In this document: piece after piece, positions 1 through 64,000 of the stretch
Position numbering within the stretch: the first letter of the stretch is position 1
How the letters are laid out: the number at the start of each line of letters is the position of its first letter
NCBI RefSeq assembly: GCF_003334255.1
Contig: NZ_QOWU01000007.1
Source: Escherichia coli
Lineage (GTDB): Bacteria; Pseudomonadota; Gammaproteobacteria; Enterobacterales; Enterobacteriaceae
Length of the DNA: 64,000 nucleotides
Direction: 5' to 3' (one strand)
Notes under the pieces: model-generated
The model's database searches: none
Told to the model about the DNA's origin: nothing
The model's input: only the letters and a program-made list of their open reading frames with translations
Position numbers and translations under genes: made by a program

Positions 1-10241: not shown

Positions 10242-13200
10242 TTACACCTTTTCCACATTCACAAGGAAGGACTTAAACTCCGGCGTCTGCGTGTTCGCAT
10301 CACCAACGAATGGCGTTAAAGTATTGGCAATAAAGCCTTTTTTAGCTACGCCTTCATAGCCCCAGTGAATCGGAATACCGATGGTATCGATATCTTTGCC
10401 GTTCGCTTTCAGCGTGCGAATACGTTTGGTCACCACCGCTTTGGCTTTGATATAGCCACGGTTGGAGGAGACTTTCACGGTATCGCCCTGGGCAATGCCA
10501 AGTTTATTCGCCAGCGACTCCCCGATTTCCACAAACTGCTCTGGCTGCAAAATCGCGTTCAACAGCGCGTGTTTGGTCCAGTAGTGGAAGTGCTCGGTCA
10601 GACGATAGGTGGTTCCGACATACGGGAACTTATCGGCTTTACCCAATGCTTCGGCGTCGTCTTTAAAGATACGTGCAGCCGGGTTCGAGATAACGTTTGG
10701 ATGCAGCGGGTTAGTTCCCAGCGGCGTTTCAAACGGCTCGTAGTGTTCCGGGAACGGACCTTCCGCCATCTTATCGAGGGCAAACAGACGCCCCATGCCT
10801 TCCTGCTGCATGATAAACGGCCCGACGCCGCTACCCGGAGGCGCTGCGCTGTAGTCCGGAATATCCCAGCCGGTCCACTTAGTGCCGTCCCATTTCAGCA
10901 ACTGACGCTTCGGATCCCACGGGTTACCCTGCGGATCTGCGGAGGCGCGGTTATACAGAATGCGGCGGTTAAGCGGCCATGCCCATGCCCAGCCCAGCGT
11001 GTTACCGAGGCCAGACGGATCGGCGTTATCACGGCGTGCCATCTGGTTGCCTTCCGGCGTCCAGCTACCGGCGAAAATCCAGCAGCCACAGGAGGTTGTA
11101 CCGTCATCGCGCAATTGGGCGAACGAACTAAGTTGTTGGCCTTTCTTGACGATAACCGCACCGGTTGCCGGATCGGTAATATCGGCCAGCGCCTTACCGT
11201 TGCTCTCCATCGCCACTTCTTCTGAAGATGGCTCATGCGGAATGGCGTAGTTCCATGTCATGTTGAGCACCTGGTCCGGGTTCGCGCCACCCTGTTCGGC
11301 ATACATCTTGCGCAAGCGCAGGAAGATACCGGAGAGGATCTCGCCGTCAGTCAGCGCAATCCCCGGGGCGTCCGCACCTTTCCAGTGCCACTGTAACCAG
11401 CGACCTGAGTTAACGATAGAACCGTTCTCTTCCGCGAAGCAGGTCGATGGCAGACGGAACACTTCGGTCTGGATCTTCGACGAGTCAACTTCGTTCAGCT
11501 CACCGTGGTTCTGCCAGAAGTTAGAGGTTTCAGTGTTCAGTGGGTCGATGGTGACGAGGAACTTCAGTTTCGACAGACAACCGATCACTTTGTTTTTGTT
11601 CGGGAATGAGGCAACAGGGTTAAAGCCCTGGCAGATATAGCCATTGACCTTGCCCTCTTTCATCATCTCGAAGTATTGCAGGACGTCGTAGCCTTTATCC
11701 CACTTCGGCAACCAGTCAAAGCCCCAGCTATTTTCCGCCGTCGCTTTATCACCAAAGAAGGCCTTCATCATAGAGACGAAGAATTTCGGGTAGTTGCCCC
11801 AGTAGTTTACCTGGCCTTCCAGCAGCGGTTTTGGCGTGTTGGCGGTAAGGTAGGTTTGCAGATCGGTCTGCTTCTCGCTTGGCAGCGTCATGTAACCTGG
11901 CAGGCTCTGCGACAGCAGCCCCAGGTCCGTCAGCCCCTGAATATTGGAGTGACCGCGCAGGGCGTTAACGCCGCCGCCTGCCATCCCCATATTGCCGAGC
12001 AGCAGCTGGATCATCGCCATCGTACGAATGTTTTGCGCACCAACGGAGTGTTGCGTCCAGCCGAGGGCATACAGGAACGAGGCAGTTTTATCGTGAGCAC
12101 TGGTTTCTGCGATGTATTCGCAGACTTTCAGGAACGCGTCTTTTGGCGTACCACAGATGTTTTCAACCACATCTGGCGTGTAGCGGGAAACGTGCTGTTT
12201 CAGCAAGTTCCACACGCAGCGCGGATGTTGCAGCGTGGTATCGCGTTTGGCGAAGCCGTTTTCGTCCAGTTCATAAGTCCAGGAGGATTTATCGTACTTG
12301 CGTTTTTCCGCGTCGTAGCCGGTGAACAGGCCATCTTCAAAGCCGTAATCCTCACGCACGATCAGGCTGGCGTTGGTATAGGCTTCGGTGTATTCGCGGT
12401 TGAATTTTTCATTGTTCAGCAGGTACAGCAATACGCCTGACAGGAAAGCAATGTCAGTACCGGAACGAATAGGGGCATAGTAGTCAGCTACCGCCGCCGT
12501 ACGCGTAAAGCGAGGATCGATCACAATCAGCTTCGCGCCGTTGTGAATTTTGGCTTCCATCGCCCAGCGGAACCCGACCGGGTGAGCTTCAGCGGCATTA
12601 CCGCCCATCACCACGACGAGGTTGGCGTTCTTGATGTCGACCCAGTGGTTGGTCATCGCACCGCGACCAAATGTTGGAGCAAGACTTGCTACCGTTGGTC
12701 CGTGTCAGACACGCGCCTGGTTGTCGACCGCGAGCATACCCAGCGCGCGGGAGAATTTTTGCGTTAAATAGCCGGTTTCGTTACTCGACGCGGAAGCACA
12801 CAGCATCCCGGTGGAGAGCCAGCGGTTAACAGTCACGCCTTCGGCGTTTTGCGCAATGTAGTTAGCATCGCGGTCTTCTTTCATCAGTTTGGCGATGCGA
12901 TCAAACGCCTCTTCCCAACTGATTTGCTGCCATTTATCAGAACCTGGCGCACGGTATTCCGGAAACTTCAGACGGCTTTCGGAGTGGATGAAATCCACCA
13001 GGCCAGCGCCTTTCGGACAAAGTGCACCGCGGTTGACCGGGTGATCCGGATCGCCTTCGATATGGAAGATAGATGCTTTGGCGTTTTTTGCTCCGTCACC
13101 GAGGCTGTACATCAACAGCCCACAGCCTACGGAACAATAGGTGCAGGTATTACGGGTTTCGCGGGTGCGCAGCAGTTTATACTGCCGGGTTTCCGCGAGT

Positions 13201-13292
13201 GCTACGCTGGGTGCAAAACCCAGTGCCGCTGCCGTGGTGCCTGCCATACCGCCAGCGCAGATCTTAAAGAACTGCCTTCTGCTGACCTGCAT
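10242..13292 (-). CDS. fdoG: formate dehydrogenase-O major subunit, selenocysteine-containing (in-frame UGA at 12705-12707)
   Basis: ORF-track ORFs 12705-13292 (195 aa, Tat signal RRQFFKICAGGMAGTTAAALG) and 10242-12656 (804 aa) are in the same frame, separated by one TGA; combined length 1016 codons. Confidence 0.9.
12660..12704 (-). promoter_or_regulatory. probable SECIS stem-loop directly 3' of the fdoG UGA codon
   Basis: mRNA reads UGA CAC GGA CCA ACG GUA GCA AGU CUU GCU CCA ...; small hairpin GCAA/UUGC with GUC loop in the position expected for a bacterial SECIS. Confidence 0.5.
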
Positions 13293-13485
13293 GGATTGCT
13301 CCTTGTTTCGACATTGTCACGTCCCATTTACATTCGCTTGCTGCGTGTGCAGGGAGTGGGAGTTATTTTTCTTTGCGGAAGGGGCCGCAAAGGTCCAGAA
13401 TTGGCTCAATTTCCCTCCATCCAGGAAGGGTTTGTAACAGAATACCATAATGTTGGTGTGTGTGTTCTTATCTGGTTAAGAGAAA

Positions 13486-14319
13486 GTGAAAAAAACACAG
13501 CGAAAAGAAATCGAAAATGTGACAAATATCACAGGTGTTCGTCAAATTGAGTTATGGCGGCGTGATGATTTACAACACCCACGGTTAGATGAGGTCGCGG
13601 AAGAAGTTCCCGTTGCGCTGGTCTACAACGGCATTTCGCATGTGGTGATGATGGCGTCGCCCAAAGACCTTGAGTACTTTGCGCTCGGTTTTTCGCTTTC
13701 CGAGGGGATTATCGAAAGTCCGCGCGATATCTTCGGCATGGATGTCGTTCCTTCCTGTAATGGTCTTGAAGTACAAATTGAGCTTTCCAGCCGCCGCTTT
13801 ATGGGGTTGAAGGAGCGCCGCCGGGCGCTGGCGGGACGTACGGGCTGTGGCGTATGCGGCGTGGAGCAACTTAATGACATCGGAAAACCGGTGCAGCCGC
13901 TACCGTTCACCCAGACGTTTGATCTCAACAAACTGGATGATGCATTACGTCATCTCAACGATTTTCAGCCAGTGGGGCAACTGACTGGTTGTACTCACGC
14001 CGCTGCCTGGATGTTGCCATCTGGCGAACTGGTCGGCGGGCATGAAGACGTGGGTCGCCATGTGGCGCTGGACAAACTGTTAGGCCGCCGGTCACAAGAA
14101 GGGGAAAGCTGGCAGCAAGGTGCGGTACTGGTTTCCAGTCGTGCCAGTTATGAAATGGTGCAAAAGTCGGCGATGTGCGGCGTAGAGATTTTGTTTGCGG
14201 TGTCTGCCGCGACCACGCTTGCTGTAGAAGTGGCTGAGCGCTGTAATCTGACACTGGTAGGTTTTTGTAAACCGGGTCGGGCAACGGTTTATACCCATCC
14301 GCAGCGTTTGAGCAATTAA
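13486..14319 (+). CDS. fdhD: formate dehydrogenase sulfurtransferase / accessory protein FdhD
   Basis: 277-aa ORF divergent from fdoG; matches recalled FdhD. Confidence 0.9.
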
Positions 14320-14324
14320 TTAAA

Positions 14325-14370
14325 ATAAGTCCTGCGAAATATATTAAATTGCAGGACTTATTCATTTCGT
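14325..14370 (+). terminator. fdhD terminator hairpin (11-bp stem ATAAGTCCTGC / GCAGGACTTAT)
   Basis: Long inverted repeat 6 nt after the fdhD stop, followed by a T-containing run. Confidence 0.5.
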
Positions 14371-14471
14371 GAATTTTATTATTTTATTTATAAACAAAAT
14401 GCGTGTAGTGGCGTTTTCTTTTTTCATTTATTATGTTCACTCTCTTATCTATATATTTATAAGGCAATTAA

Positions 14472-15527
14472 ATGAAAAGGAATTTATTATCTTCCGCTAT
14501 TATAGTCGCCATCATGTCCCTCGGTCTGACGGGTTGTGATGATAAAAAAGCCGAAACAGAAACGCTCCCGCCTGCCAATAGTCAACCTGCCGCACCAGCT
14601 CCTGAAGCGAAACCTACTGAAGCTCCCGTTGCAAAAGCAGAAGCTAAACCTGAAACACCTGCGCAACCGGTGGTCGATGAACAAGCGGTTTTCGACGAAA
14701 AAATGGATGTCTATATCAAGTGCTACAACAAGTTACAGATCCCGGTACAGCGCAGTCTGGCGCGTTATGCTGACTGGCTGAAAGATTTTAAACAGGGGCC
14801 TACCGGTGAAGAGCGTACTGTTTATGGCATCTACGGCATTAGTGAATCCAACCTCGCTGAGTGTGAAAAAGGCGTAAAAAGTGCTGTGGCGTTAACGCCT
14901 GCGCTGCAACCAATTGATGGCGTGGCGGTGAGTTATATCGATGCTGCCGTGGCGTTGGGTAATACCATTAACGAAATGGATAAATATTACACCCAGGAAA
15001 ATTATAAAGACGATGCGTTTGCGAAAGGGAAAACGCTGCACCAGACATTCTTAAAAAATCTGGAAGCCTTTGAACCTGTAGCCGAATCTTATCATGCGGC
15101 GATTCAGGAAATTAATGATAAGCGTCAGCTTGCGGAATTGAAAAATATTGAAGAAAGAGAAGGGAAAACATTCCACTACTACTCTCTGGCAGTCATGATT
15201 TCAGCGAAACAAATTAATAACCTGATATCGCAAGATAAGTTTGATGCAGAAGCGGCAATGAAGAAAGTGTCTGAACTGGAAACGCTAGTGGCGCAGGCCA
15301 AAGAAGCGGATAAAGGCGGCATGAATTTCTCGTTTATTAATTCGGCAGGCCAGTATCAACTCGAGGCTAAAAAATACGTTCGCCGCATCAGAGATAAAGT
15401 CCCGTACTCTGACTGGGATAAAGAGCAACTTCAGGACGCAAACTCAAGCTGGATGGTCGAAGACTCTTTCCCGAGAGCATTACGCGAGTACAACGAAATG
15501 GTTGATGACTATAATAGCCTGCGTTAA
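14472..15527 (+). CDS. yiiG: lipoprotein YiiG (DUF3829 family)
   Basis: 351-aa ORF; lipoprotein signal with lipobox LGLTGC; Pro/Ala/Glu/Lys-rich linker after the signal peptide. Confidence 0.8.
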   Translation: MKRNLLSSAIIVAIMSLGLTGCDDKKAETETLPPANSQPAAPAPEAKPTEAPVAKAEAKPETPAQPVVDEQAVFDEKMDVYIKCYNKLQIPVQRSLARYADWLKDFKQGPTGEERTVYGIYGISESNLAECEKGVKSAVALTPALQPIDGVAVSYIDAAVALGNTINEMDKYYTQENYKDDAFAKGKTLHQTFLKNLEAFEPVAESYHAAIQEINDKRQLAELKNIEEREGKTFHYYSLAVMISAKQINNLISQDKFDAEAAMKKVSELETLVAQAKEADKGGMNFSFINSAGQYQLEAKKYVRRIRDKVPYSDWDKEQLQDANSSWMVEDSFPRALREYNEMVDDYNSLR

Positions 15528-15548
15528 ACGTTTTTGATGATAAATGCA

Positions 15549-15573
15549 GTGTCGGATGCGGCGCATCCGACAC
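15549..15573. terminator. near-perfect palindrome between convergent yiiG and frvR (candidate bidirectional terminator)
   Basis: gtgtcggatgcg-g-cgcatccgacac read directly; GC-rich stem of about 11 bp. Confidence 0.5.
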
Positions 15574-15576
15574 AGT

Positions 15577-17325
15577 TCACCCCTTGTGAAGTAACTCCAT
15601 AAATGCCTCATATCCTGTTAACCCGGCAATAATCTCCGCCGGATGCTGACACAATATGCTTGCCAGATAGCTAAATATTTTTAGCTCATGACGCGCATCG
15701 GCGGCGGCGCAGGCGATCAAGACATGGTTAATGACTTCGTTATTCACCTCAACTGGTTGGGCGAGGGTAATAAAAAATCCACGAAAACGTCGCTCCTGTT
15801 CGCTCCAGCAATGTGGGATGGCGAGGCGATTAACAATCAGGTTTTCACCTTCGCCTTCGCGGGCGATGATGCGTTGTGCTTCATCGGCGGTAATATGGTG
15901 TTGTGCGACTAATTGCGCACAAATTTGCCGGGTAATATGTTGCCAGCTTTCACCGCGTACATTCGAATAATGAAAACTTCCGGGGGCAGAGAAAAAACGC
16001 TCCGGCTGTTGGCGAATAAATGCCGTCGCCAGAAAATGTTTTATTTGTTCGATACCGGCAGCCGTAATGATATTTTTTACGGTGATGTAATTATTTACCG
16101 CGTCATCCAGTAAATAATGGCTGTTGTTAATGATCAATAACGGCTCAATCTCTTCGCGAATGGCAACAAGTTCGCTTAAGCTACGGGCAATAATTACCCG
16201 ACAATTTAAAACATCGCGCTCAATGGCGAGCTGATTAATAGTGGCAATCGCGTTCTGGTCCGAGAGCAAAATGATCGGCTGGCGTTCGTTTTGATGCCGC
16301 TCCAGCGCACAGGCAAAATACAAACCGATCAGATCGCTGTCGAAAAGGGGAATATCGAGCTGTTCACGCAGTAGCGTAATAAAGTGCAGACTCATATCAA
16401 AGGCCGCAGGCCAGGCGGCTTTCAGGTTATTCATGCTGCTCTGGCGGTGCTCAGCAATCCACACTGGTGCGGCAAGGCAACGTAATAAATGCCCGGTAAT
16501 ATTCTCAACCAGCTGCGCATCAATAATATTCAATGACGCGATGCCCGGCACCCTTTGCAGCAACCCCTGCACATTATCGGCTGAAATTACCTGCGCTTGC
16601 TGATGCTGTTTCTCTATCAAACCCGTCAGGGTTCTTACAGCGTTATCACCAAGAAACAGACCGCTATGTTCAACGATTTGTTTTATCTCGTCACCGGGAT
16701 ATTGCGGCCACTCATCGGTCAGTTGATTACGCAGGGCGTAAATCGCCAGAATCAGGCTGGAGAGATAATCACCCTGCATGAGCGGCCAGCGGTGTTGGTT
16801 GTCGCAGGCCGTGGATAAATGCTGAAGGTTGTCTCGTGTTATGCCCGCCAGCGGAATTAAAAACGGATCTTTGCGCAGCAAGTTCGCCAGCAAGATAACG
16901 CGTTTCTCTTCTGTCTCATCAATGAAATGGCCCAAACCAGGGCGGCTGGCCAGGCAACAAGTGCGTTCATAACGCTGTTTTAACCGGGGCAGACGCTCTG
17001 CTACCCACGTTTCTGGCAAATTAAGCGCCGAGGCGAGTTGCGCACGGGGAGTGAAAGTATTCAGTAATAACAGCGCCAGCAGCCGATCGTCGTTATCGTG
17101 CTTTTGCAGCAACTGAAAAAAGCTGCGGCGCTCGAAGATTTCCAGCTGATAGCCCGCACTACCACTGGCGAAAATGCGGGCTTTGCCGTTAAGGGTGAAG
17201 TTGAGATAGTCAATATCACGCAGGATGGTCCTGCCTGAAACGCCAGTCTGTTGCGCCAGCTCGCCAGGCGTGCGCGGCTGTTGCTCCAGCAGATCGACAA
17301 TCTTTAACTGGCGTTCGTTTAGCAT
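15577..17325 (-). CDS. frvR: frv operon transcriptional regulator
   Basis: 582-aa ORF; N-terminal HTH region; 1-bp overlap with frvX. Confidence 0.85.
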   Translation of the reverse strand: MLNERQLKIVDLLEQQPRTPGELAQQTGVSGRTILRDIDYLNFTLNGKARIFASGSAGYQLEIFERRSFFQLLQKHDNDDRLLALLLLNTFTPRAQLASALNLPETWVAERLPRLKQRYERTCCLASRPGLGHFIDETEEKRVILLANLLRKDPFLIPLAGITRDNLQHLSTACDNQHRWPLMQGDYLSSLILAIYALRNQLTDEWPQYPGDEIKQIVEHSGLFLGDNAVRTLTGLIEKQHQQAQVISADNVQGLLQRVPGIASLNIIDAQLVENITGHLLRCLAAPVWIAEHRQSSMNNLKAAWPAAFDMSLHFITLLREQLDIPLFDSDLIGLYFACALERHQNERQPIILLSDQNAIATINQLAIERDVLNCRVIIARSLSELVAIREEIEPLLIINNSHYLLDDAVNNYITVKNIITAAGIEQIKHFLATAFIRQQPERFFSAPGSFHYSNVRGESWQHITRQICAQLVAQHHITADEAQRIIAREGEGENLIVNRLAIPHCWSEQERRFRGFFITLAQPVEVNNEVINHVLIACAAADARHELKIFSYLASILCQHPAEIIAGLTGYEAFMELLHKG

Positions 17326-18401
17326 TAATCCACCTGACGGAACTGGCTAAACGCGTTGACTTTCTCCGCAGTTAAGGTCGTCAGAAAACCCCGTATCAGC
17401 GTGAGCAGAGCTTCGTAATCGGCTTTTGAAATCATACCGCTGTTGGCGTGCAGATAACGAGTTGGCAGACACAGCGCGACAACCGGACGCCCGCCGCCCA
17501 TCACGTTGTAGCGCCCGCCATCCGTCGCACCGGTTTTCATGGTGGAAAATTGCAGCGGTAAATCGTTATGTGCGGCACAGCTTTTTAACGCTGCTACCAG
17601 TTTCTGGTTGGGGAAGTAGCGCTTGTCAAACAGCATCAGCCCCGGCCCCTGGCCCAGTTTCAGCGGGTATTTAATGTTATCAATGCCCGGAACATCGCCC
17701 GCTACGGCGGTATCCAACACGATCACGACGTCCGGTTTAATGTGTTCCGCCGAGGTTTGCGCCCCGCGTAGCCCAACTTCTTCTTCCACACTGCCAACGC
17801 CATACAGCGTAATTTCGGGATTATTCACCGTCTGCAATAGTTCAGCCATCATTGCGCAGCCGATGCGGTTATCCAACGCCTTGCCGACCACTTTATCTTC
17901 GCCCCAGCAGGCAAAATTGGCTTCCGGGCTAATAAAATTACCAATTTCCACGCCGCGCTTTTCCACCTCTTCGCGACTGTTCGCGCCAATATCAATGAAC
18001 ATCTCATCAAATGACAGCGGTTGTTGCTTTTGCTTTTCCGTTAACGCATGAGGCGCGACGGAACCAATCACACCAGGGATTTTCACTCCCTTGTGTGTGC
18101 GTATGGTTACCCGGTGGTTGAGCATCGACTGATTCCACCAGCCGCCAATGGTGGTAAAACGCAGAAAACCGCTCTCGTCGATGTGGGTGACCATAAAGCC
18201 GACTTCATCCATATGTCCGACAACGGCAACTTTTGGACCTTTATTCCCCTTACGGGCAACAAAGCTGCCCAGACCATCGAAGGTGATTTCATTCACGCAA
18301 GGTTCCAGCGTGTTTATCAGAATGTCGCGAACTTCCTGTTCATCGCCGCTGACGGCGCTGGCTTCGCACAACTGTTGCAGTAACTCAATGTTCATGGACA
18401 A
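17325..18401 (-). CDS. frvX: M42-family peptidase-like protein of the frv operon
   Basis: 358-aa ORF (true start may be 2 codons later at MNIELLQQ); overlaps frvB by 17 bp. Confidence 0.85.
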   Translation of the reverse strand: MSMNIELLQQLCEASAVSGDEQEVRDILINTLEPCVNEITFDGLGSFVARKGNKGPKVAVVGHMDEVGFMVTHIDESGFLRFTTIGGWWNQSMLNHRVTIRTHKGVKIPGVIGSVAPHALTEKQKQQPLSFDEMFIDIGANSREEVEKRGVEIGNFISPEANFACWGEDKVVGKALDNRIGCAMMAELLQTVNNPEITLYGVGSVEEEVGLRGAQTSAEHIKPDVVIVLDTAVAGDVPGIDNIKYPLKLGQGPGLMLFDKRYFPNQKLVAALKSCAAHNDLPLQFSTMKTGATDGGRYNVMGGGRPVVALCLPTRYLHANSGMISKADYEALLTLIRGFLTTLTAEKVNAFSQFRQVD

Positions 18402-19842
18402 GCTCCTGTTGCGCGGCTTTCGCTTTGCGGCGTAACCACAATCCTTTCAGGACGATAATGAATGAAATGTTCAGCGCGAGGCCAATCGCCAGCACCAGAT
18501 AAAACGAACCCACCGGCGACATCAGGCCGATCAGCGGGTCAAAGATACCCAAACCAGGTGCCAGACGTTTGATTCCGAAAGCGATCACCAGCACGCCGGT
18601 AATGCCGCCCGCCAGCGTATTGGCGGTAATCATCGGCAACGGAGCTGCCAGAGCGTAAGGAATAGCCGGTTCGGTTGCGACTGTGGCACCGACCACAATG
18701 GCACTACTGGCAGCCTCTTTTTCCTGTCGGGTAAACAGTTTGGGCGCAATGAACGTCGCAAGACCCGCCGCGACGGGCGGCATCAGCGCGACAACGCCGA
18801 CGATGGCGTACCAGTCATAAATGTGTTTTTCCAGCAGTGAGAAGCAGAAGAACCAGGCGGTTTTATTGATGGGGCCGCCCATATCGAACGCCAGCATCGC
18901 ACCGACCAGAAACGCTGCCGCAAACTTCATTGATGGAGGAATGGTATTCAGGAAGTGGAGCAGCCCGCCCATGAGGTCGGACATCACCGGCCCGATAACG
19001 TAGTAAGTGAGCACGCCGAAAACCAGCAGAGTAACGAACGGGATCAGCATTGAACCGAGCAGCGGTTGTAATGCTTTGCCAAGGCGCACTTTGCGGAACC
19101 AGAAGACGAAATAGCCAATCGCCAGCCCCAGCACCACCGCGCCGAGGAATCCCGCACCCGACTGGGTGCCGAGCAGCGCTTTGTCGTTCGCCAGATAGCA
19201 AACCAGAAACGCCGGAGCGAAAGCCGGTTTATCGGCAATCGACGAGGCAATATAAGCGCCCATGATGGGGATCATAAAGGTGAAGCCAAGGTAACCGATG
19301 GATTCAACTACCCAGGTAAACGACGGCGCGCCTTTCGACATATCGGTATACGGCAAACCGAACTGCACCAGCATGTTGGCAAGCGCCACCAGGATACCAC
19401 CGCCGATGACAAACGGCAGCGCCGCAGAGACGCCCGCCATCAGGTGGCTCATCACGCTACCGCTTTGCACTTCCTGTTTGCCAAGCTTCACGCCGCTATC
19501 TGCGGCAAAAAGCTGCGAGTTTGTCGGTAATTCGCTGAAAATCTGGTCGATATTTTTCAACGCCTGGGAGATGGCAATCTCATAAACTTTCTTCCCGGCA
19601 AACCGCGCGCGATCATCACCGCTCAGGCCACGCCCGGTAGCGAGAATGACGTAATCGGCAGCGGCAATCTCTTCGCTGGATAAGCGGTTTTCAACGCCAC
19701 TGGACCCTTGAGTTTCCACTTTTATGGTATGACCGAGAGAACGGGCTTTCTGTTCCAGGGCTTCCGCCACCATGTAGGTGTGAGCGATCCCGGCGGGGCA
19801 GTTGGTGATCGCGACAATACGTAAGGATGACTCCATCGCCAC
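18385..19842 (-). CDS. frvB: fructose-like PTS enzyme IIBC component
   Basis: 485-aa ORF; N-terminal IIB domain (IVAITNCPAGIAHTYM) followed by a polytopic membrane domain. Confidence 0.85.
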   Translation of the reverse strand: MAMESSLRIVAITNCPAGIAHTYMVAEALEQKARSLGHTIKVETQGSSGVENRLSSEEIAAADYVILATGRGLSGDDRARFAGKKVYEIAISQALKNIDQIFSELPTNSQLFAADSGVKLGKQEVQSGSVMSHLMAGVSAALPFVIGGGILVALANMLVQFGLPYTDMSKGAPSFTWVVESIGYLGFTFMIPIMGAYIASSIADKPAFAPAFLVCYLANDKALLGTQSGAGFLGAVVLGLAIGYFVFWFRKVRLGKALQPLLGSMLIPFVTLLVFGVLTYYVIGPVMSDLMGGLLHFLNTIPPSMKFAAAFLVGAMLAFDMGGPINKTAWFFCFSLLEKHIYDWYAIVGVVALMPPVAAGLATFIAPKLFTRQEKEAASSAIVVGATVATEPAIPYALAAPLPMITANTLAGGITGVLVIAFGIKRLAPGLGIFDPLIGLMSPVGSFYLVLAIGLALNISFIIVLKGLWLRRKAKAAQQELVHEH

Positions 19843-19846
19843 TTCC

Positions 19847-20293
19847 TTATGAGCTGAGGGTTTGATTTAACAAGGCAAGCACCTGGTCGGTATCGCCCTG
19901 TTGCAGTTGATGAATAAATTCCTTGTGAATAATTTTGCGACACAGTGTGCCGATGATTTTGACCTGATCCTCTTCGCCGCTTTGCGGCACGCCGAGGCAG
20001 ATCCAGCAATTGACGTCTTCGCCATCGCTGGCTTTCCAGTCAATAGCCTGCGCTTTGCGGGCGAATAATACGAACGGTTGTTTAACGCAGGCGCTTTTAC
20101 CGTGCGGCACGGCGACACCGGAACCAAATCCAGTAGAGTGCATTTTTTCGCGCAGCAGCAGGGTTTGCAGGAACTGGTGTGAGTCGGTGATAAAACCGTT
20201 TTGTAACGCTATTGTCGCCAACTGCTTCAGAACGGAATAAGCGCCATTGCCCTGAATATTCAGGTCAATACAGCTTGCAGTAAGAGCTGCCAT
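19847..20293 (-). CDS. frvA: fructose-like PTS enzyme IIA component
   Basis: 148-aa ORF with PTS EIIA-type His region (GSGVAVPHG). Confidence 0.85.
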   Translation of the reverse strand: MAALTASCIDLNIQGNGAYSVLKQLATIALQNGFITDSHQFLQTLLLREKMHSTGFGSGVAVPHGKSACVKQPFVLFARKAQAIDWKASDGEDVNCWICLGVPQSGEEDQVKIIGTLCRKIIHKEFIHQLQQGDTDQVLALLNQTLSS

Positions 20294-20593
20294 TAATCGG
20301 ACTCCATAAAATATATTTTAATCAATTGTAATGGTGGAGCGATTAAGTGATGAGAGGCGATATGTCGGTAAACAATGACAATTTGAGACAGAGTGAAAGG
20401 TCAGATTTGCGGAGTAATGCACATAATGGTTATTTAAATAAACCACATGAATCATTAATGGGTTATTCATTATTTTTGTGATTTACTCACAATGTATCAG
20501 GGAAATATAACTTACCGGGAGATGTAATATGTTTAATTTTTCAAATCGAAATTTAAAATATTGTGCCGGAGGCATCTCTGGCACATTGGGCAA

Positions 20594-20908
20594 TTACGGC
20601 AGGTAAAACACTTCTTGCAGCTCGCTACTCACCGGGCTGTTATCCGGGTTAGCGGGCATAACATCGGTCATATATTTCCACCAACGTTGGCAAACATCAG
20701 TGCTGGCAACCGCATTCCAGCGTTCTTCAGATTCAATCTCTACCATGGCAAACAGCAGATTACGCGCTTTGTCGAGATAGATGGCGTAGTTATGCGCACC
20801 GTGAGATTTCAGCACTGCTTCCAGTTCTGGCCAGATGGGATTATGCCGACGCTGATACTCTTCGTGGGCGTCGGGGTTTACCTGCATGACAAAGGCTTTG
20901 CGGATCAT
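20594..20908 (-). CDS. rhaM: L-rhamnose mutarotase
   Basis: 104-aa [33 protein letters not shown] matches recalled RhaM/YiiL. Confidence 0.9.
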
Positions 20909-20917
20909 GTTTGCTCC

Positions 20918-21742
20918 TTACAGCGCCAGCGCACTGGCGAGTGGCGTAACGCCGAAACGCTTGCCGAGCGCTATCAACTCTTCACGGCTGATGGTCTGTT
21001 TCATGCCGCCCATCGAATAAACCTTCACTAATACTTGTGCTGATTTTTCTGCGGTGTCGATTAAACCGAAGGTTTCATCCAGCGTCGGTCCGCTGCCGAA
21101 GACGCCGTGGAAGGGCCACAACACCAGCGAATGTTTTTGCATCTCTTGTGCGGTCGCCTGGCCGATTTCGTCCGTGCCGGGCACCATCCACGGCAAAATG
21201 CCAACGCCATCCGGGAATACCACCAGACACTCGGTGCTGCCTTCCCACAGTTGGCGAGTGAAGACCGCGGTGTCGTTTTCAAGTACATAGGTGAGGGCGA
21301 TCAGGTTGGTGGCGTGGCAGTGCATGATCACCCGATCTTTGCCGTTGGTGGCTTTAATGCGCTCGCAGTGGGAAAGGAAGTGAGCCGGAAGTTCGGAAGT
21401 GGGGACGGCTTCGTTGGTTAACCCCCAAAGAATGTGGTAGCCCGCGCCGTCGCTGTCGACTTTTACGATGCCTAAGTTAGCCGCAGGATCAAGCTGGACG
21501 TTACGGAAGAATTTGCCCGAGCCGGTGACAATAAACGGTGTATTTGCCAGTAAAGGCATGGGCTGGCTGAGCGGGATATAGCGCGGTTGTTGGTGGAAAT
21601 TGTCGTGATATGGTGCGATATCGGCGTCATCCAGGCGTAGCGTCAGGTTGCCGCCGTTGCGCTCATCCCAGCCTTTCAGCCAGGCGTCGGTGGTGGCTTT
21701 GATCATTCCCTGGACAAACCAGGACTGAGTAATGTTTTGCAT
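20918..21742 (-). CDS. rhaD: rhamnulose-1-phosphate aldolase
   Basis: ORF-track ORF 20918-21814; true start taken as [32 protein letters not shown] (274 aa). Confidence 0.9.
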
Positions 21743-21767
21743 GTTCTGTGTTCCTGTAAATTCGGTG

Positions 21768-21822
21768 TTGTCGGATGCACGACCCGTAGGCCGGATAAGG
21801 CGCTCGCGCCGCATCCGGCAGT
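21768..21822. repeat. REP element between rhaD and rhaA
   Basis: gtaggccggataaggcgctcgcgccgcatccggca. Confidence 0.75.
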
Positions 21823-21824
21823 GT

Positions 21825-24834
<3,010 letters not shown>

Positions 24835-25671
24835 ATGACCGTATTACATAGTGTGGATTTTTTTCCGTCTGGTAACGCGTCCGTGGCGATAGAACCCCGG
24901 CTCCCGCAGGCGGATTTTCCTGAACATCATCATGATTTTCATGAAATTGTGATTGTCGAACATGGCACGGGTATTCATGTGTTTAATGGGCAGCCCTATA
25001 CCATCACCGGTGGCACGGTCTGTTTCGTACGCGATCATGATCGGCATCTGTATGAACATACCGATAATCTGTGTCTGACCAATGTGCTGTATCGCTCGCC
25101 GGATCGATTTCAGTTTCTCGCCGGGCTGAATCAGTTGCTGCCACAAGAGCTGGATGGGCAGTATCCGTCTCACTGGCGCGTTAACCACAGCGTATTGCAG
25201 CAGGTGCGACAGCTGGTTGCACAGATGGAACAGCAGGAAGGGGAAAATGATTTACCCTCGACCGCCAGTCGCGAGATCTTGTTTATGCAATTACTGCTCT
25301 TGCTGCGTAAAAGCAGTTTGCAGGAGAACCTGGAAAACAGCGCATCACGTCTCAACTTGCTTCTGGCCTGGCTGGAGGACCATTTTGCCGATGAGGTGAA
25401 TTGGGATGCCGTGGCGGATCAATTTTCTCTTTCACTGCGTACGCTACATCGGCAGCTTAAGCAGCAAACGGGACTGACGCCTCAGCGATACCTGAACCGC
25501 CTGCGACTGATGAAAGCCCGACATCTGCTACGCCACAGCGAGGCCAGCGTTACTGACATCGCCTATCGCTGTGGATTCAGCGACAGTAACCACTTTTCGA
25601 CGCTTTTTCGCCGAGAGTTTAACTGGTCACCGCGTGATATTCGCCAGGGACGGGATGGCTTTCTGCAATAA
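24835..25671 (+). CDS. rhaS: AraC-family activator RhaS
   Basis: 278-aa [47 protein letters not shown]; C-terminal AraC HTH. Confidence 0.9.
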
Positions 25672-25744
25672 CGCGAATCTTCTCAACGTATTTGTACGCC
25701 ATATTGCGAATAATCAACTTCGTTCTCTGGCCGAGGTAGCCACG

Positions 25745-26593
25745 GTGGCGCATCAGTTAAAACTTCTCAAAGATGATTTTTTTGCCAGCGACCAGCAGGC
25801 AGTCGCTGTGGCTGACCGTTATCCGCAAGATGTCTTTGCTGAACATACACATGATTTTTGTGAGCTGGTGATTGTCTGGCGCGGTAATGGCCTGCATGTA
25901 CTCAACGATCGCCCTTATCGCATTACCCGTGGCGATCTCTTTTACATTCATGCTGACGATAAACACTCCTACGCTTCCGTTAACGATCTGGTTTTGCAGA
26001 ATATTATTTATTGCCCGGAGCGTCTGAAGCTGAATCTTGACTGGCAGGGGGCGATTCCGGGATTTAACGCCAGCGCAGGGCAACCACACTGGCGCTTAGG
26101 TAGCATGGGGATGGCGCAGGCGCGGCAGGTTATCGGTCAGCTTGAGCATGAAAGTAGTCAGCATGTGCCGTTTGCTAACGAAATGGCTGAGTTGCTGTTC
26201 GGGCAGTTGGTGATGTTGCTGAATCGCCATCGTTACACCAGTGATTCGTTGCCGCCAACATCCAGCGAAACGTTGCTGGATAAGCTGATTACCCGGCTGG
26301 CGGCTAGCCTGAAAAGTCCCTTTGCGCTGGATAAATTTTGTGATGAGGCATAGTGCAGTGAGCGCGTTTTGCGTCAGCAATTTCGCCAGCAGACTGGAAT
26401 GACCATCAATCAATATCTGCGACAGGTCAGAGTGTGTCATGCGCAATATCTTCTCCAGCATAGCCGCCTGTTAATCAGTGATATTTCGACCGAATGTGGC
26501 TTTGAAGATAGTAACTATTTTTCGGTGGTGTTTACCCGGGAAACCGGGATGACGCCCAGCCAGTGGCGTCATCTCAATTCGCAGAAAGATTAA
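25745..26593 (+). pseudogene. rhaR: rhaR interrupted by an in-frame TAG at 26351-26353 (codon 203 of 282); predicted product lacks most of the C-terminal AraC-type DNA-binding domain
   Basis: ORF-track ORFs 25571-26353 and 26369-26593 are in the same frame; sequence reads GAT GAG GCA TAG TGC AGT GAG CGC; recalled reference protein reads ...[14 protein letters not shown]... at this point; GTG start at 25745 (MAHQLKLL). Confidence 0.6.
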
Positions 26594-27624
26594 TTCGCCA
26601 TGCCGATGCCGACGATGTTAGCGGCGACAATAATCACCACACAACCGAGGCTCAACACCGTTACCGGACGGCGTCCTGCATTGTTCCACTCTTTCAGCAC
26701 CAGCCCGACGATACCGCCGCACAATACATAGAAACTCATATGCAGCATCCAACTGATGTAGTCATACTGCGCCGGAATGCGGGCGTGGCCCCAGGCATAG
26801 AAAAAGAATTGCAGATACCACATCAACCCGCCCAGTGTCGAGAGTAACACATTGTGAATGATCAGCGATTTTGCCAGCGAGAAGTCGGCTTTTAGCGACA
26901 AATCCTTCACTTTTGCCAGACGAATAAAACAGAAACCGAGGTTAATGATCGCGCCGCCGCCCATGATGACAACATAGCTTGGCAGAGCGACATACAGTGG
27001 ATCGACGCCAAGTGCGGCAGCGGCTTCATGCATCGGTTTTGCGGCGTTCATCGCAAAGGACATCCCGGCAGAGAAAATGCCGCACATCACCGCCAGCACC
27101 AGCCCTTTTTTCAGATTGAACTCTTCGGCTTTAATGCCCATCTTGCGCTCTTTCAACTGCCCGGCGCGAGTTACAATCCCTACGCCAATCAGCGCCACCA
27201 GAACGCCGAGCAACGTCATGCGTCCGCCTTCGGTGCTAATCAACACATCGAAATTGCCGTTGATAATTGGCGTCATCAGCGTACCGACAATCAACGTAAT
27301 GCCAATGGCGATGCCAATTCCCATCGACATGCCGAGATAACGCATGGTCAGGCCGTAGTTGATATTACCGATCCCCCACATAGCGCCGAACAGAAAAACA
27401 GGCAGTAGCGTAGAGAGACTAAACGAGCTGTAATACGCCCAGAAATTCGGTAGTAACAGGGCGCTGATGGCCCACGGCAGAATAATCCACGAAACAATCC
27501 CACCGACTGACCACATGGTTTCCCATGACCATTTTTTTACTTTTTTGAACGGAGCGTAAAAACAGGCTGCACTGGCCGCGCCGATCAAATGCCAAAATAT
27601 CCCCATCGTAATCGCGTTACTCAT
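26590..27624 (-). CDS. rhaT: L-rhamnose-proton symporter
   Basis: 344-aa polytopic membrane ORF; 4-bp convergent overlap with rhaR stop. Confidence 0.9.
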
Positions 27625-27815
27625 CTTCTTATCCTCATCATTTTTCGTCGCGTCACATCTCCGACGAGATGAGTGTAAAAATCGTGCTGTCGATTAACCT
27701 TTCGCCTGTTGCCGCCGTTGTCGATTTACTGGCAATCACGGCATTAAGTGGGTGATTTGCTTCACATCTCGGGCATTTTCCTGCAAAACCATACCCTTAC
27801 GAAAAGTACGGCATT

Positions 27816-27834
27816 GATAATCATTTTCAATATC
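27816..27834. promoter_or_regulatory. Fur box in the sodA promoter
   Basis: gataatcattttcaatatc matches the Fur consensus GATAATGATAATCATTATC family; about 75 bp upstream of sodA ATG. Confidence 0.6.
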
Positions 27835-27908
27835 ATTTAATTAACTATAATGAACCAACTGCTTACGCGGCATTAACAATCGGCCGCCCGACAATACTGG
27901 AGATGAAT

Positions 27909-28529
27909 ATGAGCTATACCCTGCCATCCCTGCCGTATGCTTACGATGCCCTGGAACCGCACTTCGATAAGCAGACCATGGAAATCCACCACACCAAACA
28001 CCATCAGACCTACGTAAACAACGCCAACGCGGCGCTGGAAAGCCTGCCAGAATTTGCCAACCTGCCGGTTGAAGAGCTGATCACCAAACTGGACCAGCTG
28101 CCAGCAGACAAGAAAACCGTACTGCGCAACAACGCTGGCGGTCACGCTAACCACAGCCTGTTCTGGAAAGGTCTGAAAAAAGGCACCACCCTGCAGGGTG
28201 ACCTGAAAGCGGCTATCGAACGTGACTTCGGCTCCGTTGATAACTTCAAAGCAGAATTTGAAAAAGCGGCAGCTTCCCGCTTTGGTTCCGGCTGGGCATG
28301 GCTGGTGCTGAAAGGCGATAAACTGGCGGTGGTTTCTACTGCTAACCAGGATTCTCCGCTGATGGGTGAAGCTATTTCTGGCGCTTCCGGCTTCCCGATT
28401 ATGGGCCTGGATGTGTGGGAACATGCTTACTACCTGAAATTCCAGAACCGCCGTCCGGACTACATTAAAGAGTTCTGGAACGTGGTGAACTGGGACGAAG
28501 CAGCGGCACGTTTTGCGGCGAAAAAATAA
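27909..28529 (+). CDS. sodA: manganese superoxide dismutase
   Basis: [40 protein letters not shown]...; full match to recalled SodA. Confidence 0.95.
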
Positions 28530-28583
28530 TCATTTGCCGCCTGCTGCAATGAGGCGTATAGGCCGCATATCAGCTTAAAAAAT

Positions 28584-28613
28584 GAACCATCGCCAACGGC
28601 GGTGGTTTTTTTG
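28584..28613 (+). terminator. sodA rho-independent terminator
   Basis: Hairpin aaccatcgcc-aacg-gcggtggtt followed by TTTTTTT. Confidence 0.7.
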
Positions 28614-28648
28614 TGATCAATTTCAAAATAAAAACAATGATCCGATAA

Positions 28649-28669
28649 AAATAAAACAGCGTTTCAATT
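28649..28669. promoter_or_regulatory. probable KdgR operator upstream of kdgT
   Basis: aaataaaacagcgtttcaatt resembles the KdgR site (AAATGAAACA..TGTTTCATTT). Confidence 0.45.
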
Positions 28670-28788
28670 GATGTGGTTTTGATCACTTTTATTGATTAAA
28701 TGAATGTCTATCTTCGTTTCCATCAACACTGATGCTCCATTGAGGAATTACGCATCAGCCCTTAAAAATATGCCGACAGGTGATGGAA

Positions 28789-29772
28789 ATGCAGATAAAA
28801 CGCTCGATTGAGAAAATCCCGGGGGGGATGATGCTCGTCCCGCTATTCCTTGGCGCACTGTGCCACACCTTCTCGCCGGGGGCGGGGAAATATTTTGGAT
28901 CATTCACCAACGGGATGATTACCGGTACGGTGCCCATTCTGGCGGTGTGGTTTTTTTGCATGGGGGCGTCAATAAAATTAAGCGCGACGGGAACGGTACT
29001 GCGTAAATCCGGTACGCTGGTGGTAACTAAAATTGCCGTCGCGTGGGTGGTTGCGGCAATTGCCTCGCGTATTATTCCGGAACATGGTGTTGAAGTTGGA
29101 TTCTTTGCCGGACTTTCAACGCTGGCGCTGGTGGCGGCGATGGATATGACCAATGGCGGACTTTACGCTTCCATCATGCAGCAGTACGGCACAAAAGAAG
29201 AAGCTGGGGCATTTGTGTTGATGTCGTTGGAGTCCGGGCCGCTCATGACGATGATTATTCTGGGCACTGCCGGGATTGCCTCGTTTGAACCGCATGTTTT
29301 CGTCGGCGCAGTATTACCGTTCCTGGTGGGCTTTGCCCTGGGGAACCTTGACCCTGAATTGCGAGAATTTTTCAGCAAAGCGGTGCAAACGCTGATTCCA
29401 TTCTTTGCCTTCGCGCTGGGCAATACCATTGATTTGACTGTGATTGCCCAGACTGGTTTGCTGGGGATCCTGTTGGGTGTGGCAGTAATTATCGTGACCG
29501 GTATTCCGTTGATTATCGCCGATAAATTGATTGGCGGTGGCGATGGCACTGCCGGAATTGCCGCTTCCAGTTCCGCAGGGGCCGCGGTAGCGACACCTGT
29601 GCTGATTGCAGAAATGGTGCCTGCGTTTAAACCGATGGCTCCGGCAGCAACTTCGCTGGTAGCGACGGCGGTCATTGTGACTTCGATTCTGGTGCCAATT
29701 CTTACCTCTATCTGGTCACGTAAAGTCAAAGCCAGAGCAGCGAAAATCGAAATTTTAGGTACGGTGAAATAA
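28789..29772 (+). CDS. kdgT: 2-keto-3-deoxygluconate permease
   Basis: ORF-track ORF 28780-29772; start placed at [20 protein letters not shown]; polytopic membrane protein. Confidence 0.85.
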
Positions 29773-29920
29773 ACCTGCTTCCTTAATCCCCACAGCCGGA
29801 TGAACTAACGTTCGTCCGGTTTGCTATTGAGTTCCTGCCTGGATACTTACCGCGAAAACAGCACGCCTGACATAAAATAAATATGGTCTAATGGGGAAAT
29901 TTCTCGTGGAGAGGGAACAG

Positions 29921-30595
29921 ATGCGATATCCGGTTGATGTATACACAGGCAAGATTCAGGCTTATCCCGAAGGCAAACCCAGCGCAATTGCTAAAATCCA
30001 GGTTGATGGTGAGTTGATGCTGACGGAGCTGGGGCTGGAAGGTGACGAGCAGGCGGAGAAAAAGGTTCACGGCGGGCCAGACAGAGCGCTGTGTCATTAT
30101 CCTCGTGAGCATTATCTCTACTGGGCGCGGGAATTTCCGGAACAGGCGGAGTTGTTTGTTGCGCCTGCGTTTGGTGAAAACCTCTCAACCGACGGCCTGA
30201 CGGAAAGTAATGTTTATATGGGCGATATTTTCCGCTGGGGAGAGGCATTAATTCAGGTCAGCCAGCCGCGCTCGCCTTGCTATAAACTCAATTACCATTT
30301 TGATATCAGCGATATAGCGCAGTTGATGCAAAACACAGGTAAGGTGGGGTGGTTGTATAGCGTGATAGCGCCAGGGAAAGTGTCTGCGGACGCGCCGCTG
30401 GAGTTGGTTTCCCGTGTCAGCGATGTGACCGTGCAGGAGGCTGCCGCCATCGCATGGCATATGCCGTTTGATGACGATCAATATCACCGTTTACTCTCCG
30501 CTGCCGGGTTATCGAAAAGCTGGACGCGGACGATGCAAAAGCGCCGACTGAGCGGCAAGATCGAAGATTTTTCCCGCCGGTTGTGGGGAAAATAA
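29921..30595 (+). CDS. yiiM: MOSC-domain protein YiiM
   Basis: ORF-track ORF 29891-30595; start placed at MRYPVDVYTGKIQ. Confidence 0.8.
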   Translation: MRYPVDVYTGKIQAYPEGKPSAIAKIQVDGELMLTELGLEGDEQAEKKVHGGPDRALCHYPREHYLYWAREFPEQAELFVAPAFGENLSTDGLTESNVYMGDIFRWGEALIQVSQPRSPCYKLNYHFDISDIAQLMQNTGKVGWLYSVIAPGKVSADAPLELVSRVSDVTVQEAAAIAWHMPFDDDQYHRLLSAAGLSKSWTRTMQKRRLSGKIEDFSRRLWGK

Positions 30596-30605
30596 CCCCC
30601 GGAGT

Positions 30606-30692
30606 GTAGGCCTGATAAGACGCTATCAGCGTCGCATCAGGCATCCTGCTCAAATGCCGGATGCGGCGTAAACGCCTTATCCTGCCTGCAAA
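30606..30692. repeat. REP/BIME element between yiiM and cpxA
   Basis: gtaggcctgataagacgctatcagcgtcgcatcaggca ... gccggatgcggcgtaaacgccttatcctgcctgc. Confidence 0.8.
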
Positions 30693-30700
30693 TGCGAAGT

Positions 30701-32074
30701 TTAACTCCGCTTATACAGCGGCAACCAAATCACCAGCCGTAAACCGCCCAGCGGGCTGTCTTCTGCCTTCACCCAGCCACGATGCTGCTGAATGGCGGTT
30801 TCAACAATCGCCAGCCCCAAACCTGTACCGCCAGATTCACGATCGCGTGCTTCATCGGTACGATAGAACGGACGGAAAATCTGTTCGCGATCTTCCGGGC
30901 TAACGCCAGGACCATCGTCGTCCACCGTAATGGTGATACCGTCTTTATCTACCGCAAAGCCCACTTCAATCTTCGTATGGGAATAACGCAGAGCATTACG
31001 AACAATGTTTTCCAGCGCACTTTCCAGGGCGTTCGGATTGCCGTACAGCGGCCACGGCCCAGGCGGGAAGTTAACTGTCAACGACTTGCCCATTTGCTCG
31101 GCTTCGAACGCCGCGTTATCCAGCACTTCACTCCACAACTGGTTGGCTTTGATGGTTTCGCTAACCAGCGCGTTTTTTTGCTGATTACGTGACATCACCA
31201 ACAGATCGTTGATCATGCTGTCCAGACGTTGCGCTTCGGTTTCAATACGCTCCAGTTCCTTGCTTTCACCGCTACGACGGCGCAGTAACGCCGTACCCAG
31301 TTGCAGACGCGTCAGCGGGGTGCGCAGCTCGTGAGAGATATCAGAAAGCAGACGCTGCTGAGAGGTCATCATGCGCTCCAGCGCGGTGACCATCTGGTTA
31401 AAACTGGCACCTGCGGCAAGGAATTCCTGTGGCCCCGCTTCCAGTTCCGGGTGCTGGCGTAAGTTTCCCTGGGCAACTTCATCGGCAGCGTTTTTCAGCT
31501 TACGCGCCGGTTTTGCCAGACTCCAGGCCAACCACAACAGCAGCGGCGTACTGACCAACATGGTGACAATCAGCAGTAATAGCGGGCGGTCAAACAGTAA
31601 GTTAATGAAATCGGATTGAGAACTGCTGGCCGGACGAATCAGATAAAGTTGGTAATTATCTTCGCCATCACGCACGGAGAACGGACCGACCAGTTCCACG
31701 CGGCCATACTTTTTCTTCTGCGGATGATCGGCGTTATCGGCCTGACCAATAAAGTTACGAATGATCTGCATTTCGCTGCGTTCAGCGCCGATCACGCGGC
31801 CTTCGGTGGTCACCAATAACAAACGCTGTCCTGGCGGTGCCCACTTATCAATCGCCCGGAACAGACGCCGCCACCACATTAAATCGTTGGGCGGATCGTT
31901 CGCCAGCTCCGCTTCGACATGCTGCTCAATCATCAGCCCCTGACGCTGTTCGCTATCCAGAAGCTCGGTCATCTGGCGTGAATCGAGCTTGGGTAACATC
32001 AAAACCAACATCAACACCAGCGCCAGCGTCAGCCAGAAGATGGCGAAGATGCGCGCGGTTAAGCTGCCTATCAT
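30701..32074 (-). CDS. cpxA: envelope stress sensor histidine kinase CpxA
   Basis: 457-aa ORF with HAMP, H-box (SHELRTPLTRL) and ATPase motifs. Confidence 0.95.
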   Translation of the reverse strand: MIGSLTARIFAIFWLTLALVLMLVLMLPKLDSRQMTELLDSEQRQGLMIEQHVEAELANDPPNDLMWWRRLFRAIDKWAPPGQRLLLVTTEGRVIGAERSEMQIIRNFIGQADNADHPQKKKYGRVELVGPFSVRDGEDNYQLYLIRPASSSQSDFINLLFDRPLLLLIVTMLVSTPLLLWLAWSLAKPARKLKNAADEVAQGNLRQHPELEAGPQEFLAAGASFNQMVTALERMMTSQQRLLSDISHELRTPLTRLQLGTALLRRRSGESKELERIETEAQRLDSMINDLLVMSRNQQKNALVSETIKANQLWSEVLDNAAFEAEQMGKSLTVNFPPGPWPLYGNPNALESALENIVRNALRYSHTKIEVGFAVDKDGITITVDDDGPGVSPEDREQIFRPFYRTDEARDRESGGTGLGLAIVETAIQQHRGWVKAEDSPLGGLRLVIWLPLYKRS

Positions 32075-32769
32075 GAAGCAGAAACCATCAGATAGCCGCG
32101 ACCACGCAAGGTTTTAAACCACGGGTGACCATCTTTACGATCCGGCAGTTTACGACGCAGGTTGGAAATGTGCATATCAATAGCGCGGTCGAAAGGCGTC
32201 AGGCGTTTGCCCAACACTTCCTGGCTTAAATGTTCACGGGAAACCACCTGACCCAGATGCTGTGCCAGCAAATAGAGCAGGGTAAACTCAGTACCGGTTA
32301 ACTCCAGCGTTTGCCCGTCGAAGCTGGCTTCCTGACGGCCTGGATTCAGCACTAAGGCATCAACTTCCAGTGTCGGTGAACCGTTGTCGTTGTTTTGCTG
32401 TTGCTCGCTCCAGTGCGAACGGCGCAGGATCGCGCGAATACGTGCCACCAGCTCACGATCATTAAACGGTTTCGGGAGATAGTCATCTGCGCCCAGCTCA
32501 AGGCCGAGAACGCGATCAAGTTCACTGCCGCGCGCCGTCAACATAATGACAGGCGTCTGGTGTGTCTGGCGAAGTGCTTTTAATGTGTCGATACCATTTT
32601 TCTTCGGCATCATTACGTCAAGCAAAAGTAAATCAATGCTGTCGTCCAGAAGATCAAGCGCCTGTTCCCCATCGTGGGCAACAATCACGTTGAAGCCTTC
32701 CATCTCGAGCAGCTCCTTTAATAGGGAAGTCAGCTCTCGGTCATCATCAACTAACAGGATTTTATTCAT
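32071..32769 (-). CDS. cpxR: envelope stress response regulator CpxR
   Basis: MNKILLVDDDRELTSLLKELLEMEGFNVIVAHDGEQ; OmpR-family; overlaps cpxA start. Confidence 0.95.
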   Translation of the reverse strand: MNKILLVDDDRELTSLLKELLEMEGFNVIVAHDGEQALDLLDDSIDLLLLDVMMPKKNGIDTLKALRQTHQTPVIMLTARGSELDRVLGLELGADDYLPKPFNDRELVARIRAILRRSHWSEQQQNNDNGSPTLEVDALVLNPGRQEASFDGQTLELTGTEFTLLYLLAQHLGQVVSREHLSQEVLGKRLTPFDRAIDMHISNLRRKLPDRKDGHPWFKTLRGRGYLMVSAS

Positions 32770-32824
32770 TGTTTAAATACCTCCGAGGCAGAAATTACGT
32801 CATCAGACGTCGCTAATCCATGAC

Positions 32825-32839
32825 TTTACGTTGTTTTAC
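32825..32839. promoter_or_regulatory. CpxR box (GTAAA-N5-GTAAA) in the cpxP/cpxRA divergent region
   Basis: tttacgttgttttac, reverse complement GTAAAACAACGTAAA. Confidence 0.65.
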
Positions 32840-32918
32840 ACCCCCTGACGCATGTTTGCAGCCTGAATCGTAAACTCTCTATCGTTGAATCGCGACAGAA
32901 AGATTTTGGGAGCAAATG

Positions 32919-33419
32919 ATGCGCATAGTTACCGCTGCCGTCATGGCCTCAACGCTGGCAGTCAGTTCATTAAGCCACGCTGCTGAAGTCGGTTCAGGCG
33001 ATAACTGGCATCCGGGTGAAGAACTTACGCAGCGCAGTACGCAGAGCCATATGTTCGACGGCATAAGTTTAACCGAACATCAGCGTCAGCAGATGCGAGA
33101 TCTTATGCAACAGGCCCGGCACGAACAGCCTCCTGTTAATGTTAGCGAACTGGAGACAATGCATCGCCTTGTCACCGCAGAAAATTTTGATGAAAACGCT
33201 GTGCGCGCACAGGCAGAAAAAATGGCGAATGAGCAAATTGCTCGTCAGGTTGAGATGGCAAAAGTCCGCAACCAAATGTATCGCCTGTTAACGCCGGAGC
33301 AGCAAGCGGTTTTAAACGAGAAACATCAACAACGAATGGAGCAGTTGCGTGACGTGACGCAATGGCAAAAAAGTTCATCGTTGAAGCTATTGAGTAGTAG
33401 CAACTCACGTTCCCAGTAG
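32919..33419 (+). CDS. cpxP: periplasmic Cpx pathway inhibitor/adaptor CpxP
   Basis: [24 protein letters not shown] signal peptide; two LTxxQ motifs ([18 protein letters not shown]). Confidence 0.9.
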
Positions 33420-33428
33420 TAAACCCTG

Positions 33429-33486
33429 TTTTCCTTGCCATAGACACCATCCCTGTCTTCCCCCACATGCTGTGGGGGTTTTTTTT
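33429..33486 (+). ncRNA. cpxQ: CpxQ sRNA (processed from the cpxP 3' UTR)
   Basis: Region between cpxP stop and its terminator contains the conserved CCUUGCCAUAGACACCAUCCCUGUC block and the terminator hairpin, as recalled for CpxQ. Confidence 0.5.
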
Positions 33487-33487
33487 A
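33458..33487 (+). terminator. cpxP rho-independent terminator
   Basis: cccccacatgctgtggggg hairpin followed by TTTTTTTT. Confidence 0.85.
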
Positions 33488-33567
33488 TCCTCAATTTGCC
33501 TGCTGCTTAATGCATTGCAGATGATTTGCTTCCGTTATACTAGCGTCAGTTGATAGCGGGAGTATTT

Positions 33568-34470
33568 ATGAATCAATCTTATGGACGGCTGGTCAGTCGG
33601 GCGGCGATTGCTGCGACGGCGATGGCTTCGCTGCTATTGCTGATTAAAATTTTTGCATGGTGGTATACCGGGTCGGTGAGTATTCTCGCCGCGCTGGTGG
33701 ATTCGCTGGTGGATATCGGCGCGTCGTTGACGAATTTATTGGTGGTGCGATATTCCCTGCAACCTGCCGACGATAATCACTCGTTTGGTCACGGTAAAGC
33801 TGAGTCCCTCGCGGCGCTGGCGCAAAGTATGTTTATCTCCGGTTCGGCACTATTCCTGTTTTTGACGGGTATTCAACATCTGATATCTCCAACACCGATG
33901 ACAGATCCAGGCGTCGGGGTTATCGTGACAATTGTGGCGCTAATTTGTACGATTATCCTTGTCTCGTTTCAGCGTTGGGTGGTGCGGCGGACGCAAAGCC
34001 AGGCGGTGCGGGCTGATATGCTACATTACCAGTCTGATGTTATGATGAACGGCGCAATTCTGCTGGCGCTGGGGTTGTCCTGGTACGGCTGGCATCGCGC
34101 CGATGCTCTGTTTGCATTGGGAATCGGCATCTATATTTTATATAGCGCGTTACGCATGGGATATGAGGCGGTACAGTCATTACTGGATCGCGCATTGCCT
34201 GATGAGGAACGGCAAGAAATTATTGATATCGTGACTTCCTGGCCGGGTGTTAGCGGCGCTCACGATCTTCGCACGCGGCAGTCAGGGCCGACCCGCTTTA
34301 TTCAGATTCATTTGGAAATGGAAGACTCTCTGCCTTTGGTTCAGGCACATATGGTGGCGGATCAGGTAGAGCAGGCTATTTTACGGCGTTTTCCGGGATC
34401 GGATGTAATTATCCATCAGGACCCCTGTTCCGTCGTACCCAGGGAGGGTAAACGGTCTATGCTTTCATAA
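33568..34470 (+). CDS. fieF: cation diffusion facilitator (Fe/Zn efflux) FieF
   Basis: ORF-track ORF 33550-34470; start placed at [24 protein letters not shown] (300 aa). Confidence 0.9.
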
Positions 34471-34650
34471 TCAGTATAAAAGAGAGCCAGACCCGCATTT
34501 TGTGTATAAAATACCGCCATTTGGCCTGACCTGAATCAATTCAGCAGGAAGTGATTGTTATACTATTTGCACATTCGTTGGATCACTTCGATGTGCAAGA
34601 AGACTTCCGGCAACAGATTTCATTTTGCATTCCAAAGTTCAGAGGTAGTC

Positions 34651-35613
34651 ATGATTAAGAAAATCGGTGTGTTGACAAGCGGCGGTGATGCGCCAGGCAT
34701 GAACGCCGCAATTCGCGGGGTTGTTCGTTCTGCGCTGACAGAAGGTCTGGAAGTAATGGGTATTTATGACGGCTATCTGGGTCTGTATGAAGACCGTATG
34801 GTACAGCTAGACCGTTACAGCGTGTCTGACATGATCAACCGTGGCGGTACGTTCCTCGGTTCTGCGCGTTTCCCGGAATTCCGCGACGAGAACATCCGCG
34901 CCGTGGCTATCGAAAACCTGAAAAAACGTGGTATCGACGCGCTGGTGGTTATCGGCGGTGACGGTTCCTACATGGGTGCAATGCGTCTGACCGAAATGGG
35001 CTTCCCGTGCATCGGTCTGCCGGGCACTATCGACAACGACATCAAAGGCACTGACTACACTATCGGTTTCTTCACTGCGCTGAGCACCGTTGTAGAAGCG
35101 ATCGACCGTCTGCGTGACACCTCTTCTTCTCACCAGCGTATTTCCGTGGTGGAAGTGATGGGCCGTTATTGTGGAGATCTGACGTTGGCTGCGGCCATTG
35201 CCGGTGGCTGTGAATTCGTTGTGGTTCCGGAAGTTGAATTCAGCCGTGAAGACCTGGTAAACGAAATCAAAGCGGGTATCGCGAAAGGTAAAAAACACGC
35301 GATCGTGGCGATTACCGAACATATGTGTGATGTTGACGAACTGGCGCATTTCATCGAGAAAGAAACCGGTCGTGAAACCCGCGCAACTGTGCTGGGCCAC
35401 ATCCAGCGCGGTGGTTCTCCGGTGCCTTACGACCGTATTCTGGCTTCCCGTATGGGCGCTTACGCTATCGATCTGCTGCTGGCAGGTTACGGCGGTCGTT
35501 GTGTAGGTATCCAGAACGAACAGCTGGTTCACCACGACATCATCGACGCTATCGAAAACATGAAGCGTCCGTTCAAAGGTGACTGGCTGGACTGCGCGAA
35601 AAAACTGTATTAA
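34651..35613 (+). CDS. pfkA: 6-phosphofructokinase I
   Basis: ORF-track ORF 34555-35613; start placed at [26 protein letters not shown] (320 aa). Confidence 0.95.
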
Positions 35614-35667
35614 TGATTTCGGAAAAAGGCAGATTCCTTTACCCTGAAACCGATGACAGAAGCAAAA

Positions 35668-35770
35668 ATGCCTGATGCGCTTCGCTTATCAGGCCTACAT
35701 GAATTCTGCAATTTATTGAATTTGCAAACTTTTGTAGGCCGGATAAGGCGTTCGCGCCGCATCCGGCATG
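35668..35770. repeat. REP/BIME element between pfkA and sbp
   Basis: gcctgatgcgcttcgcttatcaggcctac ... gtaggccggataaggcgttcgcgccgcatccggca. Confidence 0.8.
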
Positions 35771-35932
35771 GACAAAGCGCACTTTGTCAGCAATATGAGG
35801 CGGATTTCTTCCGCCTTTTTAATCCCTCAACATATACCCGCAAGTTATAGCCAATCTTTTTTTATTCTTTAATGTTTGGTTAACCTTCTGGCACGCTTTG
35901 CTCATCACAACACAACATAAGAGAGTCGGGCG

Positions 35933-36922
35933 ATGAACAAGTGGGGCGTAGGGTTAACATTTTTGCTGGCGGCAACCAGCGTTATGGCAAAGGATATTCA
36001 GCTTCTTAACGTTTCATATGATCCAACGCGCGAATTGTACGAACAGTACAACAAGGCATTCAGCGCCCACTGGAAACAGCAAACTGGTGATAACGTGGTG
36101 ATTCGTCAGTCACACGGTGGCTCAGGTAAACAAGCGACGTCGGTAATCAACGGTATTGAAGCTGATGTTGTCACGCTGGCTCTGGCCTATGACGTGGACG
36201 CAATTGCGGAACGCGGGCGGATTGATAAAGAGTGGATCAAACGTCTGCCGGATAACTCCGCACCGTACACTTCCACCATTGTTTTCCTGGTACGTAAGGG
36301 AAATCCGAAGCAGATCCATGACTGGAACGATCTGATTAAACCGGGTGTTTCGGTGATCACGCCTAATCCGAAAAGCTCTGGTGGCGCGCGCTGGAACTAC
36401 CTGGCAGCCTGGGGCTACGCGCTGCATCACAACAACAACGATCAGGCAAAAGCACAGGATTTTGTTCGGGCACTGTATAAAAACGTCGAAGTTCTGGATT
36501 CTGGCGCGCGTGGCTCCACTAACACTTTTGTCGAGCGCGGAATTGGCGATGTACTGATTGCCTGGGAAAACGAAGCTCTGCTGGCAGCGAATGAACTGGG
36601 GAAAGATAAATTCGAAATCGTCACGCCGAGTGAGTCTATCCTCGCAGAGCCAACCGTGTCGGTGGTCGATAAAGTGGTCGAGAAAAAAGGTACTAAAGAG
36701 GTGGCGGAAGCCTACCTGAAATATCTCTACTCGCCAGAAGGTCAGGAAATTGCCGCGAAAAACTACTACCGTCCGCGCGACGCTGAGGTGGCGAAAAAGT
36801 ACGAAAATGCGTTTCCAAAGCTGAAGTTATTCACCATTGATGAAGAGTTCGGCGGCTGGACGAAAGCGCAAAAAGAGCATTTTGCTAACGGCGGTACGTT
36901 CGATCAGATCAGCAAACGCTGA
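35933..36922 (+). CDS. sbp: periplasmic sulfate-binding protein
   Basis: 329-aa ORF with signal peptide [19 protein letters not shown]. Confidence 0.9.
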
Positions 36923-36942
36923 TTTCCCCAGGATAATTATCA

Positions 36943-36974
36943 AACCCGGTGGTTTCTCGCGACCGGGTTTTTTA
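36943..36974 (+). terminator. sbp rho-independent terminator
   Basis: aacccggt-ggtttctcgcg-accgggtt hairpin followed by TTTTTAT. Confidence 0.8.
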
Positions 36975-37028
36975 TTTGTCACGATTTTGCGTTACCCTTG
37001 CATCTCTTTGAGGTACAGGGAAAAAAAG

Positions 37029-37784
37029 ATGAAAAAAGCGGGTCTTCTTTTTTTGGTGATGATAGTTATCGCCGTTGTGGCTGCCGGTATTGGTTACTGG
37101 AAATTAACCGGTGAAGAGTCGGATACATTACGTAAGATTGTCCTTGAGGAATGTTTGCCCAATCAGCAGCAAAATCAAAATCCTTCGCCATGTGCGGAAG
37201 TCAAACCCAATGCCGGATACGTGGTTTTAAAAGATCTTAATGGCCCACTGCAATATCTGTTGATGCCAACGTATCGTATTAACGGTACTGAAAGTCCTTT
37301 GTTGACCGATCCTTCAACGCCGAACTTCTTTTGGTTGGCTTGGCAGGCGCGTGATTTTATGAGCAAAAAATACGGCCAGCCGGTTCCCGATCGCGCGGTT
37401 TCTTTGGCGATCAACTCCCGCACCGGGCGTACGCAAAACCATTTTCATATTCATATCTCTTGTATTCGTCCTGATGTGCGCAAACAGCTGGATAACAATC
37501 TGGCGAACATCAGCAGCCGCTGGTTGCCACTGCCAGGTGGTTTGCGCGGGCATGAATACCTGGCGCGTCGGGTAACGGAAAGCGAACTGGTACAACGCAG
37601 CCCATTTATGATGCTGGCAGAAGAAGTACCTGAGGCGCGGGAACATATGGGACGCTACGGGCTGGCGATGGTACGGCAGAGTGATAACTCATTTGTATTG
37701 CTGGCGACACAACGAAATCTACTGACGCTTAACCGTGCTTCAGCCGAGGAAATTCAGGATCATCAGTGTGAGATTTTGCGTTAA
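37029..37784 (+). CDS. cdh: CDP-diacylglycerol pyrophosphatase
   Basis: ORF-track ORF 36837-37784; start placed at [20 protein letters not shown] (251 aa). Confidence 0.9.
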
Positions 37785-37806
37785 GGCGAAGAGTTAAGGA
37801 AAGTAA

Positions 37807-37829
37807 GTGCCGGATATGAAATCCGGCAC
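37807..37829. terminator. hairpin between convergent cdh and tpiA (candidate bidirectional terminator)
   Basis: gtgccggat-atgaa-atccggcac, 9-bp stem. Confidence 0.6.
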
Positions 37830-37838
37830 CTGTCAGAC

Positions 37839-38606
37839 TTAAGCCTGTTTAGCCGCTTCTGCAGCTTTAACGATTACTGCGAAGGCGTCAGCTTTCAGAG
37901 AAGCACCACCAACCAGCGCGCCGTCGATATCCGGCTGAGCAAACAGTTCTGCAGCGTTAGACGCGTTTACAGAGCCGCCGTACTGAATGATCACTTGTTC
38001 AGCGATGTTAGCGTCAACTTTAGCGATGTGGTCACGGATGAATTTGTGAACAGCCTGTGCCTGAGCCGGAGTTGCAGATTTGCCAGTACCGATTGCCCAT
38101 ACAGGTTCGTAAGCGATAACCGCACCTTCGAATGCCGCAGCACCCTGAGTTTTCAGTACCGCGTCGATCTGACGTGCGCAAACTTCTTCAGTTTTGCCCG
38201 CTTCATTTTCAGCTTCGGTTTCACCGATGCACAGAACCGGAGTCAGGCCCTGCTCTTTCAGCACCGCGAATTTTTTCGCGATCAGTTCGTCAGATTCTTT
38301 GTGGTAAGTACGACGTTCAGAGTGACCGATGATGATGTACTGTGCGCCGATGTCTTTCAGCATAGCAGCAGAGGTTTCACCGGTGAATGCGCCGGACAGG
38401 TTCAGGTCCACGTTTTGCGCACCCAGCATGATGTGGCTGCCTTCAGCTTCGCGCTTCGCCATATCGATATACATTTCCGGTGGTGCGATTGCAACCGCAC
38501 AGCCAGCAACACCTGCCAGCTCTTTACGCAGGTTAGAAACCAGCTCGTGAACCATGTGGCGGCTGCCGTTCAGTTTCCAGTTACCCATCACTAAAGGATG
38601 TCGCAT
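37839..38606 (-). CDS. tpiA: triosephosphate isomerase
   Basis: [30 protein letters not shown]...; full match to recalled TpiA. Confidence 0.95.
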
Positions 38607-38713
38607 TTTAATTCTCCACGCTTATAAGCGAATAAAGGAAGATGGCCGCCCCGCAGGGCAGCAGGTCTGTGAAACAGTATAGAGATTCATCGGCACAAAG
38701 GCTTTGCTTTTTG

Positions 38714-39313
38714 TCATTTATTCAAACCTTCAAGCGATTCAGATAGCGCCAGCTTAATCGGTTCAACAGCGAAGGTCAGCCCCTTTTCGCCGTTGTCCGC
38801 GACAACATAACGCAGTGCACCTTCTGTCTCGGTGTAATAACGTTTGTTTTTCCCCGCCGTTAGTAGCGACTGCAGTTTTTTCTGGCTTTGTGTTTTGGTC
38901 ATTAATGGGGTGAGTGTGCGGATCACCGCTGCCATGTATTCCTGAGCTTTCGCTTTCGCGGCTTTTTGCTCTGGCCCCTGGATGGGTAGCCAGGTCATTT
39001 GAATGCTTTTGATTTTTAAGGTACCGCGCTCCAGCGCTGTAGAAGCATACAAGTTCTCATTAATTTTACTTGCAGCACGAGTGAGATTGGCTTTGTCGGG
39101 ACTGCTGTCGATGGCACGAAATTCGTTCAGTGGCAGGCTGGGATTCTGGCTGTTAAAGTCTTCTCGAAACTGGCTGATGGAGAGATCGAAAGTAGGGGCT
39201 CCAGCCAGCAGATAAGGCGCGGTCGTTGCCGTATCTGGTGTTTGTGCATGCGCCGCTGTTGTAACGGTTAATGCAGAACATAAGAGAAAAAACAGCGTAC
39301 ACCCTGGCTTCAT
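38714..39313 (-). CDS. yiiQ: periplasmic protein YiiQ (DUF1454)
   Basis: 199-aa ORF with signal peptide. Confidence 0.8.
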   Translation of the reverse strand: MKPGCTLFFLLCSALTVTTAAHAQTPDTATTAPYLLAGAPTFDLSISQFREDFNSQNPSLPLNEFRAIDSSPDKANLTRAASKINENLYASTALERGTLKIKSIQMTWLPIQGPEQKAAKAKAQEYMAAVIRTLTPLMTKTQSQKKLQSLLTAGKNKRYYTETEGALRYVVADNGEKGLTFAVEPIKLALSESLEGLNK

Positions 39314-39413
39314 TGACAGTACCTTTTGTTATGACTGGCTCCGATTAAAACGATATCTGTCGCCCTTGTCAAAAGGGTAGAATCCTGGAAAAGACAACCA
39401 TCAAGGAACTTAC

Positions 39414-39854
39414 ATGACCATACAGCAATGGTTATTCTCATTTAAAGGGCGTATTGGACGCCGTGATTTCTGGATTTGGATAGGCCTGTGGTTCGCAGGC
39501 ATGCTGGTGCTTTTCTCACTGGCGGGTAAGAATCTACTCGATATTCAGACCGCGGCGTTTTGCCTTGTGTGCTTGCTCTGGCCAACAGCGGCAGTAACTG
39601 TTAAGCGCTTGCATGATCGCGGGCGTTCCGGCGCATGGGCATTTCTGATGATTGTGGCGTGGATGCTGCTGGCGGGTAACTGGGCGATTTTACCGGGTGT
39701 CTGGCAATGGGCGGTGGGGCGTTTTGTCCCGACGTTGATTCTGGTGATGATGCTTATCGATCTTGGTGCGTTTGTTGGCACACAAGGCGAAAATAAATAT
39801 GGTAAAGATACTCAGGATGTGAAGTATAAAGCCGACAATAAATCAAGTAATTAA
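39414..39854 (+). CDS. yiiR: inner membrane protein YiiR (DUF805)
   Basis: 146-aa hydrophobic ORF. Confidence 0.8.
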   Translation: MTIQQWLFSFKGRIGRRDFWIWIGLWFAGMLVLFSLAGKNLLDIQTAAFCLVCLLWPTAAVTVKRLHDRGRSGAWAFLMIVAWMLLAGNWAILPGVWQWAVGRFVPTLILVMMLIDLGAFVGTQGENKYGKDTQDVKYKADNKSSN

Positions 39855-40065
39855 CCTTTAATATATCTCTTACTGCTATTTTTTTCCGGGATTGTTATTT
39901 CCACGATGCAAATGACAATACCCGGAAAATCCTTCTGAACTCTTCACCTTAAGCAATATCAAAAAAAATGGTAATCCATAAGATCATTACTTGTTTGTTC
40001 TTCCCTTAACGGCGCATTATTCTTAAGTCGTAATCGACAGAGAGGCGAATATACAGAGGTGCCCT

Positions 40066-40365
40066 ATGAAAGATGTCGTAGATAAATGCAGTACTAAAGG
40101 ATGTGCGATTGATATCGGTACGGTGATTGATAACGACAACTGTACCAGTAAGTTTTCGCGCTTTTTTGCCACCCGCGAAGAAGCAGAGTCTTTTATGACC
40201 AAACTGAAAGAGCTTGCCGCCGCTACATCCTCTGCAGATGAAGGGGCCAGCGTGGCCTATAAGATTAAGGATCTGGAGGGGCAAGTTGAGCTTGATGCGG
40301 CCTTCACTTTCTCATGCCAGGCCGAGATGATTATTTTTGAGTTATCACTGCGTTCGTTAGCTTGA
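40066..40365 (+). CDS. yiiS: small protein YiiS
   Basis: 99-aa ORF immediately upstream of uspD. Confidence 0.75.
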
Positions 40366-40391
40366 TGGAGTTGCTTTAGAAGGAGTTAAAC

Positions 40392-40820
40392 ATGGCTTAT
40401 AAACACATTGGCGTGGCAATTTCCGGGAATGAAGAAGATGCCTTACTGGTGAATAAAGCCCTGGAGCTCGCCAGACATAATGACGCTCACCTGACGTTAA
40501 TTCATATTGATGATGGCTTAAGCGAGTTGTATCCGGGTATCTACTTCCCTGCAACAGAAGATATTCTTCAATTGTTGAAGAATAAGTCGGATAACAAGCT
40601 GTATAAACTGACGAAAAATATTCAATGGCCGAAGACAAAACTGCGTATTGAACGCGGAGAAATGCCGGAAACACTGCTGGAAATTATGCAAAAAGAGCAG
40701 TGCGACCTCCTTGTCTGTGGTCATCATCACTCATTTATCAACCGTTTGATGCCGGCATATCGCGGGATGATCAATAAGATGAGTGCGGATTTGCTCATCG
40801 TGCCGTTTATCGATAAGTAA
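40392..40820 (+). CDS. uspD: universal stress protein D
   Basis: 142-aa [43 protein letters not shown]; UspA fold. Confidence 0.85.
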
Positions 40821-40824
40821 CCGC

Positions 40825-41571
40825 TTACCAGTAATGCTCCGCTGTCATATGGCCCGGTCGGCGACGTAAATGTTTCGTCATCTGCCGGGTCTCTTTCAGC
40901 AACTGTTGTGTATCGCGCACCATCTGTGGATTGCCGCACAGCATCACATGGCTGGTTTCTTTATTCATCGGCAGGCCAATCGTGCTTTCCAGTTCCCCAC
41001 TTTCAATTAATGCCGGTATCCGTCCGGTGAGCGACCCCGCTGCCGTTTCCCGACTGACCACCGTCTGAATGCGCAGTTTTCCTTCGTAGCGTTTTTCCAG
41101 TTCCTGCATCAGTGGCAAATAGCTTAAGTCGGCGGCATAACGTGCGGCGTGCACCAGGACCAGATTTTTGAAGCGATCTAAATCTTTACCTAGTTGCAGA
41201 ATCGATAAATAAGGGCCAATCGCTGTACCGGTTGCCAGCATCCATAGCGTTTCGCAGTGCGGCACTTCATCGAGCACAAAGAATCCTGCCGCTTCGCTAA
41301 CCACCTGCACTTCATCGCCTGGTTTCAGTGCCGCCAGTCGTGGGCTTAATTTGCCATCGGGGACGGTGACCAGGTAAAACTCCAGATCGGGATTATCGGG
41401 CGAGTTTACATAGGAGTAGGCGCGCTGGACGCGTTCGCCGTCGATTTCAAGGCCAAGCTTGGTAAATTGCCCGGCGGTAAACGGAAGCACGGGGGCGTGA
41501 ACGGTGAGACTAAACAGGGCGTCGGTCCAGTTCTGCACTTTAGTGACTTTGCCTGTTACCCAATCAGCCAT
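40825..41571 (-). CDS. fpr: ferredoxin/flavodoxin-NADP+ reductase
   Basis: 248-aa ORF MADWVTGKVTKVQNWTDALFSLTVHAPV. Confidence 0.9.
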   Translation of the reverse strand: MADWVTGKVTKVQNWTDALFSLTVHAPVLPFTAGQFTKLGLEIDGERVQRAYSYVNSPDNPDLEFYLVTVPDGKLSPRLAALKPGDEVQVVSEAAGFFVLDEVPHCETLWMLATGTAIGPYLSILQLGKDLDRFKNLVLVHAARYAADLSYLPLMQELEKRYEGKLRIQTVVSRETAAGSLTGRIPALIESGELESTIGLPMNKETSHVMLCGNPQMVRDTQQLLKETRQMTKHLRRRPGHMTAEHYW

Positions 41572-41616
41572 GTTTTTCTCCTGTTTTGATTGACTTGCCT
41601 TATCTTCGTTCTCCGA

Positions 41617-41646
41617 ACAAAAAAATTCCAGTCCCGAAGGACTGGA
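41617..41646 (-). terminator. glpX rho-independent terminator
   Basis: Minus-strand hairpin ccagtcc-ttcg-ggactgg followed by AATTTTTTTGT. Confidence 0.75.
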
Positions 41647-41667
41647 AGGCTCAATCGATCAAATCAA

Positions 41668-42678
41668 TCAGAGGATGTGCACCTGCATTTCCGGGTCTTT
41701 GCGATCCAGATAGTGGATGGACTGAATGCGGCGAATGGTGCGTGACTTGCCGCGGATCAGCAGCGTTTCGGTAGTCGCGATATTGCCTTTGCGGCTAATG
41801 CCTTCCAGCAGATCGCCTTTGGTAATACCGGTGGCAGAGAAGATGACGTTATCGCTGCGCGCCATATCGCCCAGGCGCAATACTTTACCGGCTTCGATGC
41901 CCATCGCTTTGCAGCGTGCCAGCTCCTGCTCGCCAATGCGACGATTCTCTTCGTTGTCGCCTTTGACGTCATGACGCGCCAGCAGACGACCGTTCATGTC
42001 GCCATCTAATGCGCGGATCACCGCCGCAGAAACTACGCCTTCCGGCGCGCCACCAATACCGTACAGCACGTCAACTTCGCTGTCTGGCATACAGGTGAGA
42101 ATTGAGGCCGCAACGTCGCCGTCCGGAATAGCAAATACGCGTACGCCGAGTTGCTGCATTTCAGCGATAACGGCATCGTGGCGTGGTTTAGCCAGAATCG
42201 TTACCGTCAGTTCGCTCAACGGTTTGCCGAGCGCCGCCGCTACATTGCGCAGGTTATCCGCCAGCGGCAGGTTCAGATCAATGGTGCCTTTGGCTCCCGG
42301 CCCGACAATCAGCTTCTCCATATACATATCCGGCGCATTGAGGAAGCAGCCTTTATCGCCTACTGCCAGCACCGCCAGCGCGTTAGCCTGGCCCATCGCC
42401 GTCATGCGCGTGCCTTCAATCGGATCAACAGCAATATCTACCGCGTCGCCGCGACCAGTACCGACTTTTTCACCAATGTAGAGCATCGGTGCTTCGTCGA
42501 TTTCACCTTCACCAATGACGATGGTGCCGTCAATGTTGACCTGGTTGAGCATAATACGCATGGCGTTTACCGCCGCGCCGTCCGCGGTGTTTTTATCGCC
42601 GCGTCCTAACCATTTGTAGCCAGCCAGCGCCGCTGATTCGGTGACGCGGGAAAATTCGATGGCAAGTTCTCGTCTCAT
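41668..42678 (-). CDS. glpX: fructose-1,6-bisphosphatase class II
   Basis: ORF-track ORF 41668-42807; start placed at MRRELAIEFSRVTESAALAGYKW (336 aa). Confidence 0.9.
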   Translation of the reverse strand: MRRELAIEFSRVTESAALAGYKWLGRGDKNTADGAAVNAMRIMLNQVNIDGTIVIGEGEIDEAPMLYIGEKVGTGRGDAVDIAVDPIEGTRMTAMGQANALAVLAVGDKGCFLNAPDMYMEKLIVGPGAKGTIDLNLPLADNLRNVAAALGKPLSELTVTILAKPRHDAVIAEMQQLGVRVFAIPDGDVAASILTCMPDSEVDVLYGIGGAPEGVVSAAVIRALDGDMNGRLLARHDVKGDNEENRRIGEQELARCKAMGIEAGKVLRLGDMARSDNVIFSATGITKGDLLEGISRKGNIATTETLLIRGKSRTIRRIQSIHYLDRKDPEMQVHIL

Positions 42679-42775
42679 AGCAAACTCTAAGCAGTAAGGA
42701 ATGGCGCGAAGTGTAGCACAGGGGAAGGGAGGGATTATTGATGTGTGCGGGGTTGCCCCCGCACGTTTCGGGACT

Positions 42776-42806
42776 ACCGGATGCGGCATAAACGCTTCAT
42801 TCGGCA
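42776..42806. repeat. partial REP-like sequence between glpK and glpX
   Basis: ccggatgcggcataaacgcttcattcggcat. Confidence 0.5.
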
Positions 42807-42812
42807 TTTACA

Positions 42813-45189
<2,377 letters not shown>

Positions 45190-45565
45190 AATCGGATCCT
45201 GAAGAGTTAATGTTTGTTGTATGCGTGAAAGTCACGGACCTCCACGATGCTTGTAGGCATGCTGTAAACTTATCGTTAACGAGCAAAAACGAGAAATATC
45301 GAACTTAAAATGTGTGTGCCTCGTCATAAAATGAGCGTTATCGCGCCATTTATTCCATCTGATTGTACATGATGCATGTTTGTTAGATCATTCGCGCAAC
45401 AAATTTATTAACATTTTCGATTGATGTGGATTATGTCACCAGGAGAAGGATGAAAAGTGTGGCAAACCGTAATCTGCAAGGCGTGCCGCTGGACAGCGAT
45501 GGCGCGGCTTCATACAATCGGAGCTAACTAAAGTGCGCTCGTATTTATTAAGGCGTCACCGGTAA

Positions 45566-45859
<294 letters not shown>

Positions 45860-45912
45860 TTACGCTTCATCTTCCGCGTAATTTCTTTACTGTGTAGGCC
45901 AACAGGTAACGC

Positions 45913-45940
45913 AGAAAAAAGGCACCTTGCGGTGCCTTTC
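45913..45940. terminator. hairpin between convergent zapB and rraA (terminator, T-tract on the rraA side)
   Basis: gaaaaaa-ggcacc-ttgc-ggtgcc-tttc; the minus strand reads the hairpin followed by TTTTTTC. Confidence 0.7.
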
Positions 45941-45943
45941 TTA

Positions 45944-46429
45944 TCATTCAATATCCAGCGGATCTTCTGAAAGAATAATCCCGGTATTGTCGGCATAAAG
46001 ATGGTCGCCGGAGAAGAAGGTGACACCGCCAAAATTGACGCGGACATCGCTTTCGCCAATGCCTTCGCCAGCGGCACCAACCGGAATTGCCGCCATCGCC
46101 TGGATGCCGATATCCAACTCTTCCAGGTCATCTACCTGACGCACCGCGCCGTAAATGACCAGACCTTCCCATTCATTTTGTACTGCCAGACGCGCCAGTT
46201 CAGCATCGACCAGTGCGCGACGAACAGAACCACCGCCATCGACGACAAGAACACGACCACGGCCATTCTGTTCGAGCAGATCGTACAGCAACCCGTTGTC
46301 CTCGAAACATTTTACCGTGATTATTTGTCCGCCAAACGACGCCCGTCCGCCAAAGTTGGAGAACAGCGGTTCCACGACGTTAACATCTTCTTGATAGATG
46401 TCACAAAGCTCGGAAGTATCGTATTTCAT
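45944..46429 (-). CDS. rraA: regulator of RNase E activity A
   Basis: 161-aa [31 protein letters not shown]. Confidence 0.9.
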
Positions 46430-46521
46430 AGGCTTAACATTCAGTTGCTGCGAGAATTTTCAGTATATCGCGCTATGTGGGCTGTTGGCAAAATCATCAA
46501 TTGTTAATTGATATTTGTCAG

Positions 46522-47448
46522 TTATGCTGCCCACTGGCTTAGGAATATCCCTAAAACAAACAGCAGGTTAGTCAGTAACGCTCCCTTGACAGTACGTTCC
46601 AGCATTGGTCGCATCGCCACCGGGTCCATTTCCCGCATCACATAACGGGCTTGCTTCACCAGTAATGGTGCCGCCAGCAGGAACAGCCAGCCCCACAGGC
46701 TATGCAGCGAAAAGAGATTAAACAGCGCCAGACACACCAGCGAGCCCATCAGCAGGCAGGCATGATAACGACGCGCGTTCACTTCACCTAAGCGCACCAC
46801 CAGCGTGTTTTTGCCATTTTCGCGGTCGCTATTGATATCACGCAGGTTATTAATATTCAGTACTGCCGTTGCCAGCAGGCCGCATGCGGTCGCCGGAAGG
46901 ATCAGTGCCGGAATCAATGTATGAGCCTGTAAATACCAGCTCCCCATGACACTCAACCAGCCAAAGAAAACCAGTACGGAAATATCACCCAGACCGATAT
47001 AACCATAAGGACGATTGCCCACGGTGTAGGTGATAGCGGCAATGATCGACAACCCGCCAAGAATCAGGAAACCGACAAAATCGGCCAGCGTATGGCATGC
47101 CACTGCAACCAGTGCCAGCCCGGAGAGACAGATGAGCACGACGGTAATAATGAGCGCCCGTTTCATCTCTTGCTGGGTAATGACCCCTTTTTGCATGCCG
47201 CGTAGCGGCCCAATGCGGTCAGGTTTATCGCTGCCTTTTACCGCATCGCCGTAATCATTGGCGAGGTTAGAAAGGATCTGTAATAGCCCGGCGGTAATTA
47301 GTGCCAGCAGGGCGACCAGCGGATCGAAGTGACCTTGCCACCATGCCAGCGCTGTCCCGACGATAATTGCAGCAAAGGCGAGGGGGAGGGTTTTAGGTCG
47401 TAAACTTTCCAGCCACGCCTGAGTTCGGCTAATTTGTTGTTCAGTCAT
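46522..47448 (-). CDS. menA: 1,4-dihydroxy-2-naphthoate octaprenyltransferase
   Basis: ORF-track ORF 46522-47460; start placed at MTEQQISRTQAWLESLRPKTLPLAF; UbiA-family membrane protein. Confidence 0.85.
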   Translation of the reverse strand: MTEQQISRTQAWLESLRPKTLPLAFAAIIVGTALAWWQGHFDPLVALLALITAGLLQILSNLANDYGDAVKGSDKPDRIGPLRGMQKGVITQQEMKRALIITVVLICLSGLALVAVACHTLADFVGFLILGGLSIIAAITYTVGNRPYGYIGLGDISVLVFFGWLSVMGSWYLQAHTLIPALILPATACGLLATAVLNINNLRDINSDRENGKNTLVVRLGEVNARRYHACLLMGSLVCLALFNLFSLHSLWGWLFLLAAPLLVKQARYVMREMDPVAMRPMLERTVKGALLTNLLFVLGIFLSQWAA

Positions 47449-47460
47449 AATACGCGCCAA

Positions 47461-47486
47461 TAAAAATGGGGCCTTTCAGCCCCATC
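47461..47486 (-). terminator. hslVU operon rho-independent terminator
   Basis: Minus-strand hairpin tggggc-tgaaag-gcccca followed by TTTTTATT. Confidence 0.75.
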
Positions 47487-47514
47487 AAACAATGATGAAA
47501 ATGATTGAACGCGA

Positions 47515-48846
47515 TTATAGGATAAAACGGCTCAGATCTTCATCTGCCACCAACGCATCCAGATGTTTGCTCACATAATCTGCGTCAATAGTGATATTTT
47601 GACCGCTTAAATCGCTGGCGTCGTAGGAAATCTCTTCCATTAAACGCTCCAGAACAGTGTGTAAACGACGAGCACCGATGTTTTCGGTAGATTCGTTCAC
47701 CTGCCATGCCGCTTCCGCGATGCGTTTAATACCGGAGTCGGTAAACTCGATATTTACGCCTTCAGTCGCCATCAGTGCTTTGTACTGCACGGTGATAGAG
47801 GCATTCGGCTCGGTCAGAATACGCTCGAAGTCGCTGGTGGTCAGCGCCTGCAGTTCAACGCGGATTGGCAGACGACCTTGCAGTTCCGGGATCAGGTCAG
47901 ACGGTTTCGCAATCTGGAACGCGCCAGAAGCGATAAACAGAATGTGGTCAGTTTTGACCATCCCGTGTTTGGTGGAAACGGTGCAACCTTCTACCAGCGG
48001 CAGCAGGTCACGCTGAACGCCTTCACGAGAAACATCCGGACCGGAAGACTCGCCGCGCTTACAGATTTTGTCGATCTCGTCGATAAACACGATCCCGTGC
48101 TGCTCAACAGCGTCGATAGCGTCTTGCTTCAGCTCTTCCGGGTTCACCAGTTTCGCCGCTTCTTCTTCAATCAGCAGCTTCATGGCGTCTTTGATTTTCA
48201 GCTTACGCGCTTTTTGCTTCTGGCCGCCCAGGTTCTGGAACATGGACTGCAGCTGGCTGGTCATCTCTTCCATGCCCGGAGGAGCCATAATTTCAACGCC
48301 CATCGGTGCTGCGGCAAGATCGATCTCGATTTCTTTGTCATCAAGCTGGCCTTCACGCAGTTTTTTGCGGAATGCCTGACGAGCAGCGGACGGTTCCTGC
48401 TGCTGTTCGGTCTGTCCCCAGTTGTTTTTAGCAGGTGGGATCAGCACGTCGAGAATACGTTCTTCTGCCAGTTCTTCAGCGCGATAACGGTTTTTCTCGA
48501 TAGCCTGGACGCGTACCATTTTCACGGCGGCATCGGTCAGATCGCGAATAATAGAATCCACTTCCTTACCGACGTAGCCCACTTCGGTGAATTTGGTCGC
48601 TTCAACTTTGATGAACGGCGCATTCGCCAGCTTAGCCAGACGACGGGCGATTTCAGTTTTACCGACACCGGTCGGGCCGATCATCAGGATATTTTTCGGG
48701 GTCACTTCATGGCGCAGCTCTTCGTTGAGCTGCATGCGACGCCAGCGGTTACGCAGAGCAATCGCCACAGAACGCTTGGCGTTGTCCTGGCCGATGATGT
48801 GCTTATCCAGTTCGCTGACGATTTCGCGTGGGGTCATTTCAGACAT
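47515..48846 (-). CDS. hslU: ATP-dependent protease ATPase subunit HslU
   Basis: 443-aa ORF with Walker A ([15 protein letters not shown]). Confidence 0.95.
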
Positions 48847-48855
48847 GGGAGATCC

Positions 48856-49386
48856 TTACGCTTTGTAGCTTAATTCTTCGATGGTGTGGAAATGGTTGGT
48901 ATAGATGCAAATGTCGCCTGCAATATCCAACGCCTTTTCAGCAATTTCACGGGCGCTAAGTTCAGTGTTTTCTAACAGCGCGCGCGCCGCAGCCTGGGCG
49001 TAAGGGCCGCCGGAGCCGATAGCAATAAGATCGTTTTCTGGCTGCACCACGTCACCGTTACCGGTGATGATAAGCGATGCAGTTTCATCCGCGACTGCCA
49101 GCAGTGCTTCAAGTTTGCGCAGCATGCGATCGGTACGCCAGTCTTTTGCCAGCTCAACGGCGGCTTTGACCAGATGGCCCTGATGCATTTCCAGTTTACG
49201 TTCAAACAGTTCGAACAGCGTAAAAGCATCCGCAGTACCGCCCGCAAAGCCCGCGATGACTTTGTCGTTGTACAGACGGCGGACCTTTTTCACGTTGCCT
49301 TTCATTACGGTATTGCCCAACGTGGCCTGACCATCACCAGCGATGACCACATGGCCGTTACGGCGTACGCTTACTATAGTTGTCAC
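48856..49386 (-). CDS. hslV: ATP-dependent protease subunit HslV
   Basis: (M)[37 protein letters not shown]; full match to recalled HslV. Confidence 0.95.
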
Positions 49387-49454
49387 GAGCTGACCCCTTG
49401 GTTACGAATACAGAGTACAAACCCCGTACAAAAGTACGGGGCATAATGCAATTA

Positions 49455-49482
49455 TAGATGGGGGGGATTTTGAGGGTTTCAA
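49455..49482 (-). promoter_or_regulatory. sigma-32 heat-shock promoter of hslVU
   Basis: Minus strand reads TTGAAA-N13-CCCCCCATCTATAA, matching the sigma-32 -35 CTTGAAA and -10 CCCCATNTA consensus; the -35 abuts the ftsN stop codon. Confidence 0.65.

Positions 49483-64000: not shown

Follow-up and report, generated by a model that had tools for sequence, protein, structure and literature searches.

An in-frame UGA in Escherichia coli fdoG followed by a bacterial SECIS element whose upper helix covaries among homologues

Within a 64-kb stretch of Escherichia coli DNA (hereafter the window), the reading frame of fdoG, the gene for the catalytic (alpha) subunit of formate dehydrogenase O, runs through a single UGA at positions 12707-12705 of the minus strand. 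We regard it as almost certain that this UGA, codon 196 of fdoG, is translated as selenocysteine (Sec) by way of a SECIS element and SelB. The recoding site is already known and ordinary: fdoG is one of the three selenopolypeptide genes of E. coli (PMC4009273), the SelB/SECIS mechanism has been described (PMC8124441), and the E. coli SECIS is characterised by an upper stem-loop placed 11 nt after the UGA, by a bulged U17, and by the bases G23 and U24 in the apical loop (PMC8659212). These sources agree with a preliminary description of the window, which had called the site a known feature of formate dehydrogenases and not a novelty. A full-length, selenium-containing FdoG of ~110 kDa is reported in literature cited by PMC4009273.

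The gene occupies 10242..13292 on the minus strand and comprises 1016 codons including the recoded UGA. Downstream of it on the same strand follow fdoH for the iron-sulfur beta subunit (9327..10229; TIGR01582, 478.7 bits; annotated as fdoH), fdoI for the cytochrome b556 gamma subunit (8695..9330) and fdhE for a formate dehydrogenase accessory protein (7769..8698; NF002925, 604 bits), and fdhD for the accessory sulfurtransferase lies divergently on the plus strand (13486..14319; TIGR00129, 340 bits; annotated as fdhD). The gamma subunit scores 453.3 bits with the FdoI-specific model NF007924 against 243.6 bits with the FdnI model. With fdoH, fdoI and fdhE downstream, fdhD divergent and a gamma subunit of the FdoI type, the synteny is that of the fdo and not the fdn locus. 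The whole window is colinear with positions 4,072,531 to 4,136,901 of E. coli K-12 MG1655, with 13 mismatches, and its first 25 kb are 100% identical to E. coli strains G1/2, G6/7 and G8. Between this fdoG and that of K-12 MG1655 (b3894), 2 of 3051 nt are mismatched, none of them within the recoding region. The match to b3894, the synteny and the FdoI-type gamma subunit together uphold the earlier naming of the gene as fdoG. As a matter of nomenclature, the PGAP annotation gives it the label ‘fdnG’, despite the fdo synteny and the match to b3894.

At its N-terminus FdoG carries a probable twin-arginine (Tat) signal peptide, MQVSRRQFFKICAGGMAGTTAAALGFAPSVALA (13194..13292, minus strand), with a predicted cleavage site. 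The twin-arginine motif SRRQFFK can be read from the translation at residues 4-10. A TAT_signal domain was not reported by the Pfam search of FdoG, so the Tat signal, which the earlier reading had also seen in the N-terminal segment, rests on this motif and on the alignment to the N-terminus of FdnG. The Pfam search found PF04879 (Fe4S4) before the UGA, PF00384 (Molybdopterin), and PF01568 (MGD-binding) towards the C-terminus; a single Molybdopterin domain, residues 107-589, runs across the UGA position. With the NCBIfam equivalog model TIGR01553 for alpha subunits of the membrane-bound FDH-N/O type (cut-off 814.2), the part of FdoG after the UGA reaches 1278.8 bits by itself, and the N-terminal part 271 bits.

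Translated in a single frame from 13292 to 10242 on the minus strand, the gene gives 195 codons, the UGA (12705..12707), 820 codons and a terminal stop, that is, a protein of 1016 codons. The RNA of this strand reads CGU GUC UGA CAC GGA around the recoded codon and continues in the same frame to GCG AUG ACC; directly 3' of the UGA it is CACGGACCAACGGUAGCAAGUCUUGCUCC, as had been quoted before. A mechanical list of open reading frames contains two entries here, one of 195 aa (12705..13292) and one of 804 aa (10242..12656). The second begins at the first ATG, at 12656, and 16 codons separate the UGA from that ATG. Since these 16 codons share the frame, the correct sum is 195 + Sec + 820. The preliminary description had placed a TGA at 12705-12707 of the minus strand within one continuous frame, which coordinates and translation bear out, and had considered that the two segments might prove to lie in different frames, which they do not. 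Its total of 1016 codons is correct, but the 804 aa that it entered into the sum are those of the first-ATG reading frame only, where 820 codons follow in reality. It had warned that annotation blind to recoding would call the gene a pseudogene; the mechanical call does split it, whereas RefSeq itself annotates fdoG as one CDS of 3051 nt.

Alignments to proteins of known structure locate the UGA within the enzyme. Over their full length, the N-terminal 327 residues of FdoG align with FdnG (structure 1KQF), and the UGA falls on residue 196 of that chain (Sec196; the non-standard residue is printed as X). It also aligns with the equivalent X (Sec) of the selenocysteine-containing Desulfovibrio FdhA of structure 6SDR. 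Homologues have either UGA or a cysteine codon (UGY) in this column, the latter in 99 metagenomic homologues among the matches listed. Judged by alignment, the fdoG UGA is at the Sec codon position, which would be that of the molybdenum ligand.

The RNA around the UGA matches the SECIS_3 family of Rfam (RF01989) over the full length of the model. The 59-nt element at 12652..12710 (minus strand, read from 12710 to 12652) covers model positions 1-59 of 59 with 84.3 bits, above the gathering score of 63, and an E-value of 1.4e-18, and it is the only SECIS match across the 64-kb window. Numbering the U of the UGA as nucleotide 1, the upper stem-loop comprises nt 15-32 (12676..12693, minus strand), delimited by the list of pairs and by covariation among homologues, and it probably constitutes the minihelix bound by SelB. 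It stands at the canonical spacing, with an 11-nt spacer after the UGA. At its base G15-G16 pair with C32-C31; U17 (12691) is bulged and unpaired; A18-G19-C20-A21-A22 then pair with U30-C29-G28-U27-U26, and the apical loop holds G23 (12685) and U24 (12684). All seven pairs of this helix are canonical. The lower stem (12662..12704, minus strand, in the Rfam register) encloses the upper helix and is imperfect in this sequence, with the mismatches A.C (12703/12663) and A.G (12699/12667). In the minimum free energy (MFE) fold its register slips by one, restoring pairing. We take the downstream hairpin to be a bona fide bacterial SECIS.

The stability of the hairpin is a separate matter. The MFE of the stem-loop lies between -13.8 and -15 kcal/mol, the latter being the value for the 60 nt after the UGA. 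Compared with dinucleotide shuffles, the fold of these 60 nt is not exceptional (z = -0.22); an equal or lower energy is reached by 67 of 200 shuffles. Given this z-score, and a mean MFE over nt 1-48 that is the same for UGA-type and cysteine-type homologues (see below), we rejected stability as a criterion. It is the combined match in sequence and structure that goes beyond chance, rather than the stability of the hairpin. The preliminary description had expected a stem-loop just 3' of the UGA where a SECIS should be, and one does form there, scoring 84.3 bits with SECIS_3 and no stabler than shuffled sequences. It had also proposed that the lack of any stable stem-loop with the conserved apical loop would count against recoding; a stem-loop with G23/U24 in its loop was found, and such a refutation test would have been better built on the U17/G23/U24 signature than on a ‘stable stem-loop’.

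The comparison with known elements, suggested at the same time together with the folding of the 60 nt after the UGA, places the signature at the same positions in fdoG, fdnG and fdhF. The SECIS of fdhF, encoding formate dehydrogenase H (Sec140), is the prototype of the bacterial element. Like that of fdoG, it starts with UGA-CAC-GG, has an 11-nt spacer, a bulged U17 and a G23-U24 apical loop, and closes the base of the upper helix with G15-G16 and C-C. The two differ in detail: the upper helix of fdoG has one extra pair, A22-U26, and a 3' arm longer by one nucleotide; its loop is the 3-nt GUC or the 5-nt AGUCU in place of GGUC; and pair 18 is A-U in fdoG and U-A in fdhF. The lower-stem sequence of fdhF is unrelated to that of fdoG, and its protein, of 715 aa, is cytoplasmic. 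At the two pairs that join wobble positions with each other, the RF01989 consensus shows G-C and C-G, both of which are A-U in E. coli, and the lower stem of fdoG contains A.C and A.G in the consensus register, whereas the register slipped by one pairs.

Homologues provide a view on which parts of this structure are maintained. The scan of one genome per species used a pattern in which only UGA-His-Gly-Pro and Phe-Gly-Arg-Gly-Ala-Met-Thr are prescribed, and the 25 nt containing the upper helix may vary. At least 120 UGA-type loci were recovered, giving 72 distinct 56-mers among the matches listed; these come from Gamma-, Beta- and Alphaproteobacteria, Acidobacteria, a Desulfovibrio, a Geobacter relative and an actinobacterial MAG. 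Across these 72 listed sequences the upper helix is paired in 97.4% of cells, and registers slid by 1-3 columns leave only 29-56% of cells paired. The identities of the bases change along with each other: among the same 72, pair 18-30 is GC in 51, AU in 9, CG in 8 and GU in 3, pair 19-29 is GC in 57 and UG in 14, and pair 21-27 is CG in 35, AU in 32 and GC in 4. Compensatory (double-change) cells number 67-71 in the matches listed, against 25-28 ± 4 in shuffles, and 0 of 500 shuffles reach the observed value, in a statistic that ignores kinship. Pairs 18-30 and 21-27 each link two third-codon positions, so their covariation cannot be explained by selection on the protein. The change at 19-29 brings with it a pair of substitutions in the protein, Ala to Ser and Ala to Gly. 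The upper helix thus appears to be kept by compensatory substitutions among homologues. In the lower helix the pattern itself determines most columns, and those left free are paired in 28-48 of the 72 listed sequences in either register. At free third-codon positions, neither the Rfam nor the slipped register showed covariation among these 72; as neither is supported there, we confine any statement on the register to the present sequence.

Cysteine-type homologues serve as a control for the contribution of the protein. The same pattern with UGY in place of UGA, applied to metagenome contigs, gave 99 distinct sequences among the matches listed. The UGA and UGY sets stem from different collections, the flanks are fixed by the pattern in both, and sequences in either set are counted regardless of kinship. 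The 99 listed UGY sequences encode almost the same flanking peptide as the UGA type. In the matches listed, the wobble pairs are paired in 99% of the UGA set compared with 42-52% of the UGY set, and the full signature is present in 64 of 72 UGA and 0 of 99 UGY sequences. Position 23 is C in 83 of the 99 listed UGY sequences and position 24 is mixed, so that the GU loop is lost. In Sec forms the loop codon is AGU or GGU, encoding Ser or Gly, and in Cys forms it is GCN, encoding Ala. Folding energies among the matches listed depend on the span considered, with mean MFE values alike over nt 1-48 (UGA -19.6, UGY -20.1) and unlike over nt 14-33 (UGA -8.8, UGY -4.8). The loss of helix and GU loop in the Cys homologues ties the specific upper hairpin to the UGA and not to the protein. 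One element of the signature has to be set apart: U17 is invariant also in the 99 listed UGY homologues, since it occupies position two of a Val codon, and the fact that it is conserved cannot serve as evidence by itself.

A further comparison is offered by the paralogue fdnG, which encodes the alpha subunit of formate dehydrogenase N (1KQF) and resides in a separate operon, fdnGHI as opposed to fdoGHI-fdhE with the divergent fdhD; the latter locus maps at about 88 min. FdnG shares with FdoG the number of the Sec codon, 196, and the surrounding peptide. The 66 nt that follow the UGA in fdoG recur unchanged in K-12 fdnG, and the SECIS elements belong to the same SECIS_3 family; 4 nt upstream of the UGA the two genes differ by a single base (CGU versus CGC). 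Overall identity amounts to 77% for the proteins and 74.8% for the genes, and identical residues use the same codon in only 58% of cases. The longest exact run between them, 71 nt, begins 3 nt before the UGA, and only one 20-codon window, at codons 195-216, reaches a codon identity of 100%. Among the matches listed, the identical 56-mer occurs in genomes of Yersinia, Photorhabdus, Providencia, Citrobacter and Enterobacter, and this sharing across Enterobacterales means that the identity of fdoG and fdnG is not a conversion event within E. coli. Such frozen synonymous sites argue for selection on the RNA over a recent conversion event.

One may ask whether the enterobacterial fdoG/fdnG SECIS carries information beyond the docking of SelB, which we consider quite unlikely. 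Hints in this direction are the lower-stem register that departs from that of Rfam, the 71 nt of frozen synonymous sites and the recurrent 56-mer. If it were true, the second constraint could be a tuning of ribosome pausing or of the competition with release factor 2 (RF2), or a titration of SelB that couples both isoenzymes. The simpler reading is that selection acts only through SelB binding, with gene conversion perhaps contributing now and then.

More fundamentally, the hairpin could be incidental: conservation of the nucleotides after the UGA would then reflect only the protein, or gene conversion between the fdoG and fdnG paralogues, and read-through would involve no dedicated RNA signal. 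Strong conservation of the peptide HGPTVASLAPTFGRGAM is in keeping with this, as is a fold no stabler than shuffles, and the 71-nt identity of the paralogues could in principle stem from gene conversion. Against this stand the Cys homologues, which encode nearly the same peptide and have lost both the third-position pairing and the GU loop (0/99 versus 64/72 among the matches listed), and the compensatory changes at 18-30 and 21-27, a covariation of synonymous sites that selection on the protein could not produce. As the same 56-mer is found in other Enterobacterales, within-E. coli conversion does not account for it either. On the contrast with the Cys homologues and the synonymous-site covariation we rejected a constraint by the protein only, and hold an incidental hairpin to be highly improbable.

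To the reading of the UGA as a genuine stop, with fdoG a pseudogene or split gene made of a 195-aa fragment and an 804-aa product from the ATG at 12656, we give practically no credence: the mechanical list does yield precisely these two frames, and competition by RF2 (PMC8124441) should cause some termination at this codon under a shortage of selenium or SelB, but the pieces share one frame, the Molybdopterin domain spans the UGA, conservation is high over the 16 codons between UGA and ATG (HGPTVASLAPTFGRGA), the UGA persists in 5426 of 5426 E. coli genomes and also across Proteobacteria and Acidobacteria, and it aligns with a crystallographic Sec and is directly followed by a high-scoring SECIS. 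The pseudogene or split-gene interpretation was rejected on the single frame, the domain across the UGA, the Sec alignment and the SECIS.

Reading the UGA as selenocysteine calls for the sel machinery, which the preliminary description had proposed to confirm elsewhere in the genome. A tRNA gene search of the 64-kb window found none, and hence no tRNA-Sec, and the sel genes are likewise absent from the window; their presence was therefore checked across the species rather than in this particular genome. Among complete E. coli genomes, selC is present in 5425 of 5426, and selB-selA and selD are each present in 5426 of 5426, so that selABC and selD are confirmed at the level of the species. The fdoG recoding segment was found in all 5426 of these genomes, with a second place (fdnG) in most; this set includes the strains that match the window without a difference over 25 kb.

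These components suggest how decoding of fdoG as a selenoprotein would proceed. On approach of the ribosome, the mRNA just 3' of the UGA would fold into the SECIS hairpin, whose upper stem-loop (nt 15-32) would be bound by the C-terminal winged-helix domain of SelB, as established knowledge of the system leads one to expect. SelA would turn the selC tRNA into Sec-tRNA with selenophosphate supplied by SelD, and the 11-nt spacer would hold the complex of SelB, GTP and Sec-tRNA(Sec) at the right distance for a UGA in the A site. SelB would then deliver selenocysteine in competition with RF2, and the resulting Sec would be expected to ligate the molybdenum in the active site of the Tat-exported FdoG.

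For the annotation of this and similar genomes, the site offers a sanity check. A scan that takes UGA as a stop splits fdoG into 195 and 804 aa and might call it a pseudogene, and recognition of the SECIS restores a single selenoprotein gene of 1016 codons. Beyond that, the homologues illustrate two textbook points in fresh sequences, with no new biology in either: what identifies a bacterial SECIS is a specific signature together with UGA-linked covariation, rather than the stability of the hairpin, and the RNA element leaves its imprint on the protein, where the codon of the apical loop specifies Ser or Gly in place of Ala.

Over the 64 kb of the window, which is colinear with Escherichia coli K-12 MG1655, the sole structural difference from K-12 lies in the rhaD-rhaA intergenic region (21776-21820), where K-12 is longer by about 325-370 bp of REP/BIME-type repeat (K-12 4,094,350-4,094,675). 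Across this region the E. coli strains G1/2, G6/7 and G8 each give a single unbroken match to the window, and in many other strains the match is split in two, with a span that is ~370 bp longer. Rfam searches returned a match to naRNA4 (30609-30686, minus strand, 78.6 bits) and two matches to ES036 (35691-35732, minus strand, 48.2 bits; 55085-55126, plus strand, 39.6 bits), all three of which are probably REP-type intergenic repeats. Also recovered were the ClpQY (hslVU) promoter element (49384-49441, minus strand, 63.6 bits) and, ahead of rpmE, the L31 ribosomal protein leader (54053-54105, plus strand, 60.1 bits), whose positions agree with the K-12 annotation of hslVU and rpmE.

The formate dehydrogenase gene at 10242-13292 is located in the fdoGHI-fdhE operon and its K-12 counterpart is b3894 fdoG. 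In RefSeq E. coli genomes PGAP names the homologous gene 'fdnG: formate dehydrogenase-N subunit alpha', a label that is a naming artefact of the equivalog model TIGR01553, which is shared. The twin-arginine motif SRRQFFK is plain at fdoG codons 4-10 (13271-13283); Pfam did not report a TAT_signal domain on the full-length FdoG protein.

The longest exact identity between fdoG and its paralogue fdnG spans 71 nt (12640-12710), in genes that are elsewhere 74.8% identical. An identical 56-mer from the UGA region is present in Yersinia, Photorhabdus, Providencia, Citrobacter and Enterobacter. Downstream of the UGA, the codon in the loop of the SECIS hairpin is fdoG codon 203 (nt 22-24 counted from the U of UGA; 12684-12686). 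At this position, among the matches listed, homologues with the UGA have a Ser codon (AGU) or a Gly codon (GGU), and those with Cys in its place mostly have an Ala codon (GCN). Judged from these sequences, the amino acid at the loop codon appears to be dictated by the SECIS loop.

Follow-up and report, generated by a model that had tools for sequence, protein, structure and literature searches.

What does the frvABXR operon of E. coli import, and why is a fructose-like PTS permease encoded there together with a peptidase? The operon lies on the minus strand at 15577-20293 of the window (the whole 64-kb stretch of DNA that was analysed). It is a known operon, already annotated and long uncharacterised, and the preliminary description, as written, added nothing to the existing annotation. 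The four co-directional ORFs are 100% identical to RefSeq frvA, frvB, frvX and frvR in several E. coli genomes; the genes are real and intact, as are the order and close packing that had been described for them. The span 17325-19847, previously given for all four, holds only frvX and frvB, its ends being the frvR start codon and the frvA stop codon. The genes are:

19847..20293, minus strand: frvA, PTS EIIA of the fructose/mannitol type, 148 aa, RefSeq-annotated
18385..19836, minus strand: frvB, PTS EIIB-EIIC of the Fru family, 483 aa, starting at ATG 19836
17325..18395, minus strand: frvX, M42 (TET-type) metallo-aminopeptidase, 356 aa, starting at ATG 18395
15577..17325, minus strand: frvR, regulator, 582 aa

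Two of the three junction lengths first reported were artefacts of taking the longest ORF. A 4-bp frvA/frvB gap followed from a GTG at 19842 and a 17-bp frvB/frvX overlap from a TTG at 18401; these codons sit 1 nt from Shine-Dalgarno sequences and lack conservation. AGGA and AGGAG stand 7 nt upstream of the ATGs at 19836 (frvB) and 18395 (frvX), and both of these starts are conserved (ATGGAG.. and ATGAACAT..) in Escherichia, Citrobacter, Klebsiella, Enterobacter, Buttiauxella and Hafnia. The junctions are therefore +10, -11 and -1 nt, the last as originally stated:

19837..19846, minus strand: frvA/frvB junction, 10-nt spacer TAAGGAAGTGGCGATG, with an AGGA box 7 nt before the ATG
18385..18395, minus strand: frvB/frvX junction, 11-nt overlap ATGAACATTGA, with AGGAG within frvB, 7 nt before the frvX start
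17323..17327, minus strand: frvX/frvR junction, TAATG, 1-nt overlap

Start-codon misannotation, which had been named as grounds for discarding the packing, thus holds for the frvA/frvB and frvB/frvX figures, but the corrected junctions are still tight. The +10 and -11 spacings are kept in five of six genera. The frvX/frvR junction reads -1, -1, -1, +9, +76 and +82 across the six, the overlap being present in Escherichia, Citrobacter and Klebsiella and not in Enterobacter, Buttiauxella and Hafnia. Within the same 50 kb, spacings of +2 (metL/metB), +9 (hslV/hslU), -4 (cpxR/cpxA), -4 (rhaB/rhaA) and +9 (rhaD/rhaM) are found; the frv packing is real, but it is ordinary operon spacing and not beyond chance. 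Shine-Dalgarno boxes (AGGA, AGGAG and GGTGG) stand 4-7 nt before the ATGs of frvB, frvX and frvR, and stop/start overlaps with a downstream Shine-Dalgarno inside the upstream gene would fit the translational coupling proposed earlier.

Profile searches bore out the assignment of FrvA as a Fru-type IIA and of FrvB as a Fru-type IIBC protein. FrvA exceeds the cut-offs of NCBIfam NF007389 (289.9 bits, cut-off 151) and TIGR00848 (146.6 bits, cut-off 103.5) and has the phosphorylatable active-site histidine of type-2 EIIA proteins at His64, in a VPHG motif. FrvB scores 1034 bits against NF008493 (cut-off 806), 102.8 bits against TIGR00829 (cut-off 76.85) and 196 bits against TIGR01427 (cut-off 157.55), with FruA (271 bits) and MngA (256 bits) as its next-best models. 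An N-terminal EIIB-Fru domain carrying the active-site Cys13 (ITNCPAGIAHT) is followed by an EIIC-Fru membrane domain, and the phosphorelay residues are intact. The substrate had rightly been called unclear: the searched literature assigns none, and it yielded no experimental work on how frv is expressed, what it transports or whether FrvX is active.

FrvX is an M42 peptidase, as had been proposed. It matches Pfam PF05343 over the full length of the model (positions 1-292 of 292, E 1.9e-102) and the NCBIfam equivalog NF007367 at 843 bits (cut-off 569). Relatives in the PDB are 1vhe (1e-86), 5ds0 and PhTET2 1y0r (4e-67), and its motifs align with HMD, DDR, QEEVG, D and YIH of 1y0r and 1vhe; the predicted metal and catalytic residues (H61, D63, D175, E205, E206, D228 and H316) are all retained, including the ligands of two metals and the catalytic Glu. 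The enzyme thus shares its full-length fold, metal ligands and catalytic Glu-Glu pair with the TET/M42 peptidases (PhTET1-3, B. subtilis YsdC 1vhe and YpdE). The archaeal and Bacillus members are viewed as general peptide trimmers downstream of proteasome-like proteases, whereas FrvX is encoded inside a substrate-specific PTS module. The name 'FrvX' in PDB entries refers to Pyrococcus TET proteins; for E. coli FrvX itself the search found neither a structure nor an assay. An M42 peptidase had been considered an odd partner for a PTS, a view that does not hold: all three E. coli M42 paralogues are encoded within PTS operons (frvX; ypdE in fryA-ypdE-ypdF-fryC-fryB; sgcX in sgc), each in a different one and diverged to 29-35% identity, and in frv the pairing is kept from Enterobacterales through to Listeria.

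FrvR is predicted to be a diverged activator of the MtlR/LicR/Mga type. Two winged HTH domains (about 1-150) are followed by two PRD-like helical bundles (about 164-345, with the invariant His279), an EIIB-like alpha/beta domain lacking cysteine (about 349-440) and an EIIA type-2 domain (about 450-582). Pfam detects HTH_11 (E 8e-10) and PTS_EIIA_2 (E 3e-13, residues 455-560) in FrvR itself but no PRD; Pfam Mga is matched in 23 of 65 relatives, in line with an N-terminal HTH and an Mga-type winged HTH. In the PDB the family profile matches AcpB/Mga/AtxA, the PRDs of LicT and GlcT (at residues 253-352) and PtsN/IIA-Mtl; His279 is the single invariant PRD histidine. The AlphaFold2 model (pLDDT 91.9) predicts two five-helix bundles in the PRD-like region; searched with Foldseek, this model resembles MgaSpn, 3sqn and AtxA (E about 1e-9 over about 480 columns) as well as EIIA-Ntr (PtsN) and IIA-Mtl (target-normalised TM-scores about 0.7). 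At the motif position of the EIIB-like domain stands IILLSDQNAIATIN, with no family-conserved cysteine that could be phosphorylated, as in Mga and AtxA and unlike MtlR, and the C-terminal EIIA(Mtl/Fru) domain has an invariant His505-Cys506 (IPHC). At E <= 0.001 the FrvR family has only 195 members among 1.84 billion representatives. At 582 aa FrvR had been thought unusually large, a size that is in fact normal for multidomain PRD-type PTS activators and for its relatives (570-660 aa).

The closest precedent is MtlR of B. subtilis (MtlR/LicR/ManR class), for which a phosphorylation logic and a palindromic operator next to the -35 are described (PMC3217849). FrvR likewise combines HTH, Mga-like HTH, PRD-like bundles, EIIB-like and EIIA(Mtl/Fru)-like domains, and both activators are encoded with, or control, their cognate PTS. 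FrvR is shorter (582 vs about 690 aa) and, unlike MtlR, has PRDs below Pfam detection, His279 as its only conserved PRD histidine and no cysteine in the EIIB-like domain. The MtlR phosphorylation scheme can therefore not hold unchanged for FrvR.

The DNA around the operon contains the following candidate control elements:

20408..20423, minus strand: CRP-like site, TGTGCATTACTCCGCA, cross-genus form TGTG-N8-C(A/G)CA
20362..20380, minus strand: candidate FrvR operator, palindrome TGTCA-TTGTTTAC-CGACAT, about 30 nt upstream of the -10
20325..20330, minus strand: likely -10 hexamer, TACAAT (TAAAAT or TACAAT elsewhere), in a conserved alignment block
20302..20305, minus strand: frvA Shine-Dalgarno GGAG, invariant in 18 genomes
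15549..15573, no strand assigned: REP-like hairpin with an 11-bp stem, just past the frvR stop, between convergent frvR and yiiG

The palindrome has the family consensus ATGTCA-N8-9-TGACAT, from which each Escherichia half-site is one base off. It is conserved in 18 enterobacterial genomes, 10 Listeria and Granulicatella, and occurs once in the 64-kb window and once per fetched locus, only upstream of frvA. Co-conserved with FrvR in two phyla and at the expected place, it is likely to be the FrvR operator. The CRP-like site has the same TGTG and C-CA in all 18 enterobacterial upstream regions compared, and its right half in Escherichia is CGCA. The CRP consensus is TGTGA-N6-TCACA, and by this resemblance we infer that the site binds CRP. 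The Listeria frv upstream region has a cre-like box where enterics have the CRP-like site. A sigma-70 consensus scan upstream of frvA found no complete promoter and no good -35 beside the -10 hexamer, which would fit activator dependence. The mtl and frv systems would share a palindromic site (a candidate one in frv) just upstream of a weak -35, with catabolite control on top. At the other end, the hairpin (MFE -22.4 kcal/mol; z = -3.4 relative to shuffled sequences) is the probable 3' boundary of the operon.

How widely is this arrangement kept? All four genes are found together, as one module, in at least ten Enterobacterales genera and in Listeria sensu lato, with 28 frv loci in species-representative genomes. 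It is conserved between differing flanks in Hafnia, Enterobacter, Citrobacter, Klebsiella and Buttiauxella, and is a self-contained, horizontally mobile unit; FrvX is present in every enterobacterial module. Listeria FrvB and FrvX are 77-78% and 60-65% identical to the E. coli proteins, and Listeria FrvA and FrvB exceed the NCBIfam equivalog cut-offs of their E. coli counterparts. In the frv-like modules of Bacilli a PatB/MalY-type C-S lyase is the constant enzyme partner and the peptidase the variable one. The Listeria lyase is closest to E. coli MalY (1d2f, 4e-105) and exceeds the PatB family cut-off; in one relative (an Enterococcus-like genome) a PepT-like M20 peptidase replaces the M42 enzyme. 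No C-S lyase is encoded in enterobacterial modules, which leaves E. coli with a pathway that may differ or lack a step. The module as a unit shared by Enterobacterales and Listeria, the palindrome upstream of frvA in both phyla and the constancy of the lyase in Bacilli are described nowhere in the searched literature.

By their domains, the products of frvABXR are a fructose-family permease, a cytoplasmic dinuclear-metal M42 aminopeptidase and a regulator. We consider it probable that this regulator is the operon's own PTS-controlled activator, and that the cargo of FrvAB bears an aminoacyl or peptidyl group that is trimmed by FrvX. Such a cargo is suggested by the constant presence of FrvX in the enterobacterial module and the placement of all E. 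coli M42 paralogues in PTS operons. It is also suggested by the PatB/MalY-type lyases and the PepT-like enzyme of the Bacilli relatives and by a Lactobacillus sakei cluster that combines a Lac-family PTS with two aminopeptidases, MalY and PRD proteins (PMC5845896). The Listeria modules, when compared with that of E. coli, give a hint of a substrate in which a sugar is attached to an amino acid or peptide.

In this scheme transcription would start about 25 nt upstream of frvA, from a promoter lacking a -35 box and activated by FrvR bound to the palindrome; CRP-cAMP would assist in enterics, its site being replaced by the cre-like box in Listeria. As in MtlR, PTS phosphorylation would set FrvR activity: HPr~P may stimulate through His279, and an idle FrvAB chain may phosphorylate the EIIA-like His505 and inhibit, such that the substrate would induce. 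All four cistrons would share a single mRNA, and their translation would be coupled where genes overlap (-11 and -1). FrvAB would import and phosphorylate a fructose- or mannose-like compound carrying an aminoacyl or peptidyl group, and FrvX would cleave the N-terminal residue(s) off the phosphorylated cargo.

The operon had also been called cryptic, a word that does not amount to decay. Taken that far, the term would make it a silent remnant in E. coli, acquired horizontally, deprived of the key C-S lyase and hence of a pathway, and now being lost. Of 5426 complete E. coli genomes, 1208 (22%) indeed lack it; IS1 has removed it from one strain, and it is not present in a strain named ST95-32. 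Truncated FrvX proteins are on record in Shigella, the Escherichia operator half-sites are slightly degenerate and the lyase that is constant in Bacilli is not in the enterobacterial modules. Yet all four genes are under purifying selection, with dN/dS of 0.04-0.16 between genera and 0.01-0.14 within E. coli, where deeply diverged alleles have intact frames and no internal stops. Moreover, 4185 of the 4218 carrier genomes hold at least 80% of the operon, and its promoter, candidate operator, CRP-like site and Shine-Dalgarno are conserved across Enterobacteriaceae. A lyase is also at hand, as MalY, the closest solved relative of the Listeria enzyme, is encoded elsewhere in E. coli. Decay is thus a very unlikely state for this operon.

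FrvX might also be a general housekeeping aminopeptidase riding along, with no role in the PTS cargo, while FrvAB carries an ordinary sugar such as fructose or mannose. M42/TET enzymes, among them the PDB relatives of FrvX, are broad peptide-trimming aminopeptidases, many with no PTS link (PMC3511314), the frv module encodes no sugar-processing enzyme and the peptidase is absent from some relatives (L. rocourtiae, Granulicatella, L047 and L049). However, frvX keeps its place between permease and regulator from Hafnia to Listeria despite different flanks; three paralogues as diverged as those of E. coli are each found in a separate PTS operon, and relatives recruit a PatB-type lyase or a PepT-like peptidase, never a glycosidase or kinase. 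We therefore regard a bystander role for FrvX as improbable, though worth keeping in mind. Phospho-glycosidases are usual in PTS operons and old M42 database names include 'endoglucanase' and 'Frv operon protein', so FrvX might instead be imagined as a CelM-like endoglucanase, that is, a glycoside hydrolase acting on a phosphorylated oligosaccharide from FrvAB. But the M42 'cellulases' that were tested proved to be aminopeptidases (PMC3511314), the complete two-metal aminopeptidase site is retained and no glycoside-hydrolase family in NCBIfam or Pfam matches FrvX, leaving this reading hardly credible.

The preferred reading, trimming of an aminoacylated or peptidylated PTS cargo by FrvX, has parallels in related systems. 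Like frv, the fryA-ypdE-ypdF-fryC-fryB and sgcXBCQAER operons are uncharacterised E. coli PTS operons with an M42 peptidase (YpdE and SgcX, 35% and 29% identical to FrvX). Unlike frv, fry has a second peptidase (YpdF) and an adjacent AraC-type regulator (YpdC), and sgc has a Gat-family PTS and a DeoR-type regulator (SgcR). MngA, the 2-O-alpha-mannosyl-D-glycerate PTS, is among the two best-scoring characterised relatives of FrvB; in the MngA/MngB system a Fru-family PTS imports a sugar conjugate that a cytoplasmic hydrolase of the same operon then splits. The hydrolase MngB belongs to the GH38 mannosidases rather than to the peptidases, and the mng regulator is of the GntR type, unlike FrvR. 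As in Listeria frv-like modules, malX-malY and the Staphylococcus hominis dipeptidase and PatB route for Cys-Gly S-conjugates join a transporter to a PatB/MalY-type lyase, and in S. hominis an aminopeptidase step is part of the route as well. MalX belongs to the Glc family of PTS proteins, the S. hominis transporter is a peptide transporter and not a PTS, and E. coli frv has no lyase; by gene neighbourhood, the sole basis for the analogy, these systems may be linked to frv.

A more specific version, which we offer as a long shot, is that frv-type modules salvage an unrecognised class of PTS substrates, namely fructose- or mannose-like sugars on cysteine or a short Cys-containing peptide, as an S-conjugate or an N-aminoacyl sugar. 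FrvAB would import and phosphorylate the sugar part, and an MH-clan aminopeptidase would expose the amino acid (M42 FrvX in Listeria and enterics, the PepT-like M20 enzyme in the Enterococcus-like genome). A PatB/MalY-type C-S lyase would then release pyruvate, ammonia and a thiol-sugar phosphate. In E. coli the peptidase step would have stayed in the operon, with MalY or MetC supplied in trans. If this were true, the orphan malXY, fry-ypdEF and sgc operons, like the L. sakei MalY cluster, might be understood in the same way.

Several PTS operons of E. coli, frvABXR among them, have been orphans with no assigned substrate ever since genome sequencing. The present analysis indicates that the module is functional rather than decaying and common to Listeria, that its candidate operator and CRP-like site can be used for building reporters, and that in its relatives the transporter is always accompanied by a cysteine-conjugate-type lyase or by peptidases. 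Sugar-amino-acid and sugar-peptide conjugates are therefore testable candidate inducers of the frv operon.

The frvABXR genes form an already known operon, and both the genes and their tight packing are real. In RefSeq, the minus strand carries rhaBADM, frvA, frvB, frvX and frvR, then yiiG, fdhD and fdnG, and window positions 15000-23000 are 100% identical to many complete E. coli chromosomes.

Coordinates of the frv genes in the window (RefSeq)
19847-20293, minus strand, frvA
18385-19836, minus strand, frvB
17325-18395, minus strand, frvX
15577-17325, minus strand, frvR

These coordinates mean that the span 17325-19847, presented as frvABXR in the preliminary description, contains frvX and frvB only. 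In the searched literature, we found no functional study of the frv genes or operon, of YpdE/SgcX/FrvX or of the fructose-like PTS; matches to 'FrvA' or 'FrvR' were mostly unrelated, referring to a P-type ATPase of Listeria, to abbreviations for human variants or, probably through a misprint, to FpvR.

We compared start codons and junctions across six genera (Escherichia, Citrobacter, Klebsiella, Enterobacter, Buttiauxella and Hafnia). A mechanical ORF list starts frvB at GTG 19842 and frvX at TTG 18401, and these starts had produced the proposed 4-bp frvA/frvB gap and 17-bp frvB/frvX overlap. Both were rejected: each codon lies 1 nt after a Shine-Dalgarno box and neither is conserved, whereas the contexts of the downstream ATG codons (ATGGAG.. 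and ATGAACAT.) are conserved across the six genera, with AGGA 7 nt before the frvB ATG (19836) and AGGAG 7 nt before the frvX ATG (18395). The corrected junctions remain tight, at +10 nt (frvA/frvB), -11 nt (frvB/frvX) and -1 nt (frvX/frvR), so that the 1-nt frvX/frvR overlap is the one earlier figure that stands. The +10 and -11 spacing is retained in five of six genera (+25 and +1 in Hafnia); the frvX/frvR junction varies (-1, -1, -1, +9, +76 and +82). Judged from the sequence, this spacing fits translational coupling, yet it is ordinary: within the same 50 kb, other junctions measure +2 (metL/metB), +9 (hslV/hslU), -4 (cpxR/cpxA), -4 (rhaB/rhaA) and +9 (rhaD/rhaM).

The M42 and PTS assignments were upheld. 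FrvA (Fru-type EIIA) and FrvB (Fru-type EIIBC) both score above curated NCBIfam cut-offs and keep their phosphorelay residues (FrvA His64, FrvB Cys13); the models next in score for FrvB, behind its own, are those of FruA (271 bits) and of MngA, the permease for mannosylglycerate (256 bits). FrvX is an M42 peptidase of full length (PF05343, E 2e-102); over its whole sequence it aligns with TET aminopeptidases of solved structure (1vhe, 1e-86; 5ds0; PhTET2 1y0r, 4e-67), and it keeps all the motif residues (H61, D175, E205/E206, D228 and H316). The old 'endoglucanase' label of the M42 family has been proven wrong for the members tested (PMC3511314). All three E. coli M42 paralogues, which share 29-35% mutual identity, lie inside PTS operons, and the oddness of FrvX as a PTS partner dissolves once its relatives are examined. 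Shigella dysenteriae and S. boydii records (P0068, P0072 and P0085) carry a shortened FrvX of 299-302 aa, for which one possible explanation is that the operon is decaying locally in Shigella.

FrvR belongs to a tiny family (195 of 1.84 billion representative proteins match at E <= 0.001), and the domains that Pfam detects in it are limited to HTH_11 at the N-terminus and PTS_EIIA_2 at the C-terminus. Its distant relatives carry recognizable PRD (24 of 65), Mga (23 of 65) and PTS_IIB (9 of 65) domains. When compared with the PDB, the family profile matched AcpB, Mga and AtxA (residues 5-445), the PRDs of LicT and GlcT (253-352) and PtsN/IIA-Mtl (445-588). The AlphaFold2 model of FrvR (mean pLDDT 91.9) likewise aligned over ~480 columns with MgaSpn, AtxA and 3sqn, an Mga-family protein of E. 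faecalis (E about 1e-9), and its C-terminus matched EIIA-Ntr and EIIA-Mtl. Because of these three lines of evidence, we conclude that FrvR is a diverged PRD-type PTS activator, with an MtlR/LicR-like layout and an Mga/AtxA-like core; at 582 aa it is not large for such activators, and its supposedly unusual size is no longer a puzzle beside its relatives. His279 of the second PRD-like bundle and His505-Cys506 of the EIIA domain are invariant, and the EIIB-like domain lacks a conserved cysteine. The phosphorylation scheme of MtlR, a Bacillus subtilis PTS activator (PMC3217849), can therefore be transferred to FrvR only in part.

In Enterobacterales, the four frv genes move as one unit while their flanks change (rha genes, azlCD or a Gat-family PTS operon; in Hafnia, xanthine-dehydrogenase-like genes and ispH), and the comparative check revealed no additional conserved catabolic gene beside frv in the fetched Enterobacterales loci. 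In the Klebsiella and Buttiauxella loci (L010 149-4430 and L011 1-3316), the Gat-family operon sits upstream of frvA in divergent orientation, and it is not conserved with frv elsewhere; in Klebsiella it encodes EIIA, EIIB, EIIC-GAT, a phosphofructokinase-like protein and a class II aldolase, and the Buttiauxella locus ends at the aldolase gene.

Scanning species-representative genomes with a 7-sequence FrvR alignment yielded 28 loci, all with FrvA and FrvB adjoining FrvR. Enterobacteriaceae account for 18 (Escherichia, Citrobacter, Klebsiella, Kluyvera, Salmonella diarizonae, Trabulsiella, Enterobacter, Buttiauxella and Atlantibacter), Listeria sensu lato for nine and Granulicatella for one. 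Identity between the Listeria and E. coli proteins is 77-78% for FrvB, 60-65% for FrvX, 36-39% for FrvA and 32-35% for FrvR, a remarkable similarity for permease and peptidase, and Listeria FrvA and FrvB score above the curated equivalog thresholds of their E. coli counterparts. Regulators of the PRD/Mga type are characteristic of Firmicutes, which would make a passage from Bacilli to Enterobacterales likelier than the reverse. The base composition of the frv genes (50-56% GC) carries no signal of recent transfer, the only AT-rich part being the upstream spacer between rhaM and frvA (300 nt, 36% GC).

Gene orders of frv and frv-like modules
Enterobacterales: IIA, IIBC, M42, FrvR
Listeria sensu lato: IIA, IIBC, M42, lyase, FrvR (L. 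rocourtiae without M42)
Granulicatella: IIA, IIBC, FrvR, lyase
Two metagenomic relatives (L047 and L049): IIA, IIBC, lyase, FrvR
Enterococcus-like contig (L048): IIA, IIBC, lyase, FrvR, PepT-like M20 peptidase

The extra gene between frvX and frvR in Listeria encodes a PatB-family C-S lyase (TIGR04350, 367 bits, cut-off 340); among solved structures, its nearest relative is MalY of E. coli (4e-105). From the observed gene orders, the lyase is therefore the constant enzyme partner of the FrvA, FrvB and FrvR relatives in Bacilli (Listeria loci L016 and L036-L044; other Bacilli loci L045 and L047-L049). An MH-clan aminopeptidase was gained at least twice in these modules, from different families, L048 having the PepT-like M20 enzyme where others have M42. 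The Enterobacterales modules keep the peptidase and lack the lyase. A Lactobacillus sakei cluster likewise combines PRD proteins, two aminopeptidases and MalY, but with an unrelated, Lac-family PTS (PMC5845896). Because of the lyase and peptidase partners, this cluster and the M42 paralogues in PTS operons, the FrvAB cargo probably carries an amino acid or short peptide; judging from gene neighbourhood, a cysteine conjugate is a reasonable guess.

A scan for sigma-70 promoters and terminators detected no promoter in front of frvA and no convincing signal within the operon, and Rfam gave zero RNA family matches in window 13000-23000; a REP-like hairpin (15549-15573, -22.4 kcal/mol) lies 3' of the frvR stop codon. 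Aligning the frvA upstream regions of 18 enterobacterial genomes delineated four conserved blocks.

Blocks upstream of frvA conserved in 18 enterobacterial genomes
20408-20423, CRP-like site, TGTG-N8-C(A/G)CA
20362-20380, palindrome, (A/T)TGTCA-N8-9-(T/C)GACAT
20325-20330, -10-like element, TA(C/A)AAT
20302-20305, Shine-Dalgarno sequence of frvA, GGAG

In the Listeria loci, frvA is preceded by the same palindrome (ATGTCA-N9-TGACAT), and in Granulicatella by its core (TGTCA-N7-10-TGACA). The palindrome occurs once in the 64-kb window and once per fetched locus, always upstream of frvA. Because the site is co-inherited with the regulator across phyla, it is best read as a candidate FrvR operator. 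It sits immediately 5' of a promoter that has no -35 element, in agreement with the MtlR precedent of a palindromic operator next to a weak -35 (PMC3217849). In Listeria promoters (L016 and L036-L043), a cre-like AAGCGTTATCA just downstream of the palindrome replaces the CRP-like site, which in enterobacteria lies upstream of it; catabolite control of frv appears to have been rewired after transfer.

Another near-perfect palindrome, TGTGAGTAAATCACA (20477-20491, minus strand), is similar to a CRP site except that its spacer measures 5 nt instead of 6 nt; it is not conserved beyond the K-12-like allele of the window, being missing in Escherichia sp. (L018) and the other genera. In 2544 of 5426 E. 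coli genomes (at least 80% coverage), a 464-aa carbohydrate porin gene lies between frvA and rhaM, where the window holds 167 unrelated bases (20426-20592). The porin shares ~86% DNA identity with that of plasmid raf operons (compare L013 7850-9627 and L012), and so is RafY-like. We rejected it as an frv partner: it persists beside rhaM in strains lacking frv and is absent from the fetched frv loci of other genera.

Of 5426 complete E. coli genomes, 4218 carry the operon and 1208 lack it. In NZ_CP123247 (L006), IS1 takes the place of window 15618-20489, so that 41 nt remain at the end of frvR; strain ST95-32 lacks the operon and has a truncated yiiG. The interval between fdhD and rhaM is a rearrangement hotspot, and the right-hand boundary of the L006 deletion falls inside TGTGAGTAAATCACA. 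For all four genes, dN/dS is 0.04-0.16 between genera, with synonymous sites near saturation, and 0.01-0.14 within E. coli, where alleles are intact. The operon is thus accessory yet under selection, not a decaying remnant. E. coli alleles of frv and adjacent rhaM are unusually far apart (dS 0.12-0.50, window 15577-20908 versus L012 and L013; whole-operon DNA identity down to 91.9%), which points either to old lineages of alleles or to recombination between this locus and that of other species.

Altogether, the preliminary description is partly confirmed in its observation and partly supported in its interpretation. The candidate operator, the association with a lyase and the connection to Listeria are useful leads and do not amount to a new kind of system.

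Follow-up and report, generated by a model that had tools for sequence, protein, structure and literature searches.

A naturally occurring amber allele of rhaR, S203*, that very probably inactivates the rhamnose activator RhaR in a K-12-like Escherichia coli lineage

Introduction

The rhamnose genes of E. coli are controlled by a cascade in which RhaR, with rhamnose, activates rhaSR, and RhaS in turn activates rhaBAD and rhaT (PMC9429829, citing Egan and Schleif 1993 and Wickstrum 2010). The closest described natural lesions are those of STEC CC119, for which PMC10132054 reports seven strains with a rhaR frameshift as the only rha lesion and with delayed and weak fermentation of rhamnose. According to the same paper, CC119 strains with added in-frame changes in rhaB or rhaT were rhamnose-negative, an in-frame 3-bp insertion in rhaB went with complete loss of rhamnose fermentation, and O26:H11 with a frameshift in rhaS was also rhamnose-negative. 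Across 60,472 E. coli, rhaR and rhaS are among the transcription factors enriched for deleterious polymorphisms (PMC10401003). Recurrent inactivation of rhaR in E. coli is already published (PMC10401003), and the gene, the cascade, and the effect of its loss are textbook matter.

Here we describe a 64-kb stretch of E. coli DNA (the window) in which an in-frame stop codon interrupts rhaR. A sequence-only reading of this DNA had proposed that the stop truncates RhaR before its DNA-binding domain and that this one base could silence the whole rhamnose regulon.

Results

An amber codon interrupts rhaR within the first helix-turn-helix

The in-frame TAG lies at window positions 26351-26353 on the plus strand, where the local reading is GAT GAG GCA TAG TGC AGT GAG. 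Counted from the RefSeq start (GTG at 25745), it is codon 203 of the 282 codons of rhaR, which ends with TAA at 26593, as the sequence-only reading had stated; the two open reading frame pieces that it had joined (25571-26353 and 26369-26593) do share one frame, their starts being 798 = 266 x 3 bases apart. The 849-base gene differs from that of K-12 MG1655 at a single position (848/849 bases identical, 99.9%), a level of identity that holds for many other genomes too. The differing base is 26352, which is A in the window and C in MG1655, so that a TCG Ser codon becomes TAG; the K-12 residues that the sequence-only reading had given (...DEASCSER..., with Ser at this position) were therefore right. 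The parts of the interrupted gene are as follows.

26351..26353, plus strand: premature amber TAG at rhaR codon 203; the causal base is A at 26352, which is C in K-12 and in all of the 5,409 complete genomes compared.
25745..26353, plus strand: 5' part of rhaR, residues 1-202, covering the whole effector-binding/dimerization domain and the linker; the DNA-binding domain breaks off at the turn of the first helix-turn-helix (HTH1).
26354..26593, plus strand: 3' remnant of rhaR, codons 204-282 and the TAA, encoding the recognition helix of HTH1 and the complete second helix-turn-helix (HTH2); untranslated from the rhaR start.
26369-26593, plus strand: 74-aa open reading frame inside the 3' remnant, with a TTG start and no obvious Shine-Dalgarno sequence.

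When Pfam was applied to the repaired RhaR, AraC_binding was placed at residues 22-152, HTH_AraC at 185-226 and 237-276, and HTH_18 at 199-275. By this map the AraC-type DNA-binding region spans residues 185-276, and the stop falls inside its first helix-turn-helix, with the remainder lost. MarA residues 15-115 align to RhaR 180-280, which sets RhaR residue 203 opposite MarA residue 38. On the basis of the MarA structure and the AraC-family consensus, we take residue 203 to be where helix 2 ends and the turn of HTH1 lies, directly before the recognition helix, which in RhaR would begin at SERVLRQQF. The Pfam map and the MarA alignment bear out the earlier claim that most of the C-terminal helix-turn-helix domain is lost: the 202-residue product keeps the rhamnose-binding/dimerization domain but has neither the recognition helix of HTH1 nor any part of HTH2. 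AraC-family helix-turn-helix domains are needed for DNA binding, which is presumed to be lost here because neither piece of the interrupted gene holds a complete DNA-binding domain. From this domain architecture we infer that truncated RhaR cannot bind the rhaSR promoter.

The two pieces (residues 1-202 and a reinitiated 74-aa C-terminal piece) might nevertheless retain regulatory activity, together or separately. The N- and C-terminal domains of AraC-family proteins fold independently, and the N-terminal domain of RhaR (residues 1-172) was crystallized as a stand-alone domain (PDB 5u93, 5u9e); moreover, the TTG of the 74-aa open reading frame is in frame and 15 bases past the TAG. However, the break is in the HTH1 turn, inside the DNA-binding domain, and not in the interdomain linker; neither piece has a complete HTH1 (the 74-aa frame begins in the middle of its recognition helix), and the TTG lacks a recognizable ribosome-binding (Shine-Dalgarno) sequence. 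We regard such fragment activity as barely conceivable.

The allele is real, rare, and borne mainly by one clone

A 61-mer centred on the TAG had an exact match in 0 of 5,409 complete RefSeq E. coli genomes, and every one of them matched at 98.4%, with one mismatch. Codon 203 is TCG in MG1655, G1/2, BA92, and FDAARGOS_1249. The alignment to MG1655 and other E. coli that the sequence-only reading had proposed as a check thus returned one differing base and no complete genome with the TAG. Absence from all of these genomes, together with the fact that a single base is involved, would be expected if the TAG were a sequencing or assembly error in a strain that truly has TCG.

The truncated protein is nonetheless on record. 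The exact 232-aa product that starts at the ATG at 25655 and ends ...CDEA was found on 26 contigs in NCBI, ENA, and Logan, metagenome assemblies among them, and has NCBI accessions CAM2880396.1 and CUJ91930.1; the S203* product has therefore already been deposited in public databases. Exact look-ups of the truncated product in its 202-aa (RefSeq start) and 260-aa (GTG at 25571) versions gave no match, because gene callers chose the ATG at 25655. A literature search for this particular rhaR nonsense allele found no paper describing S203*.

We read 24 of the carrier contigs, which come from different samples, and found the identical allele in each. In 18 of the 24, the sequence was identical or near-identical to the window (three loci shown and 15 places collapsed as similar). 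The three loci, L006 (GCA_965136505.1), L008 (ERZ773217), and L011 (Logan run ERR1014592), had 0 differences from the window over 9-21 kb, and L006, the longest, also carries a SNP in frvR at 17161 that is private to the window lineage. The TAG is found on other haplotypes as well (see below). The presence of the same allele in separate assemblies from NCBI, ENA, and Logan excludes a one-off sequencing error, and an error reading of any kind is extremely improbable. We conclude that the amber allele is real, rare, and borne mainly by one clone.

A search for carriers via the 74-aa downstream fragment (P0002, 50 contigs) added no TAG carriers. It led back to L013, a copy of the window's own haplotype; the nine loci fetched besides have C at 26352, and their fragment comes from N gaps in metagenome scaffolds or from other lesions (K190* in L014 and a 1-bp insertion in the error-rich L016). 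Seven independent metagenome scaffolds (L015 and L017-L022) contain gaps of 100-300 N inside rhaR at nearly one place, equivalent to about 26023-26306, and these gaps make gene callers emit the same 74-aa C-terminal “fragment” though the TAG is absent. N gaps inside rhaR are thus a source of false pseudogene calls. L014 (GCA_047262345.1, a 5.57-Mb contig) has rhaS split into pieces of 129 and 148 aa; its K190* (AAA to TAA, 282-residue numbering) is equivalent to window position 26312.

The source is a natural K-12-like strain

Although colinear with the yihU-metF region of K-12, the window is not K-12. It differs from MG1655 by 13 SNPs and two indels: rhaB has an in-frame deletion of 3 bases, and the spacer between rhaA and rhaD is much shorter. 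Among complete genomes, that of G1/2, from the faeces of a healthy person in Germany, is the closest, with 8 differing positions in 48.5 kb; it has both indels and most of the SNPs that separate the window from MG1655. Four bases are private to the window in comparison with MG1655, G1/2, and BA92: one giving yihX G8V, one synonymous change each in fdoG and frvR, and the amber in rhaR. We also considered a laboratory K-12 derivative or an artificial change, and rejected both on the 13 SNPs and two indels, most of which are common to the faecal isolate G1/2. The source is a natural K-12-like, phylogroup-A-type E. coli, and the TAG is among its few lineage-specific changes.

The yihX change (window position 3045, codon 8, GGT to GTT) lies in the N-terminal FDLGNV segment of this HAD-type glucose-1-phosphatase; it adjoins the presumed nucleophile Asp6 and could affect activity. 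FDAARGOS_1249 has two tandem IS5-family transposase copies between frvA and rhaM (L023 11213-13346), in a region that is otherwise near-identical.

An amber codon raises the question of suppression, and the sequence-only reading had suggested read-through in a supE/supF background. UAG is the classic suppressible codon, and a Ser-inserting suppressor would restore the wild-type protein, so a supE/supF/supD-type tRNA, or efficient natural read-through, could in principle yield full-length RhaR and a working regulon. Against this, the 64 kb hold no tRNA gene and no other gene that is amber-interrupted relative to its relatives, the strain belongs to a natural isolate lineage and not to a laboratory suppressor strain, and the stop is conserved in no relative. 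Natural read-through of UAG in E. coli runs at roughly 1 in 1,000 or below. Programmed recoding would be marked by conservation of the stop among orthologues, and 5,409 of 5,409 complete genomes differ from the window by one base at this place. Suppression or programmed recoding is therefore unlikely, and we consider it highly improbable that a suppressed amber leaves the regulon working.

The rest of the rha cluster is intact

The remaining features of the cluster, listed below, surround the interrupted gene.

24835..25671, plus strand: rhaS, intact, upstream of rhaR.
24548..24834, between the divergent transcription units: rhaSR / rhaBAD promoter region, with no differences from MG1655 listed.
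23081..24547, minus strand: rhaB, intact, 488 aa, with one CAA (Gln) of a triplet repeat fewer than K-12, as in G1/2.
21825..23084, minus strand: rhaA, intact, DNA-identical to G1/2 and MG1655.
20918..21742, minus strand: rhaD, intact; coordinates transferred from G1/2 (locus offset 501).
20594..20908, minus strand: rhaM, intact; coordinates transferred from G1/2.
26590..27624, minus strand: rhaT, intact, 344 aa, convergent with rhaR.

Between 19954 and 39034 the window departs from G1/2 at base 26352 alone, and PGAP calls the rha genes intact in G1/2. This DNA identity across rhaM-rhaT, 26352 apart, upholds the earlier statement that the structural rha genes are undamaged. Because rhaS, the promoter region, rhaB, rhaA, rhaD, rhaM, and rhaT are all intact, the lesion is purely regulatory; no gene follows rhaR in its operon, so the stop cannot be polar on another. 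The allele is also recent, since there is no secondary decay in the other rha genes.

The interrupted gene lies where rhaR is expected (downstream of rhaS in the rhaSR operon, divergent from rhaBAD, and convergent with rhaT) and is identical in sequence, bar one base, to the characterized K-12 gene; what it lacks is one uninterrupted frame for the ligand-binding domain and the double helix-turn-helix, the frame being broken at codon 203. Judged by its sequence, it is a disrupted allele of rhaR and not a functional member.

Several smaller variants were seen in the cluster. At the rhaB triplet repeat (window position 24199), the window and G1/2 lack one GTT, which changes QQQ to QQ in RhaB (488 versus 489 aa); MG1655, BA92, and FDAARGOS_1249 have the longer repeat, and TAG-carrying contigs show both lengths. 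The loss of this Gln is probably harmless, because it is found beside an intact rhaR in G1/2. The rhaD-rhaA spacer (21743-21824) is 82 bp in the window, as it is in G1/2 and BA92, and about 450 bp in MG1655 and FDAARGOS_1249; the junction at 21776-21820 is GC-rich, palindromic, and REP-like, and the difference looks like the presence or absence of a REP cluster. Codon 73 of rhaT (window position 27407) is CGA (Arg) in MG1655 and CTA (Leu) in the window, G1/2, BA92, FDAARGOS_1249, and all of the TAG contigs, so that among four complete genomes and seven TAG-carrying contigs Arg is found in the K-12 reference only. The stop codons of rhaR and rhaT overlap in the palindrome TTAA at 26590-26593 (TAA on each strand).

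The TAG occurs on more than one haplotype

The TAG is found on at least two clearly different flanking haplotypes. In L009 and L010, and in two places like them, rhaB has the extra GTT, the rhaA-rhaD spacer is long, and the bases at 25567 and 26920 are T and G, the latter as in the TCG-carrying FDAARGOS_1249. L007 has T at 24397 and at 25306, as does the TCG-carrying BA92. In L012 there are six private differences, three of which lie close to a contig end; it looks like a noisy copy of the window's haplotype. Three markers fail the four-gamete test (the rhaB GTT indel, 25306 C/T, and 26920 A/G), a comparison that rests on short contigs, several of them metagenome assemblies. Because all four combinations of TAG/TCG with these markers are seen, the allele would seem to have arisen more than once or to have been moved by recombination, or else some of the metagenome contigs are chimeric.

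This pattern could also mean that the same TAG recurs on several backgrounds through a mutational hot spot or positive selection for rhaR loss, that is, by adaptive convergence and not drift. The TAG is indeed found with both states of three nearby markers that are also seen with TCG, haplotype C has the long rhaA-rhaD spacer, like FDAARGOS_1249, and deleterious polymorphisms are in excess in rhaR according to the GLASS study (PMC10401003). Other rhaR nonsense alleles allow this to be set against a baseline. From a K-12-type rhaR, 100 one-step nonsense mutations are possible, at 84 codons. We looked up ten other truncated products of the same RhaR, and 6 of the 10 have been recorded, each on between 9 and 52 contigs: by the older numbering (312 residues), in which S203* is S233*, these were Q245* (52 contigs), R256* (30), Q268* (16), Q184* (14), Q257* (10), and S198* (9). 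S203*, with 26 contigs, falls midway in this series; it belongs to a large set of rare rhaR knock-outs in E. coli and does not mark a hot spot.

Besides the existence of alleles that are as frequent or more so (Q245* and R256*), several of the variant haplotypes come from metagenome assemblies and are possibly chimeric, L012 is noisy, short-tract recombination explains the pattern equally well, and in a collection of hundreds of thousands of assemblies one should expect any single base change to recur. We therefore judge a hot spot or selection to be unlikely. The more specific proposition, that the identical C-to-A change arose separately on several E. coli backgrounds because loss of RhaR is advantageous in some gut or host niche, is a shade less likely still; if it were true, the TAG would be a convergent adaptive knock-out of the rhamnose cascade and not a drifting defect. 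Given how often other rhaR nonsense alleles are seen, the pattern is explained most economically by ordinary recurrence or by recombination within a very large sample.

Discussion

A stop is present where intact orthologues have a sense codon, it removes a required domain, and the base call is real. The window thus very probably carries a naturally occurring loss-of-function nonsense allele of rhaR, S203*, produced by one C-to-A transversion.

The sequence of events that would follow in a carrier can be outlined from the cascade. If truncated RhaR is unable to bind the rhaSR promoter, rhamnose would no longer boost rhaSR transcription, RhaS would remain near its basal level, and the induction of rhaBADM and rhaT would be slow and weak. 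The predicted phenotype is delayed, weak use of rhamnose and not a null; a leaky phenotype is predicted because the CC119 rhaR-frameshift strains ferment late and weakly. For the same reason, the proposal that the whole regulon is silenced was overstated, since in those strains, as described in PMC10132054, fermentation was delayed and weak and not absent. The phenotype could still be fully negative: rhaB of the window lacks one Gln codon, and in-frame changes in rhaB or rhaT of CC119 went with complete loss.

We predict that a carrier would be slow or weak in its use of rhamnose; this could matter for biochemical identification, for screening on rhamnose-MacConkey, and for rhamnose-inducible expression in that background. 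Beyond strain typing the importance of the allele is small, and the presence of the same base change on different haplotypes is the only residue of mild interest. S203* is one more example of the repeated inactivation of sugar-regulon activators, such as rhaR and rhaS, in natural E. coli.

Compared with the rhaR of K-12 (WP_001336056.1, an AraC/XylS-family activator of the rhaSR operon), the allele has the same locus and the same synteny (rhaMDAB / rhaSR / rhaT); the difference is that K-12 has TCG at codon 203, whereas the product of the window ends at residue 202, without most of the DNA-binding domain. The other rhaR nonsense alleles affect the same gene and a K-12-type protein through a one-step change, and the position of the stop alone distinguishes them from S203*.

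The rhaR frameshift of CC119 (O165:H25 / O172:H25) is similar in being a natural inactivating rhaR lesion with the other rha genes present. According to PMC10132054, however, the CC119 allele arose by deletion of 1 bp, belongs to a different phylogroup, and is fixed throughout the clonal complex, whereas the lesion described here is a nonsense mutation, is found in K-12-like backgrounds, and is rare (0/5,409 complete genomes). The rhamnose-negative lineages (the O26:H11 rhaS frameshift, PMC10132054, and O157 RhaS A243T, PMC10401003) resemble the window in that the function was lost via regulators and not via structural genes. They differ in that the gene hit is rhaS, whose product is the direct activator of rhaBAD and rhaT and whose loss gives a clear negative, whereas RhaR works one step earlier in the cascade and losing it gives a leaky phenotype.

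Follow-up and report, generated by a model that had tools for sequence, protein, structure and literature searches.

CpxQ is a textbook small regulatory RNA (sRNA) derived from an mRNA 3' UTR. RNase E, acting with Hfq, releases it from the cpxP mRNA (PMC9438474, PMC5222698, PMC5736990), with Hfq both guiding the cut and protecting the product (PMC9438474, PMC5736990, PMC5222698, PMC4817254, PMC6755755), and CpxQ shares a Cpx-induced promoter with cpxP (PMC5736990, PMC4817254). A stable RNA of ~58-60 nt, dependent on Hfq and RNase E, has been reported in E. coli and Salmonella (PMC10250213, PMC9438474, PMC4817254), and in E. coli its half-life is over 16 min (PMC10250213). CpxQ acts in E. coli (PMC4817254, PMC6755755, PMC10250213) and represses nhaB, skp, agp, ydjN, fimA and cfa (PMC9438474, PMC5736990, PMC5222698, PMC4817254, PMC6755755), nhaB being repressed regardless of the 5' phosphorylation state of the sRNA (PMC10250213). 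The RNase E-processed sRNAs SroC, SdhX, NarS and MalH resemble CpxQ in their release from an mRNA 3' end, in their use of the parental terminator, in binding Hfq and in their 5' monophosphate (PMC9438474, PMC5222698), but they differ from it in parent genes, seeds and regulons; CpxQ, unlike these four, comes from a monocistronic mRNA and covers nearly the whole 3' UTR. A further relative in position is hrs1 of Erwinia amylovora, which is 74 nt long, Hfq-dependent, located between cpxP and fieF in the same orientation as both ('> > >') and closed by a Rho-independent terminator (PMC4070566).

The window, meaning the whole 64-kb stretch of DNA that was analysed, carries on its plus strand cpxP (32919-33419) followed by fieF and pfkA, with cpxA and cpxR on the minus strand in the open reading frame list. 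This is the E. coli cpx locus, and a 2.5-kb stretch of the K-12 record NC_000913.3 is identical to the window from position 32099 onwards. The element examined here comes immediately after the stop of cpxP and shares its strand, with cpxRA divergent upstream and fieF downstream, and the following features were placed on it and around it.

32825-32839, minus strand: perfect CpxR box, GTAAA-N5-GTAAA, in the cpxR-cpxP intergenic region (the sole zero-mismatch match in 64 kb)
32919-33419, plus strand: cpxP coding sequence, parent mRNA of CpxQ (open reading frame, at the position equivalent to cpxP, b4484, of NC_000913.3)
33420-33428, plus strand: 9-nt spacer UAAACCCUG between stop codon and processing site, upstream of the latter
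33429-33486, plus strand: mature CpxQ sRNA, 58 nt (58/58 to b4716; full-length covariance-model match)
33429-33444, plus strand: 5' seed, CpxQ nt 1-16, UUUUCCUUGCCAUAGA, single-stranded (by fold and conservation)
33445-33459, plus strand: second pairing region, CpxQ nt 17-31, CACCAUCCCUGUCUU (by skp complementarity and conservation)
33442-33458, plus strand: small hairpin AGACA-CCAUCCC-UGUCU, 5 bp (predicted in the minimum free energy fold)
33460-33486, plus strand: Rho-independent terminator with an 8-bp stem, a 3-nt loop and a U8 tail (scan, fold and covariation)

The original prediction, that the stretch between the cpxP stop codon and its terminator has the features of CpxQ, was borne out in sequence, with 58 of 58 positions matching the curated ncRNA cpxQ (b4716, 'small regulatory RNA CpxQ'), which is annotated at 4106330-4106387 of NC_000913.3; the 58-mer occurs once in the window. 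The cpxP stop is indeed the TAG at 33417-33419, and an in-frame TAA comes next. The mature RNA starts 9 nt past the stop codon and has the U8 tail as its 3' end; the span first proposed, 33420-33487, therefore contains the element but is slightly wide against the annotated 58 nt (33429-33486), position 33487 being one base beyond the U tail. No difference was found from E. coli CpxQ (b4716), the window carrying the K-12 allele itself, and the element agrees with CpxQ of Salmonella enterica and E. coli in position, strand, terminator, seeds, CpxR-controlled parent gene and complementarity to cfa, skp and nhaB. On the strength of the sequence match, the match to an independent covariance model and the invariance of its body across species, which are decisive, the element is almost certainly the known CpxQ sRNA of E. 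coli, and no observation speaks against this. That RNA is already known (Chao & Vogel 2016; Grabowicz 2016) and already present in the curated K-12 record. The accompanying claim that such an RNA would be missed by annotation based on open reading frames held for the pipeline-annotated E. coli RefSeq records examined, which have no feature at the locus, but not for the curated reference record, where cpxQ is listed.

The element was found in 5422 of 5426 complete E. coli genomes, with the exact K-12 sequence in only 899 of these 5422 and most of the others about one base different. Position 33470, in the terminator loop (AUGCUG in K-12), is C in the window and A in all 87 loci of other species.

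The way in which the RNA would arise and act is known from the literature, and the sequence of the window is consistent with it. Envelope stress would activate CpxR and switch on the cpxP promoter, for which the CpxR box at 32825-32839 is the predicted upstream control element of the cpxP-cpxQ transcript, and the transcript would end at the hairpin and U8 of the terminator. An Hfq-guided RNase E cut just past the stop codon (CCCUG↓UUUUCC) would then release a stable 5'-monophosphate RNA, whose two single-stranded regions may pair with mRNAs of envelope proteins (nhaB, skp, cfa, agp, ydjN and fimA) and bring about a block of translation or RNase E decay of the target. One transcript would in this manner give both CpxP protein and CpxQ RNA, and therefore joint relief of inner-membrane stress. 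RNase E prefers the motif RN↓WUU with U at +2 (PMC5222698). At the annotated 5' end, +1 to +3 are all U, in agreement with WUU and U+2, and -2 is U instead of the preferred purine; a cut 1 nt downstream would be needed for the full RN↓WUU motif to fit.

An alternative to this trans-acting role is that the 3' UTR works mainly in cis, tuning cpxP mRNA stability or the amount of CpxP protein. It draws on the finding that an E. coli plasmid bearing the cpxP 3' intergenic region lowers CpxP while deletion of cpxQ raises it (PMC4817254); the effect, however, needs the signal-sequence region of cpxP and leaves the abundance of a cpxP'-lacZ transcriptional reporter unchanged (PMC4817254), it was not seen in Salmonella, and mutation of the cleavage site barely affects cpxP mRNA (PMC9438474). 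We hold a main role in cis to be quite unlikely, and it would in any case supplement the trans role, not supplant it; a purely cis-acting element conflicts with the published effects in trans. Still less probable, at very long odds, is that CpxQ is a primary transcript from a promoter of its own within the 3' region of cpxP, in the manner of MicL and DapZ. Although 3' UTR sRNAs of that kind exist, no sigma-70-like site was found between 32700 and 33700, a weak argument in that the scan is uninformative because it also missed the known cpxP promoter; a UUUU start is a poor initiating sequence (PMC10250213), and the literature describes transcription from the cpxP promoter, dependence on RNase E and a 5' monophosphate (PMC5736990, PMC9438474, PMC10250213).

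To compare the locus across species, cpxP loci were fetched with aligned CpxP representatives (clustered at 50%), and the closest 80 species-level loci, all from Enterobacteriaceae, were analysed together with 7 more distant cpxP loci bearing a CpxQ-like 3' UTR. Nucleotide identity to the window among the closest 80 species was distributed as follows.

CpxQ body (31 nt): mean 100%, minimum 100% (80 of 80 species)
Terminator: mean 91.7%, minimum 63.6%
cpxP coding sequence (nucleotides): mean 82.2%, minimum 76%
Next 60 nt downstream: mean 53.6%, minimum 44.7%

The higher conservation of the cpxP 3' UTR than of the coding sequence has been described before (PMC9438474) and agrees with these values. 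In the same 80 loci, CCCUG with 4-5 U before CCUUGCC is invariant (the context is CCCTG↓TTTT in 63 loci and CCCTG↓TTTTT in 17), and a 3' U tail of 7-9 nt is present in 80 of 80. In the 7 distant loci, where CpxP is only ~41-52% identical, the CpxQ element likewise follows cpxP with cpxRA upstream, and CpxQ nt 5-16 (CCUUGCCAUAGA) are invariant in 88 of 88 loci when these are included. The second pairing region is invariant in Enterobacteriaceae and has diverged in the two most distant CpxQ-bearing loci, given here with coordinates within each retrieved locus.

L091, 1732-1806: second pairing region drifted, 5' seed kept
L092, 1698-1773: second pairing region drifted, 5' seed kept

As judged from these alignments, conservation reaches further in the 5' seed than in the second pairing region. 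We also observed exactly two copies of the 11-mer CCCTGTYTTCC in the 64 kb, against 0.09 expected, at 33424-33434 and 33451-33461, 27 nt apart; one runs across the site of RNase E processing, the other is located in the second pairing region, and both are invariant in Enterobacteriaceae.

The predicted fold of CpxQ consists of a free 5' stretch, the small 5-bp hairpin and the terminator, at -17.4 kcal/mol with a modest z-score of -2.3 against shuffled sequences. The inverted repeat CCCCCACA/TGTGGGGG, claimed originally as the strong terminator of cpxP, was found at 33460-33478 with 8 pairs (6 of them G-C) and a 3-nt loop, and its T8 tail at 33479-33486. Compensatory changes were seen at 3 pairs of the terminator stem (CG, GC, UA and AU; 24 cells), a score reached by 0 of 500 shuffles; slid controls collapsed in this covariation test, and RNAalifold recovered both helices. 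A generic terminator scan alone was not significant (2 found against 1.3 expected). The terminator at 33460-33486 is the expected Hfq-binding 3' module, as predicted from its sequence. The stem of the small hairpin is invariant, so that covariation speaks neither for nor against it; the two most diverged loci have an altered loop on an unchanged stem.

The block CCTTGCCATAGACACCATCCCTGTC, which the original prediction had named as the conserved seed region of CpxQ, was found at 33433-33457 as claimed. Its conservation stood, but it is not one seed, as it spans the 5' seed (nt 5-16) and the second region (nt 17-29). Two distinct CpxQ seeds were reportedly defined by Chao and Vogel in 2016, the second resting also on the skp pairing computed here. 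The 5' seed is the region with published support. Target mRNAs were taken from the K-12 record, and unrestricted RNAduplex runs of the 31-nt body against whole mRNAs gave energies no better than those of shuffled controls, for which reason seed-sized windows were adopted and ranked along each mRNA. Along the whole cfa mRNA, the top-ranked site for the 5' seed was -135..-127 with CpxQ nt 4-11, which coincides with the site at which the compensatory pair C11G/G135C validates CpxQ-cfa pairing (PMC6755755). In the Shine-Dalgarno region of skp, -21..-12 pairs with CpxQ nt 17-26, and within it CpxQ nt 18-25 are perfectly complementary over 8 bp to GGGAUGGU at skp -20..-13, a stretch that overlaps the Shine-Dalgarno sequence. 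The published site in the nhaB coding sequence, at ~+307..+314, was recovered as a duplex with nt 6-13 in which U7 faces G, as published and within one base of the published numbering (PMC10250213), but it was not top-ranked, 48 of 1673 windows scoring equally. Pairing energies alone do not discriminate targets. The best 5'-seed site on E. coli nhaB was an 11-bp duplex (2 G:U, -15.3 kcal/mol) at -16..-5, in the ribosome-binding region; a pairing site at the nhaB translation start has been stated as not conserved in E. coli (PMC10250213).

These data bear on the view that the element is a mere cpxP terminator and 3' UTR, with no trans-acting RNA function. A strong intrinsic terminator does exist here, every gene needs a 3' end, and the count of terminator-like structures is not above chance. 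Yet a bare terminator has no need for 31 invariant unpaired bases upstream while its own stem varies with compensation and the coding sequence stands at 82%; those conserved bases are complementary to validated targets, published genetics show effects in trans (PMC4817254, PMC6755755, PMC10250213), and repression of skp, nhaB or cfa by a plasmid-borne 58-nt RNA in a cpxQ deletion strain has already been reported. We give this view practically no credence and retain the trans-acting sRNA.

The original prediction had proposed a search with a covariance model of the CpxQ family, and would have been dropped had no significant match been found. Rfam 15 has no CpxQ family, and at gathering thresholds six matches were found in the window with 0 at the CpxQ locus; the lack of such a family means that this test would have rejected a correct call. 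The six matches above gathering score elsewhere in the window, as expected for this K-12 region, are SECIS_3, naRNA4 (a REP-type element after cpxA), ES036 twice, the ClpQY promoter element and the L31 leader, with coordinates 12652-12710 (minus strand), 30609-30686 (minus), 35691-35732 (minus), 49384-49441 (minus), 54053-54105 (plus) and 55085-55126 (plus). An independent covariance model was therefore built from a 27-sequence alignment of other species only, with E. coli left out. In the 64 kb it gave a single match, 33429-33486 on the plus strand, end to end (85.5 bits, E = 4.7e-19), the runner-up in the window scoring just 10.4 bits. The same model gave no match in locus L096 (1696-1760), where CpxP is 35% identical and an unrelated terminator comes straight after the cpxP stop codon.

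In a permissive Rfam search, the best match at the locus was RF02628 (Hrs1) at 33414-33486 on the minus strand, with 41.4 bits against a gathering score of 56.4; on the plus strand of the locus RF02628 gave no match in this search. Matches to NsiR1 and anti-hemB in the same search were rejected as terminator look-alikes (a chance fit to a hairpin and U tail). In three distant cpxP loci RF02628 scored above its threshold (83.4, 74.7 and 64.6 bits), each time on the strand opposite cpxP and just past its stop.

L088, 1729-1801, minus strand: RF02628 Hrs1 match by model search
L087, 1711-1784, minus strand: RF02628 Hrs1 match by model search
L089, 1705-1778, minus strand: RF02628 Hrs1 match by model search

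Taken at face value, these matches imply a functional RNA on the minus strand (33414-33486), this being the only Rfam family that recognises the locus, at 41.4 bits here and 64.6-83.4 bits in the distant loci. The consensus of RF02628, however, has a run of A first and then a GC hairpin, which is a terminator read backwards, and hrs1 itself is co-oriented with cpxP and fieF (PMC4070566); on the minus strand of the window the hairpin is followed by AAGACAGGG and not by a U tail, and the curated cpxQ lies on the strand of cpxP. A functional minus-strand RNA is accordingly about as improbable as a bare terminator, and that reading is an artefact produced by the Rfam model.

Hrs1 (Zeng & Sundin 2014) and CpxQ are alike in locus, in orientation between cpxP and fieF, in terminator and in Hfq dependence, and they have a common core, CCUUGCCA...UCCCUGUC; as defined, the 74 nt of Hrs1 take in ~16 nt upstream of the CpxQ 5' end. 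The genomic context of hrs1 is found at the window too, the element lying between cpxP and fieF, co-oriented with both and ending in a terminator. Hrs1 is, we conclude, the CpxQ orthologue of Erwinia type, and RF02628 represents its reverse complement. The failure of Hrs1 on E. coli follows from the orientation of the model and its Erwinia-type seed sequences, not from a lack of homology. The omission of cpxQ from pipeline-annotated records is probably due to RF02628 being on the opposite strand and E. coli falling below its threshold. A literature search found no paper naming both Hrs1 and CpxQ.

The 3' part of cpxQ also coincides with a phage attachment site.

33443-33489, no strand assigned: unoccupied attB core, 47 bp, of WPhi/L-413C-type P2-like phages (CpxQ nt 15-58 followed by ATC)

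Near-identical CpxQ copies on what were deposited as plasmids were considered and rejected as chromosomal fragments (sodA-yiiM-cpxAR-cpxP synteny). The records are NZ_CP039131.1 and NZ_CP019203.1, a 51-kb linear 'Pseudomonas sp. A2' and a 178-kb Salmonella Infantis 'plasmid', both with the enterobacterial chromosomal synteny sodA-yiiM-cpxAR-cpxP-fieF-pfkA, and they are probably mis-binned or contaminating contigs. One of these copies is adjoined directly by a P2-type integrase, a junction present in 790 of 5426 E. coli genomes, and integrase homologues adjoin cpxQ in 6 of the species loci, which come from Escherichia, from Kosakonia and from a metagenome-assembled genome. K-12 has the site empty. 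Between cpxQ and fieF, E. coli JJ2434 carries a complete P2-family prophage of 32 kb, flanked by a 47-bp direct repeat GACACCATCCCTGTCTTCCCCCACATGATGTGGGGGTTTTTTTTATC (attL and attR identical at 47 of 47 positions; L100, 2064-2110 and 33987-34033). The attL rebuilds an intact cpxQ, while attR is a 5'-truncated copy in front of fieF. The integrase region of this prophage is 99.7% identical to phage L-413C, which has the same 47-mer between ogr and int (23179-23225; L101, 358-404) with TGTGGACA arm repeats at its flanks. Window 33443-33489 and L-413C 23179-23225 agree at 46 of 47 positions, the only difference being 33470 (C in K-12). The same prophage has a gene for a 'reverse transcriptase family protein' beside a helix-turn-helix gene (L100, 8900-9850), which may be retron-type defence cargo.

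WPhi and L-413C have been listed at K-12 position 4104392, and P2-type sites have been described as mostly intergenic (Nilsson et al. 2011, PMC3448106). A literature search found no paper linking cpxP or cpxQ with P2-like integration or attB. Position 4104392 probably lies inside cpxQ, given the shift of coordinates between versions of the K-12 record. The arrangement is like that of attachment sites in tRNA and tmRNA genes (phage 186 at tRNA-Ile, Fels-2/SopEPhi at ssrA), where the core covers the 3' part of a small RNA gene (PMC3448106), and the 47-bp cpxQ core is likewise long enough to rebuild the intact gene at attL; it differs in that the target is a 3' UTR-derived sRNA and the integrase is of P2 type. 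Though 33443-33489 is the 47-bp core of WPhi/L-413C-type phages and is occupied in ~15% of E. coli genomes, the idea that use as an attachment site rather than sRNA function accounts for the extreme conservation can be set aside, since CpxQ nt 1-14 of the 5' seed, its deepest-conserved part, lie outside the att core, most species keep the sequence with no prophage there, and phages typically target host genes that are themselves conserved and bring along a substitute for the lost gene end, tRNA and tmRNA genes being examples (PMC3448106); it is hardly credible.

With attB formed by the 3' two-thirds of cpxQ, the phage genome and attR both carry a 5'-truncated CpxQ (nt 15-58), which is predicted to retain the second pairing region and the Hfq-binding terminator. 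If transcribed, such a copy could act as a partial CpxQ mimic or as a competitor for Hfq in lysogeny or infection and so alter the Cpx response; this is an unlikely prospect.

There is nothing biologically new in the finding of CpxQ itself, and modest added value lies only in the reversed Rfam model and the overlap with phage attB. RF02628, rebuilt on the correct strand with Enterobacteriaceae sequences and named CpxQ, would allow automatic annotation of this sRNA in thousands of genomes. The att overlap is a tidy example of a phage that targets an sRNA gene and restores it on integration.

Follow-up and report, generated by a model that had tools for sequence, protein, structure and literature searches.

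Stem-loops of the ompA and papA type at the 5' end of messages, and the 5'-end-dependent action of RNase E, are established knowledge. The closest described system to the locus considered here is the hslVU (clpQY) operon of E. coli itself, in which clpQ::lacZ fusions are induced by heat in wild-type cells and lose this induction in rpoH mutants (Lien et al., 2009, PMC2681174). A C-to-T change in the -10 element CCCCATCT lowers expression 1.7-fold and abolishes induction both by heat and by RpoH (PMC2681174), and mutation of a candidate RpoS -10 element was reported to be without effect (Lien et al., 2009, PMC2681174, data not shown therein). Deletion of 40 bp of the leader lowers both beta-galactosidase activity and the mRNA level when expression is driven by the native promoter (Lien et al., 2009, PMC2681174), and in pBAD constructs the mRNA level drops when an inverted repeat in the leader is removed or when one of its arms is replaced by Ts (PMC2681174). 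Removal of the inverted repeat shortens the life of the mRNA after rifampicin, and an unrelated sequence with the same fold restores the mRNA under pBAD (PMC2681174).

We analysed a 64-kb stretch of DNA (henceforth the window), in which the list of open reading frames (ORFs) places cytR, ftsN, hslV, hslU and menA on the minus strand at about 46.5-51.6 kb. A 301-nt query over the promoter and leader is 100% identical to E. coli and was found in 5426 of 5426 complete E. coli genomes; ftsN and hslV flank it in the RefSeq annotation of an identical E. coli record. Identical copies of a 93-nt promoter-leader stretch are present in 5033 of the 5426 genomes, and a repeated element was ruled out, the promoter-leader region being single-copy in E. 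coli genomes. The ftsN ORF (49479-50438, minus strand), taken from the ORF list and annotated as ftsN in the identical record, is followed on the same strand by the hslV (clpQ) coding sequence (48856-49386, with a GTG start at 49386) and the hslU (clpY) coding sequence (47515-48846), both supported by the ORF list and the RefSeq annotation. A Shine-Dalgarno AAGGGG (49394-49399, minus strand) lies 7 nt before the hslV GTG, in columns that are nearly invariant in our leader alignment. At the other end of the operon, the sequence contains an intrinsic terminator for hslVU consisting of a hairpin and UUUUU (47461-47485, minus strand), and the published transcript end at 4120362 corresponds to window position 47461.

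The promoter is readily recognized on the minus strand. The -35 element TTGAAA (49477-49482), which came up in a pattern search and is named the RpoH -35 in PMC2681174, is separated by a 13-nt spacer (49464-49476), whose 3' end lies within a C run, from the -10 element CCCCATCTA (49455-49463), the site of the -10 mutant in PMC2681174. Searching both strands of the 64-kb window for TTGAAA-N12-15-CCCCAT returned a single match, against 0.02 expected from shuffles. We defined a sigma-32 promoter as TTGAAA followed at 13-15 nt by the -10 element CCCCATNT, and found CCCCATCT after a 13-nt spacer (14 in the convention of PMC10044804). A preliminary description of this DNA had proposed a sigma-32 promoter for hslVU at this position, and the pattern search, the published RpoH dependence and the defect of the -10 C-to-T mutant bear it out. 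The spacing given there, N13-CCCCCCAT, over-counts, since the C run comprises 7 Cs; N13-CCCCAT is right. We are highly confident in identifying the site as the heat-shock promoter from which RpoH (sigma-32) drives the hslVU (clpQY) operon, together with the 5' leader of that operon. RNA polymerase carrying sigma-32 would bind TTGAAA, with the ftsN stop codon inside it, and CCCCATCTA, and transcription would then begin at A49447.

No sigma-70-type promoter was found by a promoter scan of 48800-50600. A TATAAT hexamer overlaps the -10 element CCCCATCTA at 49451-49456 (minus strand), and we considered a sigma-70 promoter composed of TTGAAA and this perfect TATAAT (49456-49451). It was rejected, as the two elements are 20 nt apart and hence too far from each other.

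The C7 homopolymer that runs from the end of the spacer into the start of the -10 element (49460-49466, minus strand) is a recurrent target in laboratory heat adaptation, yet it is nearly fixed in nature. Deletions of 1 bp and 2 bp in the C7 run became fixed in the heat-evolution experiments of two independent studies, with changed hslVU expression being selected (PMC7750951; PMC10044804). The 1-bp deletion arose in two populations, and the 2-bp deletion in strain BM28 (PMC7750951; PMC10044804). Among complete E. coli genomes (n=5426), the run is exactly C7 in 5033, C6 in 16 and C8 in 3, and some of the C6 and C8 variants may be homopolymer assembly errors. We also noted that a 2-bp deletion would bring TTGAAA and TATAAT to a spacer of 18 nt, which would make a near-consensus sigma-70 promoter (49451-49482). 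This predicted 18-nt spacer agrees with the sigma-32-to-sigma-70 shift proposed for BM28 (PMC10044804).

To place the transcription start, we used the SMRT-Cappable-seq data of Yan et al. (2018), which report a unit at NC_000913.3 4120362-4122348 on the reverse strand (b3932|b3931) in both growth conditions. An exact 61-nt match gave a K-12-to-window offset of 4072901, and with this offset applied to the SMRT-Cappable-seq coordinates, the start at 4122348 falls on an A at 49447 (minus strand). The hslVU mRNA thus has a 5' untranslated leader of 61 nt (49387-49447, minus strand) from the start site to the hslV GTG. A49447 lies 7 nt after CCCCATCTA, which fits the geometry of a sigma-32 promoter and agrees with the preliminary description, which had predicted a start 6-8 nt past the CCCCAT element. 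Lien et al. (2009, PMC2681174) placed the start 71 nt before the GTG, at window position 49457. This is the base right after CCCCAT, inside the -10 element, and is geometrically implausible. The two published hslVU starts therefore differ by 10 nt (49447 with a 61-nt leader, 49457 with a 71-nt leader), and we correct the length of the hslVU leader to 61 nt, not 71 nt. The supplementary tables of Kim 2012 and Ettwiller 2016 contain no hslV entry.

Within this leader, a 5' stem-loop, CCCCGUAC-UUUU-GUACGGGG, extends from +7 to +26 (49422-49441, minus strand) and is supported by folding (-16.5 kcal/mol), covariation, RNAalifold and the published mutants. It corresponds to a perfect 8-bp inverted repeat, CCCCGTAC/GTACGGGG, with arms at 49441-49434 and 49429-49422 and a TTTT loop, and can be extended to 9 bp by a G-U pair between 49442 and 49421, in which case it spans +6 to +27. 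It is the only inverted repeat found in 49300-49600, and it is dominant in the fold of the 65-nt leader (-21.8 kcal/mol, z = -2.97). The perfect 8-bp stem had been noticed in the preliminary description, with coordinates off by one (the hairpin occupies 49441-49422) and with a loop of aaaa, which is a plus-strand reading; the mRNA strand has UUUU. In Rfam, the family RF02401 (ClpQY_promoter) matches 49441-49384 on the minus strand with 63.6 bits, against a gathering threshold of 42. This match is full length (model positions 1-57), comprising the hairpin, then the Shine-Dalgarno sequence, and ending at the hslV GUG. Other Rfam families in the region gave sub-threshold noise only.

Two further features lie close to the hairpin. 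An AUG at 49444-49442 (+4 of the hslVU mRNA) opens a 28-codon ORF (49358-49444, minus strand) that is out of frame with hslV, and an AUG at +4 is also present in several Yersiniaceae and Pectobacteriaceae leaders. A conserved leader peptide starting from it was rejected, as the AUG is missing in the Citrobacter, Enterobacter and Kluyvera leaders. On the opposite strand, Term-seq (PMC7815308, supplementary file 1) recorded a 3' end at window position 49446 (plus strand) with 1381 reads, a low count, classed as 'antisense ftsN'. The palindromic hairpin finishes 5 nt before this 3' end, and the minus-strand start is 1 nt away from it; it could come from an antisense RNA trimmed to the hairpin or be an artefact of the library, given how abundant the 5' end of hslVU is.

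What does the hairpin do? The preliminary description had suggested an effect on translation or on mRNA stability. Stability is upheld by the published deletion, disruption and restoration of the structure (PMC2681174), and translation is not, given that we found no conserved pairing to the Shine-Dalgarno sequence. Its prediction that hairpin mutations should alter expression also holds, since the published mutants do change expression (PMC2681174). The stability of the message depends on the structure of the hairpin, not on its sequence, and this has been published on a sequence identical to ours. In our proposed mechanism, residues from +6/+7 to +26/+27 of the transcript would fold into an 8-9 bp G+C-rich hairpin that would prolong the life of the hslVU mRNA and thereby raise HslV/HslU output; the hairpin would neither sense temperature nor occlude the ribosome-binding site. 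By analogy with the ompA and papA leaders, it probably presents an obstacle to 5'-end-dependent attack by RNase E. The promoter and the mRNA-stabilising leader hairpin of hslVU (clpQY) are real, functional and conserved, and they are also already known and ordinary.

Conservation was assessed in 80 HslV-encoding loci, one genome per species, mostly from Enterobacterales with a few Vibrionaceae and Alteromonadaceae. A promoter of the TTGAA-N13/14-CCCCA type precedes hslV in 79 of the 80 genomes. The endosymbiont Candidatus Gullanella endobia (L076) has hslV without a recognisable sigma-32 promoter, leader hairpin or upstream match to the ftsN SPOR domain. With +1 in the relatives set by analogy with E. 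coli, the first leader hairpin of the 80 genomes starts at a median of +7, mostly at +6 to +9, and has a median energy of -16 kcal/mol. Stem length is 8-9 bp in Enterobacteriaceae, 14-20 bp in Serratia, Yersinia and Rahnella, and about 20 bp in Photorhabdus.

We probed for selection on the structure in a covariation alignment of 47 distinct short leaders. Compensatory double changes occur in all stem pairs (9/9), and 93.3% of the cells are paired. In the controls, none of 500 shuffles reached any of these measures, and slid partners gave 37-52% pairing. RNAalifold on the same 47 leaders predicted the helix of the leader hairpin and no other. The stem alignment contains 20 G-U/U-G cells against 6 A-C/C-A cells, an excess that argues for selection on the hslV-sense RNA. 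The RF02401 model scored over threshold in 9 of 20 diverse loci; it misses the sampled Rahnella, Photorhabdus and Xenorhabdus loci, which have long stems, as well as several with short or moderate stems. Folding found hairpins at the same position in the loci that RF02401 missed. As the model passes only 9 of the 20 loci, we conclude that the structural element extends beyond the curated family. New here are figures for the conservation of the hairpin as a structure, at a constant spacing from the start, across Enterobacterales.

Several loci of this set depart from the common arrangement. In Pectobacterium zantedeschiae (L048, ~1320-1470), an insertion of about 120 nt separates the hairpin arms relative to P. 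betavasculorum (L043), and the leader measures 174 nt in the former and 52 nt in the latter; the insertion may be a small mobile element. In Vibrio sp. Hep-1b-8 (L079), the 7-nt unit CTCGCCT forms a long run of tandem repeats immediately upstream of the hslV promoter, before ~1430. A T5-T7 run follows the leader hairpin in Tatumella, Rosenbergiella and Pantoea (L040, L056, L057, L061, L065, L070 and L073, at ~1450-1485), so that the predicted hslVU transcript of these loci shows the canonical shape of an intrinsic terminator in its first ~35 nt.

The promoter overlaps the end of ftsN. The preliminary description had placed the -35 element against the ftsN stop codon; the contact is real, and the stop codon TGA (49481-49479, minus strand) lies inside the hexamer rather than beside it. 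Since TTGAAA always contains TGA, the informative test is whether ftsN uses this TGA in frame. It does so in 68 of the 78 loci having both features, mostly Enterobacterales. The exceptions are Vibrionaceae, Budvicia, two Pantoea and Aestuariibacter, where 21-400 nt separate the ftsN stop from the promoter, and several of these loci have a hairpin and T-run terminator in between. The stop codon within the -35 is a case of conserved genome compaction and is uninformative on transcription termination. The preliminary description had also held that termination of ftsN transcription shares base pairs with initiation at hslVU. This claim confused a stop codon with a terminator, as nothing terminator-like overlaps the -35, and it is further countered by the published ftsN-hslV-hslU read-through transcripts. 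That the ftsN stop codon is kept in frame within the -35 hexamer across genomes is part of what the analysis adds.

If the stop codon does not end ftsN transcripts, the hairpin downstream might. According to this proposal, the hairpin and its U-rich tail would have a second function for cytR/ftsN transcripts, either as an intrinsic terminator of the leaky kind or in blocking 3' exonucleases, a dual use that we consider possible and rather unlikely. Its logic is that fusion of the ftsN stop into the -35 leaves no terminator ahead of the promoter, so that a structure ending ftsN would have to lie inside the hslVU leader. Indeed, the sole candidate terminator is the leader hairpin, 38-57 nt downstream, within the hslVU leader. 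The possible weak terminator tail, UUUGUACUCUGUAUU (49407-49421, minus strand), has a score of 4.06; random 15-mers average 2.08, with their 99th percentile at 4.16, and the genuine hslU terminator reaches 3.63. However, the hairpin site was not called by a consensus terminator scan: the stem fits a terminator, the tail UUUGUACU is not reported by the scan, its score falls near the 99th percentile of random 15-mers, and close relatives do not conserve it. In Erwiniaceae and Pectobacteriaceae, runs of T5 to T7 after the hairpin give the canonical terminator shape, whereas most Enterobacteriaceae keep the hairpin with tails at random level (1.8-2.6), so that what is conserved is the stem, not a terminator. 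The Vibrionaceae speak for the proposal, as a separate hairpin and T-run of ftsN precede the promoter there and the hairpin of the leader is weak (-5 to -8 kcal/mol), but this contrast involves few genomes and is phylogenetically confounded.

Transcript data bear on the same proposal. In its favour, SMRT-Cappable-seq reports a cytR-ftsN unit separate from the ftsN-hslV-hslU read-through unit; the end coordinate of the cytR-ftsN unit is absent from the SMRT-Cappable-seq tables. By contrast, the Term-seq tables for three conditions (PMC7815308) contain no 3' end of ftsN or hslV on the sense strand, their sole entry here being the opposite-strand end at 49446; this is a weak negative, since the tables apply a threshold and ftsN expression is low. 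Moreover, when the leader or the hairpin is deleted, the native promoter yields less expression, not more (PMC2681174), implying that any termination is weak. Taken together, it is conceivable, at odds clearly below even, that the hairpin ends or protects ftsN mRNA on its 3' side and at once stabilises hslVU mRNA from the 5' side, with a U tract eroded in E. coli and intact in Erwiniaceae as a constitutive attenuator. An additional role of the leader hairpin for ftsN transcripts, at their 3' end, is a testable suggestion; otherwise, our analysis mainly confirms the known hslVU annotation.

As hslVU is a heat-shock operon and RNA thermometers are known in other heat-shock genes, we also considered whether the hairpin, or the pyrimidine-rich stretch after it, masks the Shine-Dalgarno sequence at low temperature and frees it on heat shock. 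In the minimum free energy structure of the single sequence, a weak second helix does touch the GGGG of the Shine-Dalgarno sequence, but RNAalifold on the 47 leaders showed no conserved pairing to it. Across the 80 leaders, the Shine-Dalgarno core was predicted to be unpaired with a probability of 0.33 at both 30 C and 37 C and of 0.34 at 45 C, and accessibility was not lower than with shuffled linkers (0.30). The comparison of folding at low and high temperature, which the preliminary description had put forward as a check, therefore yields a flat profile of predicted Shine-Dalgarno accessibility from 30 to 45 C. The hairpin (-16.5 kcal/mol) lies about 25 nt from the Shine-Dalgarno sequence and is too stable to melt at 42 C, and Lien et al. 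(PMC2681174) state that there is no thermosensitive segment (data not shown). We rejected a thermometer of the ROSE or fourU type on the grounds of the missing conserved pairing, the flat accessibility between 30 and 45 C and the statement of Lien et al., and regard any such translational switch as highly improbable. That the palindrome acts on the promoter as DNA, be it as an operator bound by a dimeric regulator or as a cruciform, is more improbable still, and this reading was likewise rejected on the covariation and the G-U asymmetry: the perfect 8+8 palindrome, centred (49431/49432) 15-16 nt downstream of the start, is plausibly positioned for a repressor, but its arm sequences vary freely between genera with complementarity kept and stems of 8 to about 20 bp, which points to a structure and not a sequence-specific site, the excess of G-U over A-C cells (20 against 6) indicates selection on one RNA strand, and an unrelated stem sequence restores function under pBAD (PMC2681174).

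We therefore return to the promoter with its mRNA-stabilising hairpin and to how it compares with known systems. With respect to the sigma-32 promoter of E. coli hslVU/clpQY (Chuang et al., 1993, as cited in PMC2681174; Lien et al., 2009), the locus and the sequence are the same: the primers of Lien et al., TTGAAACCCTCAAAATCCCCC[C>T]CATCTATAATTGCATTATGCCCCGTA, equal the window sequence except for the engineered change, with no sequence difference. Likewise, the element of the window is the same as RF02401, a cis-regulatory 5' UTR stem-loop family based on Lien et al. (2009), and shows no differences from it. With intrinsic terminators, the hslVU hairpin shares a G+C-rich stem of 8-9 bp, a 4-nt loop and a moderately U-rich tail, and the orthologues of Erwinia, Pantoea and Tatumella have full T6-T7 tracts as intrinsic terminators do. 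Unlike intrinsic terminators, however, it follows a promoter and falls among the first 30 nt transcribed, the U tract is broken in E. coli (UUUGUACU) and Term-seq lists no sense-strand 3' end at it (PMC7815308). Like the ompA and papA stabilisers (Emory and Belasco; Bricker and Belasco, as they are cited in PMC2681174), the hslVU leader has a stable hairpin near the 5' end that stabilises the mRNA independently of sequence. The hslVU stem differs from these stabilisers in being preceded by 5-6 unpaired nucleotides, and since the pBAD constructs had extra 5' sequence, a strictly terminal position of the hairpin was not required for stabilisation in those assays.
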